A stretch of 64,000 bases of DNA from Patescibacteria group bacterium (GTDB lineage: Bacteria > Patescibacteriota > Dojkabacteria > J137): the NCBI GenBank assembly GCA_963169855.1, contig CAUJCN010000002.1, positions 5,508-69,507 on the forward strand. Reading direction: 5' to 3'. Every line of letters begins with the position of its first letter. Position 1 is the first letter of the stretch. Under the pieces are notes generated by a model. That model searched no databases. It worked only from the letters and a program-made list of their open reading frames with translations, and was not told the DNA's origin. Below, one piece after another: positions 1 to 64,000 of this stretch. The translations under genes and the position numbers were made by a program.

Positions 1-105
1 CTCTGTTATTTACAATTGTTCTACCAGACTGTGCTTCACCAGTAGAAATTGTTGCTTGTGTTTTATTCTTCTGCTTAATTGCATTCTCAATCACGTTATC
101 TAATT
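1..105 (-). repeat. Diverged duplicate of a secA 3' segment (copy of 1077-1181); probably continues beyond the window start
   Basis: 97/105 nt identical to 1077-1181. Translates on the minus strand to LDNVIENAIKQKNKTQATISTGEAQSGRTIVNNR, versus ...GESQS... in SecA. An in-frame TAA lies immediately upstream. Confidence 0.9.
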
Positions 106-140
106 AGATCTGTAGCGATAGATTCCTATAATAATTTTTA

Positions 141-863
141 CTAAATTTTCAGGTAATTTAATATCACTGCAAAATTTAATCCAAAACCTATTAAGTACGC
201 TAGAACGAATAAGATTTTAGCTATCGGTTTTCCAAAAGTGATAGTAAAGTTATTTAAGTTTGATGCTACATCCACATTGTAATCTCTAAGCTGATTGTAT
301 AAAGCTCCACCTATAGAGACTAGGGTAACTCCAAAATAAACAAACCAGAATGTTTCTGAAAATGATCCCCCAGGAAAGGTATTGAATAGAATCGGTTGAA
401 AAGCTGCTAAGGCAAAACTGTGGGAAACGATATCAAAAATTGGGTATGATTTAAATCTAATTGGTTTCCACGAATAAAAGTGACCCGCAAGAATCGCTGC
501 AAAAGATATCATTAGAGTGTTTACTCCTCCAATAAAGAATGAAAGGATTAGTGCAAAAGCAGCTGTAAATTTCAAAATTGCTAGTCCTTCTGTGTAAGAT
601 ATTAGTCCAGCAGAAATTGGGTTTCGTAGTTTCTTTTTTTCGTCCAATGCATCATCTTCTGCATCTTCAAGATCATTAACAATAAATGAGTAACAATGAA
701 TTGCTAGTGAAATTATCGCAGCAACTAGCAAGTAAGGAATACTTACAGAATTGTTTGTTGCTATTATTGAAACTGCAGTCAGAAGAATAAAGTAATCACC
801 AACGATTACTTTTATTCTTGAAAGTTTGTAGAAAGCTGTAATGTATTTAGCAATTGGATTCAT
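141..863 (-). CDS. UbiA-family prenyltransferase (membrane)
   Basis: Asp-rich motifs NDLEDAEDD and NQLRDYNVD, RNPISAG motif, multiple TM helices. Confidence 0.85.
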   Translation of the reverse strand: MNPIAKYITAFYKLSRIKVIVGDYFILLTAVSIIATNNSVSIPYLLVAAIISLAIHCYSFIVNDLEDAEDDALDEKKKLRNPISAGLISYTEGLAILKFTAAFALILSFFIGGVNTLMISFAAILAGHFYSWKPIRFKSYPIFDIVSHSFALAAFQPILFNTFPGGSFSETFWFVYFGVTLVSIGGALYNQLRDYNVDVASNLNNFTITFGKPIAKILFVLAYLIGFGLNFAVILNYLKI

Positions 864-885
864 AATATGAATGAACTAGATCTCG

Positions 886-910
886 CATGGTTCGAGAGCC
901 TCACCATGAC
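886..910. repeat. REP-like palindrome, family A
   Basis: CATGGTTCGAGAGCCTCACCATGAC hairpin; related copies at 7361, 22864, 24045, 32082 and 43186. Confidence 0.75.
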
Positions 911-954
911 TCTGCGTGATCTGTTGTCTAAAATTTAATTCTTACTTAAGTGTA

Positions 955-3900
955 TTAAATTAATACGCAAAGTCCAGCTTTTAGATCTTCTTCTACCTTT
1001 TTATATTTAACATCCTTTAATTCTCTACCGTCAGAATATCGAACGCTTACCTTATCATTTCTTCCAATTTCATCTACTCTGTTGTTTACAATCGTTCTGC
1101 CAGATTGAGATTCACCTGTAGAAATTGTAGCTTGTGTTTTATTCTTCTGCTTAATTGCATTCTCAATCACGTTATCTAATTTATTTGTCGTAGTTTCTGT
1201 TGGAATAAATTCTCTGTCCTCTGTTGAAACGTCTTTAATATCTTCGGTATTTGTATCAAGAATTTGTCGTCCTGTTTGAGGCACAGGTACTTCCGTAACT
1301 TTTGAAACATTCAAAATCTTTTTTACAAACTCAGCATTGATCTTTGCAATAAATGATCTGAAAACGTTAAATGCTTCGTTTTTGTATTCAACTAGTGGAT
1401 CTTTTTGTGCGTATGCTTGTAGCCCGATTCCGTCCCTTATATCTTTCATCAATTCTAAATGATCAACCCAAGCATTATCTGTATTCTGGAACATTATTAC
1501 TTTTGATAGATAATAGAAGTCGTCTCCGAATTCTTCAACCTTTTTATCAAAAGCTTGTTTCGCGATTTTTGCCAATTCAGCTGCGGTATCCTTATTATTT
1601 AATTCCTTTGTCTTGTCGTTAAATTGTCCAAAATTTACATACTCTGTGTATTGCACCGGAACCATTGTAAAGAATTCTCTCATTGCTTTTTCAAATGCCT
1701 GAGTTTTATCTTTCAACTCTCTAACTTCTTCGATTACTTCTGATGTTTCTCCGTTATATAAATCCTCAACAAGGGTTCTCAATTTCTTTTTACTATCTTC
1801 TATTCTTTCTAATAGTTCAGATTTTCTATTCGTATCCTCAACTTTATCCACTTCAACCAAATCTTGGTTAATTAAAAATCTTCCATTAGAACCCTCTGAT
1901 AAGTTAAGCATTTCTCTTCTTCTTGTATAGAAAATTTCTCTATGTTGATTCATTACATCATCGTAGTCTACAACTCTTTTTCTATAGTCGAAGTTTACGT
2001 TTTCAATTCTTTTCTGAGCTCCTTCGATTTGTCTTGAAATCAACTTCATTTCGATTGGCATATCATCTTTCAGCCCAACCATTCCTAGTAATCTTGACAT
2101 CATTTCTCCTCCAAGAATTCTTAAAAGATTGTCTTCCATAGATGTGTAGAATCTGGAACTTCCCGGTTCTCCCTGTCTTCCTGTTCTTCCTCTTAGCTGG
2201 TTATCAATTCTTCTTGCCTCGTGTCTTTCTGTACCAATAACGTGAAGTCCACCAACCGCAGCAATTTCTTTCCATGCATCGTCTCCTCTTTTTCCTCCTC
2301 CGATAATAATGTCTGCTCCTCTACCCGCCATGTTTGTTGCAACTGTTACTGCACCTTTTCGTCCAGCCTTCTCGATAATTTTTGCTTCTTGTTCGTGATA
2401 TTTTGCGTTTAATACTTCGTGTGCAATTCCCGCCTGGTCTAAAAGTTGCGATACAATTTCAGATTTATCAACAGACGCAGTACCGATAAGTACAGGTTGT
2501 CCAACAGCGTGTCTTTCTTTTACCTCCTCAATTACAGCTTTAAATTTTGCTTCTTGAGTTTTGTAAATTCTATCGGGGTGGTCAACTCTGATAATAGGTT
2601 TGTTGGTTGGCATTGTGACAGATTCGAGTCCATAAATTTTGTAGAACTCTTCTGCTTCTGTAAGAACTGTTCCAGAACCTCCGCAAAGAACTTTGTAAAG
2701 TCTAAAGAAATTTTGGAATGTAATAGTTGCAAATGTTTTGCTTTCCTGTTGTATCTGGACTCCTTCTTTTGCCTCGATTGCTTGATGCAAACCTTCGGAA
2801 TATCTTCTTCCTTTTAAAATTCTTCCTGTAAATTCATCGACGATTAAAACTTCACCGCTTTTTACTAAATAATGTTCGTCTCGGATGTAAAGAGTCTTTG
2901 CTTTAAGTGCGTTTTCGATGTGGTAAGCTGAAGAATAATCTTTCCAGATATTATCTACTCCCAAATTCGCTTCAACTTGAACAATCCCTTCTTCTGTTAA
3001 ATTTGCCGACCTGCTTTTATGATCTATAATGTAATGTTTTCCTTCTTCCAGATTTATTACTGCTTGAGCAAACTTCATGTATTTATCAGTATCTGCATCA
3101 CTTGGAACTCCAGAAATAATCAGCGGTGTTCTAGCTTCATCGATTAAGATTGAGTCAGCCTCGTCAACAATACAAAAATATAGTTCTCTTTGAGAAATTC
3201 CTGAGAGTTCCCATGCCATATTGTCTCTTAGATAGTCGAATCCAAATTCGTTGTTTGTTCCGTATGTAATATCACAGTTGTAACTTTCTCTTTTTGTACA
3301 TTCAAGAAGGTTTGCTGAGTCCAAACTGCTTAGATTTACTGTTGTACCCATTGCTTCTCTTTTTGTTTGAGCTTCATCACCTTTTAGAAGTTTAATTTGA
3401 TCATCAGCAATAAATTTATAAGAAATTTGTGAATTGATAATTCCAACAACTAATCCTAATTCAATTGCAATATGTCCAGCGTATTCACCGTCTCTTCTAG
3501 AAAGATAGTCATTAACAGTAACCAGATGTGCTCCTCTTCCAGCTAATGCGTAAAGAATCAAAGGGAGTTGGAATGTCATAGTTTTTCCTTCTCCTGTAAA
3601 CAATTCAGCTAATCGTTGGCCTTGAGCCAAAACTATCCCAGCTTTTAACTGAACATCATGATATCTAAATCCCATTTTTCTAAAGAATACTTCATCTACA
3701 TAAGCGTAGACTTCAGGCATTACTTCGTATAGTTTTTTCTGAATAGCCTTTTCGTTCTCAGGTAAACCTTTACCTCTTTCTACTTTAGATAATGAAAGTT
3801 TGTCGTCTGCTGGGATTGCATCAACAAGTAATTTTAATTCTGCTTTAATTTCTTTAATCCTTGTTCGAATTTGTTCATAAGACATGTCTGGAGTTTTTGT

Positions 3901-3984
3901 TCTCCATTCTTTAATTTCGTTCAAAGGCTTGTCAGTCTTGGATAATTGTCCTGTATTTGAGTCAAAAAATGAGAAAAATTTCAT
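955..3984 (-). CDS. secA: Preprotein translocase ATPase SecA
   Basis: TGEGKT Walker A, VTVNDYL, DEADSILIDEARTPLIIS, ATNMAGRG, QLRGRTGRQG. ATG at 3984 preferred over TTG at 4005. Confidence 0.98.
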   Translation of the reverse strand: MKFFSFFDSNTGQLSKTDKPLNEIKEWRTKTPDMSYEQIRTRIKEIKAELKLLVDAIPADDKLSLSKVERGKGLPENEKAIQKKLYEVMPEVYAYVDEVFFRKMGFRYHDVQLKAGIVLAQGQRLAELFTGEGKTMTFQLPLILYALAGRGAHLVTVNDYLSRRDGEYAGHIAIELGLVVGIINSQISYKFIADDQIKLLKGDEAQTKREAMGTTVNLSSLDSANLLECTKRESYNCDITYGTNNEFGFDYLRDNMAWELSGISQRELYFCIVDEADSILIDEARTPLIISGVPSDADTDKYMKFAQAVINLEEGKHYIIDHKSRSANLTEEGIVQVEANLGVDNIWKDYSSAYHIENALKAKTLYIRDEHYLVKSGEVLIVDEFTGRILKGRRYSEGLHQAIEAKEGVQIQQESKTFATITFQNFFRLYKVLCGGSGTVLTEAEEFYKIYGLESVTMPTNKPIIRVDHPDRIYKTQEAKFKAVIEEVKERHAVGQPVLIGTASVDKSEIVSQLLDQAGIAHEVLNAKYHEQEAKIIEKAGRKGAVTVATNMAGRGADIIIGGGKRGDDAWKEIAAVGGLHVIGTERHEARRIDNQLRGRTGRQGEPGSSRFYTSMEDNLLRILGGEMMSRLLGMVGLKDDMPIEMKLISRQIEGAQKRIENVNFDYRKRVVDYDDVMNQHREIFYTRRREMLNLSEGSNGRFLINQDLVEVDKVEDTNRKSELLERIEDSKKKLRTLVEDLYNGETSEVIEEVRELKDKTQAFEKAMREFFTMVPVQYTEYVNFGQFNDKTKELNNKDTAAELAKIAKQAFDKKVEEFGDDFYYLSKVIMFQNTDNAWVDHLELMKDIRDGIGLQAYAQKDPLVEYKNEAFNVFRSFIAKINAEFVKKILNVSKVTEVPVPQTGRQILDTNTEDIKDVSTEDREFIPTETTTNKLDNVIENAIKQKNKTQATISTGESQSGRTIVNNRVDEIGRNDKVSVRYSDGRELKDVKYKKVEEDLKAGLCVLI

Positions 3985-4066
3985 ATGTTTAAGCTTTAAA
4001 TTCAAAAAAGTAACTAAGTATTATACTGCTAGAAAGCGTATAGTCAAAAAAATGATTTAATATTAT

Positions 4067-4717
4067 CTACAATCTGAAAAATCCAATTATTCGATAAATC
4101 GTTTCGAAAGGATATTCCATATGGTACATCTTCATATTCTCTGTCAGAGCAATCAATCGTGCTTGTTCAACATCGTCCAAAGTTAAAACATATGTAGCAA
4201 TTACTGAAGATTCAAAAAGAACTTTTTTAACAAGTTGAATATGTACGATTGAAACTGCTAATGAAATTATTTGTAACCCTAAAGTAAAGATTAGTAATGC
4301 TGTCTGTAACTCTCCGTTTGTCGTTAATCCTAAAATAAATGAAAAAATCGTTCCTAAAAATAGAAAGTTAAGAATCTGAGGAAGTTTAACGTATGCCTTG
4401 AAGTCTCTTCTTCCAATCTCGCTCTGGAAAATGAAATAATAAAGAGTAAATAAATCAGAGAATAGTAAATGTTTTCTACTAATTAATAATGTATTCTCGA
4501 AGTAGAACGCTGGTAGAGAAATTTCGTCTGTTGCTCTGATAGCGAGTGATACTTTAAATTCTTTCCAGTATCTTTCTACAAGTTCAGCCAACCTAGTTTG
4601 TTGTCCTATTGGAATAATAAATTTATGTTTGATTTCTCTTCGGGAAGCTCCAGCATATAGAGCCAGGATCAATTGAGAAACAAAAACTAGTATTATTATC
4701 ACCAATAGAATGGTCAT
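4067..4717 (-). CDS. Hypothetical membrane protein
   Basis: 216-aa ORF with three hydrophobic segments, directly downstream of clpC. Confidence 0.7.
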   Translation of the reverse strand: MTILLVIIILVFVSQLILALYAGASRREIKHKFIIPIGQQTRLAELVERYWKEFKVSLAIRATDEISLPAFYFENTLLISRKHLLFSDLFTLYYFIFQSEIGRRDFKAYVKLPQILNFLFLGTIFSFILGLTTNGELQTALLIFTLGLQIISLAVSIVHIQLVKKVLFESSVIATYVLTLDDVEQARLIALTENMKMYHMEYPFETIYRIIGFFRL

Positions 4718-4718
4718 A

Positions 4719-7196
4719 CTATTTTTCTAAAGAAAATTTATTATTATCAAACTTCATTATGACAGAATCTCCTTTCTTTAACGACTCTTTTAAGATTTGT
4801 TCAGAAATAAAATTATCGATTTCTCTTTGAACTGTTCTTCTGACTTGTCTAGCACCAAATTGTGGACTGTAGCTGACTCTTCCAACTTCATCAATAACGC
4901 TTTGATCAAAAGATATCTTAATTCCTTGTTCACTTAAGAGTTTCTTTGTATTTTCTAATGCAAGAACAACAATCTTATCGATTTCCTGAGCTGTTAGCGC
5001 TTTAAATACTACTACATCATCAAGTCTATTTATGAATTCTGGTTTGAAGTATTTATTCAGTAAAAGCATAAGTTGACTTTTTAAATCCTCCCATTTTGGA
5101 ATTTGATCTTTTGGATTCTTCATTTTAATCAAACTCTTTTTTGGCTCTTCTGGTTTAAATGCATCCATAATCTTGCTGACTTCGTCTGCGCCAATTTTAG
5201 CCATAATTAGTTCGGCTCCAATGTTACTAGTTGCAATAATGATTGTATTTTTAAAATCGATTAGTCTACCTTTGCCATCTGTAATTCTTCCGTCATCCAT
5301 AACCTGAAGGAGAATGTTAAACACATCTGGATGAGCTTTTTCAATTTCATCTAATAAGATTACAGAATAAGGTTTTCTCCTAACTTTTTCTGTTAACTGA
5401 CCGCCTTCGTCATAACCAACATATCCTGGAGGAGCGCCGATTAATCTTGTAACAGAAAATTTTTCCATGTATTCGCTCATGTCGATTCTGATCATTGCAT
5501 CTTCATCCCCAAAAACCAACTCTGACAGTGCTTTTGCAAGCTCGGTTTTTCCAACTCCAGTTGGTCCTAAAAATAAGAAAGAAGCTATAGGTCTTTTTGG
5601 ATCTTTCAATCCAGTTCTTGCTCTCCGCACAGCTTGGGCAACTGTAGTTACTGCTTCATTTTGTCCTATGATTCTTTTATGTAGGTTTTCTTCTAGATGA
5701 AGTAAATTTTCCTTTTCTTCTCGATTTAAATCTGTAATAGGAACTCCAGTCATTCTAGAAATCACTTCGTTTATATCCTGTACAGTAACTTCAGGTGTAC
5801 CTGTTCCTCTTTCCATTAACCACTGAGATTCTATTGGCTTAAGTTCTTCCTTTATCTTTTCTACCTCAACTTTTAATTCAGCTGCTTCCTTTAATTCTCC
5901 TGATCTTGTTAAAGATTCTCTTTCTGTTTCTAATTTTTTGATTTTATTCTTTAAGTTTTGAACTTCTACGGGTTCTCCAGCAAATTTAAGTCTAACTCTG
6001 CTGCTTGCCTCGTCTAAAACATCTATAGCTTTATCAGGTAAAAATCTATTCTTGATATATCTGTTTGATAAATTCGCAGCCGCAGAAAGTGAATCATCGT
6101 TTATTTTCAATTTATGGTGAGCTTCGTATCTTGGCTTAACACCCTTAAGGATTTGCAAAGTTTCTTCTACTGTAGGTTCGTCTACCACAACAGGTTGAAA
6201 TCTTCGTTCTAGTGCAGCATCTTTTTCAATATATTTTTGATATTCCTGTAAAGTCGTTGCTCCAATAACTTGAAGTTCTCCTCTAGCTAAAGCTGGTTTT
6301 AACATGTTCGAGAAATCCAATTCTCCTTGTTGTGCTCCAGATCCAACAATTGTGTGAAGTTCATCTATGAATAAAATTACGCTTCTTTCTGCTTTTTCTA
6401 AATCTTGGATTAGTTTTTTTGCTCTTTCTTCGAATTCTCCTCTGAATTTTGAACCCGCTACAAGTGATGCTAAGTCTAAAGATTTAACTTTTTTATCTCT
6501 CAAAACTTCTGGAACTTGACCACTTATAATTCGTTGTGCGAGTCCTTCAGCAATTGCAGTTTTTCCAACTCCTGGTTCTCCAATCAAAACTGGGTTATTC
6601 TTTTTTCTCCTCGAAAGAATTTCAACAACCCTGGTTATCTCTTCATCTCTACCCACAACAGGATCGATTTTATCTAGTCTCGCCATTTCTGTAAGATCTT
6701 TTGTGAATTCATCCAAAGTTGGTGTTTCTGATTTACCATTTACTCCTGAACCTTCGATATCGCCTTCTCCAATGACTTTTATAACTGCTTGCCTTGCTTG
6801 AGAGTGGCTTATGGCGTATTTTCTCAAAACCTGTGCGGCTAAACCTTCCTGTTCTAAAATTAGACCTAGAAGAATATGTTCTGTTCCGATATACGTATGG
6901 TTTAATGCTAATGATTCTTGGTATGCTAATTGAACAACTTGAGAAGCTCTTGGCGAGAAGGTTGGATTTTGAGTAGGATAATTACCTTCTGGCATTAATC
7001 TTTCGAGCTGATTTGCTAGTTCCTCTCCATTGATTCCCAACTCCTTGAATATTTTAGTCATTACAACACTATCTTTCGTCAATCCCCACAACATCTGTTC
7101 AGTATCAACTGATCTTTGTTTCTTTTCGATAGCTTTTGAAATTGCGTTTTGAAGAGCTTCGTTTGTTCTATTTGAAAATAATTCTGAAATGTTCAT
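4719..7196 (-). CDS. clpC: ATP-dependent Clp protease ATP-binding subunit (ClpC/ClpB family)
   Basis: Clp N repeats; two AAA modules GEPGVGKT and GPTGVGKT; RIDMSEY; GAPPGYVGY. Confidence 0.93.
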
Positions 7197-7261
7197 ATTA
7201 AAATTGTACTAATTTTAAAAAACTAAATGTATATTTAATTTCTTGCCTTTCAAAATATATT

Positions 7262-7288
7262 TTAGCAGGTTACTCGCCAAACTGCCAA
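7262..7288. promoter_or_regulatory. CIRCE-like inverted repeat (possible HrcA operator) upstream of clpC
   Basis: TTAGCAGGT-N9-AACTGCCAA versus consensus TTAGCACTC-N9-GAGTGCTAA, about 65 nt upstream of the chaperone start. Confidence 0.5.
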
Positions 7289-7360
7289 TATTCGAAAAAT
7301 TCTAAATCATAAGTACTAAGTTAGAAGGATAATGGTCTACAGTTAAATCTAAAGTGCAGA

Positions 7361-7383
7361 GTCATACTGAGCATGTCGAAGTA
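7361..7383. repeat. REP-like palindrome, family A (reverse orientation)
   Basis: GTCATACTGAGCATGTCGAAGTA. Confidence 0.7.
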
Positions 7384-7514
7384 CAGACACGAAGATTAAA
7401 GAGCTAAGTTTCAAAATTCAAAACTAAAGATCAAATATATCTAACTAAAAGCCCATCGCCCACAGCTCATAGCTTTTTGTAATAACGTTGAAGTGATAGC
7501 AGTAATACTTTAGA

Positions 7515-10500
7515 ATGAGTAAGATTATGGACGAGTCTCCTAAACGTTATACGAGATCAATTTTAGCGCTTGTTGTTGTTATCGGATTGATATCAACTGT
7601 AGGCTTAATTCGAGATCTATCTAAACAAGGTATAAGACCCTTTGGGTTTATCGAAAATGTTCTGGCTCAAGTTACTCAAAGCAACGCACTATCCTCAGTT
7701 TTTGTTTCTCAAAATGAAGAACCAGTTTTAAGGAAAGTTTTTGATTCTACCGATAGATGTAGACCATCAGGGGTTAATCCTTTAATTCCTGGAAAAGGTG
7801 GTATTAATTTGGCTGCTTTAGACTCCAATACATGGAGGTCTGTAATTGACTACTCTCACGGTAAGAATGATGTTAACGAGCAGTTGAATATGGGTTATCA
7901 ACTAGGAATGTTTACAGATCCGAACGATAGTGGCTCAGCTGCAGAATTCATTATTGATACAAGTAAAGCAGGAATGATTCCTATAGTTAGACTTTGTTAT
8001 CCTGGAGGATGTAATTTCCAAATAGATGTTCCATTGTTAAGAAATCCAGATAACGTACAAGAAATGGCAGCAGCGGAATTTCAGAGCCAATTTGCTACAC
8101 ACGATATTGTAGATTTCTACAAAGCAATCATTAATGAACTTGATAGAAGAATTGGTGGTAACAAAGTTTATAACGAAGATATTTCTAATCTTCAGGGGTA
8201 TGAATTTGTTGCTCTCGTAGGTCCAAACGAACCTGGGACAGCTGGGGAAATGCAAGCATTTGGAATTGATAACTATGATACTTTGGTTAGATCTGTAAAT
8301 GAAGCTGGTTATTATCTGCAAAAATTGAGGGTTGCGAATGGCGGGATAATGTATCTTGCACCAGGTGCATTCAACTTATCTAATACACAAGGTGATGATT
8401 TGAAAGAATTCTTTGGACCAATTGAACGAAATAACGGTGGAGTGCAGACTACAACGCAAAATGGAACAGAGTTGAAAGTCGAGTACTTTGATTATGTATT
8501 AGGTAATGCCTATGATCAAGATTCTACTGACCCTAGTCATGAACCTACAACCGCTGCAACGTATGTTACAAACGGAAATGGAGGTTCTGGCATCAACTTA
8601 AACTATGTAAGTAGGAAATACGATCTTCCAATCATTCTGACTGAGTTTGGAACTTTCAATGGCAATATGGCAACTTTTAAATATTCATTTAAACAACTTT
8701 GTCTTAATGATAATGTAGAGGGAATTTTGTTTTTTAGAAATATTGCGGAGCTTCAAGAGCTATCACCTGAACCAAGACCACTACAAGTATCTACCGAGGT
8801 TATTAGAGATATGACTTTGGGCTGTTCACGAAAAATCACATTCCCAAACTGTAATTTTGACACGACACTTTACGCAACCACTCGTTCGTTAGCAGATACA
8901 GTCCCTGATTCTTTAGCAAAAGCCGAAAGCTTCTGTTCGGTTGTAGACGAAGACTACGAAACTAAAGCAGCAGTCACAGGAGGCTCAGGCTATAGAGTTG
9001 TTTGTGGAGATGCAGGAAATGGTAGAACACATTGTTCGGCAAATGCTCAAAATACTTTGCAAATAGGACTTCCAATAAATAGCTTTGGAAGTAATTCTGC
9101 GTTTGGAACAAGAACAAGACAATTCCCTTCCTACAATGTCGAAGCTTATGCTTCACAGAGCAATCAAGCAGTGGACAGTTTGAATCAATTTGCTGGAAAA
9201 ATTACAGTTGGTGGAATCACTTACCCAATGCCGTGGCTGGGATCTGCAATCCAAAACTCATCAGAGATAATCATGGATAATATACACCAAGGTGATGTGG
9301 TTGGAGAAACATTAGTTTCCCCTGGACTTGAAGTATATTCTTCGATTGCGGATATAGCAGGAGATTCTGGAAAAGGTTTAGCTAGATCAGTGCCTTACAG
9401 CACAAGTGGAATTTCTAAAGATGGGAAGATACCAGATGAAAGAACGGTTTTAGCAAACGACATTGTTTTTGACAAAGCATTATTGTCTGACCTTCAAGCA
9501 TTAAGACCATACAATCCTTCGACATTTAATTCAGCTTCTGAATTTCCTACCTATCCAATGAGTTGCAATTCAACAGGAAGATATGTAAGTAATGCAGATG
9601 ACTATATTTATGGTCCTGAGATTCAGCTTCAAAATAAAGCTGTTTGGGATGGTTCTGGGGGTCGAATGTGTGCACTGGTAGCAAACCGATATGGATCATC
9701 ATCACCGAGAGTAGAATCTTTGGATCCACTAAATTGTCAGGTATTAGAAGATCAGTTTTACATAAGTCCTTCGTTTGGAGCAATCTCTTGTAGAGCAGCT
9801 TTGCCAGCTTGTGCCCAGTCAGCCGATGGAATAAACGGAGGTTTCTGCTATATAGAACCTGATGTAGCCGATCAATGTTTGAATTTCGTGCCTCCTGATA
9901 CAGGATTCAGAGGTGTTAGAGTTTATGTTTATTCTAATACATTAGATGATATAGATGCTAAAGTCGAGATCCCTGGAATTTATGATTCTATATTCAGATT
10001 AAAAGATTTAATGAATCGTGAATTTAAAACTAACGATTTGAAGCTTGTTATGCAAGAAGGTTATGGATGGGAAGTTGAGGTAAAACTAACTACACGAGAT
10101 ACATCTGATATTGCAAACCAAGTAGTGCATCAATATGTAACAACAGATGCAGAGAAAGACGTTTCGAATTTTGAAGGTGAAAAAGTTAACATGTCTTCTC
10201 CAAACTACGTTGTTCGACAATTCATGCCTGCAAAAGAATTAAGCCAGAAAACAAATAAATCGTATATTAAAGATTTAGAATATCTAAATCAAATTAACGA
10301 AATTAGGTCGGTTTACTTGTCTGATCCTAACTCAAGTCATCCTAATAATTTAAGTGAGTATTTTAGTGGAGTAACTAATCCATTTTATGATCCATCTGAT
10401 ACTTCAAAACCAAATTTCAATAGACAAAATATTTTGATAAGCGACATGTCTTCTCAAGCAATGTCTTATCCATTATTGAGTTGTGATCAGGTCAATATCT

Positions 10501-12656
10501 GTAAGAAGTTCAGTCAGAGTGAATTGATTGCTCAAGGTTACGATCCTAGATTAGCAGCTAATTTATGCCCGCTTCCTGGAACATCAAAAATTAACCCTGC
10601 AGCAAAAGTGTCGTGTATTACAGATATTGTAGATAACAGAGTTGAAGATGTATTAGACACAGAATTATGCCGAAGGGGTTATCAAATCAGTGATAAATGT
10701 AAACTGCAGTGTATCGCTGCTCCTGTAGACTCTAGTCCAACAACTCCTCCAGCTTCCGAAGGAGAATCAACAATTAGAAGTTTAGCTGACGTGACACCTG
10801 GACTAGCTTCACTTACAAATAGGATCGAGACAACAATGCAGCTTCCAGAAGGAATGTTAATTGCATTAATGGAAAGAGAAATTACTTCTGCAGTTAAGAC
10901 AGTACAGGGTGAGCCTTTCGAACAACTATATAGAAGATCATCTAGTGGGCAATATGTTTGGGGTCCAGCACAGTTCCATCATATTTCGTGGTATGGTTCT
11001 GAATATGCGCCGTTCAACGATGAAGGAAGATTTGGAACAGGTTATGGAGAATTAGATGGACGAGGCTTTGGTGGAAATTCTCCTCCATACATTGCAGGAA
11101 CTCAACAATGTTTAGATGCATTAGCAATTAACTATACAGATGGTCAACATCTAGAAGAAGGTAAAGCTGATGTACTTGAACGTTCGTATTTAGGATTTGC
11201 TCTTTGTGCAGCAGCAGCTAAATTGAAGAATGATTCGAGAACATTTGATAAACAAGTTACAGAATGGACACAAGACGATGTATTTAATGCATCAAGAGCT
11301 TACCTTGGAGACTGTTCTCAGTTTGGCAGAAAGTATTGTGATATTTATGTAGAAACTATTTGTAATACTTACCCAGAAAAGAATCCTATTATCTGTGAAG
11401 GAGTTCCGATTAGACCAAGCCCAGGCGGCGAAATCTGCGTTCCAATTGAGGTCGATCCAACTGACGGCTGTAACTATGCAGATATTTCTTTGAAATATCC
11501 AATGCCAAGTGTTCAACTTGTGGTATCTCAGAAATACGGAAGTAACCTACATAGTGGGGTTGACTTAGCTGCAGCTATAAATACTCCTATCGTTGCAGCA
11601 GCAGATGGCGTTGTTACTTCTATAAATAACTCTGCTCAGCAACCGGCAAATGGTGCACCACAAGATCCAAGCTCTCCTGGATATTCACAAGGTGCTGGAA
11701 ACTTTGTAAAAATTAAACATCTGCAATTCCAGACTGATAACGAAATTTGGACAAGTTACCAACATATGTCACGAGTTGAATCAGGAATAGTTCCGGGGGT
11801 GCAAGTTAAAGCAGGTCAAGTAATTGGTTACGTTGGAACAACAGGAAGGACAACTGGTCCTCACCTTCACTTTGAGCTAAGACTAAACGATTGTTATGAC
11901 GGATATGGAGAAGGTGACAATCCATTGGGAACTTGCTCAGCAGATCCGCAGCTTTATATGTATCAGGGTGATAATCCACTCCAGTGTATTCCTGGAGCTG
12001 GAACAGATTCAGACATCATGACTGGATCATTTTCATGTCCTGTAACAAGCCCGACAAGAATATCTCAGAATTCTGATGGATGTAATGCATTTGGAACTTG
12101 CGGATTCTCACATTCAAAAGATAATATCTATAATCAGTATCAACAGAAGCCCACAGATATTACTGCTCCTGGACAGCAGGTTGTTGCCCCAACAGATGGA
12201 ACAATTATCGAGATTAGAGATCCCGTGGAAACTGTAAATGCCTATCAACCGATCGGATCTATCTGTGGATTCATCAAACTTCCAGATCAGTCAGAAAGTT
12301 ACTACGATGGTGGCTTTGTTATTCATATGCTAGATTCAACAGGAAGACTATGGAGATTTGTTCATGTTGAAGGTCTTAAAGTAAACGAAGGCGATAAAGT
12401 AACAAAAGGGCAACAACTAGCCGAAGTTTATGACGGCAAGCTTGGAGTTGAAACGAACTATTCAAAGAATACGAAGTATGGAGATAAGAACTGGGAACCA
12501 TGGAGTGTAAGAAGTGATAATGCAGATGGTTGTTTTAATGTTAATAACGCTCACTTGCACTTTGCTATTATTAGCAAGGATGCAATCTCAGCACCATATT
12601 TTGAAGGAAACGAAATTGATTCGACTCCTTGGGTTAAAAAATTCTGCAGCCTATGA
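7515..12656 (+). CDS. Large membrane-anchored multi-domain cell-wall/glycan hydrolase: GH-A-like barrel, Cys-rich region, lysozyme/SLT-like domain, two M23 peptidase domains
   Basis: N-terminal TM; GPNEP and ILTEFG (clan GH-A-type); LIALMERE...GPAQF (SLT-like); HSGVDLA/YQHMS/TGPHLHFE (M23); second FVHV...AHLHFAI (M23). Confidence 0.75.
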   Translation: MSKIMDESPKRYTRSILALVVVIGLISTVGLIRDLSKQGIRPFGFIENVLAQVTQSNALSSVFVSQNEEPVLRKVFDSTDRCRPSGVNPLIPGKGGINLAALDSNTWRSVIDYSHGKNDVNEQLNMGYQLGMFTDPNDSGSAAEFIIDTSKAGMIPIVRLCYPGGCNFQIDVPLLRNPDNVQEMAAAEFQSQFATHDIVDFYKAIINELDRRIGGNKVYNEDISNLQGYEFVALVGPNEPGTAGEMQAFGIDNYDTLVRSVNEAGYYLQKLRVANGGIMYLAPGAFNLSNTQGDDLKEFFGPIERNNGGVQTTTQNGTELKVEYFDYVLGNAYDQDSTDPSHEPTTAATYVTNGNGGSGINLNYVSRKYDLPIILTEFGTFNGNMATFKYSFKQLCLNDNVEGILFFRNIAELQELSPEPRPLQVSTEVIRDMTLGCSRKITFPNCNFDTTLYATTRSLADTVPDSLAKAESFCSVVDEDYETKAAVTGGSGYRVVCGDAGNGRTHCSANAQNTLQIGLPINSFGSNSAFGTRTRQFPSYNVEAYASQSNQAVDSLNQFAGKITVGGITYPMPWLGSAIQNSSEIIMDNIHQGDVVGETLVSPGLEVYSSIADIAGDSGKGLARSVPYSTSGISKDGKIPDERTVLANDIVFDKALLSDLQALRPYNPSTFNSASEFPTYPMSCNSTGRYVSNADDYIYGPEIQLQNKAVWDGSGGRMCALVANRYGSSSPRVESLDPLNCQVLEDQFYISPSFGAISCRAALPACAQSADGINGGFCYIEPDVADQCLNFVPPDTGFRGVRVYVYSNTLDDIDAKVEIPGIYDSIFRLKDLMNREFKTNDLKLVMQEGYGWEVEVKLTTRDTSDIANQVVHQYVTTDAEKDVSNFEGEKVNMSSPNYVVRQFMPAKELSQKTNKSYIKDLEYLNQINEIRSVYLSDPNSSHPNNLSEYFSGVTNPFYDPSDTSKPNFNRQNILISDMSSQAMSYPLLSCDQVNICKKFSQSELIAQGYDPRLAANLCPLPGTSKINPAAKVSCITDIVDNRVEDVLDTELCRRGYQISDKCKLQCIAAPVDSSPTTPPASEGESTIRSLADVTPGLASLTNRIETTMQLPEGMLIALMEREITSAVKTVQGEPFEQLYRRSSSGQYVWGPAQFHHISWYGSEYAPFNDEGRFGTGYGELDGRGFGGNSPPYIAGTQQCLDALAINYTDGQHLEEGKADVLERSYLGFALCAAAAKLKNDSRTFDKQVTEWTQDDVFNASRAYLGDCSQFGRKYCDIYVETICNTYPEKNPIICEGVPIRPSPGGEICVPIEVDPTDGCNYADISLKYPMPSVQLVVSQKYGSNLHSGVDLAAAINTPIVAAADGVVTSINNSAQQPANGAPQDPSSPGYSQGAGNFVKIKHLQFQTDNEIWTSYQHMSRVESGIVPGVQVKAGQVIGYVGTTGRTTGPHLHFELRLNDCYDGYGEGDNPLGTCSADPQLYMYQGDNPLQCIPGAGTDSDIMTGSFSCPVTSPTRISQNSDGCNAFGTCGFSHSKDNIYNQYQQKPTDITAPGQQVVAPTDGTIIEIRDPVETVNAYQPIGSICGFIKLPDQSESYYDGGFVIHMLDSTGRLWRFVHVEGLKVNEGDKVTKGQQLAEVYDGKLGVETNYSKNTKYGDKNWEPWSVRSDNADGCFNVNNAHLHFAIISKDAISAPYFEGNEIDSTPWVKKFCSL

Positions 12657-13378
12657 ACACAAATTTAAACAAACAAGACAAGATTAATTACAAAGAATCT
12701 GAGGAGAAAGAAAAGAAGTGGTATCAAAGAATTACACTGCCTATGTTTGTTATGGCAACTATTACCGCAATAATAGTAATGCTTGCACTTGCAATTGTTT
12801 ACTCTGGTGTGAACAGTCTAAGACCAACACAAATCGCAGAAGGGATAGAAGAAATTAGACTTGAGTCTGCAAATGGTCAGATAGTAATGCAGTATAAACT
12901 TTACGATAATAACGGTCGTAAAGTGTTACTAATTGTCGCAAATAATATAAGTGATACAATTTCTTTAAGAAATTTAGTCAATGGAATTGTGTATTCAAAA
13001 GGCTTGACTTTAAATGATGTAGATATCGTTTTAAAAGATTTAGATGAAGATTCATCCTTATCACCGGAAGCTTATTTTGCTCAAATTGAGAATGAAGTTG
13101 ATCCTTTAAACCCATTATTTCAAAGCGATAATAATGAATTCTATCAGGGAGAAGAAACGATTGATCCAATAGATTTTAGATTATACATTCTAGCAACGAG
13201 GTACGAAGACTCTAGATTTAGAGTTGTTCAGCTTGATGAAAATACATTTAGGATTGAGCTGAAAGAAGATTTTACTGAGGAGCGCTTTAGAAATGAGTTC
13301 TTAAAAAACTTTCTAAATACTGATGGAATAACATTTATCTTTGTTGATCAGAACTCAATCAGGGAAGAAACTCCGTAA
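12653..13378 (+). CDS. Hypothetical single-TM protein
   Basis: ATGA overlap with the upstream gene; one TM helix and an acidic soluble domain. Confidence 0.7.
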   Translation: MNTNLNKQDKINYKESEEKEKKWYQRITLPMFVMATITAIIVMLALAIVYSGVNSLRPTQIAEGIEEIRLESANGQIVMQYKLYDNNGRKVLLIVANNISDTISLRNLVNGIVYSKGLTLNDVDIVLKDLDEDSSLSPEAYFAQIENEVDPLNPLFQSDNNEFYQGEETIDPIDFRLYILATRYEDSRFRVVQLDENTFRIELKEDFTEERFRNEFLKNFLNTDGITFIFVDQNSIREETP

Positions 13379-13962
13379 TCACTTTTTAGAAATATATGGA
13401 TTTCCTTTAATGCAAAATCTTAACTCCATTTCTTTGGATTTTGATATGCCAACTCTTGTTGAAGAAATCACTTCTTTTTCTAAATTCTCTGGAAGTTCAG
13501 CAATAAACACTTCGGAATCAGAACTTGTAAGATCTATTCCATCTTGAAGTTTGGTTATATCCATAGCCTTGCATAGCTTGCCTGGTCCAGTTGTGAGATC
13601 TTTGAGATTAGTTTTATCTCTGTGTTTCTGCATTATTTCTATTCCAGTTAAAGGTTGCAGTGCACGAATTAAAACGCTTCCACCTACTCCCTTTCCTTGG
13701 CAAACTGCATCAATACAATGTTGGCTATGAATTGTATGAACATATGAGTGTCCCCCTTCTAGAAAAAGTGATTATTGCTTTTAGTTTTTCCTCTAAATGC
13801 ATGTGCAGCATGATCATCCATTGCAAGATAAGCTTCTGTTTCAACTATGATTCCGCTGATAATCTGATTATTGAACTTTCGGACTAAAACTTTACCTAAA
13901 AGGTCTTTTGCAACAGTCTCTGGGTTGCGTTTATAAAATTCTCTAAGAAGAATATTATCCAT
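13379..13962 (-). pseudogene. mpg: DNA-3-methyladenine glycosylase (MPG/AAG family) with a single frameshift near 13772
   Basis: The N part (IVETEAY, AAHAFRG) continues in a shifted frame as [15 protein letters not shown]...VLIRALQP...TGPGKLCKAM...RVGIS. Confidence 0.85.
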
Positions 13963-15025
13963 GCCTGAAGACTACTATATCTCCATCTTTAACTACATAG
14001 TCCTTACCTTCTAGTCGTACTTTTCCTACATTCTTGCAATTGTTCCAACCTCCAATGTCTAGGTAGTCTTGAAAATAGCACACATCGCAAGCAATGAATT
14101 TTTTTAAGAAATCTGTATGGATTGCAGTTCCAGCCAAAGGTGCTTTCCATCCTTTCTCAATTGTCCAAGCTCTAACCTCTTCTGGTCCTTCGGTAAAGTA
14201 TGAAATCAATCCAAGAAGATCATAAGCTGCTCTAGTTAATCTTTCTAAACCTGTTTCTTGTAAACCAAGTTCATCCATGAACATTTTCCTGTCAGCTTCG
14301 TTCATTGTTGCTAAATCGTATTCTGTTTTAATATCCATTGTAATGTAGTTCTGATTCTCTAAGATTTCTTTTAGAGGTTCCATGTCTGCATCTTTTGTTG
14401 CATTCACAAGGAAAATTACTGGTTTATCAGTTATCAAGAATAATCCTTTTCTTTCTTTCGCAGCATCTTCGTCTTCAGGTAATGGGAAATCTTTAGCTAA
14501 TTTACCTTCTTCTAAATGTTTGCTTAATTCAGTCAAATGTTCCGATAGTGCTCCTAACACTTTATCGAACTTTGCTTTACTTCCAATTCCAGCTTGTCTG
14601 TTAGCAACTGTCTCCATGTCTTTCAAAATTAATTCAGTATTGATTAATTCGATATCTCTTGTAGGATTTACAGAATTTTCTACATGTGTGATGTTTGAAT
14701 TATCGAAAGCTCTGATTACCTGAACAATAGCGTCAACTTCTTTGATATGACTTAAGAATTTGTTTCCCAATCCAGCACCGCTAGCAGCTCCTTTAACAAG
14801 CCCAGCAATGTCTACAAACTCTATTACAGCAGGTGTAGTTCGAGCTGGTTTTGCAATATTTGCAATGTCGAACAGTCTTTTATCTGCAACAGCAACAATC
14901 CCAACATTAGGATCAATTGTACAGAAAGGATAGTTTTCTGCAGGTACACTTTGCTTAGTTAAAGCATTAAATAATGTTGATTTTCCCACGTTCGGCAAGC
15001 CAACAATTCCAAGTTTTAAATTCAT
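13955..15025 (-). CDS. ychF: Ribosome-binding ATPase YchF
   Basis: [34 protein letters not shown] domain. Confidence 0.97.
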
Positions 15026-15082
15026 AAGATCGTATTAATAACAAAGCATTATAGCACTTATGGATAAGATGAAATTGGGAAT

Positions 15083-15490
15083 CTAGTTAGAAACTCTGTT
15101 AACCAAGATATCGAGAACTTCAGTATTTCCATCTAATTTTGACTGTATGGTAACAAGCTGACTTCCTGGTTCTAAATCTATGATGGTTGTGTAGACATTA
15201 TTCCTACTAGAAGTGAATTCTTCGTTATTGACTAAAACTTCATCTCCGTTAGTTCTAAATTGTACTGTAATAGATTCCGAAGAAGTTTCGAACTGATTTG
15301 TTTCTGGAGTAAGGAGCTCAATAAAAAGCTCTTGAGAATTTTGATTAGTAGTTTGAGTTGTATCTTCAACAGAATTTGTAACTTCTTTGTTATTAGCAAA
15401 TGCATGAGCAAGAGCAAAAATGTTCAAGAAAACTAGAACTATCAAAGTTATGTAAATTGTCCTTCTTTGAGAAGTTGTAAAAGAATCCAT
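15083..15490 (-). CDS. Hypothetical protein, N-terminal TM plus small Ig-like domain
   Basis: TM helix, low-complexity linker, beta-rich C-terminus (IDLEPGSQLVTI). Confidence 0.65.
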   Translation of the reverse strand: MDSFTTSQRRTIYITLIVLVFLNIFALAHAFANNKEVTNSVEDTTQTTNQNSQELFIELLTPETNQFETSSESITVQFRTNGDEVLVNNEEFTSSRNNVYTTIIDLEPGSQLVTIQSKLDGNTEVLDILVNRVSN

Positions 15491-15528
15491 GAATAAAGTT
15501 TACAACTTTACTCAATATGTTCCAAGTA

Positions 15529-16020
15529 TTAGTTCTTGTAAATGATTTCTTCTATAGGAAGATCCTTTGGATAATCAAAGTTTCCTTCAGGCAGTTGATA
15601 ATCTGGTTGAACATAAGCCAAAGTAATTCGAGGCTTAAATTCGTATCTTCTGAAAGGATCTTGATCAAAAACATTAAAACTTTTTGCGATTGATGCTAGA
15701 GAACCATCTTCGTCTATAACTTCTACCATTAATACTTTGTACATTCCTTGAAAACCAGTTTTCACAAAAAGCCTACCTAATTTGATTGTTTTGACATCTA
15801 AGGAGTCAAGCCTTGTTTTCATTGAATCTCTGTTAATGTGATCGTCTAAAAGTCCAAAAACAAAAGTCAAATGTAACTTGTCTGTTACGTTTCCGTTAAT
15901 TCTTGGAACGGTATCAGATTTGTAAAAGTCCGATGGTTTACATACTTGATTTACTAATTCAGTGAATTTTGATGCAGTATCTTTTTCAATAACTGCCACA
16001 ACATGTCCTTCGTTTCCCAT
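15529..16020 (-). CDS. 2H phosphoesterase family (Acb1/LigT-like), second HxT replaced by RxT
   Basis: LHLT and FKPRITLAY; clear paralog of 58420-58962. Confidence 0.7.
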   Translation of the reverse strand: MGNEGHVVAVIEKDTASKFTELVNQVCKPSDFYKSDTVPRINGNVTDKLHLTFVFGLLDDHINRDSMKTRLDSLDVKTIKLGRLFVKTGFQGMYKVLMVEVIDEDGSLASIAKSFNVFDQDPFRRYEFKPRITLAYVQPDYQLPEGNFDYPKDLPIEEIIYKN

Positions 16021-16127
16021 AGTTGAAATTTAATATTTACAACTTATTATACGCCAGAATCGCTAAGTGCAGGAATAAAATTTTGTATTGGTATATAATA
16101 TTATGGTAATAAATGTGCATTTAAGTC

Positions 16128-16634
16128 ATGAATCAAGATTATCCATACAGATACGGTGCGATAGGAGTAATTGTTAATAACCAGGGAAAATTTCTTGTAG
16201 TAAATGTACTTGGTTATAAGCCAGGAGATTTTGATTTTGTTGGTGGTGGAAGAGAAGGCAGTGAAACTCCAGAAGAAAACCTCTACAGAGAAATTTATGA
16301 AGAATTAGGATTGTCACCAAACAATTTTAGATTGATTGGCCAAAGCAATCACAAGCTTTCGTTTGATTTCAAAGGCGGGTTTAGAGAATTCGATACTCCG
16401 AGTGGTAAAGTTAAGTATAAAGGACAAATTAAGGATGCATTTGTACTTGAATTTGTAGGTAACGAAATGGATATAAAGCCAGCTGTTGATCAGGTAAGAG
16501 AATATAAATGGATTGATGCTAGCGAACTAAAAACTCATTTGAACTTTAGGGGGCAATTTGAAGATGCGATTACAATAATTCAAGATGTTATTCCTGAGTA
16601 CCTGAAAGAAGGTGATGAAATAAAGTTTATTTGA
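16128..16634 (+). CDS. NUDIX hydrolase (RppH-like)
   Basis: Nudix box GGREGSETPEENLYREIYEELG; YKGQ. Confidence 0.88.
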   Translation: MNQDYPYRYGAIGVIVNNQGKFLVVNVLGYKPGDFDFVGGGREGSETPEENLYREIYEELGLSPNNFRLIGQSNHKLSFDFKGGFREFDTPSGKVKYKGQIKDAFVLEFVGNEMDIKPAVDQVREYKWIDASELKTHLNFRGQFEDAITIIQDVIPEYLKEGDEIKFI

Positions 16635-16752
16635 TAAAATCATGTAAAAGCCAGAAGTTTAAAGCTAAATGGCACGATATTTTCAAGTATCTCGAAGAAT
16701 GAAATTTGTATTTTAATCTTTGAATCTTTATATTTTTAATTTTTTAGTAATT

Positions 16753-17463
16753 ATGGCAAATCTACCAATAACTCCATCTTCATACATGCCTAACTTGTTA
16801 CACATTGTTCCACCATACACTGGCGAAGAACGAACTGTAGTTAATGCGATTGTGGAAGTAAACTCAAACTCAATTAACAAATACGAAATAATTACAGAAA
16901 CAGGTCATCTTAAATTAGATAGAGTTGGATATTCAAGTCTAGCGTATCCTTTTACTTACGGTGCAATTCCTAGAACCTGGGATTTGGACGGAGATCCTTT
17001 AGATGTGGTTATTGTAAATGTAGCAGAGCCTTTGATCCCTGGATCACTTGTTGAAGCAAGAATTATTGGAGTTATGAAATTCGTTGATGGAGGAGAAGTT
17101 GATGATAAAGTTATTGCAGTTTTAAACGATGATAAAAGAGTCGATCATATCAAAACTATTGCTGACTTAGGCGAATACTGGGTAAAGGAAGCAACCTACT
17201 ACTGGGAACATTACAAAGATTTAAAGAAACCAGGCACTGGGAAAGTGGAAGGATTCTTCGATTTAGAAGTAGCTCAACAGGTTATTAACGAATGTGCAGA
17301 TAGATATGTAGAAGATTTTCTACCAAAGCTAGATGCTGATAGCTCATGCGCTTGTGGCTGTGAAGGATGCGAAGATTGCGATTGCGAAAATTGCCAGGAA
17401 GATCAAGAAGGACATTGTCATTGCGACTGTGAAGCTTGTGCATCTCAACATGTAGCTCACTAA
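16753..17463 (+). CDS. ppa: Family I inorganic pyrophosphatase with Cys/His-rich C-terminal tail
   Basis: NKYE, LDR, YGAIPRT, DGDPLD, DDK, HYKDL; ATG at 16753. Confidence 0.92.
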   Translation: MANLPITPSSYMPNLLHIVPPYTGEERTVVNAIVEVNSNSINKYEIITETGHLKLDRVGYSSLAYPFTYGAIPRTWDLDGDPLDVVIVNVAEPLIPGSLVEARIIGVMKFVDGGEVDDKVIAVLNDDKRVDHIKTIADLGEYWVKEATYYWEHYKDLKKPGTGKVEGFFDLEVAQQVINECADRYVEDFLPKLDADSSCACGCEGCEDCDCENCQEDQEGHCHCDCEACASQHVAH

Positions 17464-17483
17464 TAAAAATCTGCTAGAATGTG

Positions 17484-17517
17484 AACCGAGGATTCAAAAG
17501 ATCTTCGGTTTTTATTT
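17484..17517 (+). terminator. Intrinsic terminator after ppa
   Basis: AACCGAGGAT-loop-ATCTTCGGTT followed by a T-rich tract. Confidence 0.7.
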
Positions 17518-17531
17518 GTTACTTTCTCAGC

Positions 17532-18077
17532 ATGATAGTTCCTATTAACGAAGTTTTAGAAAATAATTGGCTTACTGGCAGAGACATTGGTAATGGAGAT
17601 GGACTAGTAGAACCAGAAGGAGCGGCGATTGATGTAAGGTTAGGAGAGATTTGGGAAATGGATCCAAATTCGGAGGCTTTTTTAGGCAAAACAACTAGAA
17701 AAACTAGAGAATATAAAAAAGTTGCAGAATACGATCCTGCACAAGAAGACAACTGGTTTACACTTGAACCAAATAAATACTATCAATTCAAGACAGTAGA
17801 AACTATGGATGTGCCACAAACTATTGTGGCTAGATTCGTTGCAAGATACAATGTACTGGCTAATGGAATAATGGTTTTAGGTTACAAAGCAGATCCTGGT
17901 TACCAAGGGCCATTCGTTGTTCCAATTATCAATCTTTCTGGAGTACCATTTAAAATGGAGCTAGGATGCAGATTTGCTCAATTTGAATTCCATAGAGTTG
18001 ATGGTGATGGAGTTATGTATAGAGGTCAATGGAAAGGAGGCAGAGTTTACACTAAAGAAGAAGAGGTTCAAGTTTAA
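17532..18077 (+). CDS. dcd: dCTP deaminase / trimeric dUTPase family
   Basis: IDVRLG, ADPGYQG, RFAQFEF, YRGQW; ATG at 17532. Confidence 0.8.
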   Translation: MIVPINEVLENNWLTGRDIGNGDGLVEPEGAAIDVRLGEIWEMDPNSEAFLGKTTRKTREYKKVAEYDPAQEDNWFTLEPNKYYQFKTVETMDVPQTIVARFVARYNVLANGIMVLGYKADPGYQGPFVVPIINLSGVPFKMELGCRFAQFEFHRVDGDGVMYRGQWKGGRVYTKEEEVQV

Positions 18078-18092
18078 AATTCCCCTATAGTA

Positions 18093-18120
18093 TTGCAATC
18101 GTATACAAAAGTGCTACAAT
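18093..18120 (+). promoter_or_regulatory. Sigma70 promoter giving a probable leaderless transcript
   Basis: TTGCAA-16 nt-TACAAT with TG extension; the expected +1 falls at or near the ATG at 18127. Confidence 0.6.
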
Positions 18121-18126
18121 AACTGC

Positions 18127-18222
18127 ATGAAAAATAATTTAAAGCTGACAAACTCATGGTCAAAGCATTCAACAAGAATGTTTAGATATCTACACCTTGT
18201 AGAGCCAGGAGCTGTAAGTTAG
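18127..18222 (+). CDS. Putative attenuator leader peptide MKNNLKLTNSWSKHSTRMFRYLHLVEPGAVS
   Basis: 31-codon ORF right behind the promoter; its CCAGGAG (18205-18211) is complementary to CTCCTGG (18250-18256) in the downstream terminator. Confidence 0.65.
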   Translation: MKNNLKLTNSWSKHSTRMFRYLHLVEPGAVS

Positions 18223-18247
18223 TTAGCAAATATTTTTCAACTAAAAG

Positions 18248-18271
18248 ACCTCCTGGAAAGGAGGTTTTTTT
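18248..18271 (+). terminator. Attenuator terminator upstream of a three-gene operon
   Basis: ACCTCC-TGGAAA-GGAGGT followed by a T run. Confidence 0.8.
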
Positions 18272-18375
18272 ATACCTTATTTTTATTCCTGAAATGAATT
18301 CAGGATTATAAGGATTTTACTTATTCCCGTAACACGTACGGGATTATGTAGAAGTTTATTTTTTATTATTATTTT

Positions 18376-19539
18376 ATGAGCAAAGCTCAACAAGAAATAC
18401 AATCTGTATTCGGTGCTATTCCGGTTGCAGAAGCTTTGGCGAACCCAACATTGGTTCTCGCCGACGGATCAAGTTCGTCTCCGAATTTGCGTTCGTTAGA
18501 AATGGTGTTAACAGCAATATTCGTTAGCAGATACACCGGTGAGGTTGTAACAAATTTCTATCATGGTTCTTCTTTTAGAGAAACTGCTGACAATACTTGT
18601 CTGTGGTTGAGAAAGATGGGCTTCAAGTTAGACAGAGGTTTGTTAGAGCTTCACTTTAATAGATACTTTGGTGATCCGCAGTTGCGTATAGACAACATTG
18701 CTCAGAAAATGAGAAGTAAAGGCAAAAGTGAAGAAAGCATCCAAAGGAGAATTGATTCGTTTGTATGCAATTTGCCAGTTTCTGTCTTTTCAAAAGATGG
18801 AAAAAGTCTGGTCGATCTTATTCAGACCACTAGAGAAGAAACAACAGAATTTATTTCAAATCAATTGGATTTGCAGAAACAAGGGAGTTTTATTGTAGAG
18901 AAAGCATCTGAGATGTTCGGATCAATAACTCCAAATGATGTAATTAGTAATACTGATTCTGAATTTCTAGCAAGATATCCTGTAATGAAAATCTGCTGCC
19001 CAGAGTGCTCGTTAAGTAATGAAGATGAGCCCATCGAGCACGGAGTTTCTGCAGATGGACAAATCTTTCAAAGTGTTGGAGGTGTTTCAACAAATGGGAA
19101 AATTGCTCAGAACTGTTCGTTTATAAAGAACTTAAATGAGTTCTTGTCGGGACAAACTGTTCTAGACCTTCCCGTAAGAGAGTTAATAAACATGGGTTTC
19201 AAAATTAGTGGAAAATTAATCTATTTATTAGAAACATTCTTGTACAAAAACCCAAACATAACTCAAGCAGTAAGAGCGTACTCAAATCCAAACGGAACTA
19301 TTTCTAAAGCGGCGTCAACTTACGAAGGATTAACAATCCTAACTCCGCCTTTGTACATTTATGTTTGCGATAACGGTGAGATGCGGGATGCAAACATTTT
19401 TGAGTTGATGGAGTTTATTGCAGACGGAGAAGGATTGCTACTTCTCAAAGAATTTGTATCACAGATACCGTTAGTAGACGATGGTGTTAAAAGAGTTTTA
19501 GACATTTCTAGTAAACAGATTTTAGTAACTGAATTATGA
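18376..19539 (+). CDS. Uncharacterised protein; possibly a divergent Rossmann-fold (class I aaRS-like) ligase with a Zn site
   Basis: 387 aa. Beta-strand/loop LVLADGSSSSP, LPVS segment and YPVMKICCPEC are loosely reminiscent of class I LysRS. No canonical HIGH/KMSKS. Confidence 0.4.
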   Translation: MSKAQQEIQSVFGAIPVAEALANPTLVLADGSSSSPNLRSLEMVLTAIFVSRYTGEVVTNFYHGSSFRETADNTCLWLRKMGFKLDRGLLELHFNRYFGDPQLRIDNIAQKMRSKGKSEESIQRRIDSFVCNLPVSVFSKDGKSLVDLIQTTREETTEFISNQLDLQKQGSFIVEKASEMFGSITPNDVISNTDSEFLARYPVMKICCPECSLSNEDEPIEHGVSADGQIFQSVGGVSTNGKIAQNCSFIKNLNEFLSGQTVLDLPVRELINMGFKISGKLIYLLETFLYKNPNITQAVRAYSNPNGTISKAASTYEGLTILTPPLYIYVCDNGEMRDANIFELMEFIADGEGLLLLKEFVSQIPLVDDGVKRVLDISSKQILVTEL

Positions 19540-20660
19540 AAATATTAAACATACACGATTATCCACCAACAGAAGGTGGTGGAGTTGAAGTTAATGTAAG
19601 CCGAGTTGGGTCTGCATTGGTTCAAAAAGGAATTCAGTACAGAATTCTAACTAGTAGAAAAATTTCATCAGTTATTAAAAGTAATAGTTCGCAATCTGAG
19701 TTTTCTAAAGATGGTGTTGAGATAAAAATCATAAATAGTTTAAGCGAGTTGAACGATGAAATTATTAATGCTGATATAGTTAATGTTCACTTAACGTTTT
19801 CTTTAAGAACTTTAACAATGATGGCAATTGAATTATGTGCTCAACTTAATAAAAAAACTATTGTTTCTTTACGCACAACTTTCAAACATATACCCTTCTC
19901 TGCTTTGGGTGGTTTAACATCTATAGAAAAAGAGTATCAGTTAAATAAGTTAACAAAGTTATTGTCACAAGATAACTTTGTTTTAGCTGCACCATCGGTA
20001 TATTTAAAAGAGACGCTTAGCTTCTTAGGATTGAACAAACAATTAAACGTGGTTCATAATGGAATCTCTATTGTAAACAATGCCACTAGTGATAAAGAGT
20101 CTACGATATCAGTTGTCGATTTTACTTATATTGGTAATCTATCAGTTCTTAAAAACGTAGAAGGTTTATTAGAAGCATTTGCAAAACTGAACAAATTAAT
20201 TCCGAATACAAAATTAAGACTTATTGGTAACGGAGAACTAATGAATGAAGTACTTCAAAAAATTGAATACTTTGAACTAGCAAGTTCCGTAGAAGTGCTT
20301 GGATATGTTGAAAATAGGTATATTTCTGATTACTTAAAAAGTACAAAAGTACTTATACATCCGTCGTTAACAGAAGCATGGTGTAACTCAGTTGCGGAAG
20401 CCCTATCTATAGGAATTCCTGTAATCGCTTCTGGAGTTGAAGGTCTTCGTGAATTGACACAGGAGGGTAGCTTTGCAGATCTAGTTATCCCAGGTGATAC
20501 GGAATCTTTGTTTCTATCAATGAAAGAAATTCTGGAATCTAAAACAAAATACTTACATTTAAAATCTAAAGCAGACAAAGCAAAAGACTTTGTATTGTCT
20601 AACTATACGATTGAGAATCAAGCGGATCAATTAATTAAACTTTACAAATCCTTATTATGA
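19536..20660 (+). CDS. GT4 (GT-B) glycosyltransferase, MshA/BshA-like
   Basis: YPPTEGGGVE, HNGI, KNVEGLL, PSLTEAWCNSVAEA (E-x7-E), GIPVIAS. Confidence 0.9.
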   Translation: MKILNIHDYPPTEGGGVEVNVSRVGSALVQKGIQYRILTSRKISSVIKSNSSQSEFSKDGVEIKIINSLSELNDEIINADIVNVHLTFSLRTLTMMAIELCAQLNKKTIVSLRTTFKHIPFSALGGLTSIEKEYQLNKLTKLLSQDNFVLAAPSVYLKETLSFLGLNKQLNVVHNGISIVNNATSDKESTISVVDFTYIGNLSVLKNVEGLLEAFAKLNKLIPNTKLRLIGNGELMNEVLQKIEYFELASSVEVLGYVENRYISDYLKSTKVLIHPSLTEAWCNSVAEALSIGIPVIASGVEGLRELTQEGSFADLVIPGDTESLFLSMKEILESKTKYLHLKSKADKAKDFVLSNYTIENQADQLIKLYKSLL

Positions 20661-21364
20661 AAAATGAAAATAAAAGAGTGTTAATTTTTACACCTCACCC
20701 AGATGACCACATTAGTTGCGGTGGTGCAATATTAAAGCTTGTAAAAAAAGGTTATGAAATTTATGAAGTTCTTTTCACAAACGGGGAAACTGGAGGTCAA
20801 ATTGGAAAAGTTGATGTAGATAAAAATGAACTTGTTCAAATACGAAAAACAGAGTTCGATAAGGCAACCGAAATCATTGGAACAAAAGAGATATTTAGAA
20901 TGAATATCCCAACAAACAACGTCGAATATAGTCCTGAATTATTTTTTGAGTTGATAAGAATCATTCGAGAGGTAAAACCAGTGTTGGCAATTATTCCTCA
21001 CAAGGATGACTATCACAGAGATCACAGAGAAGTAAGTGTGATTTCACAAGACGCTCTTACAAGAGCAGACAACAGTTTCGCCTTGCATTTAGGTGCAAGA
21101 TTCAGAGTTCCTGTGGTTCTTAGTTGTCGTGGCTTAAATCCATTAACTCGTGTAGATCTAATGGTTGATATTTCTGAAGAATTTAATCAATTGCAAAAAG
21201 TTGTCGAAGTATACAGTTCTCAGATTACGCCAAGATTGAAACAGTATACAGAATCACTTCCTAGTGCAGCTGGTTATTACATGAGAACACAATATGCAGA
21301 GGAGTATGAAGTTCCATTGAATCTTCCTATTTTTCCAAATGAAGTGTTAAAAGATTTAGCTTAG
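20657..21364 (+). CDS. PIG-L/LmbE family deacetylase (BshB/MshB-like)
   Basis: PHPDD, TNGE, R..E, HRDH, YSSQ. Confidence 0.9.
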   Translation: MKNENKRVLIFTPHPDDHISCGGAILKLVKKGYEIYEVLFTNGETGGQIGKVDVDKNELVQIRKTEFDKATEIIGTKEIFRMNIPTNNVEYSPELFFELIRIIREVKPVLAIIPHKDDYHRDHREVSVISQDALTRADNSFALHLGARFRVPVVLSCRGLNPLTRVDLMVDISEEFNQLQKVVEVYSSQITPRLKQYTESLPSAAGYYMRTQYAEEYEVPLNLPIFPNEVLKDLA

Positions 21365-21442
21365 ATCAAGTAAAATTGACTATTCAGAAACATAGTTCGT
21401 GCATATCATAGCAGTTAGTAATTTATTTATTATTTAACTGCT

Positions 21443-21763
21443 ATGAATATTTCTGTTTTAAATTTCCCACCTACACATCAGGCAACTTTAGTTCCAAAAC
21501 CAGAATTTCGGATTGATTATAATGATTCGGTTACTAATCAAATATCAAAATTCATTAAAAAACTTGAAGAGTATCATTGTCAACCCTGTCTATCAGGTTT
21601 CATAACAGAAAACGTATTACATGCTTTAAACATTACTAATCACGAAGATTTTGTTCGATATAGAGTTATTTCGGATTTGTTTAACTTTTACAAGCTGCAC
21701 CCAATACCTCAGTTATATAAAGCAATTTGCTTGGAAGTGCTTTCGCTTGGAGTTGAGCAGTAA
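21443..21763 (+). CDS. Hypothetical protein
   Basis: 106-aa ORF, no recognised motif. Confidence 0.5.
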   Translation: MNISVLNFPPTHQATLVPKPEFRIDYNDSVTNQISKFIKKLEEYHCQPCLSGFITENVLHALNITNHEDFVRYRVISDLFNFYKLHPIPQLYKAICLEVLSLGVEQ

Positions 21764-21814
21764 TTTGCATAACAAAAAACTTAAGTGCTAGAATTTTTTA
21801 GTTAAAATTACATT

Positions 21815-22159
21815 ATGGGAGTTTCGGGTTTACCAATACCAGATAATAACTGGACAATAGAGAATGTTTCACCAATTTGGGAAAAACCTACTTTTATTCA
21901 GAGTCAATCAGATCAATTTACTCTTTACCAAGATATTTGTCTGTATGTTATGAAGTTAATACTTCACCATACAACCAAATTGGCAGATGGATGGATTACT
22001 CCAGAAAATCCAATACACAAGCTTTCTGCAACAGATCGGGTTCAGATCTTAACAAGTATTTATGCAGATCTGGAATCGTTGAGAGATACACATAGTTCTC
22101 CTGAATTAGATCGAGCAATAATCGAAATTCGTGCAAGAAAAGAGGAACTTCTAATGTAG
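21815..22159 (+). CDS. Hypothetical protein
   Basis: 114-aa ORF preceded by TGCTAGAAT extended -10. Confidence 0.55.
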   Translation: MGVSGLPIPDNNWTIENVSPIWEKPTFIQSQSDQFTLYQDICLYVMKLILHHTTKLADGWITPENPIHKLSATDRVQILTSIYADLESLRDTHSSPELDRAIIEIRARKEELLM

Positions 22160-22207
22160 AACTAGTTTTCTTAATGTACTAGAATATATTTAGTTAACAA
22201 AAACTCT

Positions 22208-22750
22208 ATGAAAAGATTTTTACTGTCTGCTCTAGTTTTCATCCTAATTCTTGCTTTAACAATTGTTTCTACAATACTGGCTGTAAACTTACATAATAGT
22301 AACGGTCGTTTGTCTCAAACTGAGCAAAGATTATCTAACTTAGAAGAACTCTTGGCTAAAGCAACTTCAGGTGGAGATGATTTAGAATTACCTGATTTTA
22401 GTGAGTACTCGAAACTTGTTTGCAATAATGTGTCTGAAGATGGAAACTTAATTTTATTAGCTCCTTGCCAAAACTCTGTTGTTTCAAATGAGCCAACAGT
22501 GTACGGAATTGTTAGAGGAATGTTCGAAAATACATTTAACTACTATGTCGAATTGGACAATGTTGTTGTCGATTCCGGATTTGTTACTTATATACCAACT
22601 GGTGACATAGGAACTGCAGGACTTTTTAGTATTGATTTAGATTTAACAGAACTGGAATCAGGAGATATTCCGACATTATCTCTATATTACGATGACGCCA
22701 GAGATGGCGATCAAGTAGAGCTAGTTTCTATAGATTTGGAAATTGAATAA
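22208..22750 (+). CDS. Membrane-anchored protein with Gmad2-type Ig-like domain
   Basis: N-terminal TM, coiled coil, GIVRGMFENTFNY...SGFVT...DARDG pattern. Confidence 0.65.
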   Translation: MKRFLLSALVFILILALTIVSTILAVNLHNSNGRLSQTEQRLSNLEELLAKATSGGDDLELPDFSEYSKLVCNNVSEDGNLILLAPCQNSVVSNEPTVYGIVRGMFENTFNYYVELDNVVVDSGFVTYIPTGDIGTAGLFSIDLDLTELESGDIPTLSLYYDDARDGDQVELVSIDLEIE

Positions 22751-22771
22751 GTCTTATAGTATAATTAGTTT

Positions 22772-22961
22772 AGCGTTGAAGGCAATGGCATGCCGGAGCT
22801 TACAAATTAAACAATAAGGCGTCCTCCGAAGCTTATAGCGTAGGTGGAAAGCTGGGTGGAACCGCGGTTCGACAAGCTCACCGCAGGCTCGTAAAGAGTT
22901 TGCATGACCAAGTTTTTTAACCGTCCCAGAGTAATTTATATATTATTCTGAGACGGTTTTT
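22772..22961 (+). ncRNA. Glycine T-box riboswitch with ultra-short stem I
   Basis: T-box AAGCTGGGTGGAACCGCG (UGGA fits U73 of tRNA-Gly); antiterminator CGTCCCAG; terminator 22919-22961; GGC at 22787-22789 in the apical loop. Confidence 0.85.
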
Positions 22962-22988
22962 CTATACCTCAGAAAGTTAACTTATTAT

Positions 22989-24404
22989 ATGAAAAAACTA
23001 GAAAATCTAGAGCAATTTAGATCATGGGCTAAGGAAAATGCTTTTGTATACGCTTCCAGCGAAATCTATGGAGGATTATCTGCAATCTTTGATTACGGTC
23101 CAATGGGAATTCTTCTTAAAAATAACATTCAAAGAGAATGGGAAAAAGCTATGGTTCAGGAAAGATCCGACGTTGTCTTGCTAGATTCAGCAATCTTTAT
23201 GCATCCGAAAACATGGGTTGCATCTGGTCACGCAGCAGGTTTTTCTGATGTTCTTGTTGAAGATAAGAAGACACATAAAAGATACAGAGCTGATCATTTA
23301 GTTGAAGAATTCTATGAGCAGAAAGGTGAAAAAGTGGATATGGATAAGAAGACTCCAGAAGAAATTGCTCAGATTATCAAAGACAATGGAATTAAAAGTC
23401 CAGATGGAAACGATTTAACTGAACCTAGAAACTTTAACTTAATGTTGAAGACCAACTTAGGATCTACTGATGCTCAATTTAACGATGAGAATGTTGTTTA
23501 TGCAAGAGCTGAGACTTGCCAAGGAATTTACCTTCAATATAAGAATATCCAAGAAACAATGAGACTTAAGCTTCCTTTTGGAATCGCTCAAGTTGGAAAA
23601 GCATTCAGAAATGAAATTGTTGCAAGACAATTTATCTTTAGAACAAGAGAATTCGAACAAATGGAAATGCAGTATTTCCACAAACCAGAAGATACAGAAA
23701 AGATTTTTGAAGAATGGAAACAAGCACGAATGGACTGGCATGTGAATGTTCTAGGAATTAATCCTGAGAATTTAAGATTCAAAAAGCACGAGAAATTGGT
23801 TTTCTACGCGTCTGCTGCTTATGATATCGAGTACAATTTTGGTACTTTGGGAGGATTTAAAGAATTAGAAGGTATTCACGCTAGATCAGACTATGATTTA
23901 ACCCAGCATACTAAATTCTCTGGTGAGAAGCTTGATTATTTCGATCAGGAAAGAAATGTTAGATTTATTCCTCATATTGTAGAAACATCAGTTGGTTTAA
24001 ATAGAAGTTTAATGATGGTTTTAGAAGAGGCTTGGACTCAAGAGACCCTTCGAGAGCCTCAGGGTGACACACCAGCGGATACTCGCATAGTATTAAAAAT
24101 TAAAAAATCCTTGGCGCCTATTAAAGCTGCTATTCTTCCATTATCTAAGAAACCTGAACTACAAGCAAAAGCAAGAGAAGTTCAAGATCTACTAAAGTTC
24201 GATATGATGACTCAGTATGACGAAACTGCATCAATAGGAAAAAGATATAGAAGACAGGATGAAATCGGAACTCCTTTCTGTATTACAGTAGATTTTGACT
24301 CATTAAACGATAATGCAGTTACTATCCGAGAAAGAGATTCTATGGAACAGGTAAGATTACCTATTGCTGAGGTGCGAAATTATATTCTTAAAAATTTAAA
24401 GTAA
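22989..24404 (+). CDS. glyQS: Glycine--tRNA ligase (alpha2 type)
   Basis: DYGPMG, RAETCQG, FRNEI, RTREFEQME, ELEGI, IGKRYRRQDEIGTPF. Confidence 0.97.
   Translation: MKKLENLEQFRSWAKENAFVYASSEIYGGLSAIFDYGPMGILLKNNIQREWEKAMVQERSDVVLLDSAIFMHPKTWVASGHAAGFSDVLVEDKKTHKRYRADHLVEEFYEQKGEKVDMDKKTPEEIAQIIKDNGIKSPDGNDLTEPRNFNLMLKTNLGSTDAQFNDENVVYARAETCQGIYLQYKNIQETMRLKLPFGIAQVGKAFRNEIVARQFIFRTREFEQMEMQYFHKPEDTEKIFEEWKQARMDWHVNVLGINPENLRFKKHEKLVFYASAAYDIEYNFGTLGGFKELEGIHARSDYDLTQHTKFSGEKLDYFDQERNVRFIPHIVETSVGLNRSLMMVLEEAWTQETLREPQGDTPADTRIVLKIKKSLAPIKAAILPLSKKPELQAKAREVQDLLKFDMMTQYDETASIGKRYRRQDEIGTPFCITVDFDSLNDNAVTIRERDSMEQVRLPIAEVRNYILKNLK
24045..24068. repeat. REP-like palindrome, family A, inside the glyQS coding sequence
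   Basis: ACCCTTCGAGAGCCTCAGGGTGAC encodes TLREPQGD. Confidence 0.75.
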
Positions 24405-24586
24405 TAAAGAACAATTAAAAACAACTGTAGTATATCAAGATGCATTAGAAAGTTACTTGCAATCTAAAAGCAATTACTTGATGATGGTTTTTTAGCTAAG
24501 TAAATTATCTGGGATAGCTTTTGGTGAGCTTCGAAAGAAATCTACAGAAGAGATTCAAGCATTAACTACACAATACGAATTATAGT

Positions 24587-25517
24587 CTAGGGTACATTCT
24601 GGGTAGTTTTTGGAGTTCTATCTTTATTCGTAATAATCCTATCAACATTCCATAAGGTATAGCTAGGGGTGTTTAGGATATCTTCAACGCTGTAAGGTAC
24701 AATATAACTACCTGGTCTCCTCAATTCAACTCTACTGTCGATTGCTTGGTGGGAAACTGAATAAAAAGAATGTCTCCCATTTTCGTACTGATTAATTCTT
24801 ATGTAGCCTACAAATTCTCCGTTCTCATCTTTGATTTGGAAAGCCGAAGTTTGTAATATCTCTACGTGACTAGAACTATCGTAAATGAATTTCAATGTGA
24901 GTGTATGTTCAGGTGAGTTAGGATCGATTGTGTACTTTGACGAATCAACTCCATAAACAGTATTTAAACGTTTTTTCGCAACATCAAAAACATAATTCGC
25001 CTCTTCAGGCTCAATTTCAAAAATTCTAGGTAGCGAGGATCTGTTACCAATTTGTACTATTGCGTCGTTAGGAATAGTAACTGTAGTAATTATTGATCCT
25101 AGATCTCCGTTCTGAAGTACATCCGTAAAGGCTTGGTAAAGCTCATCATCCGTTGGCAAATCACCGCTGAATGCTAAAGTTTTCCCATCTGCTAATGATT
25201 GAACCTGAAATTCAACACCAAATCTACCTACAAGACTAAGTAAGGAATAAATATTTTGTAAATAATCACGTTTAGTAACTACCTTCTCATTGAATCTTAA
25301 GTAAGAGCCACCTCCTAGATCCACCTGAGTTGAGTTAACTTTTCAATGCCCTTACTACATCTATAACATTAACTGCTTCCTCATCAGATAATGTCCCCCC
25401 TCTGATAAGCGATGTTAAGATCTCCTTTCCGCCAATAACGCTAACTACAGCTGCTATTAAAAACATTGGAATCTTTCCTTTATGAATTTCAATTAGGTCT
25501 TTAATTCTTTCTCGCAT
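24587..25517 (-). pseudogene. Hypothetical TM-anchored protein, probably one gene split by a frameshift at 25340-25343
   Basis: The 60-aa ORF with a TM joins the 245-aa ORF (LK-VNSTQVDLGG) if one A is removed from TTGAAAAGTT. Confidence 0.5.
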
Positions 25518-25553
25518 ATCTTCATATTAGATTACCTATAGAAACAAATCAAT

Positions 25554-25578
25554 AAAAAAACCGCCAATTAGCGGTTTT
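25554..25578 (-). terminator. Intrinsic terminator downstream of rnpB
   Basis: A7-CCGC-CAATTA-GCGG-TTTT hairpin. Confidence 0.7.
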
Positions 25579-25584
25579 AATATG

Positions 25585-25983
25585 TTCATTCTCATAAGCC
25601 GGATTCTGTTTTAAGGACAATTTCTCTATGCCCCGCCAATGGCAGGTTGCTTTATGCAGGGGTTACCAGCGACTTAATATTACTATTTAGTCCGGTGGTC
25701 TCTTACGCCACCATTTCACCATCACCCAACTACGCCAAAGGCTTAGTCGGGCAGTATCTTTCTGTTGCCCTTTTCTCCCTGAGATCACTCCCAGCCTATA
25801 TTCTGATACAAGTGTTCGTCGTATCAGCTTAAAGGTGCATATCTCGTTAACTTGCAGGCTTTTAAAAGTTTCTGTTTGTCGTACGAGACCAAATTAAAGT
25901 CCGGACTTTCCTCCCGACTACGCTAAAGCTTCGTCGGGTAAACCCAACTAGCCTCGCAAATCGAGTAGTCCAACGGAATGAAT
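25585..25983 (-). ncRNA. rnpB: RNase P RNA
   Basis: Minus strand has GAGGAAAGTCCGG near the 5' end and ACAGAATCCGGCTTA near the 3' end; P1 TTCATTC/GAATGAA; TGTTATAAT promoter just upstream. Confidence 0.92.
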
Positions 25984-25992
25984 CGATAAGAT

Positions 25993-26134
25993 TATAACAT
26001 GCCTATAGTATATTTTGTGACATGTTGAAAGCTTCGCTTGTAACATACCAGTAATTTTTATAAATGTTTCAAGCTTTGCTTATAACATGCCTATAGTATA
26101 TTTTGTGACATGTTGAAAGCTTTGCTTATAACAT
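25993..26134. repeat. Tandem 46/42/46-bp repeat upstream of rnpB
   Basis: 25993-26034 is identical to 26081-26122; the motif ATGTT..AAGCTT.GCTT.TAACAT occurs three times. Confidence 0.85.
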
Positions 26135-26164
26135 TTTTACACTATTTCTAGCCACTATAGGATA

Positions 26165-26752
26165 TTACTTAGGGAGATTTGGCTTTATGTTTGAATACTG
26201 AAATCCTCTCATTAAAAGTCGCTGGATCAACTTTTCTTTAGGTAGCATTGAATTTTTTTGTATGTACTTCTTGATAGACTCTACTTCTTCGTTAGAATCG
26301 TTTAGCAGATCGATTTCTCGGAGAATTTTATCTGAGATTCCTTTTTTCTTTAATTCAGCTTTGATTTTATTTATAGAATATTTCTTAGCTCTTAACTTCG
26401 ATTCTGTAAAAACTTGTGCAAACCTTACATCATCTACAACATTGTGACTGTAAAGGTACTCAATTACAGATTCCAATTCATCTTTTTCAAGTTCTTTCTT
26501 GTATAGGTAAGTACGGATATCTTTTTCAGATTTAAGAACTCCAGAATACTTCCTAAGAGCTTGAAGTTTGAGTTTTGATAATCTTGATCTCTTCTTTAAG
26601 TCATCAGCTTCTTGCAACGAAAGTTCTAATCCTTTATGTAGTCCAAATCTAACTAAATCATCTTTTGTAAATGAGCTCCAAAATTCTCCATCTAGAAATA
26701 CATTTACTTTTTCTTCGTCTTTTTTAGCTTGCTGTATTGAGGTAATTTGCAT
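26165..26752 (-). CDS. recX: Regulatory protein RecX
   Basis: VNVFLDGEF, SEKDIRTYL, DDVRFA, IKAELKKKGI, RLLMRGF. Confidence 0.88.
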   Translation of the reverse strand: MQITSIQQAKKDEEKVNVFLDGEFWSSFTKDDLVRFGLHKGLELSLQEADDLKKRSRLSKLKLQALRKYSGVLKSEKDIRTYLYKKELEKDELESVIEYLYSHNVVDDVRFAQVFTESKLRAKKYSINKIKAELKKKGISDKILREIDLLNDSNEEVESIKKYIQKNSMLPKEKLIQRLLMRGFQYSNIKPNLPK

Positions 26753-26753
26753 A

Positions 26754-27275
26754 TTACTTTGATTCCTCTTCTCTTACGATCTTGTATCGATGTTGGACTA
26801 TACCGTCGTTAAGTTTCTTTGTTTTAAGTAGTTCGAGATTTACTTTTAGTTCCAAATCGTCAAAAAGTTTAACGCCTGAACTTAGAATGATTGGATGAAT
26901 ATCCACTATAATTTCATCGACAAGGTCTGTTTCTAAAAATGTTGAGTTTGTTAGTCCACCACCTGCTATTAGTATATTTTCGTGACCCTGAAATACAAGT
27001 TGCTTTATTAGTATTTCGGGTTTTAGATCAGTGAATTCAGCAACTCTGTAATCGAAATCCTTAGGTTTAGAGGTAAGAATTACGTTTTTAATATTCTCAA
27101 AAGGGAACTGTTCTAGGGCAACTAAATCTTCGTAAGTAACTCTTCCGTAAATTACAACCGAGTTTTTGGAAAGCTCTTTTTCATAAGCCTTTACGTCGTT
27201 AACCCAAGAAGTATCGCCTTGCTCATCGGCTATAAATCCGTCAATTGAAATTGCATTATATATGCAGACTTTCAT
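26754..27275 (-). CDS. Dihydrofolate reductase / RibD C-terminal family protein
   Basis: AISIDGFIA, GRVTYE, IAGGG, LVDEI..IHPIIL..G. Confidence 0.88.
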   Translation of the reverse strand: MKVCIYNAISIDGFIADEQGDTSWVNDVKAYEKELSKNSVVIYGRVTYEDLVALEQFPFENIKNVILTSKPKDFDYRVAEFTDLKPEILIKQLVFQGHENILIAGGGLTNSTFLETDLVDEIIVDIHPIILSSGVKLFDDLELKVNLELLKTKKLNDGIVQHRYKIVREEESK

Positions 27276-27276
27276 G

Positions 27277-29667
27277 TTATAGAACTATATTTAGAATTTT
27301 ACCTTTAACGTAAACTATCTTCTTAGGTTCATTAGTAATGTATTTTGAAAGTCTTTCATCGGCTTTAACTAGGTTCATAGCTTCTTCTTCAGAGGCTTCA
27401 GGATTCACTACAACTAGTCCTCTACTCTTTCCATTAAACTGAACTGCTAGATTTACATCTTCTCTCAAGATTTTACTTTCATCGACTATCGGCCATGATT
27501 GTAAGTGTATAGACTCGCTGTGTCCAAAACTACTCCAAAGTTCTTCTGTAATAAATGGTGCGTATGGAGCAAGTAGTTTTAAGAAAATTTCAAACACGGA
27601 TTTTGATAAACTGGTTTCTTTTGCAGCGAAGTTTACAAATTCCATGAACTTAGCAATCGCTGTATTGAAGGCAAGACTTTCAGTATCTTTTTCAATTTTG
27701 CTTATTAGTTTATTAATTTCAGCTTCCTGTTTGGATGATTCGACATTATCCTGAACCTTTGCAGAAAGATCCCAAACTCTTGTTAAGAATCTAAATACTC
27801 CACTTTCTGAACTATCGTTCCATGGTTTTGGTTCTTCCAATGGTCCCATGAACATTTCGTACATTCTTACTGTATCTGCACTATATTTTTCTACTTCGTC
27901 GTTTGGATTAATCACGTTTCCCCATCGTTTGCTCATCTTTCTTCCATCTGGACCGGAAATAATTCCCATATGTCTAAGCTTTGCAAAAGGTTCATCGAAA
28001 GTTAAATATCCTTCGTCGAATAAGAATTTTGTAAAGAATCTAGCATACATTAAGTGAAGAACTGTGTGTTCAGCACCAATCATGTATAGATCTGCAGGAT
28101 TCCAGTAGTTTACATTTTCTTTTGTGAAGATTTCGTTGTCGTTACCGTTATCTGCATATCTTAAGAAATACCAGCTTGAGTCTACAAATGTATCCATTGT
28201 ATCTGGCTCAAAATACCAACCTTTTCCGTACTTTTCTTCAGCAAGTTTCTTAAATGACTCAGAGCCTTTGATTGGAGATTCACCTGTTGGCTTAAAGTCT
28301 ACATCTGTTGGTAATACTAATGGTAAATCCTTCTCGTCCATTGCATGAGGATTTCCTTCTGGATCATAAACAACTGGAATTGGGCATCCCCAGTATCTTT
28401 GTCTAGAAACTAACCAATCTCTTAATCTAAATGTAGTTTTTCTGAATCCAATTCCTTGTTCTTCAACCCAAGATTGCATTTTAGAAGTAGCTTCTTCTGA
28501 TGTTAATCCTGTAAATTCTCCAGAGTTGATTAAAGTCCCGTACTCTGTGAGCCGTTCGTTATCTTTCTTATTCTCTGCGGTAATAACTTCAATATTATTA
28601 ATTCCGTATTTTTCTGCGAACTCGCCGTCTCTTTCGTCGTGTGCTGGTACAGCCATAATTGCACCAGTTCCATAAGTATTTAGAACATAGTCTGCAACAA
28701 ACACTGGTATTTCCTCGTTGTTGAAAGGATTAACTGCTTTCACACCTTTGATTTCAACACCAGTTTTATCTTTCTGTGATTGTCTTTCTAATTCAGTTTT
28801 ATTTCTTGCGTTTTCTATATATGATTCAACTTCTTGAAGATTTGAAATTTGAGGTTTGAGATTTTGAATGATTTTATGTTCAGGTGCAACAACCAAGAAC
28901 GTACAACCAAAGATAGTATCTATTCTGGTAGTAAATATTTCAATTTGAGATTCGGAATTTGAGATCGGAAACTTAACATTTGTTCCCTCGCTTTGGCCAA
29001 TCCAGTGTCTTTGCACTGCTTTTGTACTTTCTGGCCAATCAACTCTATCTAAATCTTTAACTAAGCGTTCGGCATAGTCAGTAATTTTAAAGAACCATTG
29101 GTACATATCTTTCTTTTCTACCAATGTATCGCATCTTTCGCATCTACCATCTATTACTTGTTCTGCAGCTAAGACAGTCTGATCTTTAGGACACCAATTT
29201 ACAGGTGCGTTCTTTTTGTAAGCTAATCCTTTTTTGTACAATTGTAAGAAAATCCATTGAGTCCATTTATAGTAATCTGGTCTGTGTGCTCCTAGCTCTA
29301 AATTCCAGTCAACAGAGATTCCTAGTCTCTTAATCTGCTCTATGAAGTTCTTAACTGCTTTTTCTGTACTTTCTTGAGGGGGTACGCCAGTTTTAATTGC
29401 ATAATTTTCTGCAGGCAGTCCAAAAGAGTCCCAGCCCATAGGAATTAAAACGTTCTTTCCTTTCATTCGATTGTATCGTGCAGCAATATCGTTTGCTACC
29501 ATACCTTCTGCGTGACCAACGTGTAATCCATCTCCACTTGGGTAAGGAAACGAATAAAGTGAGTAGAATTTCTCTTTCCCAGATTCCTTTTTTGTTGTAT
29601 TCAGGTTTGTTTCTTCCCAATTCTTAATCCATTTATTTTCGATGTCTTTTGGCGTGTACCTGTTCAT
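27277..29667 (-). CDS. leuS: Leucine--tRNA ligase (full length, with CP1 editing domain)
   Basis: FPYPSG..HVGH, FTTRIDT, GTGAIMAVPAHDERD, DWLVSRQRYWG, KMSKR. Confidence 0.98.
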   Translation of the reverse strand: MNRYTPKDIENKWIKNWEETNLNTTKKESGKEKFYSLYSFPYPSGDGLHVGHAEGMVANDIAARYNRMKGKNVLIPMGWDSFGLPAENYAIKTGVPPQESTEKAVKNFIEQIKRLGISVDWNLELGAHRPDYYKWTQWIFLQLYKKGLAYKKNAPVNWCPKDQTVLAAEQVIDGRCERCDTLVEKKDMYQWFFKITDYAERLVKDLDRVDWPESTKAVQRHWIGQSEGTNVKFPISNSESQIEIFTTRIDTIFGCTFLVVAPEHKIIQNLKPQISNLQEVESYIENARNKTELERQSQKDKTGVEIKGVKAVNPFNNEEIPVFVADYVLNTYGTGAIMAVPAHDERDGEFAEKYGINNIEVITAENKKDNERLTEYGTLINSGEFTGLTSEEATSKMQSWVEEQGIGFRKTTFRLRDWLVSRQRYWGCPIPVVYDPEGNPHAMDEKDLPLVLPTDVDFKPTGESPIKGSESFKKLAEEKYGKGWYFEPDTMDTFVDSSWYFLRYADNGNDNEIFTKENVNYWNPADLYMIGAEHTVLHLMYARFFTKFLFDEGYLTFDEPFAKLRHMGIISGPDGRKMSKRWGNVINPNDEVEKYSADTVRMYEMFMGPLEEPKPWNDSSESGVFRFLTRVWDLSAKVQDNVESSKQEAEINKLISKIEKDTESLAFNTAIAKFMEFVNFAAKETSLSKSVFEIFLKLLAPYAPFITEELWSSFGHSESIHLQSWPIVDESKILREDVNLAVQFNGKSRGLVVVNPEASEEEAMNLVKADERLSKYITNEPKKIVYVKGKILNIVL

Positions 29668-29715
29668 ATAGAAATAGTGATAATTACCAGTAATGATAAC
29701 ACTTTCGGGCTATAG

Positions 29716-29743
29716 AAAAAACACGGGATTTAGTTATCCCGTG
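29716..29743 (-). terminator. Intrinsic terminator
   Basis: A6-CACGGGAT-loop-ATCCCGTG immediately after the stop at 29749. Confidence 0.7.
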
Positions 29744-29748
29744 CTCAA

Positions 29749-30441
29749 TTACATATCTACAGATTCCTCTTCGTAATGCATGCTTACACCAGAATTTGAG
29801 CTCAAGTCAAACTGTACAAGTTCCTTCGCTCCAAAACCACCGTCTCCACCCATACACTCAACTGTTATGTGTGGATTTGAGTTAAGTTCAACCACTCTGT
29901 TACAAATTCCGTAAGGTAAAACGTATTCTGTTTGGTAGTAAGCTTGTTCAAAATCTCCACCATCCATAAATCCAACCCCGTAACCTACTGGAACAACGCA
30001 GTTCTCTAGACAAGATACATAGACATAAAATTGTGAAGAAATTACACTTTCAGGTGCATTTGTTTCGCATTTCATTAAGCCTCGAACTGTCTGACCAGCA
30101 AATCCTGCTTCAATAATTAAATCTTGAGCCATTGAGTCTAGTGCCAAAACTTGATTGTCGTTGTTTACATAATCATCGTTTTCGTAGCTTTGAGTATAGA
30201 AATCTCCGCAAGCAACTGTGTATCTAGCGAATACGTTTTCATCAGGAACCTCATCACCAGAATTGTTATCGTTTGGAGTTTCGTCGTTGGAGGTATCGTT
30301 ATTGTCTCTATCAACTTCAACTATAACTTCCTTAACCATTGGGAATAACCTTGCTCCAAAGAAGACTCCTAAGAAGAAAAGGAATAGTCCAATAAATACA
30401 GCGAGGATAACTCGAAGAACCTTAACTAGAGTTGGATTCAT
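29749..30441 (-). CDS. Hypothetical TM-anchored extracellular protein
   Basis: N-terminal TM, D/N-rich linker, Cys-containing domain; ATG at 30441 preferred. Confidence 0.7.
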   Translation of the reverse strand: MNPTLVKVLRVILAVFIGLFLFFLGVFFGARLFPMVKEVIVEVDRDNNDTSNDETPNDNNSGDEVPDENVFARYTVACGDFYTQSYENDDYVNNDNQVLALDSMAQDLIIEAGFAGQTVRGLMKCETNAPESVISSQFYVYVSCLENCVVPVGYGVGFMDGGDFEQAYYQTEYVLPYGICNRVVELNSNPHITVECMGGDGGFGAKELVQFDLSSNSGVSMHYEEESVDM

Positions 30442-30479
30442 AGAATGTAAATAATAATTATAAAGTGATTGGACATGTA

Positions 30480-30677
30480 CTATCTGCAAATTCCCAGTGG
30501 ATCTTCGCTAGGTTTCATTCCTTGCTCTGCGATTCCATAACAATAACTAGATTTGAACGAGGATTGGAACGTTGAATTATTCCACAAAACTACTGCTGTA
30601 ATAATAAAGCAACAGAAACAAAGCATGCAAAGTAAAAGCATTCCTGTGATTAATCCAAGAAAGAATTTTCCATTCAT
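30480..30677 (-). CDS. Small Cys-rich membrane protein
   Basis: TM helix with CMLCFCC. Confidence 0.55.
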   Translation of the reverse strand: MNGKFFLGLITGMLLLCMLCFCCFIITAVVLWNNSTFQSSFKSSYCYGIAEQGMKPSEDPLGICR

Positions 30678-30778
30678 TAATTTTGAGATAATAAGTATAT
30701 CTAGTATCATTATACTGAAAATTAAAACTAATATCTAAATTCAGATCTCGAAAATTTTGAACAACAATTTATAATTTT

Positions 30779-32074
30779 ATGTTTAAATGTACAAACTGCA
30801 GTAAAGAATACTCAAAGTGGCAAGGTAGATGCGATGCATGTCAGGAATGGGGAACTATTCAAGAATCTTCTTCAAAGTCCGAAAGTAGTGTTGTTAGATC
30901 AAGAGGAAAGAAAGAAACTAAAGTAACTAGAGAAATTAAAAGATTCGAATTTAAAGAAGGAAGTTTCGAATCAATTCAAACTGGAATAGCCGAATTGGAT
31001 AATTCATTAGGAGGCAGACTCGTTCGTGGCCAAGTTCTTCTTCTATCTGGTTCACCTGGAATTGGAAAATCAACGTTGTCTTCTCAACTTGCGGATAAAC
31101 TTTCTGAGCAAAAATATAACGTTACTTACATTTGTGGAGAAGAATCTCCTGAACAGATTTACCAAAGGCTTAAAAGACTAAAGCTAAAAGCAACCAACGT
31201 CGACTTCATTCAGGAATACGAGATTAACCATATTTCGAGTTACATTGAAGAAAACAAAGACAAGATTGATGTTCTAATTGTCGATTCGATTCAAACAGTT
31301 TACAGCGAAGGACTGACTTCGATGCAAGGATCAGTTTCTCAAGTTAGTGAGTGTACAAGCATGCTTACTAATCTTTCGAAAGCTTTTGGAATTACTACAG
31401 TAATCATTGGACACGTCACAAAGTCTGGGGAAATCGCTGGACCAAAGTTGCTAGAACACATTGTAGACACTGTAATGTATTTCGAAGGTGATAAAACTTC
31501 AGATTTAAGAATTCTAAAAGTAGAGAAAAATAGATTTGGTCCAACAGACGAAGTTGGTCTTTTCCAAATGACTGAAAATGGACTAAAAGAATTAATGGAT
31601 ACTAAAGATTTGTTCAGTAAAGACAAGCCAGAAAGCGAGGGTTCAGCTTATTCAATGGTTTTAGAAGGTAACAGAGCTTTTGTTATCGAAGTACAAGCAT
31701 TAGCTACAAAAACATATTTCAGTAATCCAAGAAGAGCATGTTCAGGATACGATTTAAACAGACTATATATTCTTTTGGCGGTGATCGATAAGAATCTGCG
31801 ATTAACTACTGGTGAATATGATATTTACGTAAATATTACTGGAGGATTAAAAACTTCCGACAGAGCTTTAGACTTGGCTATTATCAAAGCCATTGTTTCT
31901 TCAATCAAAAGTCAGAAAATCAAAAATGATACAGTAACTTTTGGAGAAGTTGGACTCACAGGAGAAATTAGAAAAGTATTACTGCAAGATAAGCGAGAAA
32001 AAGAAGCAAAGAGAATGGGATTTGCAAAGATTGAAACAATGAAAAATGTTAAGAAGTTGAGCGATATTCTTTAG
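30779..32074 (+). CDS. radA: DNA repair protein RadA/Sms
   Basis: C4 Zn finger, GSPGIGKS, VDSIQT, KNRFG, GEVGLTGE. Confidence 0.97.
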   Translation: MFKCTNCSKEYSKWQGRCDACQEWGTIQESSSKSESSVVRSRGKKETKVTREIKRFEFKEGSFESIQTGIAELDNSLGGRLVRGQVLLLSGSPGIGKSTLSSQLADKLSEQKYNVTYICGEESPEQIYQRLKRLKLKATNVDFIQEYEINHISSYIEENKDKIDVLIVDSIQTVYSEGLTSMQGSVSQVSECTSMLTNLSKAFGITTVIIGHVTKSGEIAGPKLLEHIVDTVMYFEGDKTSDLRILKVEKNRFGPTDEVGLFQMTENGLKELMDTKDLFSKDKPESEGSAYSMVLEGNRAFVIEVQALATKTYFSNPRRACSGYDLNRLYILLAVIDKNLRLTTGEYDIYVNITGGLKTSDRALDLAIIKAIVSSIKSQKIKNDTVTFGEVGLTGEIRKVLLQDKREKEAKRMGFAKIETMKNVKKLSDIL

Positions 32075-32081
32075 TCAAATT

Positions 32082-32120
32082 GTCATATTGAGCTTGTCGA
32101 AATATGAACTCACCATGACA
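32082..32120. repeat. REP-like palindrome, family A, plus a half copy between convergent genes
   Basis: GTCATATTGAGCTTGTCGAAATATG followed by CTCACCATGACA. Confidence 0.7.
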
Positions 32121-32129
32121 GCAGTTGAT

Positions 32130-32834
32130 TTACTCCAGTGAGATTCCTTTGTTTGTAGCAAAATTTCGTAGCTCTGTCATAAGGCTTCTAACTCTGTAAC
32201 CCCACTGATGACATTCAGGATCTGGTCCACAGAAGACTCTTTCCATTAAAGCTGGTTCTAACATGTAACGAATTCCGTATTGTTGAACCAAAACACGAGT
32301 AACTGTAAAAATACCTTCTCCAATATCGTTAAAGTGAACTCTGTATTCTCCACCACCACCCCAGCCCCAGCAATTATTCATTTCGTAAGAATTTGGATAT
32401 TTGCACAAATCTGTTTCGTGTTTTGCAATTGCAACCACAGTTACACATTCTCTTGGAGCACCATACGCATCGCATGCGGCTGCAAAAAGATCTCCTGTTC
32501 CATACAATGGTGAATTGTTTTCTTGAAAATACAAATCAAAAAGGTAGCCTCTTCTGTCAGACAAAGTAGAAGCCGAGTTAAATTGATAGTTCTGATCGTC
32601 AAATTTGTTTAACTTAGGAGCTTCTGATGTAACTGTGTAAGAAACAAAATTGTATTCTGATTCCGTCGAAATATCTGCCTGTACAATTCCAATGCTTCCT
32701 TTGCCGTAACTAATTAATAGCAAAAAAGTAACTGCGAGAGTTAGTAGGAAAACAGGAAAGACAATCTTAATCAATAATCCAGTTATGTTCCTGTTTGAAG
32801 AGAATTTAGTTTTATATGCCCGTACTTCAGCCAT
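32130..32834 (-). CDS. TM-anchored lysozyme-fold / glucosaminidase-like protein
   Basis: VVAIAKHET, NNCWGWG, F.DIGEGI pattern. Confidence 0.65.
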   Translation of the reverse strand: MAEVRAYKTKFSSNRNITGLLIKIVFPVFLLTLAVTFLLLISYGKGSIGIVQADISTESEYNFVSYTVTSEAPKLNKFDDQNYQFNSASTLSDRRGYLFDLYFQENNSPLYGTGDLFAAACDAYGAPRECVTVVAIAKHETDLCKYPNSYEMNNCWGWGGGGEYRVHFNDIGEGIFTVTRVLVQQYGIRYMLEPALMERVFCGPDPECHQWGYRVRSLMTELRNFATNKGISLE

Positions 32835-32871
32835 TGGTTAAAAAAGTGCTATACAATACAGGATAAACTAA

Positions 32872-34317
32872 TCAGTCAATGTTTGTAAACTGCTTAGCAG
32901 CTTGGAAGATTTTCGATTCTGAGAATTTACTACCAATAAGCTGAATTCCTACAGGTAATCCATTCGAATCATTTCCAACTGGGATGCTTAAAGCAGGGTT
33001 ACCTGTAATATTAGCAGTAACTGTAAATATATCTACTAGATACATTTGCACAGGATCATCCATTTTCTCACCCAATTTGAATGCCGAAACTGGTGAAACT
33101 GGAGATAAGATGAAATCAAATTTACCCAAAACTTCTTCGAATTCTTTTGCTATCTTAGCTCGGACTAAACTTGCTTGTTTGTAATATTTATCGGAATAAC
33201 CTTTACTTAAAGCATAAGTTCCAACAAGGATTCTTCGCTTAACTTCATCTTCAAAGTACCTACTTCTTGATCCAAATAAGTTTTCTTCGTAATTATCGGA
33301 AACCTTTTTTCCGTATCTAACTCCATCATATCTTGCTCTGTTCGAAGAAATTTCTGCTGGGACAAGAATGTAATAGACAGCAAGTGCATGTTTAGCTGAT
33401 GGCAATGAGCACTCTTCTAATTCAAAGTTTGGATTCTTTCTTAATTTTTCAATAAATGCGTCCAATTGTGACTTAACATCAGCGGAAATGTCCTCAGTAA
33501 AAAACTCCTTTGGGATAGCAATTTTAATCTTTTGATCTTTGAGTTTTGAATTTTCTGAAGTTTTGTATAAAACTTCAGCAGTTGTAGCATCGTTCACATC
33601 TTTTCCAGCCATTATTTCTTCTAAAACTTCCATGTCCTCAATAATTCTTGTAAAGAATCCAGGTGTATCGAATGAAGAACCCATAGCGCCAATTCCAAAT
33701 CTAGAATTTCTTCCATATGTTGGTTTAAGACCATACAATCCGCAGAAAGATGCTGGTAATCTCACTGATCCTCCAGTGTCAGTTCCTAAAGCAAAAAATC
33801 CAACTCCAGCTAGTAATGATGCTGCTGAACCCGAGCTTGAGCCTCCTGGTGTTCTTGTAAAGTCCATAGGATGCTTAGTAGCTCCGTATCCAGAATTCTC
33901 CCCGCTTCCTCCAAATCCCCAAGGATCTGAGTTACATTTCCCAACCAGAATAGCACCTTCATTTAAGCATTTTTGAGCCACAGTCGATGTGTATGGTGCG
34001 ACAAAGTCCTCCATAAACTTAGATGAGAAAGTTGTTCTTGTTCCTTCAACCAAATATAAATCCTTAACAGTGAAAGGAATTCCTAATAATTTCTTACTCA
34101 TTACTTCGGGATCCTTAGTTTCAATCTTTCTATCTAATTCTTCAGCTTGTGCAATTGCATCATCCAAGATTGTTATAAATGCATTAATTTGTGGGTTAAT
34201 TGAATGTGCTCTTTCTAGATGTTCTCTTACCAATTCTACAACTTTTATCTCTCCTGACTTAACTTTTTCAACTGTTTCCAGCATTCCCGGGATTGTAGGT
34301 ATTTCTAATGAATTCAT
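32872..34317 (-). CDS. gatA: Asp/Glu-tRNA amidotransferase subunit A
   Basis: VKD, PGGSSSGSA, GTDTGGSVRLPA, RYDGVRYG, EVKRRILVG. Confidence 0.95.
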   Translation of the reverse strand: MNSLEIPTIPGMLETVEKVKSGEIKVVELVREHLERAHSINPQINAFITILDDAIAQAEELDRKIETKDPEVMSKKLLGIPFTVKDLYLVEGTRTTFSSKFMEDFVAPYTSTVAQKCLNEGAILVGKCNSDPWGFGGSGENSGYGATKHPMDFTRTPGGSSSGSAASLLAGVGFFALGTDTGGSVRLPASFCGLYGLKPTYGRNSRFGIGAMGSSFDTPGFFTRIIEDMEVLEEIMAGKDVNDATTAEVLYKTSENSKLKDQKIKIAIPKEFFTEDISADVKSQLDAFIEKLRKNPNFELEECSLPSAKHALAVYYILVPAEISSNRARYDGVRYGKKVSDNYEENLFGSRSRYFEDEVKRRILVGTYALSKGYSDKYYKQASLVRAKIAKEFEEVLGKFDFILSPVSPVSAFKLGEKMDDPVQMYLVDIFTVTANITGNPALSIPVGNDSNGLPVGIQLIGSKFSESKIFQAAKQFTNID

Positions 34318-34319
34318 AA

Positions 34320-35171
34320 TTATGTATCTATGTATACTCCTTTATCATAACATCCTATCACTCTAAAATCTTTAGCGTATGTTTTCATTTCTTCTAAAGC
34401 CTCCTGCATTTCCTTACTATTAACGTCACCTCTTATATCCATATAGAATGTAAATTCCCAGTGTGTATTAATAATTGGACGACTTTCTATTTTCACTAAA
34501 GCTAAATCTCTATTAGCAAAAGCTCCTAAGCACTTATATAAACTTCCTGACTCTTCACCAAGTTGAAACTGAATTGTTGTCTTAGGTTTTTCAAACTGAA
34601 TTGATTTATCCAACGAAGCTTTAGCATAGTTGGACTTTCGTAAAGCGAAGAATCTAGTGTAGTTATTTTTATTTTCATGAATGTCTTCTTGGAGAATTTT
34701 CATTCCATAGATGTTAGCTGCAAACTTACTTGCAACTGCTGCCTTACTATTAACCTTAGAATCTTTTACCATTTTTACAGCACCTGCAGTATCTGGAAAT
34801 TCAATAGCTTTTATTTGTCTATTTTCTTCTAGAAACTTTGAAATCTGTCCTAACCCAACTGGATGAGAATACAACTCAGCTATATCTTCAAATTTACTTT
34901 CTGGTTGCCCAATTAAATGAAATTTAATCTTTAGATAAATTTCCTTAAATACTTCAAAGTCATTAGATCCTAGTAAATCATAATTCTGGAAAATTGAACC
35001 GTATGTTGAGTTCTCAATTGGAATAACAATAATCTCGGTTCGGTCGTTGCGTAAATCATCAAAGACTTCTTTGAAAGAGTCTCGTTCAATAAGTTCAATT
35101 CCAGAACCGAATAGAGTTGTCGATGCAATGTGGGAAAAAGAACCAATGTTACCTTGAATTGAGACTTTCAT
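34320..35171 (-). CDS. pheA: Prephenate dehydratase (PDT plus ACT domain)
   Basis: PIENSTYGS, SHP, NYTRF, KIESRP. Confidence 0.92.
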   Translation of the reverse strand: MKVSIQGNIGSFSHIASTTLFGSGIELIERDSFKEVFDDLRNDRTEIIVIPIENSTYGSIFQNYDLLGSNDFEVFKEIYLKIKFHLIGQPESKFEDIAELYSHPVGLGQISKFLEENRQIKAIEFPDTAGAVKMVKDSKVNSKAAVASKFAANIYGMKILQEDIHENKNNYTRFFALRKSNYAKASLDKSIQFEKPKTTIQFQLGEESGSLYKCLGAFANRDLALVKIESRPIINTHWEFTFYMDIRGDVNSKEMQEALEEMKTYAKDFRVIGCYDKGVYIDT

Positions 35172-35175
35172 GAAT

Positions 35176-36498
35176 CTATGGTCTCTTCAAAATTGTTGTT
35201 CTTGGGAATGGAATTGTTTCTCTAATATGGTGAACACCAGATAACCACCTAACCATTCTTTCTAAACCTAAACCGTATCCTGCATGAGGAACGCTTCCGA
35301 ACTTTCGAACGTTTAAATACCATTCGTAGTCTTCCAATTTATAACCTCTATTTACTAATTCAGAGTATAGAGTCTGATAATCGTCTTCTCTTTGACTTCC
35401 ACCAATAATTTCTCTAGCCTCCTCTGGAGCAATTAAGTCCGCATTCCTAGCTCTTTCCATGCCTCTTTCATCTGTGTATCGCTTCATATAGAAAGCTTTT
35501 ACAGCAAATGGATAGTCTTCAATAAACACTGGGATTTGGTAATGATTTCCAATAGCGATTTCTTCCTCAGTTGTCATGTCATCGTTGTAATCTACAGTCA
35601 TTCCTTTCTCAGTTTCTAGGAATTTCTTTGCATCGTAATGCTTCATTCTAATAAATTTTTCATTTACACATCTTTCTAATATTGCTGTATCTCTTTCTAA
35701 TACCTTAAGTTCTTCTTTGCAGTTTTCTAGTGTATCTTTAATGATTCTTTTTACCATTCTTTCCTGAACGTCTTCGTTCATATCTTGATCGTAAAATGCC
35801 ATTTCTGCATCCATCATCCAGAATTCCGACAAGTGGTTTCTAGTCTTACTCTTTTCAGCTCTGAAGACGGGACCAAAATCGTAAGCCTTCCCTAATCCCA
35901 TAATTCCAGCTTCTAAATAAAGCTGACCAGATTGAGTTAGGTACATTTTATCTTCGTAGTAATCTAGTTCAAAAAGCTGACTTGTATCTTCGGCACTTGT
36001 TGGTTGTAGAATAGGAGTATCGAATCTAACAAAGCCTTCTTCGTAGAAAAAGTTAGTAACACTTCTGAAAACCTGGTCTCTAATTCTCAATACTGCCCAA
36101 GGGGTCTTAGATCTTAGATACAAATCTCTATTTTCGAACAGAAAGTCTGGACCATGTTCCTTATTACCGATTGGATACTCAGGAGCAATGCTTAATGGGT
36201 GAATTTCTGTTACTTGAAGTTCAAATTGTTCGAACTTTGGGTGCTTCGATACAATTCCTGAGATTTGAACAGATGACTCTATAGTTAAGCTCTCTGCATG
36301 ATTCCAAGTTTCTTCTGATACCTTAGATTTTTCTACAACGGCTTGTGTAAATCCAGAACCATCTCTTAATTGAATAAAAGCAATCTTACCAGAAGATCTA
36401 CTATTAAAAACCCAAGCTTCAACATTCACATTACTATTAACTTTGTACGAAAGGTCTTTTATTTGAGTTTTTTCTGCTTCTGGTAATATGTTTGACAT
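35176..36498 (-). CDS. asnS: Asparagine--tRNA ligase
   Basis: LRDGSG, YLTQSGQLYLE, FRAEKSKT..HLSEFWM, EIIGGSQRE, PHAGYGLGLER. Confidence 0.93.
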   Translation of the reverse strand: MSNILPEAEKTQIKDLSYKVNSNVNVEAWVFNSRSSGKIAFIQLRDGSGFTQAVVEKSKVSEETWNHAESLTIESSVQISGIVSKHPKFEQFELQVTEIHPLSIAPEYPIGNKEHGPDFLFENRDLYLRSKTPWAVLRIRDQVFRSVTNFFYEEGFVRFDTPILQPTSAEDTSQLFELDYYEDKMYLTQSGQLYLEAGIMGLGKAYDFGPVFRAEKSKTRNHLSEFWMMDAEMAFYDQDMNEDVQERMVKRIIKDTLENCKEELKVLERDTAILERCVNEKFIRMKHYDAKKFLETEKGMTVDYNDDMTTEEEIAIGNHYQIPVFIEDYPFAVKAFYMKRYTDERGMERARNADLIAPEEAREIIGGSQREDDYQTLYSELVNRGYKLEDYEWYLNVRKFGSVPHAGYGLGLERMVRWLSGVHHIRETIPFPRTTILKRP

Positions 36499-36540
36499 AG
36501 TTCTTATTTAATATAAATTATTTTATCACTTATAAATTCA

Positions 36541-36777
36541 TTAAAGAATCTCGAGTTCTAGACTTCCTCCGTTAGAATTTCTAATCATTACTTTATGAGG
36601 ATTTTCTTGCCTTAGTTGAGATAAAATATCCTCTTCCATCTCAGCAAGGTAATTTTCTGGTCGCTTCCTGTTGGAAATTGTATAGACATAGTTTTTATGT
36701 AATTGAGAGGATTTTACAGCGAAAAGGTTTATGTGTAAAGGATTAAGCTCCGTTGAAAACCGAGAAATCAGTTTCAC
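36541..36777 (-). CDS. Hypothetical; may be the frameshifted 3' part of 36743-37402
   Basis: GTG start overlapping the upstream ORF by 35 nt. Confidence 0.35.
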   Translation of the reverse strand: MKLISRFSTELNPLHINLFAVKSSQLHKNYVYTISNRKRPENYLAEMEEDILSQLRQENPHKVMIRNSNGGSLELEIL

Positions 36778-37402
36778 TAAGTTTCTTTTTAACTAAATTC
36801 ATAAGTCTAGTTTTTTCTGATGAGTCCGTCATAGATTTAATTGCCTCAAAATATTGGTATAACTTTGGTCTATCGGTGTCTGGACTTCTTACAACGCTCA
36901 GTTTGTTAATCCAACCTTCTATTGTGCTTAGAAATTGGGTTGGAATTGCGCCCGAACCATCAGCATTAATATCACCTATAACAGTACTGACTATTCTTTC
37001 GGCATCTTTATTAATTCGGAAAAATGATGAGAAGATTCCACTCTTATATAAAGATAACCCTAATCTGAACTCGTCTTTCCAAGCGTCATCGACTAAATCA
37101 ATATCTATTCCAGCCATGTTCCAAATTTCTAATGTAATTTTAAGGAATTTTCTATACTGAAGAAACAAATTAACTATCGGATCACTTGAATCAGTGTTCT
37201 CTAACTTTCTAAGTTCTTTTTCCCATCCTTTTTCCTGATCGTGTTCTAACTGCTCAATTACTGCCTCAGTTCGTCTTACTTTAGCTTCGAGATCCTTTCT
37301 TATATGAGCCCACTCTTTGTGAGAAGTTGCGATAGACAAAACTAACAGTGGAAACTGTTCGTTTATCTCAAAAATTGTGGTTTTGTTCCTTATTGACTCC
37401 AA
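36743..37402 (-). CDS. Hypothetical protein
   Basis: 219-aa helical/coiled ORF. Confidence 0.6.
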   Translation of the reverse strand: MESIRNKTTIFEINEQFPLLVLSIATSHKEWAHIRKDLEAKVRRTEAVIEQLEHDQEKGWEKELRKLENTDSSDPIVNLFLQYRKFLKITLEIWNMAGIDIDLVDDAWKDEFRLGLSLYKSGIFSSFFRINKDAERIVSTVIGDINADGSGAIPTQFLSTIEGWINKLSVVRSPDTDRPKLYQYFEAIKSMTDSSEKTRLMNLVKKKLSETDFSVFNGA

Positions 37403-37732
37403 TTAATCTCTACCAAAAAAACTTAAAATTGATGATATTACGATTCCTAATACTCCAAATAAAGCTAGAGCTATTAGTGCAGCAGCATCAAAGAAACTTC
37501 CGTTGTAAGTTGTCGAAGGGAAAATACCTACGAAAGGTGCTACAAAGAAATCTGATGTTTGGTAAATCCAAGTAACAAATCCTGTATTTGCAACTCCTAA
37601 AAGTAGAAAAACGATTCTAACAGCGAGTAATAACATAATTAATCCGATTACTAGCCAAATCAAACTGCTGATCCTGCTTATTAATAATGAGAACGGATTG
37701 ATTCTCCTAACAATAACTGTTTTTTCTTCCAT
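37403..37732 (-). CDS. YggT family membrane protein
   Basis: WIYQTSDFFVAPFVGIFP between TM helices. Confidence 0.8.
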   Translation of the reverse strand: MEEKTVIVRRINPFSLLISRISSLIWLVIGLIMLLLAVRIVFLLLGVANTGFVTWIYQTSDFFVAPFVGIFPSTTYNGSFFDAAALIALALFGVLGIVISSILSFFGRD

Positions 37733-37779
37733 AAGATATATTTAACAATTAGAGTACCTTTATAGGTATTCTACTATAA

Positions 37780-38463
37780 TTAGTTAGGAGTTTGAATAAT
37801 TTGAATGCTGTCGAAGTACTCGAATACTTCATCGAAGTTATGTGCGATATAGTCTGCCTTTACTGTAACTGACGGTCTACTTATGTTTTCAACAAATGCA
37901 ACGAATTTTTCTGCTGAGCCTTTTTCTCTGATTTGGTAATCTGTAAAGCCATCTCCAACTGCAACAAAGTAACCACTAAAATCAAAATTCTGAACAACTT
38001 TTACCTTACCTAATGCATCAGCTAATAGGTTTGTTGTGTCGAATCCATTTGAGTTTCCTTTTTCATCAAAAGTAAATTCATTGGCGTAAATGTTTTCAGA
38101 CTTTATTCCATAACCGTCAAGTGCAGGGATAATGAAATCCTTGAATCCTCCAGAAACTACTATAATTTCATCAGATCTTTTTATTATTCGATCCTTGTTA
38201 TTAACAAACGAATCTGTAAAGTTTGATCTTAATACATCAATCAGTTTACCGAGGTCAACTTTATTGAAAGATAAGATTTCCATTCTTCGGCTCAAAGATT
38301 CTTTAAAATCAATTTCACCTTTCATTCCCAACTCAGTAATCCAAGCAATTTGATTAGATATATCATTTGAACCGTTCTTTTGGTCAACAATCTTTGCTAG
38401 CTCATCCAGAGCTTCAAGTTTGTTTATTGTGCTATCAAAATCTATTATTAAATACTTTTTCAT
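37780..38463 (-). CDS. serB: HAD-IB phosphoserine phosphatase-like protein
   Basis: DFDST, EALDELA, GMKGEIDF.ESL..R, VSGGF, GDGFTD. Confidence 0.75.
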   Translation of the reverse strand: MKKYLIIDFDSTINKLEALDELAKIVDQKNGSNDISNQIAWITELGMKGEIDFKESLSRRMEILSFNKVDLGKLIDVLRSNFTDSFVNNKDRIIKRSDEIIVVSGGFKDFIIPALDGYGIKSENIYANEFTFDEKGNSNGFDTTNLLADALGKVKVVQNFDFSGYFVAVGDGFTDYQIREKGSAEKFVAFVENISRPSVTVKADYIAHNFDEVFEYFDSIQIIQTPN

Positions 38464-38614
38464 ATTTTATTCTGGTTTACATATTACTAAATCTAAATTA
38501 AATAGTATATATAGTGCCTAAGAGCTTTGATGGATTGACAGTAAAAGAAATTTTCATTGTTGACTGCAGGTAAAAATTTTCGAATTTCTTTACAGAATAA
38601 TGTAAAATTCGAAA

Positions 38615-39526
38615 ATGGAGATTCCGGAAGAATTACAAAAACTCTATTCCCATTGGGAAAAGCACTCAAACTTTAAAATTGACAAGCCGCATAACTCCAT
38701 CATAGACTTTTCTCTGCTTTCTCAAATTGAGTTATTCATTTCAGAGAGAATGTATGTGTGGGAAAAGAAAATCTCAAACTCCCCAAAACCGTTCACATCT
38801 GATCAGATTTTATCCAACTATAGATTCTGTAATATTTATAGAGAGCTCGATAAGCAAACTATTACTATTCATAAGGACATTTCAAATTTAAAGAGTAATT
38901 TTGATTTGTGGCTTTTAAATTTAGCTTTTCATAGATTTGTATGTAGACCCGAAACTATATCAGAGGTAGGCCACTTGTCTTTTGACGACTCTAACAATAG
39001 AAAAGTTTTCGATAATCTGAGTAAACATTCGCGTCCGAAATACGGAACAGCATACATCTTCCCAATAAGTACCATTCAACGGAGTAAATATACAACCAGA
39101 GAGGAATTCTTCTGTTTTTATTTACCATTAGTAATTCCAGAAATCTCTGAATTACTTCAAAGTTTCGAAAACAAAACTGTAAATTCGTCATTAAAAGAAA
39201 TACTACCTTTATTTAAGTTCAATTTGAAATTCCACTGGACTGAAATATTGATTGATGTTGCTTATCAATTTCCTGAACTAATCAACCTATTTGAAGATTT
39301 TCATGTAGGTCCAGGAGCAATACCAACTTTACAAAGATTGGTTAAATCAAATGATATAAATTCAGGGTTGAATGAACTTCCGAATATCGAACTAAAATCC
39401 TTTCCCTATCTAACCTTGAATGATAGAAAAGTGCCTCTTTCTGCAGAGAACTGGGAAGGAATAGGATGTGAGTTTAGAAAATATACTAACTTGAAAAAAG
39501 GAGCTGGTAGAAAAAGAAGATTTTAA
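38615..39526 (+). CDS. aGPT-Pplase1 / 5-hmdU DNA kinase helical-domain family protein (DNA base hypermodification-associated)
   Basis: ER..VW.KK...PKPFTSDQILSNYRFCNIYRELD, AY, VGPGA, C-terminal E...CEFRKY. Confidence 0.75.
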   Translation: MEIPEELQKLYSHWEKHSNFKIDKPHNSIIDFSLLSQIELFISERMYVWEKKISNSPKPFTSDQILSNYRFCNIYRELDKQTITIHKDISNLKSNFDLWLLNLAFHRFVCRPETISEVGHLSFDDSNNRKVFDNLSKHSRPKYGTAYIFPISTIQRSKYTTREEFFCFYLPLVIPEISELLQSFENKTVNSSLKEILPLFKFNLKFHWTEILIDVAYQFPELINLFEDFHVGPGAIPTLQRLVKSNDINSGLNELPNIELKSFPYLTLNDRKVPLSAENWEGIGCEFRKYTNLKKGAGRKRRF

Positions 39527-39537
39527 GTATATACTTA

Positions 39538-39609
39538 CTGGGACGGCAGGACTCGAACCTGCAACCTTGTCGTTAACAGCGACTTGCTCAACCATTGAGC
39601 TACATCCCA
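39538..39609 (-). tRNA. tRNA-Asn(GTT)
   Basis: Cloverleaf TGGGATG...GTCG-CTGTTAA-CGAC...GGTTCGAGTCC...CGTCCCA-G; CCA not encoded. Confidence 0.95.
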
Positions 39610-39667
39610 ATTAGCTTGAAAAGATTATACATCAAATCGGTTCAAAACCAAATGGGAATAATCGGTA

Positions 39668-40354
39668 TTAAGCTTCGATCTGATTGCAAATATCGTCGAA
39701 TAGAATTCGTTCACTAACTGTACAATCTGCAGTTCCGTAAGTTGCAGTAATTACTTCTCTAAGACCTGGGCTCGCAAACTTGTTTACTAAATAGGCATAA
39801 ACAACTTCGCTTGTGATTTTTATTTTTGGTCTACCAACGTCTAACTCCGCTGTATCCGGTTTTTGGTATGCTCCAACGTAAGAGCTAAGAATAAACTCAA
39901 CAAGTGCTTTAAAGTTGTTATTTACAGATCTTTTTCTTAAGAGATCTATTGCAGCTGATAAGAAGACATTACTGCAAAGAATTTCTAACAAATCTTCGTC
40001 CAAATTTTCAACTTTGGGTAACTTATACACCAAGTCAGTTTCTGCTGTAACGCTAAAATTTGTTGTGTTACGAGTTGAAATCTTAGATAAAATTTCACCT
40101 GGAGTTCTAGCACCAATATAGTTAGCTGCTTCACTAAAAAGTTCAATCAGAAGATCAACTTTTATTTCATCAGTAATACCACAACCATTTTGAAGAAAAA
40201 CCTTAAATTTGTTTGCGATTGATACTAAAGATTCAATAGGAGAAACAAAAGTTTTTTGTTCTTCTGTTGCAATTGCTGATAAATAAGGAATGTTACTATC
40301 AATCAATGACTGTAGCTCATCTCTTGATAACTCTTCTTGTGTTACCTGTTCCAT
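39668..40354 (-). CDS. Hypothetical protein
   Basis: Long ORF; ATG at 40354 preferred. Confidence 0.6.
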   Translation of the reverse strand: MEQVTQEELSRDELQSLIDSNIPYLSAIATEEQKTFVSPIESLVSIANKFKVFLQNGCGITDEIKVDLLIELFSEAANYIGARTPGEILSKISTRNTTNFSVTAETDLVYKLPKVENLDEDLLEILCSNVFLSAAIDLLRKRSVNNNFKALVEFILSSYVGAYQKPDTAELDVGRPKIKITSEVVYAYLVNKFASPGLREVITATYGTADCTVSERILFDDICNQIEA

Positions 40355-40487
40355 AAAATTATTTTTAAACAAACTATATTGTACACTATCGTCACTTTTT
40401 GACGACAAAAAGCACTTGGTTGTATTAAGAAGTATTGCTTCGCAAAAAACGTAAACTGAATTATAATGACATGTTTACATTAAAATT

Positions 40488-40682
40488 ATGTTTGATTTCT
40501 TTACTTCAACTGTTGCAATTTGTTGTTGTGGGTTTATTTTCGTTTTGATCGTTATAGCTATTGTTTTAATCCTTTCATATCAAGCTGCTACTAAAAAAAG
40601 TACAAAGCAAGGTGTTAAAAAACAAGGTGAGAAAGAAATTCAGTACGAAGACGCAATATACAGGGATAAGGATACAAACTAG
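40488..40682 (+). CDS. Small single-TM protein
   Basis: CCC, TM helix, basic tail. Confidence 0.6.
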   Translation: MFDFFTSTVAICCCGFIFVLIVIAIVLILSYQAATKKSTKQGVKKQGEKEIQYEDAIYRDKDTN

Positions 40683-40801
40683 AAATTCTAAATCTTAAAT
40701 TCGAAATTATTTGTATTCAGAATTTTGACTTATTGTTCTATAATTTGGCATTTATTCAATAGGTTTCGGATTTATAACTTTATGTTTTTAGTCTTTCTTT
40801 A

Positions 40802-43249
40802 ATGACACCAATGCAGGAACAATACGAAAAGATTAAAGTCGATTATAAAGACTACATCGTATTTTTTCGTCTTGGTGACTTTTACGAAACTTTCGATAAT
40901 GATGCAATTCAAGTTGCGAATATTCTCGGTATTACACTAACAGGTCGTGGGAAGGATGATAATCGAAGACCAATGGCTGGAATCCCCCACCACGCTTTAG
41001 ATAACTACTTACCTAAGCTTTTAGATGCTGGTTGCAAAGTAGCGATTGCTGATCAAGTTGAAGAAGCAACACCTGGAAAATTAGTCGAAAGGCAGATTAC
41101 AAAGATAATTACACCAGGAACAATTACAGACGAAGAATCCCTTCAGAGTGATAAGAGTAATTTTGTAGGCTCTATTTGGATTACAAAGGAAACTAATTAC
41201 CTTACTTACCTCGATGTTAATGGGTCAGAAATCAATGTTTTATCTTCAAAAGATTTAACAGAGTTGATTAACGAAATTCGAAGAGCAAATATCAAAGAAG
41301 TTGTTGTAATTGAAAACCATGAATCTATAGAAACGCTATCTAACAATAATGTCTACCATAATGCATTAAAGAAGAACTTTTTCGATGAAGATGAATGCAC
41401 AAAACTTGTTCAAAATATTTTCGGTGTAAAAACAATAGGAGGATTTGGATTGAAAAACATATCAGATGAATACATAGCAATAGGTTCGCTTTTGAAATAC
41501 GTAAAAGATTGTTTAAGAACTGAACCTATCAACCTAATAAAGATTATTAACATTGTTCAAGATCAATATCTAAAAATGGATATGAACACAATTCGAAATC
41601 TTGAATTGTTCTATACGTCCTCTGGACAAGAAACGCCAACTTTAAATTCAGTAATTAACAAATGTGTAAATCCAGTTGGAAAAAGATCTTTACGAAGTTG
41701 GATTCTACGTCCAATTATCAATCCAGATCAACTAAACTCAAGATACAACAAAACTGAGTACTTTAAAGATAATCGATTTGAATGTGAAGAACTTCAGGAA
41801 ATTTTAAAATCAGTTTCAGATTTGGAAAGAATCAACTCTAGAATAGCACTAATGTCTGCGAATCCCAGGGATCTTCTAGCATTGAAGTATAGCTTGAATA
41901 TGTTCTTACAGTTAGAACAATCACTTGCGATTTCAGGAAGTTTGTTTGAAGATAACATTAAAATATTTGAAAGCAAAATAGAAATTCAATCCGTTGTAGA
42001 TTTAATCGAAAATGCAATTAGTGAAGAATCTTCAGTTGACCTTACAAATGGTGATGTAATTAAAATTGGTTTTAACCCAGAAATCGACGAGATCAAAAGC
42101 ATAACTAAGAATTCAAAAGATCATTTAAACAAAATTCAAGTTAGAGAAGTCGAACGAACTGGAATATCTACTCTGAAAGTTTCATTCAACAGTGTTTTTG
42201 GATACTACATCGAAGTTACAAAAAGTCATATTGCAAAAGTTCCTGAGGATTATATTAGAAAACAAACTCTAGCAAACGCAGAAAGGTACATCACACAAGA
42301 ACTTAAAGAACTAGAAGAAAAAATCCTATCAGCAAACGACAAATTAGTTAAACTTGAAGTCGAAGTCTACAAAACCATTTTAGAAAAGTTAGGAAAGTCT
42401 AAGTTACTAATCGCTGATATTGCAAAAATAGTTTCTGAATTAGATATTTATTCATCTCTTGGAAAGCTTGCAAGAGAAAATAATTATGTAAAACCTCAAA
42501 TCAAAGACTCTTCGAAAATTATTGATGGACGGCATCCAGTAATAGAAGATATTCTCAATGAATTCGTTCCAAATAATTTCGAAGTCTCAAGCGGCAAATG
42601 TATTAATTTAATCACTGGGCCAAACATGTCTGGAAAATCTACTTTCATCAGGCAAGTTGCATTAATTTACCTAATGGCACAAATTGGTTCATTCGTTCCA
42701 GCTAAAGAATTTACATTCACACCTGTAGATAAAATTTATTCCAGAGTTGGTGCTTCTGATAACCTTTCTCGTGGTGAATCTACATTTATGGTTGAGATGG
42801 TCGAAACAGCAAATATTTTGAATAATGCAACAAAGAATTCCTTAGTTATTTTGGACGAAGTTGGAAGAGGAACAAGTACGTATGATGGAGTTGCAATCGC
42901 TTGGTCAATTGTTGAGTATCTTTCAGACAAAGTTAAGCCAATCACATTATTTGCAACTCACTACCATGAGCTTACAGATATGGAGAAACTTCGAGATAAC
43001 ATAAAGAATCTCTCAGTCAGTGTTCACGATGATGGAAAAGAAATTGTATTCACTCACAAAATTATTGAAGGAAAAGCAAATAAAAGCTATGGAATTCACG
43101 TTGCAGAAATGGCTGGAGTTCCTAAAGATGTTGTAAAAAGAGCAAAAGAAATTTTGAATAAGTTTGAAACGCAACCTAAAACAAACTCTTCGACAAGCTC
43201 AGAGCGACTTCCAAGAAAGCCAGATACCGAACAATTGGGTCTTTTATAA
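40802..43249 (+). CDS. mutS: DNA mismatch repair protein MutS
   Basis: TPMQEQY, FRLGDFYE, TGPNMSGKST, STFMVEM, DEVGRGT, FATHY. Confidence 0.98.
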   Translation: MTPMQEQYEKIKVDYKDYIVFFRLGDFYETFDNDAIQVANILGITLTGRGKDDNRRPMAGIPHHALDNYLPKLLDAGCKVAIADQVEEATPGKLVERQITKIITPGTITDEESLQSDKSNFVGSIWITKETNYLTYLDVNGSEINVLSSKDLTELINEIRRANIKEVVVIENHESIETLSNNNVYHNALKKNFFDEDECTKLVQNIFGVKTIGGFGLKNISDEYIAIGSLLKYVKDCLRTEPINLIKIINIVQDQYLKMDMNTIRNLELFYTSSGQETPTLNSVINKCVNPVGKRSLRSWILRPIINPDQLNSRYNKTEYFKDNRFECEELQEILKSVSDLERINSRIALMSANPRDLLALKYSLNMFLQLEQSLAISGSLFEDNIKIFESKIEIQSVVDLIENAISEESSVDLTNGDVIKIGFNPEIDEIKSITKNSKDHLNKIQVREVERTGISTLKVSFNSVFGYYIEVTKSHIAKVPEDYIRKQTLANAERYITQELKELEEKILSANDKLVKLEVEVYKTILEKLGKSKLLIADIAKIVSELDIYSSLGKLARENNYVKPQIKDSSKIIDGRHPVIEDILNEFVPNNFEVSSGKCINLITGPNMSGKSTFIRQVALIYLMAQIGSFVPAKEFTFTPVDKIYSRVGASDNLSRGESTFMVEMVETANILNNATKNSLVILDEVGRGTSTYDGVAIAWSIVEYLSDKVKPITLFATHYHELTDMEKLRDNIKNLSVSVHDDGKEIVFTHKIIEGKANKSYGIHVAEMAGVPKDVVKRAKEILNKFETQPKTNSSTSSERLPRKPDTEQLGLL
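43186..43208. repeat. REP-like palindrome, family A, inside the mutS 3' end
   Basis: CTCTTCGACAAGCTCAGAGCGAC encodes SSTSSER. Confidence 0.7.
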
Positions 43250-44233
43250 ACCTAACCCAACTTTAATCTTCTCCCAATTTTGCAGAATATTTATAAACGC
43301 AAAGCTGATAATTATTAATCCTGAGGCTTTGTAAAAAGTTGGCTGCATAAACTTAACAGATACGAAACTAATTACGGACAAAACAGGCAATGTTCCTAAG
43401 GCAAAAACCGCCATAATCAAAGCTCCTGTAAGAAAAGATCCAGAGGCAATTGCTGTAAATTGAGCAGCCTGTGTAAATCCACACGGAAGAATGAACGTTA
43501 TTGCTCCGGCAGCTATTGCAGATAAGTTATCAATTGAACTTGTCGTCTTACTCAAAAGATTAATTGATTTTGCTCCAAATCGTTTAGCTATTCCAAAATT
43601 GAAAATCTTAGCACCAAGCAAGTTGAATCCAAGAACTATAAAAACTACGAACAATACAATATCAACAACACTTTGAAATCCCAAAGTTGGTCTCAGAACG
43701 CTTCCTACAGCGCCAATCAAACCTCCTAAAACAAAGAATGCGACTAAACGCGAAACATGAAAAGAGAATATTGGTAAAATTTTTCCATTCTTAGAAAACT
43801 GTGAAGAAATACTCAACGCAATTCCCCCAACAACAGCCATACAAGTCGAAACCGAAGCAATAACTCCGATTATAAAAATACTCATGTAGTTAACTTCACC
43901 TTGAAAGTTGAAATCTACTTTTAACAAGTTCTGAAGAATTACGTAAATTGAGATTACAGATATACAAATCATTATTGCATCGAACCATTCTTTGGATTTA
44001 TTTCTTTTTCCAACAATTCCTGATTCCATTTTGTAACCATTTCTTTCGAGAATGTCTACAATTTTTGTCTTTATATCTTTTATTTTTTCATCTTCGTAGT
44101 TGACAACCACTTCATCTTTAGACTTTGAGTAGTTTATAGCAACAACTCCATCTAACGCCTTCACTTCTCTTTCGATAATTATTTCGCAAGCAGCACAGTG
44201 GATGCCTTCGATTTTAAATTTATATTCATTCAT
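43244..44233 (-). CDS. Heavy-metal-associated domain plus DsbD_2/TauE-like membrane protein
   Basis: GIHCAAC (HMA); STCMAVVGG, LPCGF and FALGTLP TM motifs. Confidence 0.85.
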   Translation of the reverse strand: MNEYKFKIEGIHCAACEIIIEREVKALDGVVAINYSKSKDEVVVNYEDEKIKDIKTKIVDILERNGYKMESGIVGKRNKSKEWFDAIMICISVISIYVILQNLLKVDFNFQGEVNYMSIFIIGVIASVSTCMAVVGGIALSISSQFSKNGKILPIFSFHVSRLVAFFVLGGLIGAVGSVLRPTLGFQSVVDIVLFVVFIVLGFNLLGAKIFNFGIAKRFGAKSINLLSKTTSSIDNLSAIAAGAITFILPCGFTQAAQFTAIASGSFLTGALIMAVFALGTLPVLSVISFVSVKFMQPTFYKASGLIIISFAFINILQNWEKIKVGLGL

Positions 44234-44300
44234 ATTTAATTTATCATACACAAAGTTTTAAACTTGTACTATTCGAACTAAATTATTACAATTGTCCAGT

Positions 44301-45209
44301 ATGCAATTTAGGAAAAACCACATCACAATCACATTCATAATACTTTTGATCCTTGGAGGTATTACAATATATTTTGTAAATAAGACTCTCAATTCAAATA
44401 TTGTAACTCAGTATAAAGGATTTACAATAGACGAAAAGAAAAGTACTTACGAAAATTTATCATCTATTCCTGAGTTTTCATTGTTCTTAGATAGCGTTGC
44501 TAGAACAAGAATGGATTTTTTATTGAAAACTGAACCAGAGATTTTAACTTTAGCTGTTGTAAACGAAGGATTCGCTTCGATATCTCCTGAACAAACCGCT
44601 AAACTACAAACTCCTGAACAACTTCATAAATTGGAGAAAATTGTTCAGCTGCATTTTGTAAGAATGACAGGAGTTGATCTAAACAAGCTTGGAGATTTAA
44701 CAACAATTGGTGGGCAAAAAATTAGAGTTACTTCTCAAGACGGGACATATTCTATCCGTGATTCTGTAGGAAACACTTTTAAATTCGACAAATCCGTTTA
44801 TAAAACAGCAAATGGGTATTTTGTAAAACTAGATCAGATTCTGTTACCTACAAACGTTTCTTTCGCTAATGGTGTTCAAATTGAGCTTGATGAGACAATT
44901 GTCGAAAATGTAGATTTATTTGCGGGGAAAGAAAAGTGGACAGATGAACAAGACGCAAAATTGAAAAGCGATAACATTACGTACCTATTTTCTGAGGAGA
45001 TTGCTGAAGGAAAAACAATTGAAGACTATATATTAGTAGGGAAATATTCTGTATTTCAAATTGCAAATTTCACAGAAGTTAGATCTGCAACAGGATTAAC
45101 TTTACCAGTTACTGTGAGTGAAAACGAAATTAAAATTGGCGATCTCACAGTTGTTCCAGTACTCAATAACATAGAATCCAAAAACGGATTCATCCATTTT
45201 GTAAGATAA
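44301..45209 (+). CDS. Fasciclin (FAS1) domain surface protein
   Basis: TM, then TLAVVNEGF, LHFV, TANGYFVKLDQILLP and a second degenerate repeat ending SKNGFIHFV. Confidence 0.75.
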   Translation: MQFRKNHITITFIILLILGGITIYFVNKTLNSNIVTQYKGFTIDEKKSTYENLSSIPEFSLFLDSVARTRMDFLLKTEPEILTLAVVNEGFASISPEQTAKLQTPEQLHKLEKIVQLHFVRMTGVDLNKLGDLTTIGGQKIRVTSQDGTYSIRDSVGNTFKFDKSVYKTANGYFVKLDQILLPTNVSFANGVQIELDETIVENVDLFAGKEKWTDEQDAKLKSDNITYLFSEEIAEGKTIEDYILVGKYSVFQIANFTEVRSATGLTLPVTVSENEIKIGDLTVVPVLNNIESKNGFIHFVR

Positions 45210-45270
45210 CTTTCCTTAGTTGTACACTAAGCTCTACTTTATGTCATAATGGTATATTTACAAAATAACT

Positions 45271-46272
45271 ATGCTTAATACAATAACTACAGCAATATTA
45301 ATCGGATTTTTCGCAACAGCAATTTGGGCTCCGATATTAATTCAACTTTTATACAAGATGAATTTAGTTGTGAAAACAATCATGATGCCTGATCGTTCTA
45401 ACGAGGAATTTATGAAAATTCATGGACACAAATTTGGCACACCAACATTAGGTGGATTAATGATTTCCGTAACAGTAGCGATTGTATCTTTGTTTTTGAT
45501 TCCTGAACCGAATCTAAGATTAGTTTTCATTCTTCCTTTCGTTATTTATACAATTTACGGATTGGCTGAGGGAATGTTAACTTACGGTAGAAAGTTAAGT
45601 ACTAGATTAAAAGCTTTAGATAATAGTTTCGGTGTCAGATTAGGTAAACTTGTTCTACTATACTTAATTACTTTGCTTCCGCTAATTTTGCTTCAAAATC
45701 ACTACGGATTAAATAGCATTACATTCCTTGGAATAATTATTCCAGTCAATGCAGTTTCAATAATTATTGGATCGCTGTTCATGGTTTTTGCTATCTATGG
45801 AATGGAAATCATTGATGGTGCTGATGGCTTAGCAACTGGATTGTTCTTAATAGCGTTGGCTGCCTATATTGTTATTTCTGCAGCAACTGGTCATACAGAA
45901 TTACTTCCAATAATTGGTCTATTGATTGGTTCTTGTATTGTGTATTTGTACTTCAACATAAACCCAGCTAGAGTTTTCATGGGAGGAACGGGAACATTCC
46001 CAATCGCTTATTCTCTTTTGATGTTTGCTCTGATAACTAACACCGTAGATATTTTCTTTATAATGGGATTGGCTTTCTGGGCGGAAGTAACTTCCAGCTT
46101 CTTGCAAATTTTCTCGATGAAATTTTTAAAGAAAAAATTATTCAGAATTGCACCAATCCATCACTATTTCGAAGCTATTGGTTGGCCAGAAACAAAAATG
46201 GTGCAAAGATTTTGGTTGGCAGGAATTTGTTTTGCTTTACTATCACTTTGGATTTTCTCTGTAACCAGGTAA
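45271..46272 (+). CDS. mraY: Phospho-N-acetylmuramoyl-pentapeptide transferase (MraY family)
   Basis: K.GTPTLGG, DGADGL, FNINPARVFMG, APIHHYFE. Confidence 0.85.
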   Translation: MLNTITTAILIGFFATAIWAPILIQLLYKMNLVVKTIMMPDRSNEEFMKIHGHKFGTPTLGGLMISVTVAIVSLFLIPEPNLRLVFILPFVIYTIYGLAEGMLTYGRKLSTRLKALDNSFGVRLGKLVLLYLITLLPLILLQNHYGLNSITFLGIIIPVNAVSIIIGSLFMVFAIYGMEIIDGADGLATGLFLIALAAYIVISAATGHTELLPIIGLLIGSCIVYLYFNINPARVFMGGTGTFPIAYSLLMFALITNTVDIFFIMGLAFWAEVTSSFLQIFSMKFLKKKLFRIAPIHHYFEAIGWPETKMVQRFWLAGICFALLSLWIFSVTR

Positions 46273-46300
46273 ATAACCTCTTGATAGGGTAAAATAGGTT

Positions 46301-47719
46301 ATGACAGAAAGTTTTCTGAAAGTGTTACCACTTGCTTCTTATTTGATTGTGTTACTTACTCCTTTAATTATTTTGGCTATAGATGCCAGGGCTTTTACTT
46401 TCATTTTCTTTCTTTATGTTCTATACGGAATAATAAAATCTGCTAGTTTACTTTTAGGAACGATTGTTGGTTATTATCGCTTCAAATACGAAAGTCGAAT
46501 TAATTGGAAACAGAAACTTCTTAGTACAAATGAATCACTACCAAATCAACTTATAGCAATTCCTGTATACAAGGAAGATTTTTCGATCATAGCGAGATGT
46601 TTGGATTCAATAGTTACTCAAAATTACGATACTGAAAAACTCTTTGTATCTATTTCTATTGAAGAGAATCTAAAGTTTAATCATTTGAAGGAACAGATTT
46701 TGTGTAAGTACGAATCGATATTTAAGAATCGTATACTTGTTGTCCAACACATCCTACAACCAGACGAAGTTAAAGGAGCTGCATCAAATAGAACTTATGC
46801 TGTAAAAGAATTTTTAAGACAAACAGGACTTAAAGTTGAAGATTTTCTAGTAACATCTCCTGATGCTGATACTGTTTTTAACCAACAATACTTCTCTCGA
46901 ATTGCATACCAGTGGATTATCGATGGCTACTCTTATAACGTTTTTTATCAAACTGGAGCTTATAAATTTGACAACAACTTAAGAAAAGTACCTTTGATGG
47001 TTAGAATAGTTTCGATAGGAATTAGCCTTGGAACTTTATCCTCTGCTGTGACAGAAAATAAATACCGTTATACTTTCTCGTGTTTTACAATCCCATTGAG
47101 AACACTTATTGATATTAATTTTTGGGATATTTCGATTTCTATTGATGATACACCTCTTTACTGGAGAGCTTTTGATTATTTTAAAGGAAACTTTGAATGC
47201 AGGACTTTTTATATTCCAATCTCCGTAGATGCTATAGACTCGAAGAATTACTTCGATGCTCACGTTAAGCAATACAGGCAAATTCATCGGTGGGGTTGGG
47301 GTGTCATTGTATTTCCAAGTGCAATAAGAGCTTTGCTGAAAAGCGAAACTAATTTTACAAGAAAGTTAATCTCAACTTTATATTTCTTTGACATTTCAGT
47401 GTTCCTAAAGGCAATGCCAGCAAGTATTATTTTCTATCTACTTTTGATAAACACTTCAAATTTTTTAAGCACAATATCTTACATCAGCTTTGTGTTTCTA
47501 GTCGTAGGAAGTCCATGGGTGTTCAAATTCTCCCTAGAAAATAGTAAGATGTCTTTACTAACGGCATTGACAACAATTTTGTTTTTTTTACCAATGGGTT
47601 TAGTAAATATTTATCTTTATTGCTTAATTCCATTCTTTCATGCTGCAATTGAATTTGCATTTGGAATGAATGTAGTCAATAGAATTAATTGGTCGATAAA
47701 ATTACCAGAAGATGCGTAA
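46301..47719 (+). CDS. Processive-type GT2 glycosyltransferase (membrane)
   Basis: IPVYKE, DAD, DD, QIHRWGWG (QxxRW), flanking TM helices. Confidence 0.85.
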   Translation: MTESFLKVLPLASYLIVLLTPLIILAIDARAFTFIFFLYVLYGIIKSASLLLGTIVGYYRFKYESRINWKQKLLSTNESLPNQLIAIPVYKEDFSIIARCLDSIVTQNYDTEKLFVSISIEENLKFNHLKEQILCKYESIFKNRILVVQHILQPDEVKGAASNRTYAVKEFLRQTGLKVEDFLVTSPDADTVFNQQYFSRIAYQWIIDGYSYNVFYQTGAYKFDNNLRKVPLMVRIVSIGISLGTLSSAVTENKYRYTFSCFTIPLRTLIDINFWDISISIDDTPLYWRAFDYFKGNFECRTFYIPISVDAIDSKNYFDAHVKQYRQIHRWGWGVIVFPSAIRALLKSETNFTRKLISTLYFFDISVFLKAMPASIIFYLLLINTSNFLSTISYISFVFLVVGSPWVFKFSLENSKMSLLTALTTILFFLPMGLVNIYLYCLIPFFHAAIEFAFGMNVVNRINWSIKLPEDA

Positions 47720-50678
47720 ATTCATAAAACTAAAAACAACAAGGAATCTCGATAAGATTAAAGAGTCAAATTCCAAGAGAGTTTTCGCTATAGATATAAC
47801 TAGAGCATTTGCTGTTTTGACAATGATTATTACCCACGTTGTCGCGATAGTTTTTAGTCATAAAGAAGGATCAAGCGGGGTTACATTTTTGATTGGTGCG
47901 TTTGGTGGAACTGTCTCGTTTACATTATTCCTTCTAGTATCCGGAGCAACTAGTTACTTTACAACAATTTCACTTGAAGGACTTACTAAAAAAGGTATCC
48001 GTCGAAGACAATTCAAATCATTTAAGAGAACTCTTCAAATACTATTTGCATACTATTTACTGGCGGCGCTTTCTCTTTTTGTATACGGATTAGCATTTAC
48101 AACAAAAACTAGTGAGGCAATTATCACAGATATTCTTCAAATTCTTCTTTTATTAAGAGTTCCAGAATTTACTGAATTCTTGGTTACATTTGTGGTATTC
48201 AGTTTAACTCTAATCTTCTTCAGAAGAGTTTACAGATTCTTGCTGAGCGATTCACGAATTCTAATACTAGCTGGTGCCATTTCGTACTTTATAGGAACAA
48301 TTATATACAGAATCGACTTGGGTAACGACAGGGCAAACTTGCTTAAAGCTTTGTTCGCTGGACACGAAAACGTTCATACATTTCCATTCCTTCAATACTT
48401 TCCAATCTTACTAACAGGATTATTCATTGGAAAATATATTTCAGCTAGAGATCAAATTCATCCAAGAGCATTCATGACTAGGTTATTTAAGCTCCTCGGA
48501 ATTGTTGCTATCCCTGCAGTTGTTTGTATTGTACTCGCAACTATTATCCCAGATGGCATCTTTGGTTATACAGTTTTCGGAGATAGATTCCCACCACAAT
48601 TAGGATTTATTCTCCTAAGCATTACTCTTTCGTTGTTTGCAATGACATTGGTTCTTTATGCAGAAAAATTCTTTGTTAGAGCGAGAAGTATTGTGACATT
48701 CATAAGTAAAAACGCCTTGTCTTTCTTCGTTGTTCATACGGCACTATTGCTATCGTTTAAGTATTACATGGATACTAATTTCAAAGATGTTGATTGGCGT
48801 TACGATCGATTCCTCTCAGTTTTCCTTTTTTATATTGGAGTCTTAGTAGCTTCGGTTTTTGTAATTTACATTAAAGAAAAGTTGATTGGACTTTACTTTG
48901 TGATTGACGGATATCTAAATACTCATCATTACATAGTTGATTTCCTACTTCCAATTGCTGCAGTTGGATTAGTAATTGCTACAGTATTCTTTACAATTTC
49001 AGATAATAGAATCGTTAGTGGAAAAGAATTAAATATAAATGTAAATGAAGTTAAGAGAGATTTCGAAATTAACGATAATGCCGAAATGTGGTATGACGAT
49101 AACTTTAGATACTATAAACGTGTTAATGTGGAAGATTTGACTAGTGATCAGATTTTCCTATCTCAAAGATGGGCTAAAGTGTCTTTCAATCATAAATCTG
49201 TTGTTGAAGAAAACAATTTGAGAAAAGAATCCGGCGAAGATATACGAGTTGTGGAATTCGATGGAATTACATTCACAGAAGTGCCTATAGTAATTACTTC
49301 ACCTAATTCAGATAGTACTAAAGTTGTTTTTAAATTCAATCCTGGAGAAGTACAGTACTTTATATATTATGGCAACGATTACTCTGCAATGTCCGCTGCG
49401 CCTACAGATCAAGCAGGAATAGAAAATGCTGTTGATGTTAATACTGGAGACCAGAATCAGCACATTCTTAGATCTAGTACAAACAAAAGGTGGTTGCTAA
49501 AGGATTATTCTCAATCACCAAGACTTCAATTATCTGTAGTTGTTCCTGAAGAAATCAGAAGTATTCAGTATATAGTTTTCGAAATTGAAAATACTGATCT
49601 AAGAGGTGAGATGATTACTTCAGACTCGGTAAACTATTCTGCAGAAATTGATACATCAGTTTTGAATCCTGGATACTACACAATTCAAGCTACAGCAATA
49701 GAATTGAGAGATAGTATAAATGTTTACAATACTTACAAAATTCCATTCTTTGTAAGCTATCCTTTGTTCATGACTTGGACTTTGGACTGGGAAGGTTGGG
49801 GAGTAGCACAATACGAATCAAACGACATTTTTGATATTTCTTCGAGATACGGAATGCCAGTTACACATTTTTTTAATCCTAGAATTTTTGTACAGAATCA
49901 ATATTCAATCTATTCAGTAAATCCAGGAGAAGCTCAGTATTATGTAAATTTAGTTAACCAAAGAAAAACCCAAGGAGATGCAATTGGCCTTCACCTACAT
50001 TATTATGCAGATTTATTGGAAGAAATTGGAGTTCCAAAAAGAGCGACAGCTCAGATTGTAGGAAGCAATCGAGACGAAACATCATTAGATGCTTACACCC
50101 AAGAAGAGTCGGAAAAGATTTTGCAATGGAGTATCGATAAATTTGCTGAGCACGGCCTTCCTAGACCAACAATGTTTAGATCCGGTGGTTGGATGACGAG
50201 CTCTGCATTGCTTAAAGCTCTAGCTAATAAAGGGTTTGATCTTGACTCATCCGGAAGAACAGGTGGTGTTTTAAACCCTGCATGGACAGGTAGTACAATT
50301 ATTCCCTGGAATTTAAGTGGAACAACAATGCCATTCAAACCAAATGTAAACAATATTAACGCTTGGGATGGAGAGAGAATTAACATTTTTGAATTCCCTA
50401 ATAACGGTGCTGACTCTTATTGGTTTCCAATTGAAGAATTAATAGCCAGATTTAATCAGAACTATCCTACTAAAGGAGAAATTATGCAAAAGCCACAAGT
50501 TCTTACATATCTAAGTCACCCTCATGGATTCCCTGTATTCGATTCTACAAAAATTAGAAGTTTATTTGATTATACTGGCAATTATCAATTCAAAAACGAT
50601 GATGGGCCTGTAGTTTACTCAACATTAGAAACTACCTATAATGAGTGGAATAAGTTATCATTTATAAATGGAAACTAA
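47712..50678 (+). CDS. Fusion: membrane acyltransferase-like domain (DUF1624/OpgC-like), Ig-like domain(s) and polysaccharide-deacetylase-like barrel
   Basis: IDITRAFA..MI..H, FPFLQY, about 11 TM helices; C-terminal TLDWEG, IGLHLH, FRSGGW, DSS, SHP. Confidence 0.65.
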   Translation: MRKFIKLKTTRNLDKIKESNSKRVFAIDITRAFAVLTMIITHVVAIVFSHKEGSSGVTFLIGAFGGTVSFTLFLLVSGATSYFTTISLEGLTKKGIRRRQFKSFKRTLQILFAYYLLAALSLFVYGLAFTTKTSEAIITDILQILLLLRVPEFTEFLVTFVVFSLTLIFFRRVYRFLLSDSRILILAGAISYFIGTIIYRIDLGNDRANLLKALFAGHENVHTFPFLQYFPILLTGLFIGKYISARDQIHPRAFMTRLFKLLGIVAIPAVVCIVLATIIPDGIFGYTVFGDRFPPQLGFILLSITLSLFAMTLVLYAEKFFVRARSIVTFISKNALSFFVVHTALLLSFKYYMDTNFKDVDWRYDRFLSVFLFYIGVLVASVFVIYIKEKLIGLYFVIDGYLNTHHYIVDFLLPIAAVGLVIATVFFTISDNRIVSGKELNINVNEVKRDFEINDNAEMWYDDNFRYYKRVNVEDLTSDQIFLSQRWAKVSFNHKSVVEENNLRKESGEDIRVVEFDGITFTEVPIVITSPNSDSTKVVFKFNPGEVQYFIYYGNDYSAMSAAPTDQAGIENAVDVNTGDQNQHILRSSTNKRWLLKDYSQSPRLQLSVVVPEEIRSIQYIVFEIENTDLRGEMITSDSVNYSAEIDTSVLNPGYYTIQATAIELRDSINVYNTYKIPFFVSYPLFMTWTLDWEGWGVAQYESNDIFDISSRYGMPVTHFFNPRIFVQNQYSIYSVNPGEAQYYVNLVNQRKTQGDAIGLHLHYYADLLEEIGVPKRATAQIVGSNRDETSLDAYTQEESEKILQWSIDKFAEHGLPRPTMFRSGGWMTSSALLKALANKGFDLDSSGRTGGVLNPAWTGSTIIPWNLSGTTMPFKPNVNNINAWDGERINIFEFPNNGADSYWFPIEELIARFNQNYPTKGEIMQKPQVLTYLSHPHGFPVFDSTKIRSLFDYTGNYQFKNDDGPVVYSTLETTYNEWNKLSFINGN

Positions 50679-52947
50679 CGAACCCCCAAAACAAAACGAG
50701 GTTGCGGAAGTCACACTAACTTCTAGAGGAAGAGGAAAAAAAGTTGCTCATACAACATTTTATCCACTATTCTACTTTTTTTCTAATATAGAAAAAGGAA
50801 TCCAGAAAACTGTCTCTGCAGTATTACATTTCCCTAGAAAGCTTTTTTCATTGATTGATAAAAGAACTCTTAAAATTGTATTAGGAATCATTGCAATAGA
50901 GATTGTAATTGGCTACCTTATAGCCTGGTTATATTTAGATATTACAGCTCCCCAGGATATTACTTATTACTTAAGCAAAGTTGATTTTGATGTTTACGCT
51001 GTATTGATGATTGCTATCTTTGGTATTTTCTTGATAGGAAATCTTTTCCAAATTACAATTGGATTTTATGAATCAAGATTCAGTAAAAAAAGATTTGCAT
51101 TATTCAATGTAATTCTAGTTGTAGCATTTGTAGTATTGTTCCTGGGAGCTTACGTTTTCAGACATCCTGAAATGCAAAATAGCTATCCTAAATATGCACA
51201 AGCAATGGAGGATTACACAAAGCCGATTGAAGTTTTATTCAATCTACCAGTCGATGTCTCCGCTTTGAAACCAACAATTACACCAGAATTAAAAGGAGTG
51301 TGGGAATGGGAACCATACTTGGGAAATAATGCTATGACTAGAAGAGGTAAATTTCATGCAGAGATTTCTGCATTCCCTGACCAACGTTTTGTAATCTACA
51401 TTCCAGGAATTAAGAAATTTACAGATCCAACTGTGCATGAATATGGATTCGCATTTAAGGCACCGCCTTTACCAGCAATCGTATCTACATATCCTGAGCA
51501 GGGATCTGTTACAGCAAAAAGAGACGATCAGGTTGTATTTAGAATTGATAGGGACAGTAGAGATCTTGTAGATTGGAGCTTTAGACTTCTCCCATCTACA
51601 GAATTTGATGTAGTCTTCGAAGAATCGGACATTATAATCAAACCTAAGGCATTGTTGGAACAAGGAAAATCTTATACTCTAACAGCAGCCTATAGGCCAA
51701 AGCAAATTAATCTACTAACCAAAGAATCTGTGTCTTTTGGCGAATCTATTAATAAAATTGATTTAAAATTCACGACTATAAAAGAACCATTAATTGACAC
51801 TTTCAAACCAACTGGCAACACTGTAATAATCTCTGAGCAGATAAAAATTAAGTTTACAGAAGAAATGAACAGAGAAAGTGTTGAAGAAAAAATGAAAATA
51901 GAGCCAGCAATCGAGGGCGAAATTGTTTGGACAGACGATAAAAATTTAACTTATGTAAACGAAGAGCCTTTGCCAAAAGATACTGCTTACAAAGTTACTT
52001 TTGCTTCTGGAATGATGAGTAAAATGGATGGAGTTTCTAACAAAGAAATTACTTATGATTTTAAAACAATCGGTAAAGTAAGAATTTCTGATTATTCTCC
52101 AGGTAATGGAGCTACATATGTAAGTGAATACACTGATATTAGAATTGCTTTCGATCAGGAAGTGAACAAGGATGAAGCTCAATCGCATCTAGTTGTCTCA
52201 CCTGCTTACCAAGCTGTATTTAGGTGGGAAGGAAATACAATGATTCTTGCAGCTCTTCAACCTATGGCATTTAATACTACATATTCGGTAAGGTTGACTG
52301 CTGGTGTTCAATCGATCAACGGATTGCCGAGTACGGACGAAATCAATTTCAGTTTTACTACAAGATCAAATGTCTACGTTTTTACAATGCCAATCTACTA
52401 TCAACCAGCAGGTAGTTTCTCTTGTAATATCTACACTGCAAAAATGGTGTTAGCTTACAAAGGTCATTCAGCTGATGCAACTGGATTAATTGCAGAAATT
52501 GGTTATGACGAAGGCAGGTCAGGAAATTCATGGACAGGAAATCCATATGCAGAATATGTTGGAAACGCTGACGGAAGCTGGGGTTACGGTGTTTACTATC
52601 CACCTATTCAGAATATTTTCGCTGCAAGAGGGATATCTTCTGATCCTAAGGTTGGATGGAATGTTTCAGATTTGGCACGAGAAGTTCAACAAGGAAGACC
52701 TGTAGTTATTTGGAGATACAACGGAGTTAGTAGCGGTGCAAACATTTCTTGGACATCTGATGACGGAACTTATGTACCAGCATTTAGTGGGATGCACGGT
52801 GGAGTTGTAACTGGATTCACGGGTCCTGTAGAAAATCCTACGAGTTTCTACTTAAATGACCCTTGGTTTGGTCCATTCTGGTTAGACGTTGGTACTTTTG
52901 ATTATTACTGGTCGTTCTCTAATAGAATGGCTCTAATCGTTTACTAG
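50668..52947 (+). CDS. Membrane protein with Big_5 Ig-like repeats and a C-terminal C39-like cysteine peptidase
   Basis: Three TM helices; repeated I.F...M/V..SV...I.P units; YYQ...SC, H, NDPW catalytic pattern. Confidence 0.8.
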   Translation: METNEPPKQNEVAEVTLTSRGRGKKVAHTTFYPLFYFFSNIEKGIQKTVSAVLHFPRKLFSLIDKRTLKIVLGIIAIEIVIGYLIAWLYLDITAPQDITYYLSKVDFDVYAVLMIAIFGIFLIGNLFQITIGFYESRFSKKRFALFNVILVVAFVVLFLGAYVFRHPEMQNSYPKYAQAMEDYTKPIEVLFNLPVDVSALKPTITPELKGVWEWEPYLGNNAMTRRGKFHAEISAFPDQRFVIYIPGIKKFTDPTVHEYGFAFKAPPLPAIVSTYPEQGSVTAKRDDQVVFRIDRDSRDLVDWSFRLLPSTEFDVVFEESDIIIKPKALLEQGKSYTLTAAYRPKQINLLTKESVSFGESINKIDLKFTTIKEPLIDTFKPTGNTVIISEQIKIKFTEEMNRESVEEKMKIEPAIEGEIVWTDDKNLTYVNEEPLPKDTAYKVTFASGMMSKMDGVSNKEITYDFKTIGKVRISDYSPGNGATYVSEYTDIRIAFDQEVNKDEAQSHLVVSPAYQAVFRWEGNTMILAALQPMAFNTTYSVRLTAGVQSINGLPSTDEINFSFTTRSNVYVFTMPIYYQPAGSFSCNIYTAKMVLAYKGHSADATGLIAEIGYDEGRSGNSWTGNPYAEYVGNADGSWGYGVYYPPIQNIFAARGISSDPKVGWNVSDLAREVQQGRPVVIWRYNGVSSGANISWTSDDGTYVPAFSGMHGGVVTGFTGPVENPTSFYLNDPWFGPFWLDVGTFDYYWSFSNRMALIVY

Positions 52948-52949
52948 TT

Positions 52950-53579
52950 ATGAAAGGAAAATATCTCGACACATTGGCTTTTATCTACGTTATTTTAGGA
53001 ATAGCTATTGCTGGAATATTTTTCTTCAATGCTGAAAATCTTAGGTTACTAACTCTAAACAAACTAACTATTGATAGTCAGGATGATTACGAACTTGATT
53101 ACCCAACTGGAGATTTGGTGGATATAACTTTAACTCCAAGTTCAATTTTCAAAACTGGGGAGGTTGTGAATGGTATTAACTATTCAATATTTTCTACCGA
53201 AGAGTTCATCTTTGACTTTATTGTTATTGCAAACAAATATCCAGAAACTAAAACTACTTTCAGTTGTAGAGATGCTACAAGTTTCAAAAAAGATCTTCTA
53301 AATAAACTTGTAGAAGAATTTAATAAACCTGTTGATATAGCATCAGTTTTAGAAGATGAGGGAATTTACTTGAGTTCGGAAAGCCAGACATCACTTCTTC
53401 AAAATACTACTGGAAACTTTGGGACTTCTACAAGATTGCTTGATTGTACCGATGCAGTTGTTAGAAGTAAGGTAGAAGTTTACTTCGTTATTGGGTTAGA
53501 AATAATAGTTGTAGTTGCAGGAGTTCTATTTATCTTCAGAAAAAAGATTGGCCAAGCTTTCGAAGAGATAGAAACTTAA
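52950..53579 (+). CDS. Hypothetical protein with N- and C-terminal TM helices
   Basis: 209-aa ORF coupled to the upstream gene. Confidence 0.65.
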   Translation: MKGKYLDTLAFIYVILGIAIAGIFFFNAENLRLLTLNKLTIDSQDDYELDYPTGDLVDITLTPSSIFKTGEVVNGINYSIFSTEEFIFDFIVIANKYPETKTTFSCRDATSFKKDLLNKLVEEFNKPVDIASVLEDEGIYLSSESQTSLLQNTTGNFGTSTRLLDCTDAVVRSKVEVYFVIGLEIIVVVAGVLFIFRKKIGQAFEEIET

Positions 53580-53863
53580 GCTTCAGCTAACTCTACAACT
53601 CCTAAATGATTGATCCCTTCGTATATTTCTTTAATGTCTTCCAAAGGAACTCTGTTTTTTAAAGCGACTCTTAGTTTATCGAAATCTTCTACTGATATTC
53701 TAAGAATTTTACCGTACATATATTGAACATAAAAATTTCCATTTTCATCTTTTCGAATATCAATAAACTGACTGTCTTTAGTATAAACACCGTACATATG
53801 ACCACCTTCACCTTGTCCAGGTAATATTTTTATCCAAACTTCTGCTTCTGGGTTTCCATTCAT
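53576..53863 (-). CDS. Hypothetical protein
   Basis: 95-aa ORF with ATGA overlap to the ASCH gene. Confidence 0.55.
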   Translation of the reverse strand: MNGNPEAEVWIKILPGQGEGGHMYGVYTKDSQFIDIRKDENGNFYVQYMYGKILRISVEDFDKLRVALKNRVPLEDIKEIYEGINHLGVVELAEA

Positions 53864-54300
53864 AGTATTTTTAAATCGATAGGTAACTGATAATCTGCGA
53901 TCCAGACTCTCCTATCAAGTTTCTGGATTTTTACAGGATGCTTAAGCTTTACTGGTTTTGTAAATCTAATTAGTGTGCCGTACCGTTTAACTGCTTTTTT
54001 CTTAGCATATCTATTAAGCTGATCTTCGTCTTCGAATCCCATCTCGTCGAAATGTTCTTTCATAATATCTCTAATTTGATCAGGATGTATTACATCAATG
54101 TATTCAAAATCTTCAACCTCTACCTTTCCAACTACAGGTCCACTCGATTCTTTTAGAAATATAACATCTCCTTTATGGAGTTTTTGATAAGGTGCTACTT
54201 TGTTATACATCCATTTGATATCAATTTTGACTTCACCTCTCAGGACCAGATCAACGTATTCTGCATTTCGTTTTTTAGAATAAACCGCTAAGTGGTACAT
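53860..54300 (-). CDS. ASCH/PUA-fold domain protein
   Basis: HLA...LVLRGEVKID, APY..L.KGD.IFLKESSGPVVG, DRR.W. Confidence 0.75.
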   Translation of the reverse strand: MYHLAVYSKKRNAEYVDLVLRGEVKIDIKWMYNKVAPYQKLHKGDVIFLKESSGPVVGKVEVEDFEYIDVIHPDQIRDIMKEHFDEMGFEDEDQLNRYAKKKAVKRYGTLIRFTKPVKLKHPVKIQKLDRRVWIADYQLPIDLKIL

Positions 54301-54360
54301 AAATCTTCTACTATTCGTTTCAAATATTGTTCAACATCAGAAATCTTCAACGGATAATTA

Positions 54361-54630
54361 CTATTCCTTCCTTCCTTCCTTCTTACCCCTTTTTTGATAG
54401 TAGACAATTACAATTTTTACTCCAGCAGTTAGTATACTAATCTCCCTCACATTAATGTTGAGTTGACTGTAGTGAGAAGATACAGAATGTACTCCTATAC
54501 CGTAGTCAATCTCTATGGAAGATTCTAAAGCAAGATCAAATAAATAGTTAAATCTCTCTTTTGCTTCTTCGGTTATTGGAGTCTCATCATCAAACGACTC
54601 TCCATTTTCATAAAAGTACTCTGGATCCAT
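54361..54630 (-). CDS. Hypothetical protein ending in an (AAGG)4 repeat
   Basis: 89-aa ORF; the stop directly follows the tetranucleotide repeat. Confidence 0.5.
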   Translation of the reverse strand: MDPEYFYENGESFDDETPITEEAKERFNYLFDLALESSIEIDYGIGVHSVSSHYSQLNINVREISILTAGVKIVIVYYQKRGKKEGRKE

Positions 54631-55234
54631 ATTTTATATTAATTTCCAAAACCTTCTCCAAGTCTTCAATAAATCTTTCAAAATTTTTAAAAATATAACC
54701 TTTTACACCTGAACTCTTTGCAGAGTTTACTTTCTTTTCTGAGTCATCAAAGAATAAAATTTGATCTGGTTTGCAGTCTAAAGTTTTGACTACATGATGA
54801 AAAAAGTTTGTTCTATCTTTATGATGTCCAATCTCTGACGAGACAAATTTTCCATCCATCCAGTTTTGCAATCCTCGAGTTTCCCAAATGTGCTGAGCTC
54901 TATATTTTTCCTGATCTGTTGCTAAATAGACTTTAAGTCCTGAATCTTGTAGTTGTTTTGCTACTTCTATAAACCGTATATCTATTTCTGGGTCTTCTGT
55001 TAACCAGAATTCCAGAAGTTCGTCTACTGTTCCTTTCCAGCCCCATGTGCTTACTACTTCAGCCAGCTGTTCTTTTAAGTCTCCTTTTCCGATCACAACA
55101 GTTTCTTTTAGATTATCGAAGAATGGGGTAAGTATGTTTATATCAATTCCAAATTTTTCGGCGTAAACCTCACGAAAATATTTACTATTGCAGATAACAC
55201 CATCGAAGTCGATAAGTACGGCCTTGTAGTTCAT
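54608..55234 (-). CDS. HAD-IA family hydrolase
   Basis: DFDGVI, ATDQ, FFDD; ATG at 55234. Confidence 0.88.
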   Translation of the reverse strand: MNYKAVLIDFDGVICNSKYFREVYAEKFGIDINILTPFFDNLKETVVIGKGDLKEQLAEVVSTWGWKGTVDELLEFWLTEDPEIDIRFIEVAKQLQDSGLKVYLATDQEKYRAQHIWETRGLQNWMDGKFVSSEIGHHKDRTNFFHHVVKTLDCKPDQILFFDDSEKKVNSAKSSGVKGYIFKNFERFIEDLEKVLEINIKYGSRVLL

Positions 55235-55291
55235 ATAGAAGATTCTAGCGTTTTTATTCGAAAATGAATAGAGCAGTGCTAAACTTATTGA

Positions 55292-56356
55292 ATGACTATT
55301 GATCTCACGAAAGAACAAATTAAAAGATTCATGATTGAGCATTCTGGACTCAATTCAAAAAAGAATTCAATCGACGAAGTTTTAACTGAGTTAAGTTGTA
55401 TTCAAGTAGATCCAATAAATACAGTTGCTCCAAGCCACGAGTTATCTTTGTACAATAGGGTGATGGGAATTAAAAGATCTGATTTAAATTCTGAACTATA
55501 TGAGAAGAAAACTCTCTTTGAATATTGGTTTCAGCTCTACTCTATTATCCCAATGAAGTTTTTTCCTTATTTTGCTGAACGAAGTTCTGCAAATCTTTAC
55601 TGGCATGATTCTCATTACAAAGCACATAGGACAGAGATAGATGCAACTTTAGATTTCGTAAAGAAAAATGGTTCAACTGGAATTAAAGATTTAATGCATT
55701 TGCCAAAAGTTTCTGGAGTTTTTAATTGGGGAGATAGCCAGTCTCGTGCTGGATTATTAACTTATTTGTGGGACAAAGGTGTTTTAATGGTTTCTCATCG
55801 AAGTAGCAATCAAAAGTATTACGATCTTACAGAAAACATTGTTCCTAAAGAGATTTTGAATCAAAAGAAAAGTCATGAGGAAATTCTCGAGTTTTACTTA
55901 ACTTCTTATTTTAAATACTTGGGAATTGTTCGAAGACCACAGTTAACTAGAATGGGTCACATGTCTAGAACTGGAGTTAAAGATTTATTCAAGAAATGGG
56001 AAAAAGAAAGAAAGATTTTAGGAATTACGATTGATGGTCAAGCAACAAAGCTTTATATCTTGAAGGAACATGCTTATAAAATTGATTCTTCCCCTACTCA
56101 TACTAAACTCAACATTTTACCGCCTCTAGATCCTCTTATAATCGATCGAGATATTCTGAACGATGTATTTGACTACTTCTACAGATGGGAGGCATATACA
56201 CCTGCTTTAAAGCGAAAATTCGACCAATATGGAATGCCAATTCTTTACAAAGGAGAGATTAATGGACAAATTGCTTTGAGAAAGGATTTGGTGAACAGAA
56301 AGTTGAAGATTCATAATCTGGAGAAGTTTGTGTTTACCAATGCAGAACTTGACTAA
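55292..56356 (+). CDS. AlkZ/YcaQ (HTH_42) crosslink-repair DNA glycosylase family
   Basis: IQVDPINTVAPSH...R, LFEYW, YDLTE, ILPPLDPLI.DR, YRWEAYTP..KR. Confidence 0.85.
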   Translation: MTIDLTKEQIKRFMIEHSGLNSKKNSIDEVLTELSCIQVDPINTVAPSHELSLYNRVMGIKRSDLNSELYEKKTLFEYWFQLYSIIPMKFFPYFAERSSANLYWHDSHYKAHRTEIDATLDFVKKNGSTGIKDLMHLPKVSGVFNWGDSQSRAGLLTYLWDKGVLMVSHRSSNQKYYDLTENIVPKEILNQKKSHEEILEFYLTSYFKYLGIVRRPQLTRMGHMSRTGVKDLFKKWEKERKILGITIDGQATKLYILKEHAYKIDSSPTHTKLNILPPLDPLIIDRDILNDVFDYFYRWEAYTPALKRKFDQYGMPILYKGEINGQIALRKDLVNRKLKIHNLEKFVFTNAELD

Positions 56357-56358
56357 TT

Positions 56359-57318
56359 CTATTCCTTCTTTTTGTAAGGTGGGAGAATATCTTCGTCCAG
56401 TCTGAACAAGTGCGGTTTCTCTCTTCGATGAGTTTTATCTAGGCTTATAAAAAAGTTTGGTAAGTTATCTTGAATCTTATGACCAAACACAATACTTGTT
56501 CCCCAAGTTACAATTTGTCCTTTGTAAGCGATTTCAATTCTTTTATTCGGTTGTGTTAGCTTTAGATCTATTTTGTATTCAATATCGTCATCATTATCTT
56601 TTACAAGCCATTCAGCTACTCTTCTTTGAACATGTCTCTTAATATCCCCATTCCCTGCCATAAGTCGAACTCTAAATTCTATGGGTTTATGAAACGGTTT
56701 GAATTCTCTAATCGTACTTATGATCGAAGAAATTACCTGAGATCCGCTATTTGATGAGTCATCAAATCTGTAATAAATAATTTTTTCTTGGTTTGCAGCA
56801 CTTTGTCTATCTTCAAATTGTAGTGGTACACTAAATTTAACTCTCATTTGATTTTCTGGAGACAGCATTCCATAAACCATTTTTGCAAAGTAAGTTTCGC
56901 TACTATCTTCATAATAATCGGTTTCAAAAATGACTACTGAATTTGGATTTGCAGATAATTCTTGTTCCACTTCTGCTGCATATTCCTTCATAATCGATAC
57001 AATCTCTTTATTCGAAACATATTTAAGTTCCGCAATTCCCTTCATGAATGCCTGAACAAATTCTTCATCTGGGTCTTCTTGCTGAACGATCTTTCTAATG
57101 TTTTCATCATCTGCCCAGTTAGGCTTCGATAGTAGATCTCCTTGAAATTCCTGCCACACAACTCTTATATTTTTTAGAAAATCAGGAAGTCTTTCGGTTC
57201 TTAGTTCTTCAGCAAATTGTGGATGATCTACTCCAACTTCGTTTATAAAATTCTGAATGGATTGTTCAACTGTTGGGACTGATTCTGGAATCTCTGTGAC
57301 TAATTGATCTAGTGGCAT
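56359..57318 (-). CDS. Hypothetical phosphoribosyltransferase-fold protein
   Basis: YRFDDSSNSGSQV resembles a PRPP-binding loop; C-terminal VFGHKIQDN. Confidence 0.5.
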   Translation of the reverse strand: MPLDQLVTEIPESVPTVEQSIQNFINEVGVDHPQFAEELRTERLPDFLKNIRVVWQEFQGDLLSKPNWADDENIRKIVQQEDPDEEFVQAFMKGIAELKYVSNKEIVSIMKEYAAEVEQELSANPNSVVIFETDYYEDSSETYFAKMVYGMLSPENQMRVKFSVPLQFEDRQSAANQEKIIYYRFDDSSNSGSQVISSIISTIREFKPFHKPIEFRVRLMAGNGDIKRHVQRRVAEWLVKDNDDDIEYKIDLKLTQPNKRIEIAYKGQIVTWGTSIVFGHKIQDNLPNFFISLDKTHRREKPHLFRLDEDILPPYKKKE

Positions 57319-57320
57319 AA

Positions 57321-57866
57321 TTACCAGTGTGGAACTTGATGAGTAATTTTCTTATTATTCTGAATTGCTTCTTTTACTTTATTATTGACTGACGAATAGT
57401 AAATCACATCTCCATCTTCTGAATATTCTGACCCATCTTCTTCTACATGATAGAAGTTCAAGTTCTTACCTGGAAATACTTGTAATCCGGATTTAATATA
57501 AAACTCAGCATTTTCTGGAACACAAAACCCAACTAGAGTTTTATTATTCTCATCTGCATATTTTGTCATTTCTTGCATCAATACTTTTCCGTAACCCTTT
57601 CTTTGCTCTATTGAAGAAACTGCTTGAATTCCCATTATTTCGACTTCTTCATTTTCAATTTTCAAAGCGATTGGTCTTATTGTTCCAAAAGCTACCAATT
57701 TGTTATCTGCTCGAACCAAAAAGAAAATTCTATCGTGGAAATAGTTATTAGTCTGATGATCCCAAACGTTATCTCGATTAAACAGAATCTTTCTATACTG
57801 ATTTACAACATCAAGATCTGATTGAGCTAAATCGCTTCCTTGTACTGTCTCTATCTTTATGTTCAT
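57321..57866 (-). CDS. GNAT family N-acetyltransferase
   Basis: V..EQRKGYGK.LM, FYIKSG. Confidence 0.88.
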   Translation of the reverse strand: MNIKIETVQGSDLAQSDLDVVNQYRKILFNRDNVWDHQTNNYFHDRIFFLVRADNKLVAFGTIRPIALKIENEEVEIMGIQAVSSIEQRKGYGKVLMQEMTKYADENNKTLVGFCVPENAEFYIKSGLQVFPGKNLNFYHVEEDGSEYSEDGDVIYYSSVNNKVKEAIQNNKKITHQVPHW

Positions 57867-58354
57867 TATTCTCCTCTATACGCTCTCTCAAGCTCCGCCA
57901 AATCTAACTTCCCAGTCATCTTCAACATCGCTGCACTAACTCTATCCGCTTTTACAGGATCTGGATCGCGCATCATTACGTCCAAACTTTCTGGAGCGAT
58001 TTGCCAAGTTAAACCAAATCTATCTGTTAACCAACCGCAAGAAATTACAGTCCCACCTTCAGATAACGCATCCCAAAGCTTATCAATCTCTTCTTGAGTT
58101 TTACATGTTACTAATATAGATGTAGCTTCGTTAAGTTTGTAGTAAGAACCACCGTTCAATGCAGCAAAGTTTTGTCCATTCAGTTCGAAATCAATTGCTG
58201 ATAAATCACCAGCTTTTTTTCCAGACATTTCTGCCACTGATTCTGTCATGTAGGTTTTATTTAGAATTTTTGCATCTTCGAAAAGCGATACGTATAGATT
58301 TACAGCTTCTTCTGCTTGGTTGTCAAACCAAAAGAAAGTTACTAATTTCTTCAT
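57866..58354 (-). CDS. VOC/PhnB family (3-dmu-9_3-mt) protein
   Basis: FWFDNQAEEAV, ALNGG, QEEID.LW..L, CGWLTDRFGLTWQI. Confidence 0.92.
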   Translation of the reverse strand: MKKLVTFFWFDNQAEEAVNLYVSLFEDAKILNKTYMTESVAEMSGKKAGDLSAIDFELNGQNFAALNGGSYYKLNEATSILVTCKTQEEIDKLWDALSEGGTVISCGWLTDRFGLTWQIAPESLDVMMRDPDPVKADRVSAAMLKMTGKLDLAELERAYRGE

Positions 58355-58419
58355 ATTTAAATTGATAATTACTAAGATAGGATTACCTTAAGTTTATCTA
58401 ATCAACTGAATAAACTCAA

Positions 58420-58962
58420 CTAAGAGCCATTTTGCGCGTTCACTTCCTTATTAAATTCTGAAACTAAATTAATTCTAACTTTGCTTACGTCTATTCTCCT
58501 AGGCAATTCTGGCAAGTTATCAGGTAATACGAAATCGTTCGCTACATAAGCCAATGTTAAATGGGGTCTGAATTCTCTAATTTTAAAGTTCGGATCGTCA
58601 TTTAGTACATATTCTTCAATACTACTTAAAAGTTCATGAAGCTTACCATTGCTATCTAAGACTTCAACAATTAAAACTTTGTATAGATTTTCGTAACCAT
58701 CAATGTATGAAAGTTTACCTAGTTCTAGATCTTCAACTGTATTCTGACTTAGAACTTCGATAAGTTTTGCATCTAGTCTGTGATCAACATTTAACCCAAA
58801 GAATACTGTACAGTGAAGTGTTTTGGACATATTACCTCTAATATGTTCAACAACTGGCGAATAGTAAAACTGTTCCTTCGAAATAATGCTATTCAAGAAT
58901 TTATCAAAAGTATCTATTGTTTTCTGCGTAAATCTTAATTCTACAAATGCATGATCGTTCAT
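58420..58962 (-). CDS. 2H phosphoesterase family (Acb1/LigT-like)
   Basis: Two HxT motifs, LHCT and FRPHLTLAY. Confidence 0.8.
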   Translation of the reverse strand: MNDHAFVELRFTQKTIDTFDKFLNSIISKEQFYYSPVVEHIRGNMSKTLHCTVFFGLNVDHRLDAKLIEVLSQNTVEDLELGKLSYIDGYENLYKVLIVEVLDSNGKLHELLSSIEEYVLNDDPNFKIREFRPHLTLAYVANDFVLPDNLPELPRRIDVSKVRINLVSEFNKEVNAQNGS

Positions 58963-59042
58963 GATCTTTGAGTTACAAATAAATTTTGCTGATAGATAAT
59001 GATTATACTAAGTTTAGAGAATTGATTTCAAAATAACTCAAT

Positions 59043-59073
59043 AAAAAAGCACTCCGGGTAGAGTGCTCTTTTT
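59043..59073 (-). terminator. Intrinsic (possibly bidirectional) terminator
   Basis: A6-GCACTC-CGGGTA-GAGTGC-TC-T5. Confidence 0.8.
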
Positions 59074-59173
59074 GACCCTACGGTACGAAAATACAAACCG
59101 TATTTGTGATGAGATTAAGTCCGTCCTACAATGGTTTCAAGGCATAGGACTCAATCTTAATCAGTCTACGTTT

Positions 59174-59386
59174 TCACTTAGTTTTAGCTAAGTTATTCGA
59201 TTCTAGCTTAGTAAAAAGTTTTGAAACTTTATCAATATTTTTGGGATTGGCGTCTTTGATCTTCAGGTATTCGTCAATAAATATATCTGCTAGAGACTCT
59301 ACAAATGCAATTATATCTTCAACTTCGTCATCAGTATAATTTTCCTTACTAAGAGAGAGCCTCTTCCTCGTTTCTTCAATTTTCAT
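59174..59386 (-). CDS. Small helical protein of a type often seen beside serine recombinases
   Basis: MKIEETRKRL...YTDDEVEDII.F...LADIFID; the family link is from recollection, not a search. Confidence 0.55.
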   Translation of the reverse strand: MKIEETRKRLSLSKENYTDDEVEDIIAFVESLADIFIDEYLKIKDANPKNIDKVSKLFTKLESNNLAKTK

Positions 59387-61067
59387 ATTTTTTCGGGAAA
59401 TTGACCTGATGAACTGAGAAGTCGTTCCCCATCTGACTCCACATCTCTTCTGTAATAAATGGGACAAATGGCGCTAACAATTTTGTAAAGACTTCCCAAA
59501 CTTCTTTGCTTATATTCTTTTTCTCTTTATATCTATTATTAACGAAAACCATTAATTTACTTAAAGCAACATTATATTTCATTTGTTTAATATTTTGCTC
59601 TGTTTCTTCTATCAATTTATTTATCTCATTCTTTATATCTTCAATCGTCAATGTCTCGTTATAAGATTTAGAAATGACTCTTTCTTGGAACAATCTCCAA
59701 AATCGATCTCGGAAACGCTTTACACCGGAAATATTTTCTTCACTCCATTTAGAAATATCTCCATACGGCGTTATAAATTGAACTGACAACCTCAATAAGT
59801 CACCTCCGTACTTTTCTAACAACTCATTTGTTTCTGGTGCATTTCCCAACCTTTTTGAAAACTTAACTCCAGATTTATCTACTAATAATCCCACAGGTGT
59901 ATATTTGGGGAAAGGTTCATCAAATGGAATCAACCCTAAATCATAGAAAACTTTGGTAATAAATCTTGCATAAACTAAATGTGCTGTTAAGTGTTCAATC
60001 GTACCTGCATAATGATCTACATTCTGCCAATATTCTAACGAATCTTGCGATGCAAATTTGTTTTGGTTATGTGGGTCAGTAAATCTAAATTGATACCACG
60101 AAGAACTTACAAAAGTATCCATTGTATCTGTTTCCCGCTTCGCTTTCCCACCACAAGAAGGACAGGTTGTATTTACAAAATCAGCATTTGACTCCAAAGG
60201 AGCTGTACCATCTGTGAAGTATTGGACTTCGTATGGTAATTCAACAGGTAATTTATCTTCCGAAATCGGTTGTTCGCCACATTTATCACAATATACTATT
60301 GGGATTGGTGTTCCCCAATAACGTTGTCTTGATATACACCAATCATGAACGTGCGGAATGAATTGACCTTCTTTGTTTCTTCTTCCAATCCATGTTTTAT
60401 GTGTATTTAAGTGCTTCTCTTCCCAATCTAATTTTTCGCAGTCTTCATACATTCGTTCAGCATAATCTGATACTTTAAAGAACCATTGCTCTAATTCTTT
60501 TTCCTCCACTTTTGACCCACAACGTTCACACTCATCTTCATTAATTACCTGTTCTTTTGATAATACGGTTTTATCCTCTGGACACCATTTAACTGAGGAT
60601 TTCTTTTTGTAAGCCAACCCATGCTTGTACAATTGCAAAAATAACCATTGAGTCCATCTGTAATATTCTGGTTCAGAGGTATTTATTTCGGTATTCCACG
60701 CATGGCTCAAACCTGCAGATTGATATTGATGAACAAAGTTTGATTTATTCTCATCCGTAATATCTCTAGGGTGTCTACCTGATTTCATTGCAAAGTTTTC
60801 TGCTGGCAATCCAAATGTATCCCATCCAGTTGGATATAAGACATTAAACCCTTTCGTCCTCTTATACCGTACTTGAATATCTATCCCTCCAAAACTTTTA
60901 TAATGTCCTATCGTGACTCCTTTACCAGATGGATAGACAAAAGTGTCTAAAGCATAAAATTTAGGCTTAGTAGAGACTATTTCTGTATCGTAGATCTTTT
61001 CCTTAAACCACTTGTTTTTCCATTTTTCCTCGACTGACTTGTGGTCGTATGCGTTGTTTTCTTCCAT
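59376..61067 (-). CDS. Second, minimal leucyl-tRNA synthetase-like protein (no CP1 editing domain, no C-terminal domain)
   Basis: YPSG..TIGH, GWDTFGLPAEN, WIG joined via about 12 aa to DWCISRQRYWG, TDTMDTF, KFSKR; ends after the anticodon-binding helices. Confidence 0.88.
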   Translation of the reverse strand: MEENNAYDHKSVEEKWKNKWFKEKIYDTEIVSTKPKFYALDTFVYPSGKGVTIGHYKSFGGIDIQVRYKRTKGFNVLYPTGWDTFGLPAENFAMKSGRHPRDITDENKSNFVHQYQSAGLSHAWNTEINTSEPEYYRWTQWLFLQLYKHGLAYKKKSSVKWCPEDKTVLSKEQVINEDECERCGSKVEEKELEQWFFKVSDYAERMYEDCEKLDWEEKHLNTHKTWIGRRNKEGQFIPHVHDWCISRQRYWGTPIPIVYCDKCGEQPISEDKLPVELPYEVQYFTDGTAPLESNADFVNTTCPSCGGKAKRETDTMDTFVSSSWYQFRFTDPHNQNKFASQDSLEYWQNVDHYAGTIEHLTAHLVYARFITKVFYDLGLIPFDEPFPKYTPVGLLVDKSGVKFSKRLGNAPETNELLEKYGGDLLRLSVQFITPYGDISKWSEENISGVKRFRDRFWRLFQERVISKSYNETLTIEDIKNEINKLIEETEQNIKQMKYNVALSKLMVFVNNRYKEKKNISKEVWEVFTKLLAPFVPFITEEMWSQMGNDFSVHQVNFPKKYEN

Positions 61068-61088
61068 AATTCTATTTATATAATAAAT

Positions 61089-61370
61089 AAAAAATCCCTC
61101 GTTGTCAGATACAAAAAGTAACTAACAACGAGGGACGTTATATCTATGATTATGGGTAACGCGGTACCACCCTCATTTATAAATAGATTGCTCTATCTAT
61201 ACACTTTGTGCCACTCTTATCTTTACAAAGAGACATGGCTTTGGTTTACGATTACGGGACCTTCCGTCTGGCTCTACTCTCCCAAATATTTTGAGATTTC
61301 TTCCAGCCCCATCGCCGGCTAGGAATCCATTTATTCGATATATTCAATGGCGCTCCGGGTCATCGGGTTT
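61089..61370 (-). ncRNA. T-box riboswitch upstream of the second LeuRS
   Basis: AAATGAGGGTGGTACCGCG; antiterminator CGTCCCTC; terminator with T tract; stem II with GAA/AGTA S-turn; CCGTAATC; short stem I with candidate CTA (Leu) specifier at 61320-61322. Confidence 0.88.
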
Positions 61371-61588
61371 ATAAATTGTAAATTAATTATATCATTAAAC
61401 TATACTTTTGTTCAATTTGAAGTAGTACGAAGGAATTACACTTTTATGCAAATTTATTTTGTTAGATTAGAAAAAGTTGAGCATACTTATCGGCTGAATG
61501 ATTACATATAGGAACAAGATAAAGAGGTATGTAGATTTGAAGTTGAAAACTTTTATGATATCTATATCGTGATATATATTACATAAAA

Positions 61589-61660
61589 TGACCTCACGGA
61601 GAATCGAACTCCGATTGACAGATTGAAAATCTGTTGTCCTAACCGTTAGACGATGAGGCC
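61589..61660 (-). tRNA. tRNA-Glu(TTC)
   Basis: GGCCTCA...ACAGA-TTTTCAA-TCTGT...GTTCGATTC...TGAGGTC-A. Confidence 0.95.
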
Positions 61661-61834
61661 ACAAGCCAGCAAAGCTGGAAATTCAAAATTCTAAGATTTA
61701 AAATTCGAAAATGAAAATCTTAAAAAATTCTACAAACCTTAGCTGAAAAATCAAAAGATTAATGATACAAGGATCAAAAACCATAATGAATCAGCAAAAA
61801 TTGCTCGTAATTATATAATTTTAGCCTATAATAT

Positions 61835-62578
61835 TCAATCTCTGGAGGCGAGGAATTTTAAGATTCCTCCAGCTAAGATAGAAGCTGTTTCTGCTCTTAA
61901 AACGGTAGAACCCAATGTATAAGGTTTAAGTTTAAGCGTATTAGTCAAATAATCATGTTCCGAAGGAGAAAACCCACCTTCCGGACCAATTATAAATGCA
62001 ATTTTCTTAGATTTAATCGAATCTGGAAGCTTTAAAGTCTCCAACCCATCTTTGTTCAAAGTAAACAAAAAGATCTCTTCTAGACCCTCTAAAAGCTCAG
62101 AATTTAGCTCTTTAAGTTTAATGGAAGAAGTAACTTCTGGAAGATCCATTCTTTCTGATTGTTTTGCTGCGCTTCTTGCAATTTTGTTCCATCTATCAAC
62201 TTTTTTATCCGCAACATCACCTTTCATTTGAGAATATTCACACTCGACAGGAATAATCTGAGTGATTCCAATTTCTACTGCTTTTTCAACAATCAAGTCG
62301 AACATTCCACCTTTCAAAAGTCCTTGGAACAGAATCAAGCTCATAGTATCTGCAGAGTCCACAGATCTAAGAATTTCTGTTACTTCTGCAGTCACGAATT
62401 CTTTTGTAACTAGTTTTAAAGTAGCAGCATATTCTTTTTCTCCATTGAATAGAATGATCTTATCCTCAGCTTGAAGTCTGAGCACTTTTCTAATGTGCTC
62501 AGTATCTTCATCCTGAAGTTTTACAGATGATCCGACTGCAATATTCTTTCTTTCTGTAAAGAATCTATTTAATCTCAT
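61835..62578 (-). CDS. rsmE: 16S rRNA m3U1498 methyltransferase
   Basis: HIRKVLRL, EKAVEIG, AAKQSER, IGPEGGFS, LG..VLRAETA. Confidence 0.96.
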   Translation of the reverse strand: MRLNRFFTERKNIAVGSSVKLQDEDTEHIRKVLRLQAEDKIILFNGEKEYAATLKLVTKEFVTAEVTEILRSVDSADTMSLILFQGLLKGGMFDLIVEKAVEIGITQIIPVECEYSQMKGDVADKKVDRWNKIARSAAKQSERMDLPEVTSSIKLKELNSELLEGLEEIFLFTLNKDGLETLKLPDSIKSKKIAFIIGPEGGFSPSEHDYLTNTLKLKPYTLGSTVLRAETASILAGGILKFLASRD

Positions 62579-63180
62579 TATTCTCCGTGAATTGCTGTAA
62601 ATAATTCTTTACTGTATGCCTCAAATTTTCCTTGTTCTCTAGCGGACTCTACTGCATAAGCATAAGTTGTAGATGAGGCTCTTAAGAATGGTAATTGTTT
62701 AACATCGACATCTGCATAATCAGCTAACTCAGTTTGAATTTGTTCTACTACAGACTCGAATTCAAAACAGTGAGGACAGTTGTAATCAATAAATACTTCC
62801 ATGTAAACTGGGAACTTTACTGAATCATCAGTTGCTGCTTCAGCTTTAACAACTTCTAGATCAGCTTTAATCTGAGCAAATTCTCGTAAGTTATACAACT
62901 CGCTATTAACAAAAACAGCTGGAGTACTTGCAGCACCTCCTAGTCTTTCTGTTCCATCTGCAGCTTGAGAAGCAACTCTATTGTGGATTTCCTCTGAATC
63001 GATATCTGTCTTAAATTTTTCGATGTCTAATCCTTGGTTCCTTGCTATATCAAAAACATTGACAACTTCTCTGTACTTAGCCTCTATATTGCTGTTTTTG
63101 CTTGCAATTAATAACAGTAAAACGCCGAATCCAATAACGATTGTTCCAATAATCGCTAACTGGGAAAAAGTGATCTTCAT
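62578..63180 (-). CDS. Membrane-anchored DsbA-like oxidoreductase, circularly permuted
   Basis: The GLDIEKF...STPAVFVN segment precedes the DYNCPHC...LPFL...EQGKF segment. Confidence 0.8.
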   Translation of the reverse strand: MKITFSQLAIIGTIVIGFGVLLLLIASKNSNIEAKYREVVNVFDIARNQGLDIEKFKTDIDSEEIHNRVASQAADGTERLGGAASTPAVFVNSELYNLREFAQIKADLEVVKAEAATDDSVKFPVYMEVFIDYNCPHCFEFESVVEQIQTELADYADVDVKQLPFLRASSTTYAYAVESAREQGKFEAYSKELFTAIHGE

Positions 63181-63208
63181 AGTTAGTTAATAATAATTAA
63201 TTTTTATT

Positions 63209-64000
63209 TTAGATTTCTACAAAGTATTCTACTAAATAATCGAGTCCGAGTTCATTGACTGCTTGCTCAAAACTAATCGAATTTATCCTTGCGAATTCTA
63301 TAATCTGATTATTCAATTTTAAGAGTAAGCCGCTGTTCTTTGCAACTATTTCTTTAATTCTTTTCAAGACCTTATCTATAATACCCTCATTCAAAGGTAA
63401 TCTTACAGGAGAATGCAAAAGTTCTGGATGCTCCAAAGGATCCATCCCAAGAAATTTCCATCCCAATCTTGGGAACAGCTCTGTAATCTCATCCCATCTG
63501 TATCTTAATTTTCTATCTATTGCTTCCGAATCTAGTAGATACACTCCACCCTGTTCAATGTCGAAATTCCCATTTTCATCGTATTTGAATACATCCGCTG
63601 TAGCTAGTTTCCACAGGATAGTTTCGAAATCCAGACTCTCGGATTCGTCGTCTTCAATCATTGATTCCATTTCTTCGAAAGTCACATTTGGTAAGAAGGA
63701 AATCAAATCATCGACAATTCCGCTGTAGCCACTTCTGAAAGTTGTATAAGGATATATCTTTCTTAACTTTAATTCCGTGATCATATCTGTTAAAGCTTCG
63801 TCGATTATCTTATGCCCAGGAATTGCTAATCCCATGTGTAAAGATTCGTGATACAAAATGTGAGCTAGTGCTTCTTCTGAATAATTTACTGCCTTTACAG
63901 GATCAATCCAAACAACATCTAGACCTGGTACATAACATGCAGGTACACTGTTTTCTGGTATGATTTGAAACTTAAATTTCTTTGTATCAGGATTTATTCC
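63209..64000 (-). CDS. Zincin-like metalloprotease (5' end outside the window)
   Basis: The frame is open from 64000 (GINPDTKKF...) through LAHILYHESLH...DEALTD (HExxH plus downstream E). Confidence 0.6.
   Translation of the reverse strand, partial: GINPDTKKFKFQIIPENSVPACYVPGLDVVWIDPVKAVNYSEEALAHILYHESLHMGLAIPGHKIIDEALTDMITELKLRKIYPYTTFRSGYSGIVDDLISFLPNVTFEEMESMIEDDESESLDFETILWKLATADVFKYDENGNFDIEQGGVYLLDSEAIDRKLRYRWDEITELFPRLGWKFLGMDPLEHPELLHSPVRLPLNEGIIDKVLKRIKEIVAKNSGLLLKLNNQIIEFARINSISFEQAVNELGLDYLVEYFVEI

Follow-up and report, generated by a model that had tools for sequence, protein, structure and literature searches.

The window, i.e., the whole 64,000-nucleotide stretch that was analysed, belongs to a genome of 1.06 Mb and carries on its forward strand three ORFs that are coupled, in the ORF reading, by ATGA overlaps at 19536–19539 and 20657–20660. 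They encode an orphan protein, a GT4 glycosyltransferase, and a PIG-L/LmbE de-N-acetylase (Table 1). The first-pass annotation described a three-gene unit here, and its ORFs, lengths, overlaps, and quoted motifs are all present as stated. The unit also extends 5′ of the trio, where a promoter-like site, a leader ORF, and a terminator occupy 18093–18271.

Table 1. Features of the trio operon and its leader, in window coordinates
Feature	Coordinates	Strand	Description
Sigma-70-like promoter candidate	18093–18120	+	TTGCAA, 16 nt, TG-extended TACAAT; 9/12 matches
Leader ORF	18127–18222	+	31 codons, MKNNLKLTNSWSKHSTRMFRYLHLVEPGAVS; no single-residue run
Antiterminator segment	18205–18215	+	Leader codons 27–30; complementary to the terminator 5′ arm
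Intrinsic terminator hairpin and T run	18243–18271	+	About 105 nt 5′ of the first gene, about 170 nt 3′ of dcd
Orphan gene	18376–19539	+	387 aa; putative aminoacyl transferase/ligase (inferred function)
GT4 glycosyltransferase gene	19536–20660	+	374 aa; PF00534, E 7e-27
PIG-L/LmbE de-N-acetylase gene	20657–21364	+	235 aa; PF02585, E 2e-24

The slot between dcd and a Gmad2-domain gene (window 18078–22200) carries different cargo in congeners. The trio is missing from the equivalent slot in both congeners, where the flanking genes are kept, and it is therefore accessory; in congener G002, an unrelated 163-aa ORF occupies the slot. Two more orphan ORFs (21443–21763 and 21815–22159) lie 3′ of the trio and have no Pfam match. 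Elsewhere in the window, two similar small proteins of the minus strand (15529–16020, 163 aa, and about 58420–58960, about 180 aa) each contain two H-x-T motifs, which we take to be a 2H-phosphoesterase signature. The 163-aa protein has no real Pfam match, and a homologue is located at the equivalent place in G002. About 85 nt 5′ of the second 2H-like gene, the intergenic stretch 59045–59200 (minus strand) ends in a terminator hairpin without a leader ORF and is possibly a non-coding RNA or a regulatory leader. The inorganic pyrophosphatase at 16720–17463 (plus strand) has a Cys/His/acidic tail at its C-terminus, which G002 shares and which may bind metal.

The orphan, GT4, and PIG-L genes are kept together in all six distinct loci for which DNA context exists. 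The order is orphan–GT4–PIG-L in the window, G026, G596, and L031, and PIG-L–GT4–orphan in G298 and G674, so that the neighbourhood conservation proposed earlier as a check is found with two gene orders. The pairwise identities across loci are 25–37% for the orphan, 36–49% for GT4, and 22–68% for PIG-L; since all six loci hold the three genes despite such low orphan identities, the linkage exceeds chance. The count covers these six loci, and approximately 20 further orphan relatives come without genomic context. In the G674 locus, a P-loop kinase-like ORF and an ORF that we take, from its motif, to be nucleotidyltransferase-like (no Pfam match) face the trio between tRNA-like genes (L036, 5471–6891), a region that is possibly an island of modifying enzymes.

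A word-indexed search returned two orphan relatives besides the orphan itself, and an exhaustive search returned 24 proteins at E ≤ 0.001, including one spurious repeat protein and two fragments. Whole-genome searches with the orphan profile gave hits in 3 of 61 relatives (one spurious), 2 of 401 genomes of the phylum, 3 of 221 genomes of the class, 2 of 134 in the class of G298, and 0 of 2 and 0 of 401 in two other classes; these sets overlap, and the 61, 401 (phylum), and 221 (class) counts include the window's own genome. A metagenome scan contributed two more trio loci, one of them near-identical to G026. Meanwhile, a GT4 pattern scan of a species-level genome collection recovered three loci, all previously found, and missed G674, which indicates that the trio is rare but undercounted. 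No description of the trio was found in the literature searched, subscription journals and supplements being outside its scope.

The promoter candidate before the leader is weak alone, as 13 such sites are found against 13.4 expected; by eye, similar boxes stand 5′ of the leaders of G026, G298, and G674. The leader ORF is probably translated from a leaderless mRNA, as its ATG lies 7 nt 3′ of the −10 box. Leader ORFs of 25–44 codons exist at the equivalent place in all five loci with upstream DNA, the G596 region being cut by a contig end and absent from this count. In G026, L031, G298, and G674, the layout precedes the first operon gene, whichever gene that is. Furthermore, the same order of an ORF, an antiterminator at the 3′ end of the ORF, and a terminator 25–37 nt after the stop is observed in all five. 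The five leaders have no clear shared sequence and no residue run in common, and each has three or four Asn codons. Asp codons are absent from the 173 leader codons (0/173). For the hairpin in Table 1, the site scan reports the minus strand only.

In folding calculations, the window leader with its terminator is more stable than expected (z = −5.4; 0 of 200 shuffles as good), and the four loci folded give z = −5.4, −2.6, −4.3, and −4.8. With terminator arms picked by eye and the transcript ending before the terminator 3′ arm, the probability that the 5′ arm is sequestered in the window is 0.95 for a ribosome on codons 2–8 and 0.0 for a ribosome on the last six codons. Across the five loci, the corresponding values are 0.81–0.99 and 0.0–0.48, the switch being weak in G026 (0.48). 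The observed amplitude is reached by 0, 2, 0, 0, and 0 of 40 shuffles per locus (0 of 40 in the window). Equilibrium folding of the full terminator transcript forms the terminator in nearly every case, so the switch requires co-transcriptional kinetics. When no ribosome is modelled, three of the four loci folded in this way (G000, G026, and G298) still form the antiterminator, and the default state thus varies between loci. Taken together, the models predict that the element is quite probably a ribosome-mediated transcription attenuator.

It is distinctly unlikely, in our estimate, that the chemistry proposed below holds while the leader is an attenuator responding to amino-acid starvation, or a plain terminator accompanied by an ORF that arose by chance. 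AT-rich intergenic DNA commonly contains short ORFs, the Asn codons and the terminator favoured at equilibrium would suit such a reading, and the best Rfam match, although sub-threshold at 28.8 bits (gathering score, 55), is the Phe leader. However, the constant layout in five of five loci and the lack of a common residue run argue against it, as does the placement of the terminator. Most terminators in this genome are located approximately 20–60 nt after a stop, whereas only five intergenic ones stand immediately 5′ of a gene and over 110 nt away from any gene preceding them, four of them with an ORF candidate. For the attenuator, the absence of control codons makes general translation slowing, e.g., by a ribosome-targeting antibiotic, the probable inducing signal; that drug-type stalling is the natural signal we consider evenly balanced. 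The first-pass annotation offered a thiol, an osmolyte, or a drug modification as the product without noticing the attenuator, which favours the drug or stress options over a housekeeping thiol or osmolyte.

No Pfam match of the orphan falls below E 0.12, and NCBIfam gives none; the 21 relatives scanned have no meaningful Pfam match, and the family profile finds nothing below E 0.23 among PDB sequences. Excluding fragments, the relatives are 333–454 aa long. The alignment comprises 27 sequences, including four relatives read from genomes. In this alignment, position 32 is Ser in 25, Cys in one, and Thr in one, and position 33 is Ser or Thr in 23. E42 is conserved in 26, G274, G279, and Y302 in all 27, and R306 and G307 in 25 each. 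The zinc-module residues C208, C211, H222, and C247 are present in 26 sequences each. The G596 relative (L010, 1–1340) has lost the entire CxxC-H-C module, so the module is non-essential in some members; this protein may also have an N-terminal extension of approximately 130 aa. Besides R306, the conserved arginines include R39 (20/27), R153 (22/27), R300 (23/27), and R325 (20/27), which could contact an acidic side chain or tRNA, and the residue in register with E41 of LysRS is small.

In all three comparisons, the top fold match of the single predicted model is the class I LysRS 1irx, within 1 Z unit of BshC (4wbd). The LysRS-I resemblance suspected in the first annotation therefore holds at the level of the predicted fold, in a tie with BshC. 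Foldseek returned nothing at E ≤ 0.001 in the PDB, the TM-score is 0.39, and the rmsd exceeds 5 Å in the structural aligner. The orphan is accordingly modelled, as a prediction, with a class I aaRS-like (HUP/Rossmann) catalytic domain and a connective-peptide-type CxxC-H-C zinc insert. Its motifs are collinear with those of 1irx, among them the CxxC insert, and W218 and H240 also fall in matching positions, but the first His of HIGH is deleted within a 5-residue gap, KMSKS is absent, and the identity is 11%. Neither an HxG[HN] motif nor a KMSKS-type motif occurs in any of the 27 sequences, whereas KMSKS is present in the CPR LysRS-I sequences compared. There is no anticodon-binding domain, the model stopping where residue 323 of the 508 in 1irx aligns. 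Sequence homology with LysRS-I is not significant by hhalign (P 0.057–0.18), hmmsearch places LysRS-I no higher than rank 18 among 674, and no significant PF01921 match is found. On these grounds, the orphan was rejected as a true class I LysRS. The window genome encodes a full-length class II LysRS-type protein. A 361-aa protein at G000:C2:94890–95921 (plus strand) consists of a class II LysRS catalytic domain only and is presumably EpmA/GenX-like.

MshC works with HIGH and KMSKS, its zinc ligands C43, C231, and H256 select cysteine, and the alpha-amino group is bound by G44 and T46 (PMC9736012). When the orphan is mapped onto MshC by motif register and not by coordinates, the zinc ligands correspond to positions 30, 287, and 306, which are occupied by Asp, a variable residue, and Arg, and the G/A-x-S/T loop is kept. 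Among the 27 sequences, Cys is never seen at position 30 and once at position 287, and His once at position 306. The orphan thus seems able to hold an aminoacyl group, and seems able neither to adenylate nor to select cysteine in the MshC manner. Therefore, the orphan was rejected as an MshC, and the ATP-dependent MshC-type ligase of the first-pass annotation finds no support, as both ATP motifs are lost throughout the family. What survives is the MshA/B/C-type chemical logic, which the conserved trio suggests.

The partner genes were likewise rejected as equivalogs of BshA or MshA and of BshB or MshB, as all scores fall below the family cut-offs. The best NCBIfam match of GT4 is BshA (79.6 bits against 273.7; MshA, 39.2 against 462.5), and that of PIG-L is BshB1 (91.6 against 182.5), other BshB/MshB models giving 54.8 of 195.25 and 19.9 of 224.35 bits. 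The orphan and its 21 relatives have no Pfam or NCBIfam match to the BshC family. These scores, the missing cysteine-binding zinc ligands (register inferred), and the poor fit between a housekeeping redox buffer and an accessory cassette that is rare and preceded by a ribosome-sensing attenuator argue against a thiol product, one of the options first raised. It is thus very unlikely that the trio makes a mycothiol- or bacillithiol-like thiol with the orphan as a cysteine ligase, whether ATP-dependent through non-canonical residues or BshC-like.

By its Pfam match and its HxDD and HxxH motifs, gene 3 is a PIG-L/LmbE deacetylase, with intact metal motifs (H14-P-D-D17 and H120-x-x-H123). The fifth residue of HPDDx is His in three loci, Asn in one, and Asp in two, and Cys in the best PDB match, a diacetylchitobiose deacetylase; the HPDDH that had been singled out is thus without significance. 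The deacetylase partner suggests that the GT4 donor is probably UDP-GlcNAc. Many acceptors are served by GT4 and deacetylase modules. The weak NCBIfam matches include a GT4 producing GlcNAc-phosphatidylglycerol, which is compatible with the GT4 and PIG-L enzymes glucosaminylating a lipid, possibly host-derived, or a macromolecule such as tRNA, rRNA, or a translation factor, with no small-molecule product; the orphan would then be an RNA-binding scaffold, a hydrolase, or a ligase for that target. A synthetase-derived fold with many conserved arginines suits RNA binding, and ribosome or tRNA modification would suit stall induction. However, no conserved membrane protein or flippase adjoins the trio in the six loci read, the near-invariant pocket residues E42, Y302, and S/C/T32 look catalytic, and the most similar characterised enzymes of the GT4 and PIG-L types have small-molecule substrates. 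Such a macromolecular or lipid target is, in our judgement, unlikely.

The preferred reading is an accessory, stall-induced pathway that would add an aminoacyl-glucosamine to an acceptor, to which we give an even chance. During normal leader translation, the ribosome is predicted to cover the antiterminator, the terminator forms, and transcription would stop. When the ribosome lags or stalls early, the free antiterminator would capture the terminator 5′ arm and the operon would be transcribed. The GT4 would then transfer GlcNAc to an acceptor hydroxyl, PIG-L would strip the acetyl group from the transferred GlcNAc, and the orphan would join an amino acid to the freed amine as an amide. The synthetase fold and the alpha-amino loop are kept while both ATP signatures are lost, so the orphan most likely takes a pre-activated donor, probably aminoacyl-tRNA; by analogy, and provided that amide formation is indeed the orphan's role, the case for this donor stands at about even. 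The aminoacyl group possibly passes via the serine at position 32, as in the cyclodipeptide synthases. The AlbC family combines a class I-derived fold with aminoacyl-tRNA-dependent amide synthesis, and its nucleophile is a serine of the loop that follows the first strand (PMC3105412). That serine is expected two residues after the Gly of the first Rossmann strand; the candidates in the orphan are position 32 (S/C/T in 27 of 27) and position 33 (S/T in 23 of 27), in a register that is ambiguous without coordinates.

If true, this pathway would have a third, independently derived synthetase-like enzyme completing a GlcNAc-transfer and deacetylation route, in bacteria thought to produce almost no small molecules. 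The leader offers a practical way into the function, since its inducer would be the first candidate substrate, and if the substrate were an antibiotic, the inactivation chemistry would be undescribed. A more far-reaching proposal, which we put forward as unlikely, is a stall-inducible defence of Patescibacteria, in which an aminoacyl-glucosamine tag would disable an antibiotic aimed at the ribosome, or protect the translation apparatus. The enzyme attaching it would represent a third family of aminoacyl-tRNA-dependent amide synthases, derived from LysRS-I.

Compared with the known systems, the trio is mycothiol/bacillithiol-like in chemical logic and a member of neither pathway. BshC, the ligase of the bacillithiol pathway, had an activated donor that was still unknown according to a 2018 review (PMC5790435). 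The loss of ATP motifs in the orphan parallels BshC, and the question of an aminoacyl-tRNA donor bears on that of BshC; however, BshC has 540 aa against 387 aa in the orphan, the orphan has a zinc insert, and, in contrast to the bacillithiol pathway, the trio is a seldom found accessory operon with an attenuator in its leader. Aminoglycoside scaffolds, too, receive GlcNAc and are then deacetylated, by AprM/AprN and by NeoF with a deacetylase (PMC13707489), so such a pair does not imply a thiol. These tailoring pairs are biosynthetic steps in producer clusters with no third synthetase-like enzyme, whereas the trio has no scaffold genes adjoining. The B. subtilis antibiotic-resistance genes bmrCD, vmlR, and tlrB are preceded by a uORF, an anti-antiterminator/antiterminator, and a terminator, with antibiotic-induced stalling leading to read-through (PMC13689557; PMC9226507). 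The trio leader resembles these attenuators in layout, but the B. subtilis leaders control pumps, ABC-F proteins, and methyltransferases, whereas the leader here precedes a glycosylation–aminoacylation trio.
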